The position numbers and the translations under genes are program-made. The notes under the pieces were generated by a model that saw nothing but the letters and a program-made list of their open reading frames with translations, made no database searches and was not told where the DNA came from. Below are positions 1-64,000 of a DNA stretch of 64,000 bases, piece by piece; within the stretch, counting starts at the first letter, position 1, and the number at the start of each line of letters is the position of its first letter. Source of the stretch: Octopus sinensis (Eukaryota); the NCBI RefSeq assembly GCF_006345805.1, contig NC_043022.1, positions 14,446,001-14,510,000 on the forward strand, in the 5' to 3' direction.

Positions 1-109
1 GTTTTTGTGTCGAGCGAATATCTGTTGTCTTGCCATATTGACTGGAGCAGCCGATAGATAGGACGGGAGAGGGAGGGAGAGAGAGAGACAGAGAGACAGA
101 TAGACAGAG

Positions 110-620
110 ACAGAGGGGGAAGAGGAACACAGACCAGATGACAGAGGATAAGGGTGACAGTAAGAGTTAAGAAGAAAGACAGACAGAGAGGAAGAGAGAA
201 AGTTAGAATGAGAGGGAGGGATAGAGAGAGAGAGAGAGAGATAGAGGGGGAAGAGGAACACAGACCAGATGACAGAGGATAAGGGTGACAGTAAGAGTGA
301 AGAAGAAAGACGGACAGAGAGGAAGAGAGAAAGTTAGAGTGAGAGGGAGGGATAAAGAGAGAGAGAGAGACAGGGGGGGAGAGGAACACAGACCAGATGA
401 CAGAGGATAAGGGTGACAGTAAGAGTAAAGAAGAAAGACAGACAGAGAGGAAGAGAGCAAGTTAGAATGAGAGGGAGGGATAGAGAGAGAGAGAGACAGA
501 GGGGGAAGAGGAGCACACACCAGATGACAGAGGATAAGGGTGACAGTAAGAGTGAAGAAGAAAGACAGACAGAGAGGAAGATAGAAAGTTAGAATGAGAG
601 GGAGGGATAGAGAGAGAGAG
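110..620. repeat. Purine-rich minisatellite, ~127-131 bp unit x4
   Basis: agaggaacacagaccagatgacagaggataagggtgacagtaagag recurs at 121, 252, 380, 507; units differ mainly in (GA)n length. Confidence 0.9.
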
Positions 621-1352
621 AGTTAGAGGAAATGGGGAGGACAGAGAGCGTGAGAGTGATAGAGGGAGAAAGAGAGAAAGGGTGAGAGAGAATGAGATGG
701 ATCAAGTGAGAACTTAGATGAGTGAGGATTGGACAAGGGAGAAATATGGGGAACAGGAGGATAGTTCAAATGACAGGTGATAAGGGTGATAAAGGGAGAG
801 AGTGAGAGCGAGAGAGAGAGACTGGAGGAGAGAAAGAGAAAAAGAGTGTCAGGGATTGTGAGAGAGAAAGAATTTAGATGAGGGATGATTGGACAGGATT
901 AAGAAAGGAGGAGGAAGGGGAGGAGGCTACGGAAAATAGTCTAGATGACAGAGAATAAGAGTGACAGAAAGAGAGAAAGAGTGAGAGAGACAGGCAGACA
1001 GACAACCAGAGGTTGAGTGAGAGAGAGAGAGAGAGAGACTGAAGGAGAGTGTGTCTATATGTAAATACTTGAGCTGAGACAAGTCTGAGAGGAAACAGAG
1101 AGGTACATACGCACTCTCTCACTCACTCACTCACTCACACACGCACGCACATTCATGAGTGAGAGCGTGCGTCAACACGAAGAAATTGTATTTTTACCCG
1201 GTACTTATTTTGAAGTCTAATTACTTTATACTATCGGTCTCGTCCCGAAACCGCTAAGCTCTGGGTGGGGGTAGAGGGTGAACAAAAAAACAGACTGAAA
1301 GACGCACACACATATATGAGAGGCTTCCGCGCAGTTTCCGTCTACAAATTTA

Positions 1353-1779
1353 GGATCTTTTCGGTTTGAACGGCAGTTTTTTCTAGCGGTGTCATATGAA
1401 ATTGTCACCCATAATTATGACCCTAGTATCGATCTATTGCATTTCAATCTGTTTTAGGGTTAGAGTTAGTTAGGGTTAGTGGTGGGGGAAAGGGTATCTT
1501 TTTTTCTTAAGAAATGTAAATAAACCCAATCTGTTTCTTAAACGAGGGACATATTCATACGGCACAGAATGTTTTTCACCTCAATAGACGTCATTGATTG
1601 GTTGAAATTGCAGAAATTGAAGAAAAAAAAACAACAAATATCGTACAAACTATAGAATTTTCTCAATAAAGCCAAGAGAAAAAGATGTTTTATAAACACA
1701 TTCTACCAGTATACGAAGTTTAAAAGTGTTTAGTTATGTGGAAATTACTTTAAAAAACTGCTGTTCAAACCGAAAATCT
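1353..1779. mobile_element. Non-autonomous DNA transposon (Merlin-like: GG terminus, 8-bp TSD) inserted in an old family-A SINE
   Basis: TIRs GGATCTTTTCGGTTTGAACGGCAGTTTTTT / AAAAAACTGCTGTTCAAACCGAAAATCT; TSD caaattta at 1345-1352 and 1780-1787; internal TTAGGG-like repeats. Confidence 0.8.
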
Positions 1780-2171
1780 CAAATTTACTTGCTGGGCAAT
1801 GATGAACAACACTTGCGCAAGGATCGAACCCAAAACCAAATGGATGGGAAATGAGCGTCTTAACTACACAACCATACCTGTGTCTCTAAGTTATGAATAG
1901 AGTAAGGAACAAAACGTCGGATCCCCTTTCAGTTTATGATCCCAAAATGAGCGGGAAATTATTGTATTCAATCAGAATTGAAATTTTGGAACAAAATATC
2001 TAAATTTTATTTTATCTTCATTAATCTTTTATTTGTCTCAGCCATTAGACTGCAGCCATGCTGGAGCACCACCTTCAATTTTGTTGAATGTATTGACACC
2101 AGCACTTATCTTTTGAGCCTGGTACCTATTCTATCGGTCGCTTTTGTTGAACCACTAAGTTATGGGAATGT

Positions 2172-2540
2172 AGGCGTAGGAGTGGCTATGTGGTAAGTAG
2201 CTTGCTTACCAATCACATGGTTCTGGGTTCAGTCCCACTGTGTGGCACCTTGGGCAAGTGTCTTCCACTATAGCCTCGGGCCGACCAAAGCCTTGTGAGT
2301 GGATTTGTTAGATGGAAACTGAAAGAAGCCCATCGTATATATGTATATGTTTGAACCCCAATATCGCTTGACAACCGATGCTGGTGTGTTTACGTCCCCC
2401 TCACTTAGCGGTTCAGCAAAAGAGACCGATAGAATAAGTACTAGGCTTACAAAGAATAAGTCCTCGGTCGATTTGCTCAACTGAAGGCGGTGCTCCAGCA
2501 TGGCCGCAGTCAAATGACTGAAACAAGTAAAAGAAAAGAA
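2172..2540 (+). mobile_element. Family-A tRNA-derived SINE, full length
   Basis: tRNA-like head (A box TGGCTATGTGG, B box GGTTCAGTCCC), CCTTGGGCAAGTG core-like motif, central TA/TG tract, 3' tail tgactgaaacaagtaaaag; dozens of related copies in window. Confidence 0.9.
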
Positions 2541-3645
2541 TAAACCAGCAAAAATTATAAACCAGTAGAAAGGGACACACCCACTCATACACAAAGACAC
2601 GATGGGCTTCTTACAGTTTCCCTGTACCAAATCTATTCAGAAGGGTTTTTTCCTCAAGGTGCCACATAGTGGGATTGAACCTGGAATCAAGTTTGCTGGG
2701 AAACAGACTTCTTACCACACAGCTATGCCCACACCTTTGCGCATGTAAATACACACCACACACACATAGGTATAAAGAAAGAGAGGCAGATATATACATG
2801 GGGAAAGGATAGAGAGATAGAAAGAGAAGGAGCGAGAGAGAGAGAGAGAGAGAGAGAATCAGATAAATAAATTAAAAAAAAACAACTAGAACATATATAA
2901 ATAGCAAAAACAAATATATACAGGTAAACAGGACAAGTCGAGGCAGACAAATAAATGTGTATACATGTTGGAAAATAAACAGGCTGATTGTTGTGTTGAT
3001 AAACAGATAGGTAGATAGACACCCCCACCCCCACCTATATATGCATATATATATATATATTTATATAATATATATATATACACACAACATATATATTATA
3101 TATAGATAATATATAAACATATATATATACACACACACAATATAAATATATTTATATATATATATACACACACATATACATATATATACATAAATATTTA
3201 CATTAATATATATATTACATATACATCTATACATATATACATATTACATTATATATATATATATATACATATATACTATAACATTATATATATACATATA
3301 TATATATAATTATATAATATACATACTGGTAGAGGGATGGAAAGATGTTGATAAGTATAAATATCTAAATAAAAACAAGTGTTATTCTACAAGATATATA
3401 TATATCATCATCATCATCATCATCGTTTAAATATATATATATATATATATATGTATACTGACACGAACCAGCACCTCAGTCAACAAAAACATGACTGCAA
3501 TGCAAATGCTATCAAAGTCGTTTACAAATTTCTCATGTTTTCTCTTGTAACAGTTGCCAAGTTTCCATTGCTGAAACTTGTAAAAGTCAATCAACATGCG
3601 GCCACAACTCGAAGCAAAGCGTCAATACCCCTGGGTGCATGTTTG

Positions 3646-3676
<31 letters not shown>

Positions 3677-4044
3677 ATATAATATATCTACTATATATAT
3701 ATATATGGTGGTGCCCCCCCTCGTTATCGAGTATGGCCATTGAACGAAGCTTAATTCAATGTTTTATCGTGCAATCGCTCCGTGCAGAGATTTTTTTTTA
3801 AGTGAGGAAAGGCTGTGCACTGAGTTAATCCACTCACTAAGGCAACAGCAGCAATACCCGAAAAAGAAGAACAAGTCGACATCATCGGTAACCACTGAGC
3901 TGCCGGTTTTATGTCGGAGTTATCCAGTTACTGAGTTACCTTCTCCTCGAAGGATGCCCTAACAACAGGTAGGAGTCCTTTACTCACAAATATGTATACA
4001 TACATATATGTTATATATATATATATATATTATATAATATATAT

Positions 4045-4338
4045 CACGTGACCGACAGACCCAATCAGATGTTGTTGGTCACAATGCGTTCGCATGTTTT
4101 AGCCTTCGAATGACGCCACCCCGGCGAGTAAGCGAGCAGGCCCAACGAAGAAAGAGTGGCAGAAGGGAGAAGAAAGAGTGGTGAAAGAGTACAGCAGGGA
4201 TCACCACCCCCTGCCGGAGCCTCGAGTGGAGCTTTTAGGTGTTTCGCTCATAAAACACTCACAACGCCGGTCTGGGATCGAAAACGCGAGCTGCGACCCG
4301 TGAGTCCGCTGCCCTAACAACTGGGCCCATTGCAACCT
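4045..4338 (-). mobile_element. Family-C-related tRNA-derived SINE (same head as 51691-52076, different body)
   Basis: 4180-4335 is the reverse complement of the head and 5' body of the 51691 element; the 4045-4160 part is unrelated to that copy. Confidence 0.75.
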
Positions 4339-5035
4339 ACACACACATATATATATATATTATATATCTATATATATAAAATATAATAATATATATATAT
4401 AATATCTATATATATATATATATAATTATATATTATTATATATAATATATATATATTATATATATTTAAAAAAAGATGTGGAACACGAGTTGTGATATAT
4501 AAAAAAAAGGAAATGAAGAAAATGCTGACAAATAATTTAAGTAAGGGAGAGTGTATTTAATTAGGTGAAAGTTCTTTTTACCGGTTGCGCATTTTGTTAT
4601 GCTTATAAAAAATATATATTTTTAAGAGAGATAGAGTTCCTTTCTGATAGATAAGAAAAAAAAAATTGATGGCAAGTTTTCTGAAAGGTTGGTGAATTGT
4701 GCAAGAATGGCCAGTGTAAATGGACCAATTCTCAGGTTTCGCCTGTGTAGTTGAAAACGGGTATTATAAAAGGAGAAGGGGCTCCTCTACCCCACTTTTT
4801 GACCAGGCTCCCGTTGGCTTTATGGGTTTTCCATCAGGAACCTTTCAAAAAGCGCTCCCCCTACTGGGAGTTTTTCATTGTTAAATATTTTCATTGTTAC
4901 GCTGTTTTTTACACGGATTTTTACAAACAGACAAAACCCTTTGTAACCTTTCATCCTGTTTTGTCCCTTTATGTTTTCTAATCATGTGTGTCAGCCCTTG
5001 TGGCCAATAAAAAGAATTAATTATTATTATTATTA

Positions 5036-5039
<4 letters not shown>

Positions 5040-5067
<28 letters not shown>

Positions 5068-5395
5068 GTTGTTTTTTTATTGTATTTTTGTATTTATATT
5101 CGTGTAACATCGTCTGTTTTTCCATCCTTGTTTCGTATACATTTGAAGCTTTTTTCCAAGGAATCTAATGCTCTTAGCTTAGTTTTTCCTTGGGGCTGGC
5201 CAAATAGGAGCAATCTCAAGATTAATCAGCCAAAATTGTGAGGATGATCTGGTTCTTGACTGAAGATAAAAGGCTTCAAGTGACCCATCCTTGTTTTCTT
5301 TGTATCGTCTATCTGGATGTTTTGTTGTCCCCTTTTGTATCACATAACTGTCTGGATGTTTTGCATTCTTGTCCCATTTTGTATTTTATTTTATA
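5040..5395 (+). mobile_element. Penelope-like terminal-repeat fragment (family also at 13200-13480 and 16595-16740, minus)
   Basis: Shared block ggggctggcc...ggttcttgactgaagat..aaggcttc across three copies, each next to (TA)n; class assignment is inference. Confidence 0.55.
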
Positions 5396-5412
5396 TATAT
5401 ATATATAATATA

Positions 5413-5835
5413 ACTTTACTCTCTCTTTTACTCTTTTACTTGTTTCAGTCATTTGACTGCGGCCATGCTGGAGCACCGCCTTTTAGTCGAGCAAATCGAC
5501 CCCGGGACTTATTCTTTTGTAAGCCCAGTACTTATTCTATCGGTCTCTTTTTGCCGAACCGCTAGCTAAGTGACGGGGACGTAAACACACCAGCATCGGT
5601 TGTCAAGCAATGCTAGGGGTCAAACACAGACACACAAACACACACATACATATATATACATATACATATATATGACAGGCTTCTTTCAGTTTCCGTCTAC
5701 CAAATCCACTCATGAGGCATTGGTCGGCCTGAGGCTATAGTAGAGGACACTTGCCCAAGGTGCCACACAGTGGGACTGAACCCGGAACCATATGTTTGGT
5801 AAACAAGCTACTTACCACACAGCCACTCCTGCGCC
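5413..5835 (-). mobile_element. Family-A SINE, full length
   Basis: Reverse complement of family-A consensus from (cttttact)n tail to cctgcgcc head. Confidence 0.92.
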
Positions 5836-6304
5836 TATGTATATACACGCGCACACAAACACATTTCTATTTTGATATAATCTGGGCAATGACCTTATAA
5901 TGTGCTTCCGAAGGATCCTCTCCAATACTGCTTAGCATTTCGCCCGGCGTGCTAGCGTTTCTGCCAGCTCTCCACCTTATAAACTTCTGCCCATATAGAC
6001 TTCTGTAGACTTGTTGAATGATTCAATGATTTGTAGTGCTGGGTTCTATTCCTACCAGAGAAAAGCCATTTGTGACATCCAAGGGAAACAGGATACAGAA
6101 TAGGAATTATGGGTAATTTTTGTTTAATTTTGATTGGAAAAATTGTTTAGTCATGTGGAAATGTAATCGGATGAACCAGTGGATGACCAATATTTTTGGC
6201 CTACGCCCAATGCGATCATCACCTGTGGTCATCTGTTTGTACAGTCACCTGTTTTAGTTAGGGCCAGCATTCAGAGGTCTGCCTTAAGGCGGAGTCATCA
6301 CTTG

Positions 6305-6354
<50 letters not shown>

Positions 6355-8454
6355 GTGTGTGTGTGTACATGTGTAGGTGTGTCTGTATCTGTTTTGCACA
6401 TAAATGTTATCTCTGACTGCGAATTCAAATCAATATATGATGCTGCTAGAAATAGTACTACCACCACCACCACCACCATCACCACTAGCACACTACTACT
6501 ACTACCACCACCATCACCACCACCACTACTACTACTACAATCACCAAATATATATATATAATATAAATATATACATGTGTGTATAATTTTATACACTCAC
6601 ACACACACACATACATGACAGAATTCTTTCAGTTTCCCTCTATTATATTCACTCACAGGGCTTCCGTTGGCCTGGGTCTATAGTAGAAGAAACTCGTCTC
6701 AGGTGTCACGCAGTGGGATTGAACTTGGAACCGTGTGTTTGGGAAGCAAACTTCTTAACCACTCAGCCACGCCTGCTCCTGGCACCCATTTAGTCATTGA
6801 AGTGGTAGCTGACTGTTCCAGGGGGTGATTAATATTTTGGTCTACACCCTTGTACAGTCATTAATCATTAGTCATTAATCAATAGTCATCTCTCTGTACA
6901 GTCACCAATCAGTTCAGTCATCCTGCAGCAGAGTCACCCTTGGTTGGGCCTACAAAAAAACATAGACAAGCCCTTGTAGTGTATTCACGTGGGGGGGGGT
7001 GAGGATTAGGGATCAGTTTCCCCTTGGGTGATGCTTTTAAAGGTGTGGCATCTTTGGGTCTACTGTATAAAGCAGCATAGGCTTGGGGCCCCTGGGTGAG
7101 AGGTGGGGGTCCTTACAAACTCAAAGTCCACCTCAGGTGGCACACATCTTTAGGTAAAACCGTTGATCCCCATCTGGCACCTGATTAGGCCCCTGTGGAG
7201 ACCCTAAGCACTCACAAGATTAAAAGATTTTGATAGGTGCAGGCGTGGCTGTGTGGTAAGAAGCTTGCTTCCTAACTACATGGTTCTGGGTTCAGTCCCA
7301 CTGCATGGCACCTTGGGCAAGTGTCTTCTACTATAGCCTCGGACCGACCAAAGCCTTGTGAGTGGATTTGGTAGATGGAAACTGAAAGAAGGCCTTTGTG
7401 TGTACGCACGTGTATATATATATATATATATATGCATGTGTATGTATAATTTTATGTATGTGTGTCTGTGTTTGGCCCCCACCATTTTCGCTTGACAACT
7501 AATGATGGTTTGCATCCCTGTAACTTAGCAGTTCGGCAAAAAGTACTAGGCTTACAAAGAAATAAGTCCTGGGGTCAGTTTCTCGGCCATTTGCATGTTA
7601 ATTTCATGAACAGGCTGTTCCATTGATAGGATCAATCCTTTTTTGTAACAAATTCTCATATAATCGGAACGTGCACCATCTGTAGAACTTTTGAAGAAAA
7701 TTACATTAGAAGAGACATCCATTTCTCTTAGAAGTTATAAAGAAACAAAATGGGGAGAGGGCACATTTATGTAGGTATACCTCTGTACATATGTTTCAGG
7801 TGTTGTGTGTGTGTTTGTGTTTGTATCTGTCACAGTTTACTTGTTTCAGTCATTAAACTGTGGCTATGCTGGGGCCTCGAACAATATTTCGTGGAATGTT
7901 TCCCCTCCAGTACTATTTTTTTAAAAAGCCAGGTAGTTATTCTATTGCTGTCTTCTGCTGAACTGCTAAGTTACAACTAGCACAAGTTGACGAGCGGTGG
8001 TGGTGGTGGTGGGGACAACACAGAGACAAACACACACACACACACACACAGACACACACACGGACTTCTTTCAGTTTCCATCTACCAAATCCACTCACAA
8101 GGCCCTGGGTCGGCTCGAGGCTATGGTACAAGACACTTGCCCAAGGTGCCACGCAGTGGGACTGAATTCAGAACTATGTGGTTCGGAAGCAATGCTTTTT
8201 TACTGCACAGCCACATCAGTACTTATTTGTAGAAGATTTAATTAAAAAAATACCCAATTTTCTGAAAGTTACGAGGAAACAAATTCAGTGGGGCCCTGTA
8301 GTGTAGATATGGCGAGTGTAGGAAATTTTTGTTTTTGTTCTTTGGTTTTTCTCGTATTTTCGTCATCTCGCCTACATTTTCTAATCTGTTTATCATTGAT
8401 CGAGTTTCATTAAGTCGATCCCGTAAATAAAGCTTTTGTTGATTGTTTATTTAG

Positions 8455-8490
8455 TTTGAGAGAGAGAGATGAAGAGAGAGAGACGGAGAT

Positions 8491-8530
<40 letters not shown>

Positions 8531-8935
8531 GCGGTGAGGGAGAGATGAAGAGAGAGAGACGGAGATAGAGAGAGAGAGAAAGAGAGAGAGAGAGGCGGTG
8601 AGGGAGAGATGAAGAGAGAGAGACGGAGAGAGAGAGAGGCGGTGAGGGAGAGATGAGAGAGAGAGAGATGAAGAGAGAGAGAGACGAAGAGAGAGAGACG
8701 GAGAGAGAGAGAGATGAAAAGAGAGAGAGAGACGGAGATAGAGAGAGATGAAGAGAGAGAGAGACGGAGAGAGAGAAAGAGAGACGGTGAGAGAGATGAA
8801 GAGAGAGAGAGAGACGGTGGGAGAGAGACGGAGAGAGAGAGAGGCGGTGAGAGAGAGAGAGAGACGGTGAGAGAGAGAGAGGCGGTGAGAGAGAGAGACG
8901 GAGATAGAGAGAGATGAAGAGAGAGAGAGAGAGAG
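8455..8935. repeat. Compound (GA)n satellite with gacg/gcggtg/gatga interruptions
   Basis: Direct reading. Confidence 0.95.
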
Positions 8936-9235
8936 GCAAGTTGTAAAGGTCACAGCCGACCTATTTGTTGAGTTACATAACCCAAAGTGTTTTGGACGAA
9001 GATTTGAAATTTATCTTAAGTAATAGAGTCACCTGTAATCAATAGAAATAGCCCAAGACGTCCTTTCCCACCAACTTCAACGTGTGTGTGTGTGTGTGTG
9101 TGTTTAGGGCGGGAACGGAGGCGGTGTAGGGGTGTGGAGATGGGTGATTGTGGCGGTATTTGTTTGTATGTGTGTGTGCGTGTGTAAGTATTGTGTGTGT
9201 GTGTGTGTGTGTGTATTTACCATTGTGCTTATACC

Positions 9236-9622
9236 CTCTTTTACTCTTTTACTTGTTTCAGTCATTTGATTGCGGCCATGCTGGAGCGCCGCCTTTAGTC
9301 GACAATTCGACCCCGGGACTTATTCTTTTGTAAGCCCAGTACTTATTCTATCGGTCTCTTTTGCCGAACCGCTAAGTTACGGGGACGTAAACACACCAGC
9401 ATCGGTTGTCAAGCAATGCTAGGGGGACAAACGCAGACACACAAACATATACATATATACGACAGGTTTCTTTCAGTTTCCGTCTACCAAATCCACTCAC
9501 AAGGCATTGGTCGGCCCGGGGCTATAGCAGAAGACACTTGCCCAAGATGCCACGCAGTGGGACTGAACCCGGAACCATGTGGTTGGTTAGCAAGCTACTT
9601 ACCACACAGCCACTCCTGCGCC
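9236..9622 (-). mobile_element. Family-A SINE, full length
   Basis: Reverse complement of family-A consensus. Confidence 0.92.
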
Positions 9623-9729
9623 TATATGTGTACGTGAGTTTGTGTGTAAGTGTTTGTGTAGGTATTATGTGTGTATTTATGTGTGTGTGTGTGTATTTAC
9701 ATTGTGCTTATGTGTTCGTGAGTGTGTTT

Positions 9730-10303
9730 GGTACTTTTTGTTTATCTCACCCCCATTAAAAATATCGCCATTAAAAAATTGGGTTACCTCATTAAAAAAT
9801 CGAGTTAATGTGGCGACAAGAGATTGGATTAAAAGCGTTAGATCCTTTTGAATCAATTCTTCAACACATTGGTCACTTTTGGCTCCCTCAATAGACATGC
9901 TATAATTCGTTATAAAAATGTTATTAGATTTAGTAAATTTTTTCAGTATTCCTTTTTATTCTTTTATTTGTGCCAGTCATTTGGCTGCAGCCATGCTGGA
10001 GCACCACCCTTAGTCGAACAAATCGACCCCAGGACTTATTCTGTGTAAGCCTAGTACTTATTCTATTGGTCTCTTTTGCCGAACCTCTAAGGTACGGGGC
10101 CGTAGGTACGCCACCATCGGATGTCAAGCGATGGTGGGGGACAAACACAGACACACAAATGCATACATACATACATACACACACACACATACACACATAT
10201 ATACGTACATACATACGTACATACATCCATTCATTCATTCATACATACATACATACATACATACATACATACATAATACATACATACATACACACACACG
10301 TAT

Positions 10304-10338
<35 letters not shown>

Positions 10339-10429
10339 TGCATACATACATACATACATACATACACACACACACATACATACATACATACATACACACA
10401 CACATACATACATACATACATACACACAC

Positions 10430-10461
<32 letters not shown>

Positions 10462-10503
10462 TCACACATACATACATACACACACACACATACATACATA
10501 CAT

Positions 10504-10534
<31 letters not shown>

Positions 10535-11321
10535 TACATACATACATACATATGTATGTATATATTGAGTGAGAAAACGGTATGGACGGATTTTTGGAGT
10601 CCAATAATACCCTGTACGCCTATTTGATTATGAAGATTTACAAACATTCTTTCCCAATGATACTCGGTTTACCCACCATTATAAACAATACCAAAAGTTC
10701 TTTCTCAAACCTTTCATAATGTGATACAAGTCTTTGGTGTAGCAATTGCACGCGGCCGAAGAGGGCTTTTAAACTATCTATTATGTCGATTATACATTGA
10801 TGTAAGAATAAGTTGTTTTATAAAGCTCGAAACATGTGTACCGCGACATCCTTGTGTCCTGTTTTTCATTTTATTTCATTTGATACATACACACACAACA
10901 CACACACATATAATATATATATATATATATATATACAACGGGCTTCTTTCAGTTTCCGTCTACCAAATCCACTCACAAGGCTTTGGTCGGCCCGAGGCTA
11001 TAGTAGAAGACACTTGCCAAGGTGCCACACAGTGGGATTGAACCCAGAACCATGTGTCTGGTAAACAAGCTACTTACCACATAGCCCACGCCTGTTTATT
11101 AATTTTTCCAGTTTTGTATGATTTGTTATAAAAAATACTAGATTGAAAAAACGATGTTTCATCTTTCCACTTTTCAGAATTATGAATTTTTTCTTCTTGT
11201 TTTATTGAGGGTTAAACAATATTTTTTAGTTGCAGGTGACAACCAAAACTACCAATATTTCTCGTAAAACGGGGGTGGATTAACCCAATTTTTTAATGGG
11301 GGTGAGATAGCCAAAAGTACC
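9730..11321. mobile_element. Non-autonomous DNA transposon with GGTAC termini (Merlin-like), carrying nested SINE-A halves and a ~400-bp (ATAC/AC)n tract
   Basis: Inverted termini GGTACTTTTTGTTTATCTCACCCCCATTAAAA (9730) and TTTTAATGGGGGTGAGATAGCCAAAAGTACC (ends 11321); a third end at 11919. Confidence 0.7.
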
Positions 11322-11646
11322 CAACATACCTACACACACATCAATGCACACACCTACACTATGACTTGTACGCAGAAACACACATACTTACACACACAAT
11401 ATACATACGCGCACGCACACAAACACACAAACATACATACCTATACACACAGTCGCACACATACACGTAACTACTCAGACTTACCTACACATACACATCT
11501 ACACAAACACACACAAACACTCACACATACTTACACACTCCCACGTGATCACTAACGCACAAACACACGCACATATATACATATGCACACACAACATACA
11601 CGCACGCACACAAACACATACCTACACACACACACACAATATATAT

Positions 11647-11826
11647 ATTTCTTTATTGCCCACAAGGGGCTAAACACAGAGGGGACAAACAAGGACAGAC
11701 ATAGGTATTAAGTCGATTACATCGACTCCAGTGCGAAACTGGTACTTTTATTTATCGACCCCGAAAGGATGAAAGGCAGAGTCGACCTCGGCGGAATTTG
11801 AACTCAGAACGTAACGACAGACGAAA
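11647..11826 (-). mobile_element. Family-B SINE body
   Basis: Reverse complement of gaggtcgactttgcctttcatcctttcggggtcgataaattaagtaccag...gtaaagaaat. Confidence 0.88.
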
Positions 11827-12032
11827 CACGCACACATCTGCACAATGTAAACACACAGTCAAAACACACACATAATACCTACACACACATCTACACAAAC
11901 GTATACACATAAACACACGGTACTTCTTGGTTATGTCACCCCATTAAAAAATTGGGTTATCTTCCTTAACTAAAAACTTGTTTAACCCTCAACAACCCCC
12001 ACCCCAAAAATTGAAAAAAATCAATAAACATA

Positions 12033-12435
12033 GGCGCAGGAGTGGCTGCGTGGTAAGTAGCTTGCTTACCAACCACATGGTTCCGGGTTCAGTCCCACTG
12101 CGTGGCACCTTGGGCAAGTGTCTTCTACTATAGCCTCGGGCCGACCAAAGCCTTGTGAGTAGATTTGGTAGACGGAAACTGAAAGAATCCCATCGTATAT
12201 ATGTATATATATATATATATGTGTGTGTGTTTGTGTTTGTCCCCCCCCCCAACATCGCTTGACAACCGATGCTGGTGTGTTTACGTTCCCGTAACTTAGC
12301 GGTTCGGCAAAAGAGACCGATAGAATAAGTACTAGGCTTACAAAGAATAAGTCCTGGGGTCGATTTGCTCGAATATAAAGGCGGTGCTCCAGCATGGCCG
12401 TAGTCAAATGACTGAAACAATTAAGAGAGTAAAGA
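12033..12435 (+). mobile_element. Family-A SINE, full length
   Basis: ggcgcaggagtggctg head to tgactgaaacaattaagagagtaaag tail. Confidence 0.92.
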
Positions 12436-12871
12436 CTATATATATATATATATATATATGCATATGATGAGCTTCCATACAGTTTCCATCTACCAAATCC
12501 ACCCGCAAGGTATTGGTCAGTTCAAGGTGATAGCAGAGGAGACGTCGCTCAAAGTGTCACGCAGTGGGACTGAACCTGATACCACGTTTGTTGCAAAGCA
12601 AGCTTCTTAACCACAAAGTCTTGCTAGTTATTCTACGCAGTACCACACAAAAGTTTTTTAAAATCTACCCCCAAACTTCTCTTACTCCTCTGTCTGTCTG
12701 GAACCTCCCTCCTTCACGTCACATTTCTCTTCTCTTTTCTTTCTCCGTCCTTCTTTTTCTATCTACCATTATTCTTTTTCTTTCGTCGCATTCACTTTTT
12801 TCGTTTCATTATAATTCCATCTATGTCACCATCCCCCCCAACTACTTCACTCAAATGTTTTCCTCTCTCTC

Positions 12872-12872
12872 C

Positions 12873-12928
<56 letters not shown>

Positions 12929-13072
12929 TTATCCATCTATCCCTTCCTCCATCCATCTATCTATTTATCTATCTATCTATCTATCTATCTAGCTATCTAT
13001 CTATCTATCTATCTGTCTATCCTTCTCTTACCTATCTATCTGTCTGTCTATCTATATATATATGTGTCTGTC

Positions 13073-13104
<32 letters not shown>

Positions 13105-13152
13105 GTAGCTATCTCTTTCTCTCTCTCTCTCTTTTACTATATATATATATAT

Positions 13153-13184
<32 letters not shown>

Positions 13185-13195
13185 ATATATATATA
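12872..13195. repeat. (TATC)n then (TA)n microsatellite
   Basis: Direct reading. Confidence 0.95.
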
Positions 13196-13670
13196 AATGA
13201 ATGTTTTTATATATAATGAACGTGAAATACAGGAAGGGACGAACACGGAACACAGACAAATCATTCGAAGCCTTCAATCTTCAGTCAGACACCGAATCAT
13301 CATAGCAAATTTCGGCTGTTCAATTCTGATATTGCTCCAACTCTCGGCCAGCCCCAAAAAAAAAACTAGCTGTAAGCATTAGATTTCTTGGTAGAAGACA
13401 GGAATGTGAACGCACAAGACGGATGTGATACAAGAGACGAAAACAAATTGAAAACAGTAAGATAAACAAAATATATATAACGGTGGTTGTCATACGACTT
13501 TAGACCAATGAGACAAAACAACAACATAGCAGCTGGCGTAGAAATAATACCGTTTCGGTAGCGGGGACACATGTTGGTCGAGATACGAAGGCCAACAGAA
13601 TGGTTGAAGAAGCAGCAGGTTCGCGGAGAGAGAGAAAGAGAGACAGAGAGAGAGGGAATCAGAGAGGTGG

Positions 13671-13723
<53 letters not shown>

Positions 13724-14239
13724 TCTGTCTATCTATCTATCTCTCTATTTGTATGTCTATATCTTTATATGTGTATATGGCGTATGAATATATATATATA
13801 TTTGTAACAACATATATGAATGTATATATATATATTTTTGGAATAGCTTCGTGAATGTATGTTGGTGAAAGAGTGTTTGTTATTTTGAAGGTGAGTTTTT
13901 AATTTAACTCATGGACAATCAGTGTAAAAACCAAACAATCTTACACCACCATACATTCCGGCTATCCCATCCGTTAAAACCAGCTAGCTATTCATCCATC
14001 CGGCCATCGAATTCACCCAAGCGAGTCCCGAAAAACTACCCAAATATGTTTAGCAAAACTTTCCGCCAGCTAACACCGGCCAACCATCCATCCATCCATC
14101 CAAGTTAGAGAGAGCAAGCAACCAGTCAGGCCTAGAAAGCCAACAATCCCAGATTTTGACATCTGTGGTAACATAAGTTAAAACTGTTTTCTATGTAGGT
14201 GGTACGGGTCGGATCGGCAGTGGTGGTGGTGGTGGTAAT

Positions 14240-14525
14240 AGTAGTGGAAGGGTAAGTGAATGTAAGGTGGTATAGATGATGGTGATGGTGGTGGTGGTGG
14301 CGGATAGTGCCGACGAAGGTATTGTGATGATGGTGGTGGTGGTGGTGGTGGAAGGGTAAGTGAATGTAAGGTGGTATAGATGATGGTGGTGGTGGCGGAT
14401 AGTGCCGACGAAGGTGGTGGTGGTGGTAGTGGTGGTGGAAGGGTAAGTGTATGTAAGGTGGTATAGATGACGGTGGTGGTGGTGGTGGCGGATAGTGCCG
14501 ACGAAGGTGGTGGTGGTGGTGGTAA
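14240..14525. repeat. GGT-rich minisatellite, 3 units of ~85-100 bp
   Basis: ggaagggtaagtgaatgtaaggtggtatagatga...ggcggatagtgccgacgaaggt x3. Confidence 0.85.
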
Positions 14526-14650
14526 TTGTGATGTTCAGGGTGATGGTGGTGGCGGTTGTAGTAGTGACGATGACGGATAGCGACGACGAAGGCATATTGT
14601 GATGGTAAAGATATTCTAGACGGGTAAAGTGAACGTAGGGTTGCAAAGAT

Positions 14651-15256
14651 GGCGGCGAGCTGGCAGAACCGTTAGCACGTCGGGCGAAATGCTTAGCGGT
14701 ATTTCGGCTGCCGTTACGTTTCTGAGTTCAAATTCCGCCGAGGTCGACTTTGCCTTTCATCCTTTCGGGGGTCGATAAATTAAGTACCAGTTACGCACTG
14801 GGGTCGATGTAATCGACTTAATACCTATGTCTGTCCTTGTTTGTCCTCTCTGTGTTTAGCCCCTTGTGGGCAGTAAAGAAATAGGAATTTCGTCTGTCTT
14901 TAAGTTCTGGGTTCAAATTCCGCCGAGGTCGACTTTGCCTTTCATCCTTTCGGGGGTCGATAAATTAAGTACCAGTTCCGCACTGGGGTCGAAGTAATCG
15001 ACTTAATACCTATGTCTGTCCTTGTTTGTCCCCTCTGTGTTTAGCCCTTTGTGGGCAGTAAAGAAATAGGAATTTCGTCTGTCTTTAAGTTCTGGGTTCA
15101 AATTCCGCCGAGGTCGACTTTGCCTTTCATCCTTTCGGGGGTCGATAAATTAAGTACCAGTTACGCACCGGGGGTCGATATAATCGATTTAATACCTATG
15201 TCTGTCCATGTTTGTCCCCTCTATGTTTAGCCCCTTGTGGGTAATAAAGAAATAGG
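14651..15256 (+). mobile_element. Family-B SINE: one head plus three tandem ~185-bp bodies
   Basis: Head ggcggcgagctggcagaaccgttagc; bodies restart at atttcg 14701, 14887, 15072, each ending aaagaaatagg. Confidence 0.9.
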
Positions 15257-15984
15257 TAATGGTGCTGGTGGCGGCGGCGGCGGACAGTGGCGATGAATGT
15301 GATGGTGGCGGTGGTGGCGGTGAAGGCAATGGTGTTTGTAGTGGCGGTGGTGGTGTTGGCGGCGGCGGAGGCAACTGTGGTGTCGATGGCAGTGGTGTGT
15401 CAGTGCATCACGCTTTTACCCTCCTCTCACTCACTATTCAATGACACTTCTACTATTCCTCCTGCTGGGGTGAAAGTAATAGTAGGCATAGAGACTGTGA
15501 GGGGCGGTAGTAGATTGATGGTTGTGATGGTATTGGGGTGATAGTAATAGTAGTTGTGATAGAGATGGAGGCAACGGTGATAGTAAGTGATGTGAAAGAC
15601 AGTGGTGATGGGGGAGGCAGCAAAGTCAAAGGTATTGAAGGTGGTGGCGTCAGAAGTCTGAATGGTGTGTATATGGCAGTTGTGGTGGCGATGGTGGTGG
15701 TACTGGCGATGGTGATGGTTGAAAACAATCAACAGAAAAAGAGAAAAAAAAGGGGTTAGACAGAACAAAAAATTGTACTGACCCCCAAATGGAAAGACAA
15801 TAAATGTTGTTTATCATAAAGCTTTGAAATAAGTTCCATGTTGACACATTATATCATTGTTTTGACGAAAGTTGTCCATTGCTTGAAAAATATTGGTCAA
15901 GTTTAATAAAATCTAATATGTACTCAATGCATGAAGTGTCATTGTTGGGCCCAAGGCCCAATGAAGAGCCCTCCACAGGATAGG

Positions 15985-16330
15985 GTTCATCTCGTTCCGG
16001 TCTAACGACCCTCCATGTTTGTTTTCGTTCGGTTTCCTTGTATGTCTCCCACTGTCTTGTTTTTGTTTCTAACTTTGACCCTCCATAAATCCTAAATTTG
16101 ATTTCAGAATTTATGGGAGCGACTGTCTTCGAAGACTCATATTGTCGTTGAATGCTCGAAATGAGGAGTAAATAGAGAGTCGACAACTGATGAAGGGTCC
16201 TTTCTCTCTTTACTTGTCCTGTTTCCCATTTTTTTCCCTCGTTGTTTATGTACTTAACTCATTTGTTTACGTATTTCATGTTGTTTGCACTGTCAGTGAT
16301 GTCCTGTAGTCCTGTACCCATACATGCATG
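15985..16330 (+). mobile_element. Penelope-like terminal-repeat fragment with hammerhead-like core motifs
   Basis: CGAAA and CTGATGA motifs, T-rich 3' part ending at (TA)n; same architecture as 16840-17230. Confidence 0.45.
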
Positions 16331-17260
16331 AATATATATATATATCTATATATTATTTACTATATATATATATATATCTTATATATTATTTACTATATAT
16401 ATATATATCTTATATATTATTACTATATATATATATAATATATATATATATATATTTACTATATATATATATATATTATTTATATATATATATATATATA
16501 TATGAATAAATGAAATTTTCCATGCTGACGATAAACATAGGATAATTCATTCACCTACTTAAATATATATATATATATGTATAAAAAATATATATAAAAT
16601 GGGACAAGAACATAAAACACTCAAAGAGACGACACAAAAACGGACGGGTCATTCGAAGCCTCTAATCTTCAGTCAAGAACCAGATCATCCTCGCAATTTC
16701 GGCTCTTTGAGTGTTTTACGGTCTTGTCCCATTTTATATATATTTTTTATACATATATTATTGCGGCGTAACGTACATCTTGTTCTCTTATGTATGTATA
16801 TATATATTATATATTCGTTCGGCGTTAACAGCCCTCCTTATCTTGTTTTTCCTTGTCCTGTCTTTTACTGTTTATAATTTGTACTGTCGTTATTGTCCTG
16901 TTTTTGTTACCATTTTTTACCCCTCTGCGAAAAGATCTCAGAATTTTAATTGATTTGCTTTTCGCAGGAAGGAAAGTTTCTTGTCGAAGATACGTCTCGC
17001 TTTCACCTTCGAAACGTAGAGTAGATGAAACCATAGCGACTGAAGAAGGGGTTTTTTCTTTGTGTTAATTGTCCTGTAATCTATTTTTTTTGTTGTTTAA
17101 AAAAATGTCCAGTTCCTTTGGTTTGTGTCTATGTTTTCGTTTCTCATTGTGTTCGACGTCCTTTTGGTGTCCTGTACTCATATATGCGTGTATATATACA
17201 TGTAGAGGTAGGTACGTACATATATGTTTATATATATGCATACGTTTAATTTATTTATTA

Positions 17261-17293
<33 letters not shown>

Positions 17294-17294
<1 letters not shown>

Positions 17295-17397
17295 GCAAAA
17301 TCAAGGAACGGCCATAATAGGCCATTCACCCACTAGAAATAACAGCCAAAGCTTCTAGTGGGTGAATGGCCTATTATGGCAGTTCCTTGATTTTGCT
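17294..17397. repeat. 45-bp inverted repeat with 14-nt loop
   Basis: 17294-17338 is the reverse complement of 17353-17397 with one mismatch. Confidence 0.95.
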
Positions 17398-17492
17398 GTT
17401 GAATTTATAAATGGTCTATGACTATTTAATTTTTTCCCACTAGGCCTCTGGTGGCAAAAAATTCTACGAAATTTTTTGCCACCCTATATTGA

Positions 17493-17562
<70 letters not shown>

Positions 17563-18098
17563 TAGAAAAAAGACCCACCTTTTATCAATTCAATAATGAA
17601 AAATTAAATTATACCATTTAGAAAAATTACATATTAAAGAAAATAAGTTTTAAAATATATTCCTTTCTAGATGGTATAGGAATATCCTTCAAAGGTGAAT
17701 TCCCCAAAAGTGGTTCTATTTTTACCTGTAAGTTCCACACACACACACACACACACCACACACACACACACACACCTATGTTTGTGTGTGTGTATATATA
17801 TATATATATATACCCCGTGTATGTGTGCATATAGATTTATATATAAGTATGACTGTATTTGTCCTACACTACTGCTTGACAACCAGTGATGGTTTGTTTA
17901 CGTTCCTATAATATCGGTTCGGCAATAGAAGCCGATGGTACCAGAATACCCCCCCCCCAAAAAAAAAAAACAATCAAGTAAAAAAAAAACAATCCAACAA
18001 AAAAATGAACAAGCACTGTTTCGATTTCGACTGAATCTCTGGTGCCCCAGTATGACCGCAAATCAACGAACGAAACAAAAGATAATATATATTATATT

Positions 18099-18495
18099 CA
18101 GGAGTGGCTGTGTGGTAAGTAGCTTGTTACCAACCACATGGTTCCGGGTTCAGTCCCACTGCGTGGCATCTTGGGCAAGTGTCTTCTGCTATAGCCCCGG
18201 GCCGACCAATGCCTTGTGAGTGGATTTGGTAGACGGAAACTGAAAGAAGCCCGTCGTATATATGTATATATATATATGTGTGTGTATGTGTTTCTGTGTC
18301 TGTGTTTGTCCCCTTAGCATTACTTGACAACCGATGCTGGTGTGTTTACGTGCCCGTCACATAGCGGTTCGGCAAAAAGAGACCGATAGAATAAGTACTG
18401 GGCTTACAAAGAATAAGTCCTGGGGTCGATTTGCTCGACTAAAAGGCGGTGCTCCAGCATGGCCGCAGTCAAATGACTGAAACAAGTAAAAGAGT
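18099..18495 (+). mobile_element. Family-A SINE, near full length
   Basis: Consensus match from caggagtggctg to aagtaaaagag. Confidence 0.9.
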
Positions 18496-19300
18496 ATATA
18501 ATATACCCCGTGTATGTGTGCATATAGATTTATATATAAGTATGACTGTGTTTGTCCTACACTACTGCTTGACAACCAGTGATGGTTTGTTTACGTTCCC
18601 ATAATATCGATTCGGCAAAAGAGGCCGATAGAATAAGTACTAGGCTTACAAAGAATAAGTCCTGGGGTCGATTCGCTCGACTAAAAGGCGGTGCTCCAGC
18701 ATGGCCGCAGTCAAAATGACTGAAACAAGTAAAAGAGTAAAGAGTAATAGATCTCTCTATATTTATATAGATAGATTGAGACAGATTAGACACATATACA
18801 CATATACACCAACTCTCTCTCTCTCTCTCTGTCCTCTTACAGTTCGTTCCTAATCTCTTCAGTTCAACTGACAAATCATATTTTGCTGTCCCCTAAATAA
18901 ACCCTTCCCTATCCCCTTCTGCTTCCATTTTACTTCCTCGTCTCAATCCTTCACCCCCGTCGTCCGTTTCCCTTTATTGCATCCATCATTATTTTCTTTT
19001 CCCTCCCATTTTACTTTTAAACTTCTCTCGTTGTCCTTTTTTCCTTCCTCGTTTATTTTTCGATCTTGTTTTCCCATTTCCTATTTGTGTTTGTAATTTT
19101 TTTTTGTTTAGGTTTATATTTACAACCATGCTGTCGTCACTCCTCACCCGTTTTCCTCCACGTCCTGACTTCGTACCCGTCTCAACCTCTACCCGATTCT
19201 CACATTCCAGTCCCACCACCACCACCACCACCGCCAAGTCAAATGTCTAACTCTTTCACTTTTCCCTTCTGCTCTCAATTTATCTAATTCAATCCGCCTC

Positions 19301-19612
19301 CTACTCTCTCTTTGTCTCTTACTCTCTTGTACATTATTCTTTCACTTTCTTTTATCCTTTTACTCTATCTATTTAAATCCACCCCCTCTGTCTGTCTTAA
19401 CTATCTACTCTCTCTTTGTCTCTTACTCTCTTGTACATTATTCTTTCACTTTCTTTTATCCTTTTACTCTATCTAGTTAAATCCACCCCCTCTATCTGTC
19501 TTAACTATCTACTCTCTCTTTCTCTTACTCTCTTGTACATTATTCTTTCACTTTCTTTTATCCTTTTACTCTATCTAGTTAAATCCACCTCCCCTGTCTG
19601 TCTTAACTATCT
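19301..19612. repeat. Pyrimidine-rich 104-bp tandem repeat x3
   Basis: ctactctctcttt...gtcttaactat starts at 19301, 19405, 19509. Confidence 0.9.
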
Positions 19613-20244
19613 CTCTCTCTGTCTCCTACTCTCACTGTCTCTTACTCTTTCCTTGTCCTTTATACTTTCAATCAATCTAGTTTTAGTCCACTTCCCCCTC
19701 TCTCTGTGTCCTATACTCCCTCTATCTTACACTTTCTCTCTACCTCTTGTAATTTACTCTTTCTCTTGTACTCTCACTATATAATTCACCTTTCTCTCTA
19801 CTCTCTTGTACTTTTACCGTCATGTACTTCATTATTTATTTATCTTTTATTTATACATATTCATTTTAATCTGAAATGTCTATTGATGGCGATCTATCGT
19901 ACTCTTGTGTTGTCGGTTTTAATTTACTCGTGTACACACGTACACACTCTGAGATACACAAAGTGATACGTGTGTCAACTATATATACATCCACATATAT
20001 ATACACGTATCTTTCGTTTCAGTTATTGAACTGAGGCCACGCTGGAGCAGGAGCAGCGCAAAGAAGGGTTTACTCGAACAACACGCCTCCAGAAACCTAT
20101 TTCCAAGTTTGGTGCTAAATCTATCCGTTAATTCTGCCGAACCGCTATGTTACGGGGACGCAAAACAAACCAACACTGGCTGGCCAGCGGTGAAGACGGC
20201 GGTGGTGGAGCAAACTTAGACACGCACACACACACACACACACA

Positions 20245-20485
20245 GGCGCAGGAGTGGCTGTGTGGTAAGTAGCTTGTTTACCAACCACATGGTTGCGGGT
20301 TCAGTCCCACTGCGTGGCATCTTGGGCAAATGTCTTCTACTATAGCCTCGGGCCGACCAAAGCCATGTGAGTGGATTTGGTAGACGGAAACTGAAAGAAG
20401 CCCGTCGTATATATGTATATATATATATATATCATCATCATCATCATCGTCGTTTAACGTCCGTTCTCCATGCTAGCATGGGTTG

Positions 20486-20559
<74 letters not shown>

Positions 20560-20770
20560 TTGTGTGTCTGTGTTTGTCCCCCTAGCATTGCTTGACAACC
20601 GATGCTGGTGTGTTTACGTCCCCGTTACTTAGCGGTTCGGCAAAAGAGACCGATAGAATAAGTACTGGGCTTACAAAAGAATAAGTCCCGGGGTCGAGTT
20701 GCTCGATTAAAGGCGGTGCTCCAGCATGGCCGCAGTCAAATGACTGAAACAAGTAAAGGAGTAAAGAGAG
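20245..20770 (+). mobile_element. Family-A SINE with a family-D 3' tail fragment inserted in its central microsatellite
   Basis: catcatcgtcgtttaacgtccgttctccatgctagcatgggttggac (~20433-20488) sits between two (TA)n runs inside the SINE. Confidence 0.88.
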
Positions 20771-21141
20771 TACACACACACACACACACACACATGACAT
20801 ACTTCCACACAGTTTTTGTCTTCCAAATTCACTCACAAGACATCGTTCGACCCCGAGCAATCGTAGAAGACATTTACCCATTTGCACCTTGGGTAAATGT
20901 CTTCTGCTATTATTTTGAACCTGAAACCAGGTGGTTGCAAAGCCAGCTTTTGGGCCATTCCTGTGTCTATGAAAATACTTAATTGGCATAAGCCACAAAG
21001 TGACTCAAATGCTGAGAGTTTCGTGTATGGCACTTTTTACTTTCTTAAATACCATACGGTCGAATGAAAATAATAGCAACAATATATTGATTGATTCTAG
21101 TTTCAGCTCACGAGCTGTGGCCATGCTGGGGCACCGCCATT

Positions 21142-21151
21142 AAAACAAAAA
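21142..21151 (-). terminator. RNA polymerase III terminator of tRNA-Glu
   Basis: TTTTTGTTTT on the minus strand 7 nt downstream of the tRNA 3' end. Confidence 0.8.
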
Positions 21152-21157
21152 GTAGCT

Positions 21158-21229
21158 TTCCCAAGCGGGGAATCGAACCCCGGCCGCCGCGGTGAGAGCG
21201 CGGAATCCTAACCACTAGACCACTTGGGA
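21158..21229 (-). tRNA. tRNA-Glu, anticodon CTC
   Basis: Minus strand TCCCAAGTGGTCTAGTGGTTAGGATTCCGCGCTCTCACCGCGGCGGCCGGGGTTCGATTCCCCGCTTGGGAA (72 nt): 7-bp acceptor stem TCCCAAG/CTTGGGA, anticodon stem CCGCG/CGCGG around CT-CTC-AC, T arm CGGGG-TTCGATT-CCCCG, intact A and B boxes. Confidence 0.97.
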
Positions 21230-21274
21230 ACTACATATATATATATATATATATATTATTTATATATATATTTA

Positions 21275-22185
21275 CAGGGTCGGCCAAACGTCACCCGACA
21301 GTAAATGAAAAAATTCCATAAATAGGAGGAATTTCAACCGTGTTTCGTGGTCTGCTACCACAACAGCTCCTTTATAGAATCCAGTTAACTCAAGACATCA
21401 TCAGGAGGAACCACGTCCGGTTTCGGCCCCTACCGTTTTGACGTGGCGGCCCGCTCCCCTTCGGAGGTGTCTTCAGCTCTGGTGTTGGGTGCATGTCTTC
21501 TTTGTTCTTCTTTCTTCTGTTCCCTGGCCTCTTCGAGGCCAAACGTCACCCGACAGTAAATGAAAAGTTCCATAAATACTTAATATTCAATTGTATTTAT
21601 TCATTCCAATTATAAATGTTTAATAATTGAATGCTGTCAGTTCAAGCATTTGTCTTGTGAAGAAAGGCTGAAGACGCTTGACCTTTATTCTCTAGAAAAA
21701 CGACGATGCCGTGGTGATCTCATTCTTGCTCACAACATCATGAGCGGAAAGTATAACCTCTCGAAAGAGCTGTTCTTCACCTCTGCTCCAGAGCGTCGGC
21801 TGCGGGGTCACTCCGAAAAGCTCTATCTGCGACGATTTCATTTCAATCGAAGGAGAGGGTCCTTCTCCGTCCGGGTTGCAGATCCGTGGAATAAGCTGCC
21901 GGACGAGATGGTGAAGATGCCGACGACCGCTCGGTTCAAAGTCTCTCTTGACCACAAATGGCCTGAACTCTTTGCATGAACACCCTCCCTGTACATAACT
22001 CCATGTCCCCCTACATGGCCTTGCTTTTTGCTTTTTGAGCCAAAAAAGTAACTTAACTTAACTTAAAATCACCGTTTTCTTTCAACATTTGTCTATTAGC
22101 GAAGTCTGATATAAAATATTTTCTTGTTTTAATCTTGAAATTAAATGGTTTTGATTAACTTTCAAGTGACTTTTAGCAAACCCTA
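21275..22185. mobile_element. Tc1/mariner-type MITE carrying two nested insertions
   Basis: TA-flanked imperfect TIRs TA|CAGGGTCGGCCAAACGTCAC and GTGACTTTTAGCAAACCCTA|TA. Confidence 0.65.
21640..22064 (+). mobile_element. 5'-truncated CR1-clade LINE (ORF2 C-terminus, 3' UTR and tail)
   Basis: Translation EERLKTLDLYSLEKRRCRGDLI...LRGHSEKL...FSVRVADPWNKLP is the typical CR1 ORF2 end; (TAACT)n tail; second copy at 58761. Confidence 0.9.
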
Positions 22186-22244
22186 TATATATATTTATGT
22201 ATGTATGTATGTATGTATGTATGTATGTATGTATGTATGTATAT

Positions 22245-22450
22245 GACCGCGTGTGTATCGTTGGCGATTTTTTCCCTCCGTCTTCTCTTCCTTGGATCTT
22301 TTCTTTTCCTATGTTTCTGACGAAGAGCTCTGCTCGAAACGTTAAATCCTCCTTCTTTCTTTCCTTTCCTGAGCGTCCAATAACACTAAACTTGTTCCAC
22401 GTCTTCACATTGTTGTGTTTTCTCTTTGTGTTTTCATATTTGGATCAACT
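22245..22450 (+). mobile_element. Penelope-like terminal-repeat fragment containing a minimal hammerhead ribozyme motif
   Basis: CTGACGA-A-GAGC-tct-GCTC-GAAA-C-GTT at 22317-22343; homologous inverted copy at 37912-38063. Confidence 0.65.
22313..22347 (+). ncRNA. Minimal type I hammerhead ribozyme motif (GUU site)
   Basis: Core CUGANGA and GAAA boxes, 4-bp stem II, short stem I (GUUU/AAAU), palindromic loop-less stem III (ACGU). Confidence 0.6.
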
Positions 22451-22542
22451 ACACACACACACACACAAACACACACTTTATTAATAAAGATGCAAAGACA
22501 TCACAAAAACTTACTCAGAGTTTCACGTCTTGGTTGAGAATA

Positions 22543-22940
22543 GGCGCAGGCGTGGTTGCGTGGTAAGAAGCTTGCTTCCCAACTGCACAGTTCCGAGTTC
22601 AGTCCCACTTCGTGGCACTTTGGGCAAGTGTCTTCTACTATAGCCTCGGGCTATAGTAGTGTGGATTAGGTAGACGGGAACTGAAAGAAGCCCGTCGTAT
22701 ATATCTATGCATATATTTATGTGTGTCTGTGTTTGTCCTCACCGCCATCGCTTGGCAACTGATTCTGGTGTGTTAATGTACCCGTAACCTAGCTAGCGGT
22801 TCGGTAAAAGTGACCGATAGCATGTGTACTTGGCTTACAAAGAATAAGTCCTGAGGACGATTTCTTCGACTAATATCCTTTAAGGCGGTGCTCCAGCATA
22901 GCCACAGTCAAATGATTGAAACAAGTGAAGGAGTAAAGGA
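22543..22940 (+). mobile_element. Family-A SINE, full length, more diverged
   Basis: Consensus match. Confidence 0.88.
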
Positions 22941-22951
22941 ATATATATATA

Positions 22952-23122
22952 AGAATTTTTTGCGTAATGAGATAAAAAAGACCAAGGCTGTATAGATATT
23001 AGGGCATTTATAGATAGAAGGTCTTAGAGCTGTTTCTAGAAACAGCCGTAAGACCTTCTATCTATAAATGCTCTAATATCTATACAACCTTGGCTTTTTT
23101 ATATCATTATGCAAAAAATTCT
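22952..23122. repeat. ~85-bp-arm spacerless imperfect palindrome
   Basis: Centre gctgtttct|agaaacagc at 23037/23038; arms match out to agaattttttgc / gcaaaaaattct. Confidence 0.92.
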
Positions 23123-23252
23123 ATTCTGTCTATTGCTATAGACAGACAACAGTTAAGTCCCAGATTCGGTAATATTGCGAATAAAGGGTTCAACGTTGGT
23201 TCTATGTCAGCATGCATATATAAGAATTTTATATATATATATTTATATATAT

Positions 23253-23710
<458 letters not shown>

Positions 23711-24019
23711 CATATATATTTATTTATGTATGTATGTATGTATGTAGACATACATATACACAAACATACAATACACATACAAAAATGTATATACGCACAC
23801 ATAAGCATTTACATAAACAGACCACACACATGCACTTTATCCGACGAACAATTATGGATTAAATATTTTTTATTCACAGTCAGACTGATCTTTAAGTACT
23901 TTATTCTAACTGGCTGGACATGGCTTCATTTTGAGGTTGTCACCCTCTGGAATATCTACAAAGGGTCGTGTTACATTTTTTAAAGATAATCTGGTGAAAA
24001 TTTGAATGGCTGGAAGAAC

Positions 24020-24023
24020 AAGA

Positions 24024-24060
<37 letters not shown>

Positions 24061-24279
24061 CTAGCTGTCTATCTATCTATCTGTGTCTATCTATCTATCT
24101 ATCTAGCTAGCTGTCTATCTGTGTCTATTTATCTATCTGTGTCTATCCATCTATCTATCTAGCTAGCTGTCTATCTGTGTCTATCTATCTATCTGTCTGT
24201 CTATATAGTGTCCCGTTCTCTTTGTCTCTCTATCAGTCTCATTAATGATGACCTGTCTCTGTCTGTGTATCTGTCTGTG

Positions 24280-24347
<68 letters not shown>

Positions 24348-24716
24348 ATCTATCTAATCTATCTATAGGTCTGTCTATCTGTCTCTCTATCTGTTTGTTT
24401 GTTTATGCAATGTCCCGTTCCAGTTTATTTCTCTATCAGTCCTATGTATCTTTCCCTCTATCTCCTTCCTTCGACTCTCGTCTAACTTCATTTTCCTACT
24501 CCCGCTCCCCAGTCTTCGACGAATCCTTTCTAATTTACTCTCAGTCCCTTACTGCCTTCGTCTCTATAACTTGTCCTATATTTTCTATCTCTCTCTCTAT
24601 CAGCATTTTTCATATTTCACTGTCTCGCCCCTCTATCTTAATCCCATCTCTCATTTTCCCAGATTTCATCCACTTAATCTTATAAATAAACCTTCATATA
24701 CTTCTATAACAGTTCA

Positions 24717-24800
<84 letters not shown>

Positions 24801-24927
24801 GTTTGTCTATCAGTCTGTCTGAAGTCTGGTTGTCCGCATGCCTGTCTATCTGTAGGTCTATCTATCTATTATCTCTGTTTATCTAACTGTCTGTCTCTGT
24901 AGATCTAGCTGTCCGCCTGTCTATCTA

Positions 24928-24972
<45 letters not shown>

Positions 24973-24977
24973 ATCTT

Positions 24978-25032
<55 letters not shown>

Positions 25033-25648
25033 GTCTCTCTATCTATCTATCTATCTATCTGTCTGTCTGTGTCTCTCTGTCTATCTGTATTAAACTGAAA
25101 GATTACTCAATAATTTTTGTCGTATACATATATTATTTTTCGTTAACAAGAATAATATTGACAGTGACTTTGAAGTTTGTCTGCTTAGCTTTCATCTATC
25201 TTTATTGTATATCACTTTTCTGTCCTTCCTTGTCTTTATCTATTTCATATCTTCAGTCGCTGTGTCTAGCCTCCCCTCTTCAGCATTTTCTCTGTTTCTC
25301 AACGTTTAGTTCACATTTTCTTTTCTCATATCCCCCCAACCAATATCTTCGTATATAACTATTCTTTTTCAGTTGCTATCTATTTTTCATTATATGTCGC
25401 TATCTTTCATCACATCTCTCTCTGGTTCTTTTCCGTCAAATTTACCTTTCCTTTTTTCTTTCTACCCATACTTAATAAACTCGTTGTATGCATGCAAAAC
25501 ACCCACATCTATCTATCTATCCATCCATCTATCAGTAGGTCTATCTGTCTATTATCTCTCTAACTGTCCGCCTGTCTGTGTCTATCTATCTGTTTGTCTA
25601 TCAGTCTGTCTGAAGGTCTTGTTGTCCGCCTGTCTATCTATCTGTACG

Positions 25649-25738
<90 letters not shown>

Positions 25739-25774
25739 CGTCTGTCTCTGTAGATCTAGCTGTCCGCCTGTCTA

Positions 25775-25805
<31 letters not shown>

Positions 25806-25809
25806 CTAT

Positions 25810-25848
<39 letters not shown>

Positions 25849-25960
25849 GTCTGTGACTGCCTGTCTGTCCGTCTGGTTGTCTGTCCGCCCGTCTGTGTAT
25901 GTATGTGTGCATTTGTGTATATATATATATATATGTTATGCATGTATGTATCTATCTAGG
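24020..25960. repeat. Extended (TATC)n/(TGTC)n microsatellite region with internal partial duplications
   Basis: Direct reading; e.g. ctgtctctgtagatctagctgtccgcctg at ~24891 and ~25742. Confidence 0.9.
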
Positions 25961-26139
25961 TGTTGTCATTTGAACTCCCCTCTTTGAGATTTCCCTGCCC
26001 CTAATACTCGCTTATTTCTTACCATTACTTAATAATAAGAACAATCTCTATCCTTCTCTTGTATTCTTTAAATTTCCTCTCCATCCTTACTCTAACTTTT
26101 CCTAATCTCTCTTCGTCTCTTCGCCAGCTCCCCTCCACC

Positions 26140-26605
26140 ATTACCACCACCACCACCACCACACAACTCCATCCTGCACTCGAAAACCAGCCCCACTTCA
26201 CTCCATTCACCACTCAGAACTAGCTCCACTGTACTCTATTCCGTCACTACCATAACTACCACATAGCTCAATCTTGCACTCTTAACCAGCTCCACTCACT
26301 CTCATACAACTTCATACTGCACTCTTATCTGGCTGGACTCCACTCCACCCTATTCTACTCCGCTCCACTGCACTCCATTTCACCACCACGATCACCGCCA
26401 GACAACTCCAGCCTGCACTCTGAACCAGCTCCACTCCGCTCCCGTCCACCCTACTCCACCATTACTTTCACTCCCACACAACTCCAGGCTGAATTCTTCT
26501 CCTCACCAGCTCCACTCTACCAATACTACGACTACCACTGAACTCCAGGCTGCACTCTTAACCAGCCTTCACTCCACTCCACTCCGCTCTACTCCACTCA
26601 CCCTC
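26140..26605. repeat. Degenerate C-rich minisatellite
   Basis: Recurring aactcca(g/t)(c/g)ctgcactc...accagctccact units. Confidence 0.75.
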
Positions 26606-26931
26606 GTAATCTCATTTCATACAAACCCTCTGCTACTACATTAGACATGTGTTCACAGCAAAAACACTCGTTTCTCTCTCTCTCTCTAAGCTCCACTAAC
26701 TCCCCCTCAAACTCTTTGCTGATACTGCAGTGAAAAGAAAAAAATTAACCATTTAATATATATTTTATAAAAATATTAATTAATAATTACAACTATAATT
26801 AATTCCTTTTTTTTTTTTTAAGCATTCGTTCTCCCTCTCTCATGTTGAGTCAACCAGCCTTATTTTAAATACACATACTATATTATTTAATTGACATCAG
26901 CAATATATACCCCCACACACAGAGCATATAT

Positions 26932-26966
<35 letters not shown>

Positions 26967-27344
26967 CACATAAATACTACTACATTTACTGCTACTATTA
27001 CTACTATAAGTGACACCACGACAACAACCACAGCAACTGTTCTATAACTGCTTTAATATATCTATATATAATTATATATACGTGTGTGTGTGGTTCTCTA
27101 CTATATTATATTATATCACTACAGTGTTATTAGTATATATTATTAACTGTACACTTTAATTGTTCTAATGTGGAGATCTCATGTGAAAGAAGCACCACCA
27201 CTAAATGCTTCTGCAATAACAAGACCACCACCAGCCTTTTTTTTTCATCTGGAACAGTCTACATGTCTTCATAGTAAGTAAGCATTGACTTAGTTTTTAA
27301 TTATTGACAGTGGAAAACATGAAAAATTGCCATGTTGCGTATAA

Positions 27345-27380
<36 letters not shown>

Positions 27381-27562
27381 TAGTAATTAAACACATATAT
27401 ATTACACGCGCGCACATTGCTATTTTGTCTGTCTCTCTACCTATATGTATGTATATGTAATTATATTTTAAAATGCTGTACGATATATATATTTATACAT
27501 CACACATCTGCATATGCTATATACACACACTCTTGTATATGTACCATAAACATATTTGTATG

Positions 27563-27594
<32 letters not shown>

Positions 27595-29773
27595 CTATAT
27601 TAGATATACACATACAACACGCACCGATCACACATCTGTATTTTATCTATACACCATACACACACACACAGATCTGTATATACCACGCATACGTGACTAT
27701 ATATATGCGACACGCACATTTATATGTACATCGTTCACATGTATATATATATATACCGCACACGTATGCCTATATACACACATGTACTTGCATATATCTA
27801 TGTACACCACACACATCTATATATACACCACATATGTGGCTATATATCAGTATACACACTATACATATATATCCTTGTACACCATACATCTGTCTATACA
27901 CACATTCGTCTGTCTATATTTATACACTCACCATACCTCTGTCTATATATCTATATACATACCACACGTTTGTGTATAAACGTATGTACAGATCACGTTT
28001 GTCTACACACGTATGTACATACCACACGTTTGTCTATATATCTATATACATACCACACATTGTATGTGTATATGAAATATACCCACATAACCATGTCTCC
28101 ACATGTATATATATTTGTATATATTCACTTGTATCTCTCTGTATTTACCCATATGTATTTATATATTTGTATACACCCAATTGTATTTGTATATCTGAAT
28201 ATGCCCACACACATCTTTATATACCCGGACGTTTCCTTATTTGCATCTATATCATACTACACGCATATAAATATATATATATATATATATATCTATATAC
28301 ACGTATACATTTTTCTATACTACATCTTCACGCTTCAGTTTTACACACAACACCCCTCATCATTTTAATTACCGTGTGTGTATTATATATATATATATAT
28401 ATATTCACACATAACTGCAGGTATGTAAGTAGGACTGACTAAAGGATGTGTGTTTAGGTTCCACTAAAACATTTCTATACACACACACACACACGTGTAT
28501 ATATATATATATAGATATATATATAATATATATATTATAATATAGTGTTTGTGTTTAGAGGTTTCTTCTAAAGAAAATTTATGGAAGTAAATTTTATGAA
28601 ATTGAAAATTTGAAAACCAAATTTTAGAAAGGAGGGGGGAGATTGTTAATTGAAAGAAAGCCAAAGAAAGGAAGGGTGGCTTGTAACCTCGAAGGAACCA
28701 ACACTTCTTCTGCACGCACTCGAGACATTTAATTATTAACCAAAAAAAAAAAAACACCCCTCCCTCCCTCCGCCCTACTTCTTTTTCTTCTTCTTCTTCT
28801 TTCCCTTTTCTTCTTCTTCTTCTTCCCAAGACCGACCGTGGTCTTGGAAAGGGGGGAAAGGTTAAGGACATCGAATAGATTGAACGTGGTGGCGGCGGTG
28901 GTAGTGGTGGTGGTTTCTTGATTGGAAGTCGGTAGAACTAGAAAGCGAGGAGGAGGAGGGAGAAATGATATCATTATCACCACCACCATCATCATCACCA
29001 TCATCATCGTCATCTTCGCCACTATTACTGCTAATATCACTATTATTATTATTATTATTTTTATTACTACTACTACTATTGTTACTACTACTATTACTAC
29101 TGCTGACCACCTGACAAAAAAAATATACACGCAAACACATTGCTCTCTTTCGTTACTGTCACCGCTATTTTATTGTTTGTTAGAAGATAAGGTTTGTGGC
29201 CTTATTTGATGTGAATGTGTGTATAGACAGATGTATGGTGTACAAGGATATATATATGTATAGTGTGTATACCGATATATACGATAATTAATCACCCTTT
29301 TTTATTATAGACACCAAGGCCTGGAATTTTGAAGGGAGGGGACTAATCGATTATATCGACCCCCAGTGCTCGACTGGTACTTATTTTATCGACCCCGAAT
29401 AATAATAATATTAATAATAATAATGGTTTTATTTGCCAAAGGGTGGCGTGTCTTTAGACGAAGGGGGGACATCACAAGGACAGTTTATAGTGTGTGTGTA
29501 GGGTTACATAAAAGATTTGTGTGAGTATATGGGAAAATATTAGAGCTTCCCCTTAAAAAAGGCCAAAAAAACAAAAACCTGGCTTGGTCATGTTAAATTC
29601 TATCTTAGAAAACCCAAGACATTGCGACACGCGCGCACACCATATATGTATGTATTGTATACACACATCGCGGCTATATAGTCATCTACACACCCGCATC
29701 CATCCATCTATGTATATCACATCACCATATCTATTTATCTACATACGTCTATCTGCATGTATATATATATATA

Positions 29774-29808
<35 letters not shown>

Positions 29809-30037
29809 TTACTCACCTATCTCTCTCTCTCTCTTCACACACACACACGTATGATCGGCACACACGCATGTCTTCTTCCTACCTACGTATTGTATTCTGT
29901 TCCTCCCATTTGTTCCAACAAACATCCTTGTTTATAAAGCACATGTTTACATAAATGCCCTACATAATTATATATGGTTCGTACATTTATGACTTACACA
30001 TTTTAGCTGCACATATCTATCTATCTATCTATCTATC

Positions 30038-30068
<31 letters not shown>

Positions 30069-30187
30069 CTATATATCTATCTAACGATCTATCTATCTCT
30101 ATCTATATATCTATCTATCTATCTATCTATCTCTATATATCTATCTATCTATCTATCTCTATATATCTATCTAACGATCTATCTATC

Positions 30188-30224
<37 letters not shown>

Positions 30225-30268
30225 TTATCTAACGATCTATTTATCTATCTCTATATATCTATCTAACG

Positions 30269-30301
<33 letters not shown>

Positions 30302-30356
30302 ACTATCTCTCTCTCTCTCTCTCCCTCTCTCCTCTCTCTCTATATATATATATATA

Positions 30357-30407
<51 letters not shown>

Positions 30408-33014
30408 GGCGTACACCATAGTCTACATACGTCTTCTCTGTTTTGGATTGTCTTTCTGTTCTCACCTCTGAGAGTTTATATGTATGTACTGTATAATTAT
30501 GTATCTTTTACTTGTTTCAGTCATTGGACTGCAGCCACGTTAAAGACACCGCCTTGAAGATCTTTTTAGTCGAAGTGACCCCCCACTCTTTTTTGGTGCT
30601 TATTCTAACGGTTCCCTTTTGCCGAACCGCTAGGTTACGAGGGAATCATACACACATACACACACACAAAAACCTGTTGTCAAGTTGTGTAGGAAGGGGC
30701 AAACACACACGATGGTACACATATCTATAATAATAATAATAATAATTGTGTACAGTGCTCAGGTGCACTACAACTCATCTAAAGTGTATATATAATCAGG
30801 TGTAGTTTCAGCGGATTTCGGAAAGCATGAGGGCCTTAGAGGATGCAGTGTCAAGGATATATATATACACATACATGCGGCGGGCTTTTTCCAGTTTCCG
30901 TCCACGAAATCCACTTACAAGGCCTTGATTGGCCCGAGGCGTGTAGTAGAAGACATTTGCCCAAAGTATTGGGAGTGAACACGAAATCGCGTGGTTCTTT
31001 GCCACAGCCAACATCTGTGCTTTATGTCGAGTTGTTCAGAAAACATATACATGACTATTGCTTATTCTTATATACTTTTTTCTTCTTTCTATTTTAGATC
31101 TTGCCGAAATAATAATAAATGCGACGTCTTGATACACAAATGCCCAAATTCTTTGAGACTGGCAGACGGATTGGATTGAGTACCATTTTAGTCTTGGGAG
31201 AATAAATCGAACGGAAATATATATATATTTGGGGAAACCAAAAAAAAAGGTACCACCACCAACACTACTTTACAGAAGAAAAATATAAAAGCATTATATG
31301 GAATAATAATAATAATAATAATAATTTACATACCACCACCACCACCACAATCGCCGCCGCCGCCACTAAGAATCATCGGAAGGAAACTATATAATTAATA
31401 TATTATATATACATACATGTATATATATATATATACACACACACATATATATATTATAAAGAACTCTACATGAAATAACAAAAATACACTCACACACACA
31501 CACATACATATATGATATCGATTAATATTGTTCTTTATTTTTGATTTTGAAAGCTTATTCTGCTTGGAATTTAACGCACAAAGAGGACATTTTCGTTGTC
31601 TGTCTGTCATTCATTTCCACACACACACACCACAAGTCATTCTCTTACACCATAGACATAAACACATTTCTTAACCGTCTTTTTATTATTTAAAGTAGAG
31701 AAAGAAAAAAAACAACCCCCCAACACATAAAGTACTTCCTACATTAAACAACAGATAAACAACGTATATACACACACACGTTTGTACAAATGTATATATG
31801 ATAATAATACTATATATAATATATATGTGTGAAAGATATCAGAAATATGTGAGAGGAGAAACGGTGGGCCATACATAGCATTGTAAAACCCATTCATTCA
31901 TTTTATCTATGAGTCAACAAGCCACTGCTTTTTCCCCTCTTAATTCCCGCCCCCACCTCATTATTTCGGATGTTACCCCCGTCTTTCAACCAGAAAAGAA
32001 AGAGATGTGTGTGGGTGATTTGATCTAGGAGCGGTTTTTCGAAGAAAGAAAGACAAAAAATATACAAAGAAACATCCCGCAAAGCATATTTTTCTTCCTT
32101 TTTCTTTCTTCCTCTTTCATTCAAACTTGCTTTTATTATTTTTTTTTTAAAACAGTCTTTTTTTCATTCTCTCTCTCCTCTACTTTTTTCATTCTCTCTT
32201 CTCTACTTTTTTCATTCATTCTTCTCTTGAGAGAACCACGAACACACACACGCACACAGAGGTAGATAAAGAAAATTCAAAGAAACAGATTTTATTTTCA
32301 ACGATTTTTCTTTCCACCTTTTATTTTCTAGTTCTATTTTTTTAAATTTCAAAAAACTATTATTAATTATATTATTTTCCACCGTCCTTCCTTTCTTTTA
32401 AAACTCCACAAACCTCCCCCTCTTTAAATTGTGGTGCTGAGTGGCTGTTTTGGTTCATTAAAATACTTAATTTAAGTCAAAATCTAAATCGCCGCTATGT
32501 TTCACCGAATGAAAAACCCTTCGATTTTTTTTCAATTCATTTTTTCCGAAGAGACCATCCCTTAGCCGATTCGGTAAACAACAACAACAACAACAACCAC
32601 AAACAACAAACGAACAAAACACACCCTCTTCATCTCCTCCCTCCCCCTCATTCTCTTCCATCCGTCTGTGCGTGTGAATACAGGTTTTAATATTGGTGGT
32701 GGTGGTGGTGCCCTTAGCGGCTCCCTGCGAGTGTCTAAATGTCTGTGTGTGTGTTGTATGTCTGTGTGTATGCGTGTGTGTGTGTCAAGCCAATATAGGA
32801 GAGAGAGTGAGAGAGACAGAGAAAGATAGGCATTTTTCCAAGACCATCTTCCATATTCTTCACTCGCTCCTCTCCCTCCTTCCTTCAGACAATCTCTTAC
32901 TAAGATCTATATCTATATACGTAACACATATAATACGTTCTGTTTATTTATCTACCTGTCTATTTACTCATATATTTATATATATGTATATATACATTTG
33001 ATACTGTGACTAAG

Positions 33015-33046
<32 letters not shown>

Positions 33047-33063
33047 GAACCCCCCTTCCGCAA

Positions 33064-33700
33064 ATGGCCACCTCGAATGACAGTCGCAACAGCGCCAGAC
33101 AAATGCAGACCTCGCCGACCATCAGTATCGGCGGTGTCCCCGGCACCACTTCTGCCTGTTGTTGGCTGGACTTCTGCGAGCAGAGCGGCGTGTCGGCCGC
33201 CGATCGCTTCTTCCAGGACTTCCTCGAGTATCTTATAAGCACGGGTGGATGCGGCGGCGGCCTCCTCGGCTCGTCGGCCACCCCTTCCTCTTCGACGTCT
33301 TCGGTGATGGGCGCGGGCCGGACGCCGTCGGCCGCCGGCGCCGCCGCCACCGCCGTGCAGTCGGCGGCGTGCACGTCGACCACGACCACCACGACGACCA
33401 CCACGACGACCGCCACGGCCACGGCCACCACCAACTCGGTGACGGTCAGCCACGTGCCGACGGCCACGCAGAGCAGCAGCTGTACGAACATCGTGAACCC
33501 GAGCAACACGAACATCATCAACGCCAGCTGTACGAACATCATCAATCCGAACTGCACCAACATCATCAACACCAGCAACACGAACATCATCAACACGACG
33601 TTCTTCTCGTCGACGTCGTCGCTCGCCTCGTCCTCTTCCGCCGCGGCCGCTGCGCCGACTCCCGCTCCGGGTCACCCTCAGGTCACGCAAGGGCTGCAAA
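33064..33700. other. GC/CpG-rich island over the 5' half of the SH2B exon
   Basis: Very dense CG dinucleotides (tcg, acg, gcg codons) against an AT-rich background. Confidence 0.75.
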
Positions 33701-34367
33701 ACCCGCAGCACCAGTTACAGCAGCAGCTGCAGCTCCAACAGCAACTGCAGCAGCAACTACAGCAGCACCACCAACAGCTACAGCAGCAGCAGTTGTCCGC
33801 CTCTTTGTTACTGTCCTCTTCGTCCCTGTCCACCTCATCGTCGCCCTTGCCATTGCCCTTGTCAAATTCCTCGTCATCCTCATCACAGCAACAGCCGCAA
33901 CAGCTGTCCTTACAGCAGAACTTGCAACAAAACCAACAGTATCAACAACTACCACTACCACAGCAACAACAACAACAACAACAGCCACAACCACCACCAC
34001 CACCGCCGCACCCACCACCACCACAACAACAACTACTACAACCACAACAGACACAACCACAACCAACACACCCACCACCACCACCACAACAACAACTACT
34101 ACAACCACAACAGACACAACCACAACCAACACCACCACCACCACCACCACCTCCTCCCCAACAACACCATCACCAACAGCAACAGCAGCAGCAGCAGCAT
34201 CATCATCATCAACAGTACTCGCCACAAAGCGGGTGGATTATCCTTGGAGATGTTATTGTACATTGTCCTAAAAACCCCATGGATTACGCATTAAGATTCG
34301 TGGAACATTTTTCTGAACATTTTGAGGAGCGGATTCGCAGTCTTTCATTCACTGATGATCCAAACAG
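33064..34367 (+). CDS. SH2B: First coding exon of an SH2B/Lnk-family adaptor protein (N-terminal Phe-zipper domain interrupted by a long low-complexity insert); remaining exons not found in the window
   Basis: Uninterrupted ORF from ATG 33064 (caaATGg). aa34-57 WLDFCEQSGVSAADRFFQDFLEYL and aa407-424 DYALRFVEHFSEHFEERI match the two helices of the SH2B Phe-zipper (SH2B1 as recalled: [24 protein letters not shown] ... AFSRRFAELFLQHFEAEV). Canonical donor AACAG|GTCAGT at 34367/34368 (phase 2), after which sequence becomes TA-rich and intron-like. Confidence 0.85.
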
Positions 34368-34496
34368 GTCAGTATATATTTTATATACACCAATTCTACA
34401 CACTTTCTATATATAATTGCATATTTAATATATACACACTTTTTTTTTTTCCGTTTGGTAATTTGGTAAGTTTTGGTTCCCTTTTTTTTTTTACTA

Positions 34497-34878
34497 TGTT
34501 TTCAGTCATTTGACTGCGACCATGTTGGAGCACCGCCTTTAGTCGAGCAAATCGACCCCAGAACTTATTCTTTGTAAGCCTAGTACTTATTCCATCGGTC
34601 TCTTTTTGCCGAACCGCTAAGTTACGTGGACGTAAACACACCAGCATCGGTTGTCAAGCAATGTTGGTGGGGACAAACACAGACACACAAACATATACAC
34701 ACACGTACATATATACATATATATACGACGAGCTTCTTTCAGTTTCCGTCTACCAAATCCACTCACAAGGCTTTGGTCAGCTCGAGGCTATAGTAGAAGA
34801 CACTTGCCCAAGGTGCCATGCAGTGGGACTGAACCCGGAACCATGTGGTTGGTAAGCAAGCTACTTACCACACAGCCA
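34497..34878 (-). mobile_element. Family-A SINE ~130 bp downstream of the SH2B donor
   Basis: Reverse complement of consensus. Confidence 0.9.
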
Positions 34879-35220
34879 GGAAGAAGTGAAAACCAGGTGA
34901 TCACCTCTGAAGCATTTCATGCAGGAACCTGGCTAGCAGTGTATAAAGGTTTTACCTTTTGATGAGTCAAAGAGCGATTGGTTGTAACTTTAGTCAATAA
35001 TTATAGGAGCAATCCAAGGCATGTATATCAAATAGGTATGCCTATAATCGTGGTAACTTCAAAGTTCCTGCCTGCTGGCCTTCATTGGATGAATGCTTGC
35101 AGTTTGAAACTTCGAGGTTACTGTCAACCTTCCTCTTGTAAAACTTTAATAAACATGTACTCCAAAAACGTATCAAGTAATGTAAAATTCCTTTAACTAT
35201 AACTACTAATAAAAGTAAGC

Positions 35221-35270
<50 letters not shown>

Positions 35271-35274
<4 letters not shown>

Positions 35275-36420
35275 TGTAGCCTACTGGCTTGCCAGTCCCC
35301 AGTCAAACCGTCCAACCCATGCCAGCATGGAAAACGGACGTTAAACGATGATGACATCATTTTTGTAAAGTTGTTGAATGTGGGACTTTTCTGTGAACAA
35401 TGAAGGCAGTACCTGTGACCCACACCTTTTATTTGGTAATTAAAAAAAACAACCTTTTGTTGGTAGTTGGCTGTGTGATCAGAAGCTTGCTTCCCAACCA
35501 CATGGTTCTGGGTTCAATACCACTGCGTGGCACCTTGGGCAAGTGACGTCTGCTATAGCCTCGAACAGACCAAAGCTCACCATCACTTGATGTTCCCGAA
35601 ACTTAGTTCGGCGAAAGATAGAGTAAGTACAGGGCTTACAAAGAATAAGTCCCGGGGTCCATTTCTTTTACTACAGGGGGTGCTCAAGCATGGCCGCAGT
35701 CAAATGACTAAAACGTGTAAAAGAGTAATATATACACCATTTGTGTTCTTTTTTTGTACGTATGTTGCACTTAGAACCACCTGAGTTGGATCTCTGGTTT
35801 AAATTGGATTTGGTACTTGCGTATGTCTACAATATCTTACCACCACTTGATACCTTCATGGTTGCTTTATCTCATTATGAACCCTATATTGTACCTAGCT
35901 GTTTCTGGGGTCCTAAATGTTCAAGTGCCTAGAGTCTATTGAATCACACACACAAGGATATCACACACACAAGGATATCACAGAAAGGCCTCGTTGGAGG
36001 ACCGCTGCAATAACGATGTGAATCTGAGAGGGGAATACGTTGATTAAAATCGTAACTGATTCTCTAGTTTCTTTCACTCAACGCCAGGACCTTTTCAGCA
36101 GCCCCTCGTGTGTATGTATGTATATTTATATGTATGTGTATATACACACACACAGACCGTTTTTGGTAAAGTTGTTAAATCTTTTTTTTAATAGAGGAGG
36201 CAATGTTTGTGACCCACGTTCATTTTTTTTATATATACTTTCTTTTTGTTGGTATTTATATATTTTATCGGCATTGCTGTATGGTTAAGTAACGCGCTTA
36301 AACAAGCACGTGGTTTGTGGATTCAGTCCCATTGCGCGGCACACCTTAGCCGTCTTCTAAGCCCCAGATCGCCCAATGCTTTGTGAATGAATCTGGTAGA
36401 TGGAAACTGCGATAGGCCAT

Positions 36421-36499
<79 letters not shown>

Positions 36500-37655
36500 T
36501 ATATATATGGTGTAGCCTACTGGCTTGCCAGTCCCCAGTCAAACCGTCCAACCCATGCCAGCATGGAAAACGGACGTTAAACGATGATGACATCATTTTT
36601 GTAAAGTTGTTGAATGTGGGACTTTTCTGTGAACAATGAAGGCAGTACCTGTGACCCACACCTTTTATTTGGTAATTAAAAAAAACAACCTTTTGTTGGT
36701 AGTTGGCTGTGTGATCAGAAGCTTGCTTCCCAACCACATGGTTCTGGGTTCAATACCACTGCGTGGCACCTTGGGCAAGTGACGTCTGCTATAGCCTCGA
36801 ACAGACCAAAGCTCACCATCACTTGATGTTCCCGAAACTTAGTTCGGCGAAAGATAGAGTAAGTACAGGGCTTACAAAGAATAAGTCCCGGGGTCCATTT
36901 CTTTTACTACAGGGGGTGCTCAAGCATGGCCGCAGTCAAATGACTAAAACGTGTAAAAGAGTAATATATACACCATTTGTGTTCTTTTTTTGTACGTATG
37001 TTGCACTTAGAACCACCTGAGTTGGATCTCTGGTTTAAATTGGATTTGGTACTTGCGTATGTCTACAATATCTTACCACCACTTGATACCTTCATGGTTG
37101 CTTTATCTCATTATGAACCCTATATTGTACCTAGCTGTTTCTGGGGTCCTAAATGTTCAAGTGCCTAGAGTCTATTGAATCACACACACAAGGATATCAC
37201 ACACACAAGGATATCACAGAAAGGCCTCGTTGGAGGACCGCTGCAATAACGATGTGAATCTGAGAGGGGAATACGTTGATTAAAATCGTAACTGATTCTC
37301 TAGTTTCTTTCACTCAACGCCAGGACCTTTTCAGCAGCCCCTCGTGTGTATGTATGTATATTTATATGTATGTGTATATACACACACACAGACCGTTTTT
37401 GGTAAAGTTGTTAAATCTTTTTTTTAATAGAGGAGGCAATGTTTGTGACCCACGTTCATTTTTTTTATATATACTTTCTTTTTGTTGGTATTTATATATT
37501 TTATCGGCATTGCTGTATGGTTAAGTAACGCGCTTAAACAAGCACGTGGTTTTGGATTCAGTCCCATTGCGCGGCACACCTTAGCCGTCTTCTAAGCCCC
37601 AGATCGCCCAATGCTTTGTGAATGAATCTGGTAGATGGAAACTGCGATAGGCCAT

Positions 37656-37660
<5 letters not shown>
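35271..37660. repeat. Near-identical direct tandem duplication, period 1236 bp
   Basis: 35271-36423 repeated at 36507-37658 (identical ORFs 35527/36763, 35741/36977, 36040/37276); junctions in (TA)n. Confidence 0.97.
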
Positions 37661-37711
<51 letters not shown>

Positions 37712-38012
37712 AGATATTCTATTGACATTCAATAATTTATATTACATTAAATACTATGAATATAACATATAACATAGCATAATATTATATAAATAATTAT
37801 AAAACCCATAAAAGGCCAACAGATTGTTACGGCTTATATATATATGTTTTCTGATGTACATAATCTCAGTTCAATTATATATAAGTCACTCAGTTTGTTA
37901 TATATATATATAGTTAATCCAAACATGAAAACACAGACAAAACACAACAACGCGAGGACGTGGGACAAGTATAGTGTTATTAGACGCCCAGGAAAGGAAA
38001 GAAAGAAGGAGG

Positions 38013-38047
38013 ATTTGACGTTTCGAGCGCAGCTCTTCGTCAGAAAC
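38013..38047 (-). ncRNA. Minimal type I hammerhead ribozyme motif (GUC site) in Penelope-like repeat 37912-38063
   Basis: Minus strand GTTT-CTGACGA-A-GAGC-tgc-GCTC-GAAA-C-GTC-AAAT. Confidence 0.65.
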
Positions 38048-38718
38048 ATAGGAAAAGGGAAGACGGAGAGTTATATACTCCTTGCTGTTCAGGAGTGGAA
38101 AATCAGACGTTTTGGAAAGTCTTTCCTTCATCAGAAGAAAAGTTGAAAAGACAGAAATTAGTTTCATATCCTAAGTTTAAAAAGGGAGGGGTGGGAACTC
38201 CCACGAAACTAGGCGTGTGTTTGTGTTAGTCCCACCACCGCGTGACAACCGACGTTGGTTTGTTCATGTCTAACAGCACCAAAAATTCCGATAAAGTACC
38301 AAACTTAGAAATAAAAAAGTACGATTTGTTTGGCTGAACCTTTCAAGGCGTCGCTCCAGCTTGGCCGCACTCCAGTGACTGAAGCGAGTAAGAGATAAAA
38401 GATACTTTTTTTTTTGGTAAAGTTGCCGAATGTTTTTCGTTTTTTTTCTTCTTTTTAAATATTTGGATTTTGTTGAATTTTTTCCAGTATTTCAAGTTTT
38501 CGCCAGATTTTTTTTTCAAATTTACGTTACAAAAAAATGAATGCGATTAGATCTTTTTGAAAATAATCTAGTAACACTTTGAAACACTTGAAGTGGTTGG
38601 AAGAAATTTAACAAGATCCGGATATATTTTTTGTTTGGGGGGAAAATCATGGCTGCGGAGACGAGAGAGGAGGGAGGGAGTGTGGGGCGTATCCTCGAAT
38701 TGGAGACCTGGCCTGACC

Positions 38719-39225
38719 GGAGTGGCTGTGTGGTAAGTAGCTTGCTAACCACCCACATGGAGCCCCGGGCCGACCAAAGCCTTGTGAGTGGATTTGGTAG
38801 ACGGAAACTGAAAGAAGCCTGTCAGCACCCACTACACTCACGGAGTGGTTGGCGTTAGGAAGGGCATCCAGCTGTAGAAACACTGCCAGATCAGACTGGA
38901 GTCTGGTGCAGCCACCTGGCTTCCCAGACCCTGGTCGAACCGTCCAACCCGTGCTAGCGCGGAAAACGGACGTTAAACGATGATGATGATGTGTGTATGT
39001 GTTTGTGTCTGTGTTTGTCCCCCTAGCATTGCTTGACAACCCCTAGCATTGCTTGACAACTGATGCTGGTGTGTTTACGTCCCCGTAACTTAGCGGTTCG
39101 GCAAAAGAGACCGATATAATAAGTACTGGGCTTACAAAGAATAAGTCCCGGGGTCGATTTGCTCGACTAAAGGCAGTGCTCCAGCATGGCCGCAGTCAAA
39201 TGACTGAAACAAGTAAAAGAGAGAG
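38719..39225 (+). mobile_element. Family-A SINE with nested family-D element (~38823-38990)
   Basis: cacccactacact...ggcgttaggaagggcatccagctgtagaaac...gttaaacgatgatgatg replaces the central tract; 20-bp duplication ccctagcattgcttgacaac. Confidence 0.85.
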
Positions 39226-39934
39226 TATGACCAGGTGGTGGTGGTGTTTAAACTAGGTAACAACAGTGAACTCCACTTAAGGTATTCCAACGGCCAGGTG
39301 GAAGTGTTAAACTTGGTGGCCCAAATAATTCATAGTGGCGTTGAACTAACCGTGCAATGACCAGGAACAAAATGCTGCGAGTCTTCTTGCCTGACCTTAT
39401 TGTTCTATCGGTACTTAAAAAATTTTTTGGGGGCTCCGAAAGGATGAAAGGTAAAGTTAGCTTTGGTGTGATTTGAACTCAAAGCACAAGAGTCGTACGC
39501 AATGACCCCTGCACAAAACCGAAGGGACCTCATAGAAACAGGTTGGAATCCCTGAAAATTTTAAATTCGAAACCGTTGTTTTATTGTTTTTCAAAATTTA
39601 CTATAAAACGGTCATTCAGTTTAATCTTCGCTCTTCCCTCATTTAACGTCCATTTTCCATGCTAGCAAGGATTGGACGGTTTTGCAGGATCCAGGGATCC
39701 GCAGGGTTCCAATGCCAGCTTTGTATTGATTTCTGCAGATGGATGCCCTTCATAATAATTAACCACTTTGAAGTGCATTTTTTTCGTGGCACCGGCAGCG
39801 GTGAGGTCGCCAGGTAATTTGCTAAACAAAAAAAAAGTGTCCCTTCAACTAAGTGTAGGGTGTGGAGGTATTTAAAGGAGAGAGGTGGTTAATCTGTCTT
39901 AGTAACCACAGGCTTCCTACACGTGTGAAAGCAC

Positions 39935-40545
39935 ACCATTGATTGTCAAGCGATGGTGTGGTGTGTGTGTGTGTGGGGCAAACACAGACACACAAATACA
40001 TACATATACATTTACGACGGGCTTCTTTCAGTTTCCATCTGCCAAATCCACTCACAAGGCTTTGGTTAGCCCGAGGCTAGAAGATATTTGCCCGAGGTGC
40101 CACGCAGTGGGACTGAACCCGGAACCATGTGGTTGGGAAGCAGGCTTCTTACTACACAGCCACTCCTACGCCTAACCCTATATATACGATGGGCTTCTTT
40201 CAGTTTCCGTCTACCAAATCCACTCACAAGGCTTTAAGTCAGCCTGAGGCTATAAGTAGAAGACATTTGCCCAAAGTGCCACGCAGTGGGACTGAACCCG
40301 GAACCATGTGGTTTGAGAAGCAGGCTTTTTATTACCACACAGCCACTCCTACGCCTAACCCTAACCCTATATATAACATATATACGATGGGCTTCTTTCA
40401 GTTTCCGTCTAACAAATCCACTCACAAGGCTTTGGTCAGCCCGAGGCTATAAGTAGAAGACATTTGCCCAAAGTGCCATGCAGTGGGACTGAACCCGGAA
40501 CCATGTGGTTTGAGAAGCAGGCTTCTTACCACCACACAGCCACAC
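39935..40545 (-). mobile_element. Three tandem 5' halves of family-A SINE
   Basis: gggcttctttcagtttcc starts at ~40020, 40191, 40389, separated by cctaacccta spacers. Confidence 0.88.
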
Positions 40546-41060
40546 TTAACTGCTGATCACTTGAATTGGATGAGTGTATCATGTTTTTGTGTTCGATTTC
40601 CTGGTTCGTACGGGAAGGTTACTGTAATCTTTTTTGCCTCTTTACAGCTTAATTTCCACGTCGGTGGTGGTGGTGGGTTATAAGTTGATATCTTTATATT
40701 ATTTCGGAGAGATTAATGATAAACACAGCTTCACGCCATCTGATACCGACGTACATTTTACCATTTTGGTTATTTGGAACTGCTGTGTTGGATATTCCAA
40801 GTGCAGTGCAGTTGGGAAGCTGAAGAGCAACAGATAATTGATGGGAATACTTTGGTTTTTTCTTTTGTTTTTGTTTTTTACTCGTTTCGGTCATTTGACG
40901 GTGGCCATGCTGGGGCACCGTCTTGCTGGGTTTTTTTAGTCAAACAAATCGACCCCAGGACTTTTTTTTTAAAGCTTGGTGCTTATTCTATCGGACCCTT
41001 TTGCCGAACCGCTAATGTTACGGGGACGTAAACGCACAACACCGGTTGTCAAACGTAGAG

Positions 41061-41093
<33 letters not shown>

Positions 41094-42561
41094 CAGGCTT
41101 CTTTCAGTTTCCGTCTAACAAATCTTCTCACGAAGCTTTGATCGGAAGGCACTTTCCCTAGGTGCCACGCAGTGGGACTGAACCCGAAACCATGTGGTTG
41201 GCAAGCAAGCTTCTTACCACACAGCCACGCATTATGTTACACAGATCAAAATGTCTTTCTTATTTTATTAACTCGAAGCAATTGAGAAGTTTTTTAAAAT
41301 CTTTTTGAAGCACATGTAAATAAGCTGGGGTTGTGTTAAGACCTTCTCCCATATTGAATATTCACGTGCATTTTGGGCAGCATTATGATACAAACATCGG
41401 GAAAGTTTTGGGTTAAAACACCATTATTATTTCGAATGAATGTTTTTGCAGGTTTTTAAAAAATATATTTTAGGTGCAAGTGTAGCTGTGTGGTAATAAG
41501 TTTGCTTCCCAACCACACGGTTTCGGGTTCAGTCCCATTGCGTGGCACTTTGGGGCAAATGTCCTACTATAACCTCGCACCGATGAAATCCTTATGAATG
41601 GATTTGGTCGACGGAAACTGAAAGAAGCTTGCCTTGTGTGCATATGTATTTGTGCGTGTCCCTGATCCTGCTTGATAATCGGTGTTGGTGTATTTACGTC
41701 CTCGTGACTTCTGTCTTGTGTGCATATGTATTTGTGCGTGTCCCTGATTCTGCTTGATAGTCGGTGTTGGTGTATTTACGTCCTCGTGACTTAACGATCG
41801 GGTAAAAAAAAAAAACCCAAAAGAATAAGTACTGGGGTCGATTCACTCGACTAAAATTGTTCAAGGCGGTGCCCCAGCAGGGTCGCAGTCTGACGACTGA
41901 AACATGTAAAAGGTAGAAGATTAGTATATCCTCTTTCGGCAATTTTTTTACTCTGGTTACAACTTACCACGGTGTTCTTGGAAGCCCCTATACTCCACGG
42001 AAAAGAAGGAAGTGTCGTTTTTCCTCTTCCCTCAATTTCAGTTTTTAGTAATTTTTGTTCCCACTTCACTTCTGTACCCTTTTCCTTCTCCCTTAAAGCG
42101 TGATTACGAAGGGGACAACTTCTCTAAAAACTTTGGCCGATCACTGAAGCAATTAACGAAGAGGCTTCTTTCTTACATGGTCTATCAACCTCCTAGAAAT
42201 AACTGCCAAGTCTCCCTCATATCCCACCCTGCTGCCTTAACCCCTTGCCTGTCCCATTAAAAGTCCAGGGTTGTCTTCAGACTTTCAGATGGTCCTTATT
42301 TCATACGCTCCGAGCTTTCCTTTCACAAATCCCAAGTTACTGCAGTAGCTGGAAAGAAAAAAAATGGGAATGTGTATAATATATAAAATGCATGGATTTG
42401 AGGGAAATATTTCCCGAGTATTTCGTGTGATTTGGCCAAAGGTTAAAAGAAAAACGAGCTCCTTGGTTTCAGTGTCTGAAATACAGATGGGATGGTCAGA
42501 TACGGCTGGTCTAGGGTGAAACAGCAATAGGACATAGCTTTAATTCTGTCGTGGGGTTACT

Positions 42562-42771
42562 CTCTCTCTTTACTCTTTTACTTGTTTCAGTCATTTGACT
42601 GCGGCCATGCTGGAGCACCGCCTTTAGTCGAGCAACTCGACCCCGGGACTTATTCTTTTGTAAGCCCAGTACTTATTCTATCGGTCTCTTTTGCCGAACC
42701 CCTAAGCGACGGGGACGTAAACACACCAGCATCGGTTGTCAAGTAATCCTAGGGGGACAAACACAGACACA

Positions 42772-42846
<75 letters not shown>

Positions 42847-43018
42847 ACATATATACGACAGGCTTCTTTCAGTTTCCGTCTACCAAATCCACTCACAAGG
42901 CATTGGTCGGCTCGAGGCTATAGCAGAAGACACTTGCCCAAGGTGCCACGCAGTGGGACTGAACCCGGAACCATATGGTTGGTTAGCATGCTACTTACCA
43001 CACAGCCACTCCTGCGCC
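42562..43018 (-). mobile_element. Family-A SINE, full length
   Basis: Reverse complement of consensus. Confidence 0.92.
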
Positions 43019-43415
43019 TGTTGTTTTTTAAAAAAATGTTCGTTTTATTTCGTTCGGATTCACGAAAAACAGACGATCCAGATTTAGTGGAGGGAAACGT
43101 GGCAGAATAACAGATGTGTTAAATATTCATAAACGAGAATGAAGGTGACCAAATGGGTCGACCATAGTCGTTACCTTGTCATCACAGTTGCTATTTAACG
43201 CGAGGTCAGCCCGTAACGAGACATCCCAACTAGAGTCGTCTTATTTTTAGACTGTAGGGTGTTATTTAAGAGAGATTTGACTGCTGTTTGTGACCAACCG
43301 AGCGACCTCATAGAGGTTCCTTCGCTGAACAAACACACACACACACAACTTTTTTTTACTTAGTTGCAGTCCTCTTACTGAGTCACGCCGTGGTACTGGC
43401 CTGAAGGGTTTTATT

Positions 43416-43723
43416 CAGTGGTTCTCGACCGGGGGTCCATGAAAGATTTTTGGAGGTCCACGTAACAAAAATAGTAAATGGGGAACCAGAATAGTATTTT
43501 AAGGGCTCCCGAAAATATTTTGCTTTAGATATATGTATTGTAAGAAACAGCTAGGCTTCTTTCTCTAACATTTTACATAGTTCAACCTACACAAGTTAGT
43601 ATTTGGGAAAAACAAAATAGGGATTTTGTTCCGAAAGTTGTTAAAAATCGAATGGTTCTGGGGATCCACCAGAATAAAATAATCAAAGGGGTCCATAGAT
43701 AAAAAAAAAATGGTTGAGAACCC
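43416..43723. mobile_element. hAT-like MITE inserted in a family-A SINE remnant
   Basis: Termini CAGTGGTTCTCGACC and GGTTGAGAACCC; SINE sequence (aagggtttta..gtcgaacaaatcgaccc) resumes on both sides; similar end at ~57503-57516. Confidence 0.7.
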
Positions 43724-43889
43724 TTTTAGTCGAACAAATCGACCCCTGTACATATTCTGTCGGTCTCTTTTGCCGGGTGTTGCTGTGGGCTGGGGGACAA
43801 AGAAACGGGTTTCCACATCGGCGTTGGTTGGTCCGGTGTTGCAAATAGAAAATCCTTGTCCAAGTGGGTTTTTTTTTTTAAAAACTACA

Positions 43890-43951
43890 GCCTCGGGCCG
43901 ACCAAAGCCTTGTGAGTGGATTTGGTAGACGGAAACTGAAAAGAAGCCCGT

Positions 43952-43999
<48 letters not shown>

Positions 44000-44450
44000 C
44001 TACCCACAAGGGGCTAAACATAGAGGGGACAAACAAAGGGATTAAGTCGATTATATCGACCCCAGTGCGTAACTGGTACTTAATTTATCGACTCCGAAAG
44101 GATGAAAGGCAAAGTCGACCTCGGCGGAATTTGAACCCAGAACACGTGACAGCAGACGGAATACGGCTCACATTTCGCCCTGCGTGCTAACGATTCTGCC
44201 AGCTCGCCGCCTTAATATATATGTGTATATATATATATGTGCGCGTGTGTGTTTGTCCCCCTAGCATTGCTTGACAACCGATGCTGGTGTGTTTATGTCC
44301 CCGTTACTTAGCGGTTCGGCAAAAGAGACCGATAGAATAAGTACTGGGCTTAGAAAAAGAATAAGTCCCGGGGTCGAGTTGCTCGATTAAAGGCGGTGCT
44401 CCAGCATGGCCGCAGTCAAATGACTGAAACAAGTAAAAGAGTAAACGAGA
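43890..44450 (+). mobile_element. Family-A SINE with a nested antisense family-B SINE (~43996-44212)
   Basis: Family-B copy sits within the central (TA)n tract. Confidence 0.88.
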
Positions 44451-44869
44451 GAGCAATTTTTGCGCCTATACTACACACACACAACTTACCACGGTGTTCT
44501 TGGAAGCCCCTATACTTCATGAAAAAGAAGGAAGTGTCGTTTTTCCTCTTCCCTCAATTTCATTTTTAAGTAATTTTTGTTTCCCACTTCACTTCTGTAC
44601 CCCTTTTTTCTTCTCCCATAAAGTGTGATTGCGAAGGGACAACTTCTCTAAAAACTTTGGCCGATCTCTGAAGCAATTAACGAAGAGGCTTCTTACATGC
44701 TACGACGCCATGTCAGTGTCTCCTGCTACTCGGGTGGAAGCCGTTACTGTCATCGGGTACAGTTCAATACAGTACGAGCCAACAAAGGTACCGCTACGTT
44801 GTTGCTTGAACTGCTAGAAATAGCAGCCTACGCTCTCTAAAAACCACACCTATTGTCATATAAATATGT

Positions 44870-45090
44870 GTTTCTTTGCTACCCACAAGGGGCTAAACAC
44901 AGAGGGGACAAACAAGGACAGACAAACGAATTAAGTCGATTACATCGACCCCAGTGCGTAACTGGTACTTAATTTATCGACCTCGAAAGGATGAAAGGCA
45001 AAGTCGACCTCGGCGGAATTTGAACCCAGAACGTAACGGCAGACGAAATACGGCTACGCATTTCGTCCGGCGTGCTAACGTTTCTGCCAC
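44870..45090 (-). mobile_element. Family-B SINE
   Basis: Reverse complement of consensus. Confidence 0.88.
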
Positions 45091-45283
45091 GGCTGGAATG
45101 CATTTGATCATAATACATACCTTCGTGTTCCGTGGGAGGGGTGGGCATGTGGAGTTTCCGTAAAATAACATGCAATGGCCCAACATGGTTCGGTTGAGGT
45201 CCTCTAAAAAAAAAAGGTTTTAACAGTTCATTGGAATTAAGATAAAGGACCAGGGTGGTGGTACATTTAGTTTCTTGTACATT

Positions 45284-45323
<40 letters not shown>

Positions 45324-45700
45324 TTTTACTTGTTTCAGTCATTTGCCTGTGGCCATGCTGGAGCACCGCCTTTTAGTCGAGCAAATCGACCTCGGGACTT
45401 ATTCTTTGTAAGCCCAGTACTTATTCTATCGGTCTCTTTTTCCGAACCGCTAAGTGACGGCGACGTAAACACACCAGCATCGGTTTTCAAGCAATGCTAG
45501 GGGAACAAACACAGACACACAAACACACACATCCATACATACGACGGGCTTCTTACAGTTTCCGTCTACCAAATCCACTCACAAGGTTTTGGTCGGCCCG
45601 GGGCTATAGCAGAAGACACTTGCCCAAGGTGTCACGCAGTGGGACTGAACCCGGAACCATGTGGTTGGTTAGCAAGCTACTTACCACAGAGCCACTCCTG
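45324..45700 (-). mobile_element. Family-A SINE
   Basis: Reverse complement of consensus. Confidence 0.9.
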
Positions 45701-46161
45701 CTGGTGCATATATATATATATATGCACCAACATCTGCGAGCATGCACTAAAAGAACCGCGGTAGTATTGCAAAAATTTGTCGATGGGGAATATTCAGAGA
45801 GTGAGATTTATATTCAGATGGAGGAGGTGAGAAAGAAGGCCTTGACCTAGCAGCAATGGGAGAGAGAAATAGCAGGGGTTTGATTGATTGGGGGCAGCCG
45901 ACATTTCTATGACTGGAGTTTTTCGTTTGTGTTTTTACGTATCCTTGAAGTGGGATTTTTAGCATTTAGTTACTTCAGTCACTGGACTGCGGCCATGTTG
46001 GAGCACCGACTTAGTTTGTTTTTTTTTGTTGTTGTTGTCGAACAATTCGCCACCATTTGTTTTGCAAGTCTGTACTTATTCTATCAGCCTCTTAGGTCGA
46101 ACTGCTAAGTTCTAGGGACGTAAACAAACTATCACCGGTGGGTGGGAAACATACACACGTA

Positions 46162-46192
<31 letters not shown>

Positions 46193-46769
46193 ACTACGGC
46201 TTCCATACAGTTTCTATCTGCCAAATTCATTCACAAGGCATTATTCTTTTTGTAAGCCCAGTACTTATTCTATCGGTCTCTTTTGCCGAACCGCTAAGTA
46301 ACGGGGACATAAACACACCAGCATCGGTTGTCAAGCAATGCTAGGGGGACAAACACACACGCGCATATATATATATATACACACATATACGACGGGCTTC
46401 TTTTCAGTTTCCGTCTACCAAATCCATTAACAAGGCATTGGTTGGTCCCAAGAGTTATAATAGACACTTTCTGTCACAAAGCGGGATTGAACTGGAAACC
46501 ACGTGGTTGCAGAGCGAATTTCTTACCCCCCCACCCCTCCCCCCACATGACCTCATCACAAGAACTGGTTTTAAGGATAGAAGTGTCCACCAGCTCCTTG
46601 ATCTCTCATCACTGGTTTTAGTAAATAAGGTTTTTGGCTGGGAAATAACACGGTTAATGAGAACGTTAGCAGATCTTTTACTTGGAAATGTGACCGGAGC
46701 CGATTTCCATCCACAATCTCCATATTTTAGCCAATTTCACAGAATATCTACCTGTGTAGCTAGTTTGTT

Positions 46770-47383
46770 TGTGTATGTGTGTATGTATGTATGTATGTAT
46801 TGTATATATATATATAGATATATATATATATGTATATATATATGTAGTATGTATATATGTATGTATGGTATGTATGTATGTAATGTATGTATGTATATGT
46901 ATGTATGTATATGTATTATGTATATGTATGATGTATATGTATGTATGTATATAGTATGTATGTATATGTATGTATGTATGTATAGTATGTATGTATGTAT
47001 ATATATGTATGTATGTATATGTATGTATGTATATATATGTATGTATGTATATATATGTAGTATGTATATATATGTATGTATGTATATATATGTATGTATG
47101 TATATATATGTATATGTATGTATATATGTATATGTATGTATATATATGTATATGTATGTATATGTATGTATATGTATGTATATGTATGTATATGTATGTA
47201 TATGTATGTATATGTATATGTATGTATATATATGTATATGTATGTATATATATGTAGTATATGTATGTATAATATATATATATGTATATATATGTATGTA
47301 TGTATATAATGTATGTATGTATATATATGTATGTATGTATATATATGTATGTATGTATATATATGTATGTATGTATATATATG

Positions 47384-47464
<81 letters not shown>

Positions 47465-47493
47465 GTATATATATGTATGTATGTATATATATG

Positions 47494-47546
<53 letters not shown>

Positions 47547-47557
47547 GTATATATATG

Positions 47558-47610
<53 letters not shown>

Positions 47611-47867
47611 GTATATATATGTATGTATATGTATGTATATATATGTATGTATATGTATGTATATATATATATGTATGTATATGTATGTATATATATATAT
47701 GTATGTATATGTATATGTATGTATATGTATGTATATATATATGTATGTATATGTATGTATGTATATATGTATGTATATATGTGTATGTATGTATATATGT
47801 ATGTATGTATACATATATATATATATATGTATGTATATATATGTAGTATGTATATATGTATGTATGT

Positions 47868-47901
<34 letters not shown>

Positions 47902-47940
47902 GTATAATATATATATAATAATATATATATATATATATAT
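46770..47940. repeat. ~1.2-kb (TATG)n/(TA)n compound satellite
   Basis: Direct reading; source of the 489/426/361-aa pseudo-ORFs. Confidence 0.97.
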
Positions 47941-48181
47941 AATAAAGGGTAAAATCATAAATGATTTTTACCAAGAGGTCAGCGCAGAAATAAAGCCTCA
48001 TAGCTAAATTAATATAAATAATTTATAATTATAAACATAATTATAACAAGCCAGGCCCTTGTTACAATTATGTATATAATTATGATATATATATATATAA
48101 TATATTTAGGGTTAATATGGTGTGGATATGGTTGTTGTGTGTGTGTAGATATGGTTGTATGTGTATGTGTGTATATGTGTG

Positions 48182-48222
<41 letters not shown>

Positions 48223-48819
48223 TGCATGCATACAGTGATAATACTCTCTCAATGTTCAGAGTTCCTCGTGTGTGTGTGTGTATACAGTTTTTTCCATTAC
48301 AGTATAGATATTCTTTGAATCTCTCCATCTTCATCCGAATCTACACACATTTTGTCACCTGAGCCGACACAAGTGAGAAACTGGGAGCAACATCAGAGCC
48401 GATCCTCAGCTTCTTCTAAACGACCAAATTCCTTCTGCTACATGTAATTTCCCCACCGTTTTTGCACCAAAATACGCCCCTCTGCATATAGTGTAGGTTA
48501 AGATCAAAGTGTAGTGTTATATATATGTATATATAGTTTGATAGGTGTTATTAAACGAAATTCTGGCCCCTGAGTAACTCTTGTAACTTCTGCTAATTAA
48601 TTGTAAGATATAGTGTGTATGTATATCTCTGTGTATATATCTATATTTACATATAATATACAGTGTATTTATATATGTCTGTATATTATATACATGTGTG
48701 TGTGTGTGTGTAATATATATTATATGCATATAGTGTATGTATATATATATATATATGGTATATTTATGTATAAATCTGTAGGCATATTGTGTGTATATAT
48801 ATCCATATTATGCGCATAT

Positions 48820-48853
<34 letters not shown>

Positions 48854-48980
48854 TATAGTGTATGTATGTATGTATATATATATATATGCATATAGTGTAT
48901 GTATGTATATATATATATATGGTATATTTATGTATAAATCTGTAGGCATAGTGTGTATATATGTATCTAAACTATGCATA

Positions 48981-49011
<31 letters not shown>

Positions 49012-50798
49012 TATATGCATAGGTTGTATATATATAGTGTGTATATATATATATATAGGGTAGATATATAGTGTAAGTACACTATATACACACCGCTCTA
49101 TTTATCTGTTTAATTATTTTGCTCGTATACTAATTGCTATCCTCGTGTTTCCTATGACTAGTCCAGCCATCTGTCACACTCACTCTCTCTCTCTCTCTTT
49201 CCCTATTATAACAAAAATGACTATTTCTCTGCATTCATTCATTCTTCTTTCCTCACACTCGCCATTTACCAAATACATTTCTCTCACCCACCGTCGCCAA
49301 CTCCAACTTAACCATTTTCCTTCTAATTCTACTACTGTTGTTTGTAGCAAGCTTTACTTATTTATTTATCTCTAATTCCAAAACCGGGCCAAGGAAAATA
49401 ATAATAATAAATCTTAATAGTTGAAGAGAAAAAAACTAAACGGGGAAGGTATTTTGGCTTTTATTTTTATTCGTGTCTTGATTGAAATCTTGGGACTTGA
49501 GAACCATGTGACGGCTATTGCAGGAATCTGCCATTGTGGCTGGTTCTTTCCTTTCAGTCATGAATGATGTCGTTGTTAGTCGATGCTAGGATAATAATAT
49601 GAAGGCTATGTGTGTTTGCTGGCCTGTATTTTTATTATTTACACTGTTGTGGTCGGTGTATATTATTAATATATCATAAAAGTGGTAGCGTTATTAATCC
49701 TTAGCTTGTATTTCGTTCATAGTATGATGATGGTGGTGATGATGCTGGCGGTTGGCAAGCCAGGTTGGTTATTCCTCCAGTGAATAACTTTCAATAATGG
49801 TTGATTATTCCCGTGTTTTTGTGCATTTGTGGGTTGTTTTCTTTGGCGAAGGCAAAGAAGACGTACACCCGGTAGTTAGGGTTAGAGTTTTCGTTAAGCC
49901 GAAAACGGGTGGTGTACGTAATTTTTACCACCGCCCTCTTCTTTTCAGCGGTTGTATCTTAAAAGCGGGTATTGGTCCTAGATGTGGTGACCCTTTCACA
50001 TCGGAAAGGTAGACATGAGTAGAAAATGTGAGCGCAGGTAACTGCGGGCGTTTGATAAATTCGAGGCTTGTAACAATGGAAGTTTTCATAGTTTTCAGTC
50101 TTCTAAATGAAAGACTGACTGTAATGTTTAATAGGAAATACATATGCAATGCATATTTAGGACAGTAGCTGCTTCGATTCCTGGAACTCTCAGGGGCTTG
50201 TGACTCGGTTTGCATGACGTTTTCTCTGAACAGGGTCCTAGTTACAAACTTATAACTGATTTAGCTGGAGCAACACATGAAATGCTTTACTCAAGAACTC
50301 AACGGACCGCATGGTCTGGGAGTTGGAACCATGATTTTACAATTGTGAATACAGCACTCTAACTATTAGGCCACGCTCCTTCGTGCAGATAAAAGGGGAT
50401 AAGTACAATTGGCTTGATCGAAGTCAATCCTAAAATAACGTAGCAAGACCCCAAAGCGCAGCCATGTTTGTAGTTGGTTCTGTTTTTAAGCACAAGGACA
50501 GTAATTTTGAAGAAATAGCCTTAGCAGCACCATTCAACCCTGCCCCATAATAGATTTTGATTTTGACAAGTACTTTATTTTATCAAATCCCCAAAGGATA
50601 AATAAGTTAAATTTGGTAGGATTTGAATAAACTACCAGAAGAAAAAAAAGTCCCACGAACCATTTTTTCCTAACGTTCCAACAATTCCCTTGATCCGCCA
50701 TTCTTATCCTCGACTGTCTGATGGTGTAGAGCTATGGGTTAATTCTATCAGTTGTGAAGGGTTTATTCTTAATTAACCCTTTAGAATTTAAAAAGGCC

Positions 50799-51530
50799 TT
50801 GTCTTGAGACAGCATTTACCCGGGGTGGGTTGAGCTGGCTTCATTCATCCTCAATGCTGCATCTCTCACAAACGCCGACCAGGCTTGGCGATTTGAGGCT
50901 AATGACCGCGTGATCTCCAACCACTCCTTATTCCGGCAGTGAATGCCGTAGATATGGGGGCCTAGGTTGGGTTCCAGATCAGCCTTGACTGTCATCAGCC
51001 AGGTTTTTTGTTGTCCGCCACATTGCTTTCGCCAACCCTGAAGGGGAGCTGGGGCAATTGCTTCGTAGGTTGGGTTCCAGATCAGCCTTGACTGTCATCA
51101 GCCAGGTTTTTCGTTGTCCACCACATCGCTTTCGCCAACCCTGAAGGGGAGCTGGGGCAATTGCTTCGTAGGTTGGGTTCCAGATCAGCCTTGACTGTCA
51201 TCAGCCAGGTTTTTCGTTGTCCACCACATCGCTTTCGCCAACCCTGAAGCGGAGCTGGGTCAATTGCTTCATAGATGAATTCTCCTGGTTGACGACGGAT
51301 GGCATGACCTGGCCGACGCAGACATCTCGTTAGGATGACTTGTCTGAGGGAGGTGATTCTGCACTGGTGTCGCAACGAATTGTTCGAGACAAAATGGTGC
51401 CATCGGTCGCGAAGAATGTGGTGTCGACAGAGGTGATCGAAGGATTCTAGTCGCTTAATATCTTCCACCCTCATCGGCCATGACTTGCTGCCGTAAAGGA
51501 GAATCGTTTGCACTAGTGCTTGGTAGATCC
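50799..51530 (-). mobile_element. 5'-truncated RTE-clade LINE with internal 103-bp triplication
   Basis: Minus translation ILLYGSKSW...RLESFDHLCRHHIL...GHAIRR...GGQRKTW is RTE ORF C-terminus; 12-bp TSD tttaaaaaggcc at 50787-50798 and 51531-51542. Confidence 0.88.
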
Positions 51531-51690
51531 TTTAAAAAGGCCATGCCAGGTGCAAATATTCTATCGTCTGTTCAAACCAGCCAGATCCAGTCTCTCACAC
51601 CCACCCTATAATGTCGTTCTGAAAATAACCACATTGAAATCCTGAAGCTATAAAATAATGCAATGTGAATAAATAAGCATTACATTTGAC

Positions 51691-52076
51691 TGTGGAGGCG
51701 CAATGGCCCAGTGGTTAGGGCAGCGGACTCACGGTCGTAGGATCGCGGTTTCGATTCCCAGACCGGGCGTTGTGAGTGTTTATTGAGCGAAATCACCTAA
51801 GCTTCATGAAGCTCCGGCAGGGGATGGTGGTGATCCCTGCTGTACTCTTTCACCACAACTTTCTCTCACTCTTACTTCCTGTTTCTGTTGTACCTGTATT
51901 TCAAAAGGGCCGGCCTTGCCACTCTGTGTCATGCTGAATATCCCCGAGAACTACGTTAAGGGTACACGTGTCTGTGGAGTGCTCAGCCACTTACACGTTA
52001 ATTTCATGAGCAGGCTGTTCCGTTGATTCGGATCAACCGGAACCCTCGTCGTCGTAACCGACGGAGTGCTTCCATC
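51691..52076 (+). mobile_element. Family-C tRNA-derived SINE, full length (resembles octopus OR-type SINEs)
   Basis: Head TGGCCCAGTGGTTAGGGCAGCGG...GGTTTCGATTCCC; 13-bp TSD cattacatttgac at 51678-51690 and 52077-52089. Confidence 0.88.
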
Positions 52077-52263
52077 CATTACATTTGACAGATTAATCTG
52101 AATGTTAATGGGGTGGAAGGCTTTTTTTGGATGTAGATGATTCTAGGAAATGTACCAATCCAGGGTGTGTACACACACCCCATAGGTTTAGTATTTATAG
52201 CCAGTCGTTTACTCAGGGGAAATATTTCTCATTTGAGAAACCCTAGTCCCTCTGTGAGTTTAA

Positions 52264-52483
52264 CCCTTTCGTTACTGTATTTATTTTGAGTTGCTCTGTG
52301 TTTCTTTCAATTACTTTAAATATAACAAAGAATTTAGTAAAATAACTTAGTTATCATTCAGCTAGTGTTAGGAACATAAATTGTGACTAAGGTTTGGTGG
52401 AAGATTTTAATTCAAAACTTATGGAAACAAGACATTTGTACTCAGAGCCAGTGCCGGTTTCAGCCGGGTTGGTAATGAAAGGG
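52264..52483. mobile_element. TTAA-specific (piggyBac-like) MITE
   Basis: TTAA|CCCTTTCGTTAC ... GTAATGAAAGGG|TTAA; related copies at 55451-55846 and ~61868-62053. Confidence 0.85.
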
Positions 52484-52787
52484 TTAACCAGATAGGGTTT
52501 GTTCCCAACGGCTTTTATTGTATAAGAGTCCTGCAGGAATTTGGTAAAGTCACTTTGTCATTATTAAGCTGGAATTTAAATCAACAGGAAATGATGATGG
52601 AAGGCTTTTATTTAGATGTAAAACAGGCACTTTGTATCACAGAGCCAGGGTTCTCTTTGGCAAGTTCATATCATCATCGTCATCATCATTTGATATGCTT
52701 TCCTTGCTGGCATGGGTTACAGTTTGACAGCAGCTGGACATCTGCACCATGTTTTACTGTCTGTTTCAGCATGGTTTCTATAGCTGG

Positions 52788-53100
52788 ATCATCATCATCA
52801 TCATCATTTAGCGTCCGTTTTCCATGCTAGCATGGGTTGGACGGTTCAAACTGGGGTCTGTGAAGCCGGAAGGCTTCATCAGGCCCAGTCAGATCTGGCA
52901 GTGTTTCTACGGCTGGATGCCCTTCCTAACGCCAACCACTGCGTGAGTGTAGTGGGTGCTTTTTACGTGCCACCTGCACAGGTGCCAGACAGAGCTGGCA
53001 AACGGCCACGAACGGATGGTGCTTTTACGTGCCACCGGCACGGGGGCCAGGCGAGGCTAGCTACGGACACGAGCGGATGGTGTTTTTACGTGCCACCGGA
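52788..53100 (-). mobile_element. Family-D retroposon ((GAT)n tail), nested in an older copy of the same family
   Basis: catcatcat...tttccatgctagcatgggttggac...ggatgcccttcctaacgccaaccac; other copies 54580-54945, 60075-60318, 61000-61577. Confidence 0.75.
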
Positions 53101-55128
53101 TGCCCTTCCTAATGCCAACCACTTTACAGGGTCAACTGGGTGCTTTTCACATGGTACCAGCACTGGTGAGGTCTACTTTGGGTATCATAGGTATTAATGA
53201 GCTGAGAGTAGGAGCTTAGACAATTTCATAAATAGATACCAGGTGTATCTTGGGGGCTATTGGCAATATATAAACAAGGTGCTGAATTGAGCAAGAATGG
53301 GCATTTACTAAAAGAGTATAAAACTGTTTATGGTACCCAAACAATTTCCTTCATCATCACCATTGTTCGACCGTGGTCGAGACAATCGAATTTACCATGC
53401 TACGCCAGACTTCACGGTCCATCATAGCATTATGGAGGTCCTGTTGCTGGATGCCTGTATCCCTGGAGATCACATCAGGGTAGGAGAGTGTGCGCCCTCT
53501 GGCATTGAGAGTAGATGGCTTCCAGAGAAGAATTTCCTTAATGGCCAGTGCTTAATCTTATTTAGTGGATTATCTTTTACTTGTTTCAGTCATTAGACTG
53601 TTGGCCATGCTGGGGCACCAGCTTAAAGAATTTTAGTCAAACAAATTGATATCGGTACTTTATTTTTTTTTTTAAGCCTGGTACTTACTCTATCGGTCTC
53701 TTGTACTGATTTAGTGTTATGAAGATATAAACACACCAACATCAGTTGTCGAGCAGCGATGGACACACACACACACACACACACACACCTTCCAGTTTCC
53801 GTCTACCAAATCCGCTCAAAAGGTTTTGGCCAGCTCCCTGAGGCTATAGTAGAAGACACTTGCCGAAGGGGCCACACAGCGCGACAAACCTTAGAACCAT
53901 GTGGTCGGAAAGCAAGCTTCTTTCCTCTCAGCTATGCTGCTAATCTATAGAAGATATTTAATGGGGGGCAGATGAAGAAGTATGTGCATTTAGATGTAAA
54001 TAAACCATTGTCGTTAATTAATGTAAGTTTTTCATGCTGGCATGGGTTGGTTAGTTCAACAGGAGCTGGTAAACCAAAGGACTCTGTCAAACTTGTCTGT
54101 TTTGGCATGATCTTCTCTGGAGTGGACTGGGTGCTTTTCATGTGGAACCAGCACTGGTAAGGTCTGTTGTTTGACTGTTGGATGCCCTTCCAAATACCAT
54201 GGTTCTTTGTGTGTGTCACGATGGGCTTCTTTCAGTTTCCATCTCTCAAATCTACTCACAAGGCTTCAGTCAGCTCAATGCTATAGTAGAAGACACTTGG
54301 CCAAGTTGCCATACAGTGGGACTGAACCCGGAACCATGTGGTTGGGAAGCAAGCTTCTTACCACACAGCCACACCTGTGCCTTTAAAGATATTGCTTAAA
54401 TAGACAACAGTGTGTTTGAAGTAGAATTCTTCCATTTTAAGTTGTGATTTATATTTAGGTGTCAGAAATGTTCCCTTCTGAAAAGACGCTGTGGTTTAAT
54501 GTTAAAAAAGGGCTGTGTGCATATGTAAACCTGTCTGTGTGCGTGTGTTTGTGTGTTACTATCTCCTTGTCTTGACATCACATCATCATCATCATTGTTT
54601 AACATCTGCTTTCCATGCTAGCATGGGTTGGACGATTTTGACTGAGGGCTGGTGAACCAGATGGCTGCACCAGGCTCCAATCTGATCTGGCAGAGTTTCT
54701 ACAGCTGGATGCCCTTCCTAACGCCATCCACTCCGAGAGTGTAGTGGGTGCTTTTATGTACCACCGGCACAAGGGCCAGTCAGGCGGTACTGGCAATGGC
54801 CTCGCTCGAATCTTTTTACACATGCTACCGGCACAGGTGCCAGTGAAGCGACGTTGGTAACGATCACGCTCGAAAGGTGCCCTTTTACGTGCCACCAGCA
54901 CGGAAGCCAGTTGGCTGCTCTGGCAACGATCACGCTTGGATGGTGCTGACGGTTGTAAACAAACATCACCAACATGCAAGCTCTGTCCTTTCCAATCTTC
55001 CATGAAAAAGTGTCCAGTGATGAAGAATATCACATTGGAAACAAGTGAAGCTTTGCATCAGTAAGGGCAATCTGGTCATTGAAATAAACTCTGTTTCACC
55101 CCTGCAAGTGTGGAAAAGTGAATGTTAA

Positions 55129-55854
55129 CCTCTTGACATACACCATTTTCTTTTCTCAATTTTCATGCAAAAAAAATAATTATTTTTTAAGATTTATTTT
55201 GAATCTGTATATAAGGAAGAATAAGTACAAAAATTATTTTGGATCAGTTATGATTTTTTATGAAGTTACTAGTAGAAAATGATCCTTACTGATAGCTGTT
55301 AATGATGTTATCCCCGTTTTCTATCATTAACAAAGTATTTCAGGTTAGAAATAAGGGACAGGTACCTCAGAATGCAGTGAACATATATTTTCGTTCAAAT
55401 ATATATTTACTAGACACCTCTGAACGAAAATATACAGGATAATATGTTAACCCTTTTGTTATGAACCTGGCTGAAACTGGCCCTGAGTATAAATGTCTTG
55501 TTTCCATAAGTTTTCAATTAAAATCTTTCACCAAACCTTAGTCACAATTTATGTTCTTAACACTAGCTTAATGATAACGAAGTTATTTTGATAAATTCTT
55601 TGGTATATAAAAAGTAATTGATAGAAAACACAAAGCATCTCAATATACAATATTGTTTAAATATACAATAGAGAAACAATTCTTAGCCCTTTTGATACCA
55701 ACCTAGACGAAACTGTTTCTGGCTCTATAGCACAAATGTCTTGTTTTCATAAGTTTTGAATTAAAATCTTCCACCAAACCTTACTCACAATTTATGTTCC
55801 TGAAAGAAACACAGAGCATCTCAACAGAAATATGGTAACAAAAGGGTTAAGAGG
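55129..55854. mobile_element. TTAA-flanked MITE whose right TIR is interrupted by a second, dimeric TTAA MITE (55451-55846)
   Basis: TTAA|CCTCTTGACATA ... TATG-TTAA-[CCCTTTTGTTA...TAACAAAAGGG]-TTAA-GAGG|TTAA. Confidence 0.8.
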
Positions 55855-55879
55855 TTAAAACGATGGTATATCTGTTGGT

Positions 55880-56116
55880 TTTGAAGGCGGCGAGCTGGCA
55901 GAATCGTTAGCATGCCTGGCGAAATGCTTACCGATATTTCGTCTGCTGTTATGTTCTGAGTTCAAATTCCGCCACGGTCGACTTTGCCTTTCATCCTTTC
56001 GGGGTTGATTAAATAAGTACCAGTTACGCACTGGGGTCGATATAATCGACTTAATCCGTTTGTCTGTCCTTGTTTGTCCCCTCTGTGTTTAGCCCCTTGT
56101 GGGTAGTAAAGAAATG
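55880..56116 (+). mobile_element. Family-B SINE, full length with 15-bp TSD
   Basis: TSD ggtatatctgttggt at 55865-55879 and 56117-56131. Confidence 0.92.
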
Positions 56117-56915
56117 GGTATATCTGTTGGTGATCATTTATGAATGGATTTGTGAGTACACTTAATTTGCCTTCAGTTTTGACTTGGGTCTCATATCTAC
56201 TGCTGTTGGAACTTCTGTGTCTGCTCCCTGGGGAGCAGACATTAATCTGCTTATTGGGTCTGTAGTCTTGCTAGGGTTTTTTAATTTATTTTTTTTATTT
56301 TACAAGCGGGGACACATTTTAATCCTTGGGCATTGTCCTTTTTCAATCTTCCTTGAAAACCTGTCATAAAATTTCTATCTGTTTATTTTTGGAATGACAT
56401 TGTAGGATAGTTGTGAGAGGCCAGACCTGGCCGGTTTGAGCATAAAACGGGTAGAATATTTGGGCTGGATATGACTGGTTTACATGCTAAAGGGTTAATA
56501 TTCAATATCTTTGTTTTAATAATGTCCACTTTTCCATGCTTTGCATGGGTCAGGCGGAATTCAGTGAGGCAGGTTTTCTAAAGATGAATGCCCTTCCCGT
56601 TGTCAACCCTCACCTCTTTCCAAGCCAGGTAACATTTCTCCATGTCCAGACATGTTTTTCATGGAAGACTAGAGACAAATGATATTGTAGGGAAGTGTTC
56701 ATTTAACCCCTAAGCTTTCAGATTCCTATGTCAAATATAAAGCTTATTAATTCACATTATTTTTTAATTAATCATGCGTTATGTCACAGCTTTGAGATTC
56801 TGATGATGGGATTGTTTGTTTCTTAAATGACATTTTAGGGATTTGGCTGGTTTGAACACAAAAAAAAAATATTTGAGCTGGACATGGGCTTGTTTAAATG
56901 CAAAAGATATATATA

Positions 56916-57151
56916 CGAGGGTGAGTCAAAAAGTAATGTTATTTTGTTTAGGACAGGAATAATTACCAACACAGGAACATATATCATACATCAAAATGAA
57001 GCTGGTCTTCTGTGGATCACATTCCTGCTTCTCAACAAAGTCACCGTTTCTCTCAATAGCAATGTTCCACCTTTGAATGAGAGCATGTATCCCTGCCCCA
57101 TAAAATTCTGTTGACTGTTCTTTGAATCACCTCTTCACCACAGTTTCCACT
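56916..57151 (-). pseudogene. Mariner transposon 3' end (dead transposase C-terminus plus TIR)
   Basis: TA|CGAGGGTGAGTCAAAAAGT terminus; minus translation VKR*FKEQSTEFYGAGIHALIQRWNIAIERNGDFVEK matches the mariner FY..GI..L..RW......NGDY tail, with an in-frame stop. Confidence 0.85.
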
Positions 57152-57711
57152 ATGTATGTATATATGTGTGTGTGTGTGTGTGTATGTATATATGTGTGTA
57201 TGTATGTGTGCGTGTGTACATGTATATATGACAAGCTTCTTCCAGTTTCTGTCTACCAAATCCACTCACAAGGCACTGGTCAGCCTGAGGCTATAGTAGA
57301 AGACACTTGCCCAAAGTACCATGCGGTGGGACTGAACCCGGAACCATGTGGTTGGGGTGCAAACTTCTTACTACACAGCCATGCTTGCGCCTGTTAAAAG
57401 TAATCAAGATGTTTTGTGCATTGTAGAAGTAAAACCCAGTTTATTGCGGATAAATTTTAATGAAATTGTATATGGACCCACAAAGGGCTGTGTGGGCCCT
57501 TGGTTGAGAACCGCTGTATTAGAGTAAAAGAATAATTTCGGTTTAATCAAAGAAAATGAATGCTTGATAAACAGCTTGTTAGTGTTGGGGCAGCCATAGT
57601 CCAGAAATTTTCTGTTGGCAATCTGCCCTGCTTGAGAGGACTTGTGAGATTGTTGTTGGGGCTGATGCTGCTGTTGCCTAACTGACACGTAGAAAGCACC
57701 TTTTGAATGTT

Positions 57712-58251
57712 CTTCTTTCTTCTTGGCTTGAGACAGCATTCACCTGGGGTGGGTTGAGCTGGCTTCATTCATCCTCAATGCTGCATCTCTCACAAACGCC
57801 GACCAGGCCTGGCGATTTGAGGCTAACGACCGTGTGATCTTCAACCACTCCTTATTTCAATGGGTTCCAGATCAGACTTGACTGTCATCAGCCAGGTTTT
57901 TCGTTGTCCACCACATCGCTTTCGTCAACCCTGAAGGGGAGCTGGGGCAATTGCTTCGTAGGTTGGGTTCCAGATCAGCCTTGACTGTCATCAGCCAGGT
58001 TTTTCGTTGTCCACCACATCACTTTCGCCAACCCTGAAGGGGAGCCGGGGCAATTGCTTCATAGATTGGGTTCCAGATCAGCCTCGACTGTCATCAGCCA
58101 GGTTTTTCGTTGTCCACCACATCGCTTTCACCAACCCTGAAGGGGAGCCGGGGCAATTGCTTTGAAGATGAATTCTCCTGGTTGACGATGGAGGGCATGA
58201 CCCAGCCAACGCAGACGTCTTGTCGGAGGGAGGTGTTGAATGTTCTTTCTT
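57712..58251 (-). mobile_element. Second 5'-truncated copy of the RTE LINE with the same 103-bp triplication
   Basis: Homologous to 50799-51360; TSD cttttgaatgtt at 57700-57711 and 58252-58263; (AAG)-like tail. Confidence 0.88.
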
Positions 58252-58481
58252 CTTTTGAATGTTGGGCAATATTGTACTTGAGAAGACCTTTCAAGCCAAG
58301 TGCGATTGTAGTTATGGCTGATGCCGGTGTCGTGTAACTAGCACCCGTACCAGAGGCACGTAAAAAGCACCCACTACACTGTAGGATGGCTTCAGGAAGG
58401 GCCTCCAGCCATAGAAACCATGCAAAATCAGACTGGAACTCAGTGCAGTCCCCCCCCCCAGCTTACCAGTTCTGTCAAACC

Positions 58482-58714
58482 TATTTCTTTACTACCCACA
58501 AGGGGCTAAACACAGTGAGGACAAACAAGGACAGACAAACAGATTAAGTCTATTATATTGACCCCAGTGCGTAACTGGTACTTCTTTAATCAACCCCGAA
58601 AGGATGAAAGGCAAAGTCGACCTCGGCGGAATTTGAACTCAGAACGTAACGGCAGACGAAATACAGCTACGCATTTCGCCCAGCGTGCTAACGTTTCTGC
58701 CAGCTCGCCGCCTT
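58482..58714 (-). mobile_element. Family-B SINE nested in a family-D element
   Basis: TSD tgtcaaacc at 58473-58481 and 58715-58723. Confidence 0.9.
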
Positions 58715-58760
58715 TGTCAAACCATCCAACCCATGCCAGCATGGAAAACGAATGTGAAAT

Positions 58761-59131
58761 TTATTCTCTAGAAAAACGCCGCCGCCGTGGTGATCTCATT
58801 CTTGCCCACAACATCATAAGCGGAAAGTGTAACCTCTCGAAAGAGCTGTTCTTCACTCCTGCTCCAGAGCGTCGGCTGCGGGGTCATTCCGAAAAGCTCT
58901 ACCTGTGACGATTTCATCTCAATCGAAGGAGAGGAGCTTTCTCCGTCCGGGTTGCGGATCCATGGAACAAGCTGCCAGATGAGATGGTGAAGATGCCGAC
59001 AACCTCTTTGTTCAAAGCCTCCCTTGACCTCAAGTGGCCTGAACTCTTTACATGAACACCACCCTGTACTTAACTCCATGTCCCCCTACATGGCCTTGCT
59101 ATTTGCTTTTGAGCCAAATTAACTAACTAAC
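58761..59131 (+). mobile_element. 5'-truncated CR1 LINE fragment
   Basis: Near copy of 21684-22050; YSLEKRRRRGDLILAHNII; CGA>TGA stop; (TAAC)n tail. Confidence 0.9.
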
Positions 59132-59291
59132 ATAAATGCATGGTGTGTACGGTGGTGCTTGACTATGGGTATATTTTATTTTTGTTGTACGTAGTTTTTT
59201 TTCACGTCTTCCATAATGTAAAGTATCTTGAATGTAATATGCTTGCACACTCACAAGCAATACTGTTAGTAATGGTTTCTGCTTTCATTAA

Positions 59292-59732
59292 CCTTTTAGT
59301 ATTTAAACCGGTCATATCCGGCCAAAATATTTAATCTGTTTTATGTTCAAACTGACCAGATCCAGGCCCTCACACCTACCCTACAACGTTATTCTACATT
59401 AAGTAATTACACCATCAAGATCTTGAAGGTATTAGATAATGCATGATTAATTCAAATCAATGGGAATCAAGTAGCATTATGTTTGATAGAATAATCTGAA
59501 CACTAAAGGGTTAACCCCTTTCAGACAGATTTAGTACTGACAGTCTGTGCTTTGTGCCCAGTATTGGGCCATTCAGCAGCTGGATAAATTTTCGTACAAA
59601 GGAATTTGATGGTGTATATCCAGATTTCTCTCAGTGGTAGATTTGAAAAAACAGTGCTTCACAGAGTGAGACATTGCACTGCTCACACACAGTGTTTTGA
59701 TGAGGTCAGTACCGCTTCCTGCCTGCAAGGGG
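59292..59732. mobile_element. Two different TTAA-specific MITEs back to back (59292-59510 and 59515-59732)
   Basis: TTAA|CCTTTTAGT...ACTAAAGGG|TTAA|CCCCTTTCAGACAG...CTGCCTGCAAGGGG|TTAA. Confidence 0.8.
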
Positions 59733-62700
59733 TTAATTTCAGCAGCAGCCGCAGCAGTAGATTAATACAGTAGACAGAAGAGTGATGCAAGGACAAGGGA
59801 GGAGCTGGTAGGTGTAGGAAGACTTGAAAGGGACATGGAAATTCACATCCCCTTTTACTTGTTTCAATCATTGGATTTGGGTCTTGCTGGGGGCATTGCC
59901 ACAAAGGGTTTAATTAAATAAATCAATTACTGCACATATTTCCTAAGTCTGGTGCTTGTTCTACGTTTCTTTTGTCAACTCACCATTATGGGGGGGCGAA
60001 ACAAACCAGTACTATTTATTGGATAAGGGCAAACATACATACATACACATGCACACACTCTCCCTCTCTCTCTTGGCATGTAAAAAACACCATTTGAGTG
60101 TGGCCGTTGCCAGTACCGCCTGACTGGCCCTCGTGCCGGTGGCACGTAAAAGCACCCACTACACTCTAGGAGTGGTTGGCGTTAGGAAGGGCATCTAGTT
60201 GTAGAAACTCTGCCAGATCAAGATTGGAACCTGGTGCAGCCATCTGGTTCGCCAGTCCTCAGTCAAATCGTCCAACCCATGTCAGCATGGAAAGCGAACG
60301 TTAAACAATGATGATGATAATGGCCTTCTACATAGTTTCCATCTTTCAGATTCACTTGTAAGTCACTGGGTGACCCCAGGGCTAATAGTGGAAGACATGT
60401 GTCCAAGGTACTACACGGTGACGGAACCGAAAATCACATAATTTTAAAATGAGCTTCTTAAACGCATGGTCATCCCTGTACACACATTGTGCTTCCAGCC
60501 TCTGTGTCTCCAGCCATCTCCAATCATCATCATCATCACCTCCATGAGACTCATCAGTATCCAGTGTGTTCTTTACTCTCTCTCTCTCCTCCACAAGTTC
60601 CGGTCACTTAGTGTCCTCCATACACATCACATATCCATAACAACAATCTTCTCTCCTGCACTCGGCATCTGATTATTTATACAGCTGTCCTTATCCATAC
60701 TCATCACATGTCCATACTAACTCAATCTTCTCGCTTGCACACTCCATCCAATTCCATTGAGGCCTGGTTTTTCTCTCAGCACAGCTCATGCATTTTTAAA
60801 ATGATTTATTTCTCTTTATCAATCTCCAGAGGCAGTCATGGAAGGTTTGTATTACAGAGCTGAAGGCAGTCTCTAGGTGGGTTGGCATTGAAGTATTTAA
60901 CCCTTTGCCATTCAGATGACTCTGTCAAATGTAAAACTTATTCACATTGTTTCGAATTAATCATGCATTGTCCTACGGCTTTGAGATTTTGATGATGTGC
61001 GAAAACCTGTTAAGCCAAGTGAAATCGAAATCAAATTCGATGACTGGCATCTGTGCTAGTGGAGCACTAAGAGCACCATCCGAGCGTGATCGTTGCCAGA
61101 GTGGCTAACTGGCATCTGTGCCAGTGGCACATAAAAGACACCATTCGAGCGTGATCGTTACCAGCATTGCCTTACAGGTACTTGAGCCCCGTGCTAGTAG
61201 GGTATTAAGAGCACCATCTGAGCGTGATCAATCCCAGAGCGGCTATCGGGCCTCCGTGTCGGTGGCACGTAAAAAGTCGAGTGTGATTGTTACCAGCGTC
61301 GCCTTACTGGCTCCTGTGCAGGTGACACGTAAAAAAAAAAAAACCTATTTTTTGTGGCTGTTGCCAGTACCGCCTGACTGGCCCTCATGCTGGTGACACG
61401 TAAAAAGCACCCACTACAATCTTGGAGTGGTTGGCGTTCGGAAGGGCATCCAGCTGTAGAAACTCTGCCAGATCAAGATTGGAGCCTGGTGCAAGCCATC
61501 TGGTTCGCCAGTCCTCAGTCAAATCGTCCAACCCATGCTAGCATGGAAAGCGGATGTTAAACGATGATGATGATGATTGTATATATTTTTAGACTAATAT
61601 TGTGGGGTAGACGTGTGAGAAACTGGACCTGGTCAGTTTGAATATAAAACTGGAAGAATGTTTTGACTGGATGTGGCCAGTTTGATTGTTAAAAAGTTAA
61701 GGGATGGTCTTCAGAAAATTAGATAAAAATGGCTAAGTTCAGGCGACTTCTGTTTCTACCATTTCAACATGGATTTTGTTGTGCTTGTATAGGAGTAGGG
61801 TCTTTTGGAGCCCTGCATGTCTCAGGTAATCTTGGTTCTTTCTAATCTCTGTTAAGCTCAATGTCTTAAACCTTCTGTTACCAACTCGGCTGAATGTCTT
61901 TGAATTAAAATCTTCCACCAAACCTTAGTCACAATTTATGTTCCGACTACTAGCTTAATGATAACAAAGTTATTTTACTAAACTCTTTGTTAGATTTAAA
62001 ATTAATTGAAAGAAACACAGAGCATCTCAACAGAAATAGGGTAACAAAAGGGTTAAGATCATTCTCCACTTCATCCCACATTTTCCTGTGTTTTCCTCTC
62101 CCACAAGTTCCGGCCATTTTAATGGTTTGTACTTCATACACCTGTCCTCATTTATATACCTGACATACCCAAATCAATATAGTCTTGCACACTACATCTG
62201 GTTCCTCTTAGACCGACCCAGCTTTTTCCCCACTTAACACCTTTGTATTGTTATTCACAAAGACACACACACACAAACACTGATGTTGTACATTCAACAG
62301 AGCATGCTCAGTTAATTTCTCTTTTAGTTTCCACAGTTTTTCTGCATTTAGGACCCTTATCTCTCTACCATGTAGCACAACAGTTGTACTCAAGCATCAA
62401 ACCGTCTGCTTTTCAATCTGAGAAGGAAAAAGAAAAAAAAAACCCTTTTGTTACCTACAGATGTAATTAATTAATTAATAGCTCCCAGAACTTTCTCCAG
62501 CCTGTCTCCAATACTTTCAAACATACTCCTTGACTGCTAATAAGGTCTAATAAGGTCACCCTTGTAAGAGAAGCTATCAACCCATTCTAGGCATTTGAGA
62601 GAATCATTCCTGTGTCCCCTCAGTGTTGATTGCTCCTGTGCATATTCCACGTGTGTGGCTGTGAAGGTAAGAAGCTGACTTTCCAACCATATTGTTCCTT

Positions 62701-63426
62701 GGGCAAGTAATTTCTATGATGGCCCTGGGATGACCAAAGCCTTGGGAGTGGATTTGATAGATGGAAAACTGAACAAAGCTCATTGTATGTGTGTGTGTGT
62801 GTAGATTTGTGTATATACGTGTATGCATACACTCACACATATATTCTTTTACTTGTCGTTTGTCTGCAGCCATGCTGGAGCACTGCCTTAAAGGGTTTTA
62901 GTCGAAGAAATCGACCCCAGAACCTATTCTGTGTAAACTTAATACTTATTCTATTAGTTTTTGCTGAACCTCTAAGTCATGGGGATGTAAACACACCAAC
63001 CTCATTTTTCAAGCGATGGGAGTGGGGGAACAAGCACAGATATAAATATTTACATTATATATATATATATACACACACGATGGGCTTCTTTCAGTTTCTG
63101 TCTACGAAATCTATTCACAAGGCTTTGGTTGGCCTGAGGGTATAGTAGTAAACATTCAAGGTGCCACACAGTGGGACTGAACTTGAATTCATGTGGTTGG
63201 GAAGCAAGCTTCTTACCACACAGCCACACCCTTGTCTTGCCTCAATGGTTGTTAAACGAGCATCACGACCATACAAGCAACGTTTGTTTCCATTTCTGGC
63301 CATAAGAAATATTACCATTCTTGGACTGGAGCAATGTGAAATAGAGGGTCTCGCTCAAGATCTCAATGTGCCGCTGGGAATCCAACTCGCGACTTTTACG
63401 ATAGTGAGCCGGCGCCTTCACATAGG

Positions 63427-63843
63427 AGGGCGGCAAGCTGGCAGAAACGTTAGCACGCTGGGCAAAATGCTTAGCGGTATTTCGTCTGCCGTTACGTTCT
63501 GAGTTCAAACTCCGCCGAGGTCGACTTTGCCTTTCACCTTTTCGGGGTCGATAAATTAAGTACCAGTTACGCACTGGGGTCGATGTAATCGACTTAATAC
63601 CTATGTCTGTCCTTGTTTGTCCCCTCTGTGTTTAGCACCTTGTGGGTAGTAAAGAAATAGGTATTTCGTCTGCCGCTACGTTCTGAGTTCAAATTCCGCC
63701 GAGGTCAACTTTGCCTTTCATCCTTTTGGGGTCGATAAATTAAGTACCAGTTACGCACTGGGGTCGATGTAATCGACTTAATCCCTTTGTCTGTCCTTGT
63801 TTGTACTCTCTGTGTTTAGCCCCTTGTGGGCAATAACGAAATA
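63427..63843 (+). mobile_element. Family-B SINE: one head plus two tandem bodies
   Basis: Second body restarts at aaatag-gtatttcgtctg (~63661). Confidence 0.9.
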
Positions 63844-64000
63844 TATATGAGACTGCCACATTAAGTTGGCAACAAACCATCATATAATATATATATATAT
63901 ATATATATGATGGTTATATATATATGTACACACACGCACACAAAACCTGTATTACGTATAAAAAGTTTTACGTAAACAACCGAATATATGTGGGTGTATA

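Follow-up and report, generated by a model that had tools for sequence, protein, structure and literature searches.

A phenylalanine zipper split by a long low-complexity insert in the SH2B/Lnk adaptor of octopus

The window analysed here (the whole stretch of 64,000 nt of Octopus sinensis DNA, G000:C26:14446001-14510000, whose numbering is used unless a contig is named) contains the first coding exon of an SH2B/Lnk orthologue on the + strand (33064..34367; 434 codons plus 2 bases, spliced to the next exon as in RefSeq XP_036369595.1). The stop-free ORF extends from the ATG at 33064 to a splice donor at 34367/34368 (GTCAGT, 34368..34373, +), where an intron of ~85 kb begins. Translation likely starts at M1 (33064..33066, +), as judged from the context of this ATG (GCAAATGG), which has an A at -3, a G at +4, and an in-frame stop just 5' of it. 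The leader (32000-33063) contains seven short upstream ATG frames of 5-23 codons, none of which overlaps the main ORF, and transcript-like contigs extend over ~1 kb of sequence 5' of the ATG. Within the exon, helix 1 of a phenylalanine zipper (W34-T60; 33163..33243, +) is separated by a long insert (aa 61-400; 33244..34263, +) from a mollusc-type proline cap and helix 2 (D407-I424; 34264..34335, +). A Pfam scan of 75 other ORFs in the window gave no match. Two stretches of intron 1 are conspicuous. At 35257-36792 and beyond lies an exact direct duplication, 100% identical over at least 300 nt and spaced by 1236 nt, with identical ORFs 1236 nt apart; it arose either by tandem duplication very recently or as an artefact of the assembly. 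At 46345-48022, both strands contain several long low-complexity open frames that overlap each other; the one scanned had no Pfam match, and the region is probably a satellite.

The remainder of the gene was located by an SH2 profile search of the genome, which identified a + strand exon 148 kb downstream of the zipper exon. In 170 kb of DNA, we mapped a further seven coding exons, bounded by GT-AG, 85-153 kb downstream, of which exon 2 (C26:14565432-14566044) is followed by PH exons, two linker exons, two SH2 exons (C26:14627607-14627810 and 14631874 onward, +; Pfam SH2, 51.1 bits), and an SH2B-type tail; an alternative last exon was also mapped at the locus. These downstream exons are identical to XP_036369595.1 and XP_036369597.1 (SH2B adapter protein 1, Octopus sinensis, RefSeq). 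The Pfam PH match (aa 205-295 of P0124, E = 1.4e-4, 22.7 bits) is slightly below the cut-off of 25.1, and the PH exons can be aligned with mollusc PH domains. The closest homologues of the SH2-carrying part were SH2B in every case, and the SH2 exon region is 75-81% identical to that of mollusc SH2B orthologues. Since this SH2 exon has a single genome match (1 of 13 candidates scored), the gene is the only SH2B copy found in the octopus genome, and there is thus no intact paralogue to substitute for the split zipper.

Variability is also found in the C-terminal part of the gene. In the last exon (L013:2120-2740; C26:14632120-14632740), the SH2 domain is followed by ~140 additional residues rich in Gly, Val, and Ser, and a poly-Gln run precedes the tail; Gly-rich tails of different sequence occur in the cuttlefish fragment P0129 and the Logan protein P0229. 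RefSeq isoform X3 ends in the alternative last exon (L014:1448-1513) in place of the conserved tail, and a pre-SH2 linker exon (L012:4012-4212) is skipped in RefSeq isoform X2 and the Logan protein P0127. This alternative splicing is reminiscent of the C-terminal isoforms of vertebrate SH2B1. At its start (L012:7607-7810), the SH2 domain reads GMLLRRDA or GLLLRRDA in octopus and cuttlefish, compared to TLSR.EA in the other orthologues read, a coleoid-specific change in a stretch that we take to lie near the phosphotyrosine pocket.

A preliminary description of this DNA had proposed that an SH2B/Lnk phenylalanine zipper is split here by ~340 codons of poly-Ser/Thr/Ala, TNIIN, and Q-, P-, and H-rich sequence, and both its coordinates and this account of the insert, which agrees with our composition and repeat analysis, proved right. 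The Pfam profile PF08916 (Phe_ZIP) matches aa 34-57 (profile positions 2-25) and aa 407-422 (positions 39-54) in the correct order. The two stretches are 350 residues apart, instead of forming a contiguous helix-loop-helix of ~57 residues that scores above the cut-off. At 23.5 bits (E = 8.4e-5) for the whole exon-1 protein, the match falls just below the curated cut-off of 25, confirming the expectation that domain scanners would half-call the domain. We therefore built our own zipper profile from 100 of 119 full-length homologues, kept for the helix-1 tryptophan and an in-register helix-2 aromatic residue. This profile also recognises two pieces in the octopus protein, aa 34-59 (19.7 bits) and 401-424 (19.3 bits). 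When aa 65-400 were deleted in a script, the halves joined, as foreseen, into one domain of 54.9 bits with this homologue profile (not Pfam's). Shuffling one half reduced the score to at most 32.8 and 32.6 bits, respectively (500 shuffles each), and shuffling both reduced it to at most 6.5 bits (500 shuffles). Of 13 held-out homologues printed (19 were left out), nine scored 54.5-66.7 bits and four divergent ones 4-34 bits, while the in-sample median was 75.3 bits. The joined octopus zipper is like held-out snail orthologues in its score.

The aromatic core positions are all retained or swapped from F to Y. In helix 1, W34, F37, C38, A45, A46, F49, F53, and Y56 fit conserved columns, as do Y408, F412, F416, and F420 in helix 2, which is preceded by a proline cap (PKNP; PRDP in bivalves and snails). 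Departures from the consensus are a glycine at position 42 (alanine in 99 of 100 rows) and a serine in place of a hydrophobic residue at 417. Several other approaches were uninformative. MAFFT put helix 2 in the wrong place in alignments A1 and A2, and an ESM Atlas search gave no usable match. The zipper of APS, whose structure (PDB 1Q2H) was reportedly determined by Dhe-Paganon et al. in 2004, was not recovered from the PDB by sequence, whether P0001 or either half served as the query. A genome-wide Phe_ZIP search returned no match, and its control was silent too. A complex prediction with both helices supplied in duplicate, run without alignments or controls, reached a score of 0.02 (mark 0.34). 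The metagenome match L018 was rejected as a chance hit, being a bacterial-looking ORF with no zipper-profile score.

With the SH2B family (vertebrate SH2B1/SH2-B, SH2B2/APS, SH2B3/LNK, and the single invertebrate SH2B/Lnk), the octopus protein shares the order of its parts: Phe-zipper, basic motif, PH, SH2, and RAVEN-type tail. It differs from this family in its dimensions. The distance from the helix-1 tryptophan to the last helix-2 phenylalanine is 386 residues, whereas it is 44-63 (median 50) in 100 orthologues, and the predicted full protein has 1165 aa, compared to 571-652 aa in 25 hand-picked mollusc-type orthologues. The short loop assumed for other family members is supported, insects included, although Drosophila Lnk itself was not identified among the rows compared. 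In a survey of 264 proteins (a redundant set with many fragments), 163 had a whole zipper, none with more than 13 extra residues, 5 had the second half only (all octopus), 1 matched in the first half only, and 95 had no match. The nearest parallels are a chiton (Liolophura) and a scallop SH2B, with 13 and 6 Ser-rich extra residues in the same loop; these extensions are more than 20 times shorter than the octopus insert and leave one Pfam match above the cut-off. Both octopus helices keep the aromatic spacing of PF08916 and the mollusc proline cap, but the domain spans ~390 residues and lies under the Pfam cut-off, in contrast to the ~60 contiguous residues described in an excerpt of PMC8781068. 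According to the same excerpt, this ~60-residue dimerisation domain mediates homo- and heterodimers, although LNK dimers in vivo are uncertain (PMC8781068). Extracts of two further papers state that TrkA activation requires SH2B1/2 dimers (PMC3196555) and that the dimerisation domain is common to all human SH2B1 isoforms (PMC4138566).

The insert adds ~335-340 aa in frame and is predicted to be mostly disordered. Its residues are dominated by Q (n = 76), P (n = 48), S (n = 46), T (n = 39), L (n = 28), A (n = 23), N (n = 18), and H (n = 15), with no K or E, one R, and one D, so that only 2 of 340 positions are charged. Aromatic residues and arginine, which usually drive condensation of such segments, are also few (F2 W1 Y2 R1). 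The sequence contains poly-T/S/A, TNIIN-type repeats (a 24-nt tandem repeat of 4.6 copies, 33484..33594, +), a Q/L-rich tract (33700..33810, +), and Q/P/H-rich sequence. A 63-nt tandem repeat of ~3.2 copies lies at 33951..34150 (+), where 58 nt beginning at 34012 recur exactly at 34075. A single-sequence AlphaFold model (mean pLDDT 43, pTM 0.23) was used for local secondary structure only. At this low confidence it contains helices at aa 31-41/46-60, 405-425, and 213-249 and a hairpin at 390-401, with the rest mostly lacking regular structure. The long predicted helix at aa 213-249 corresponds to the Q/L-rich tract (pLDDT 62-82 in these blocks) and, given the spacing of its leucines, is a possible candidate for a coiled-coil self-association site. 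The putative beta-hairpin coincides with a hydrophobic stretch just before helix 2 (34231..34266, +), which is absent from the loops of the other orthologues in our alignments. Repeats in the 5' part of the insert are degenerate and those in the 3' part are young and exact, suggesting stepwise growth of the insert. Repeat expansions also occur elsewhere in the protein, where the post-SH2 segment comprises 193 aa compared to 45-88 (n = 18) and the tail 54 aa compared to 26-33 (n = 16). Together with the glycine-rich tail of the cuttlefish fragment, these sequences point to repeat expansion as a general coleoid tendency, of which the zipper loop would be the extreme and the only case inside a folded domain.

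An open frame alone is weak evidence that such a segment is coding, because another + frame across the insert is also stop-free. The reality of the insert rests instead on the helices, the transcript-like contigs, and the codon-position pattern. The GC content by codon position (0.33/0.70/0.94 for aa 61-185) is as expected of long-standing coding sequence in the insert frame, and charged residues make up 0.6% in this frame compared to 16-19% in the other two. The insert was traced as far as the genus-level organisms A and B. In organism B, the exon carries three substitutions, all at synonymous third positions, which is a very small sample, and its sole indel is 9 nt long, although in-frame indels arise from triplet repeats even without selection; the upstream contig of organism B contains 8 substitutions and 37 gap letters in ~960 nt, several of the gaps being 1 nt long. 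Run X20 (organism C) is identical to the window over 33125-33934 and therefore provides no outgroup.

The transcript-like contigs come from runs that we guessed to be RNA, none being on record as such, and the letters of 33935-34220 were masked in the comparison. Contigs from five studies (X1, X5, X6, X11, and X15) end exactly at 34367, whereas the DNA-sized run X19 reads past the donor into the intron. All five cover helix 1 and the 690 nt of insert that follow it without interruption, and they show 0-2 differences. Contig X1-1 (2732 nt) matches 33045-33934 and 34221-34367 without differences and thereby contains helix 1, insert, and helix 2; its masked part measures 229 nt compared to 286 nt in the genome, an in-frame difference of 57 nt. 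It is the only contig among the five runs to bridge both helices, the other four breaking in the masked region with the exact 58-nt duplicate at 63-nt spacing. After the donor, X1-1 continues for 1454 nt, which we infer to be exon 2. As helix 2, PH, and SH2 are joined in the RefSeq model and helix 1 is joined to helix 2 in X1-1, the Phe-zipper, PH, and SH2 domains would all lie on one transcript. The long form with the insert is presumably translated. Two further elements of the preliminary description are borne out by these data: retention of the insert in the transcript, documented by this one contig of guessed RNA status, and the presence of PH and SH2 in downstream exons, established by exon mapping and RefSeq identity.

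Public protein records convey a different picture of the N-terminus. All five retrieved octopus proteins with helix 2 begin at M406 (34279..34281, +) and lack helix 1; they include RefSeq models of O. sinensis and O. bimaculoides and a Logan protein. Plausibly, these starts result from contig breakage at the exact 63-nt-spaced repeat. The start context of M1 is better than that of M406, and contigs cover the sequence 5' of M406 back beyond M1. The exact exon-1 protein was absent from a 15-billion collection. Protein searches found no N-terminus from squid, cuttlefish, or Nautilus, and no match, octopus included, came from word-based searches of proteins of 763-2175 aa with helix 2 and of 99-315 aa with helix 1. 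A representative search retrieved the cuttlefish protein CAE1260794.1 (Acanthosepion pharaonis) and a Logan protein, both covering the C-terminal part only.

On balance, we favour a tolerated loop expansion, in which the helices still pair and dimerise and the insert loops out as a mostly disordered passenger. We consider this reading the likeliest because other repeat expansions occur in disordered parts of the same gene. In the SH2B zipper, two hairpins make up a four-helix bundle whose loops lie at its ends, and such a loop could lengthen without breaking the core. Triplet slippage and small tandem duplications would have enlarged the insert step by step, in a loop that in other animals appears to accommodate as many as 13 additional residues. 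Selection would have retained the reading frame and both helices. A polymer estimate gives an effective helix-helix concentration of 0.13-1.1 mM for assumed end-to-end distances of 8-16 nm. Usual adaptor concentrations are lower, so that same-chain pairing and an ordinary dimer should be the default in dilute cytosol, with swapping between chains competing in dense clusters only. The usual two-hairpin dimer would then result, and PH and SH2 would remain connected through it to phosphorylated receptors or JAK. The G42 and S417 changes count against an intact zipper, and the near-total lack of charge could mean selection for function rather than passive tolerance. The preliminary description had envisaged domain-swapped oligomers or condensates. 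Along these lines, the uncharged Q/N/S/T/P-rich segment and the predicted Q/L helix might self-associate while the helices swap chains, forming networks or condensates at activated receptors. We regard such a functional insert as unlikely, although its prion-like composition, the predicted Q/L helix, and the frame preserved between organisms A and B would fit; moreover, above ~0.1-1 mM in a dense cluster chain exchange would compete with same-chain pairing, and a four-helix bundle of unlinked helices could draw on up to four chains. The scarcity of aromatic and arginine residues, the 57-nt difference in repeat length within organism A, and the similar expansions elsewhere in octopus SH2B argue against it.

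We give less credence still to a weakened or broken zipper, with helix 1 slowly decaying and SH2B relying on PH and SH2 largely as a monomer, or else acting mainly as a short form that begins at M406 and has helix 2 only. The M406 starts of all five retrieved proteins, the two off-consensus residues, and the doubt about LNK dimers voiced in the excerpt cited above (PMC8781068) are compatible with this, but helix 1 alone scores 19.7 bits with its core residues retained, M1 has the better context and is covered by contigs, and the M406 starts can be explained by breakage at the repeat. Far less probable, and largely refuted, is that the insert is a cryptic intron or an assembly artefact and that the protein has a normal zipper. 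Although the ORF by itself is weak evidence and the contig letters do not cover the masked 33935-34220, the contigs of five studies extend without a break over 690 nt of the insert, one of them reaches helix 2, and the focused contig comparison listed no joint that would remove the insert. Splice signals around the insert are weak as well, as neither a strong donor after helix 1 nor a pyrimidine-rich acceptor before helix 2 was found.

The split zipper is a real and apparently undescribed variant of a known adaptor whose N-terminus had been missed; the literature searched (titles and abstract starts, with most subscription journals outside its scope) contained no description of it in octopus. 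Its recognition corrects the public octopus SH2B gene models, from which ~405 N-terminal residues are missing, and suggests that halves of other domains may be concealed by repeat-rich inserts in the annotation of cephalopod genomes. It is doubtful, and less probable than any of the above except splicing or artefact, that octopus SH2B is multivalent, its helices pairing across several chains and its tether self-associating into a polymer or condensate at activated receptors. If true, a fixed two-chain module would have been made multivalent in the one adaptor that octopus has for insulin-, neurotrophin-, and JAK-type receptors, and this adaptor would form polymers or condensates. In any case, octopus SH2B is a natural split-domain experiment, in which a 60-residue fold that is contiguous in 163 of 163 intact cases is interrupted by a segment six times as long as the fold itself. 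It poses a testable question for the family, namely whether dimerisation, still uncertain for LNK, is needed in vivo and whether the SH2B zipper needs its short loop.
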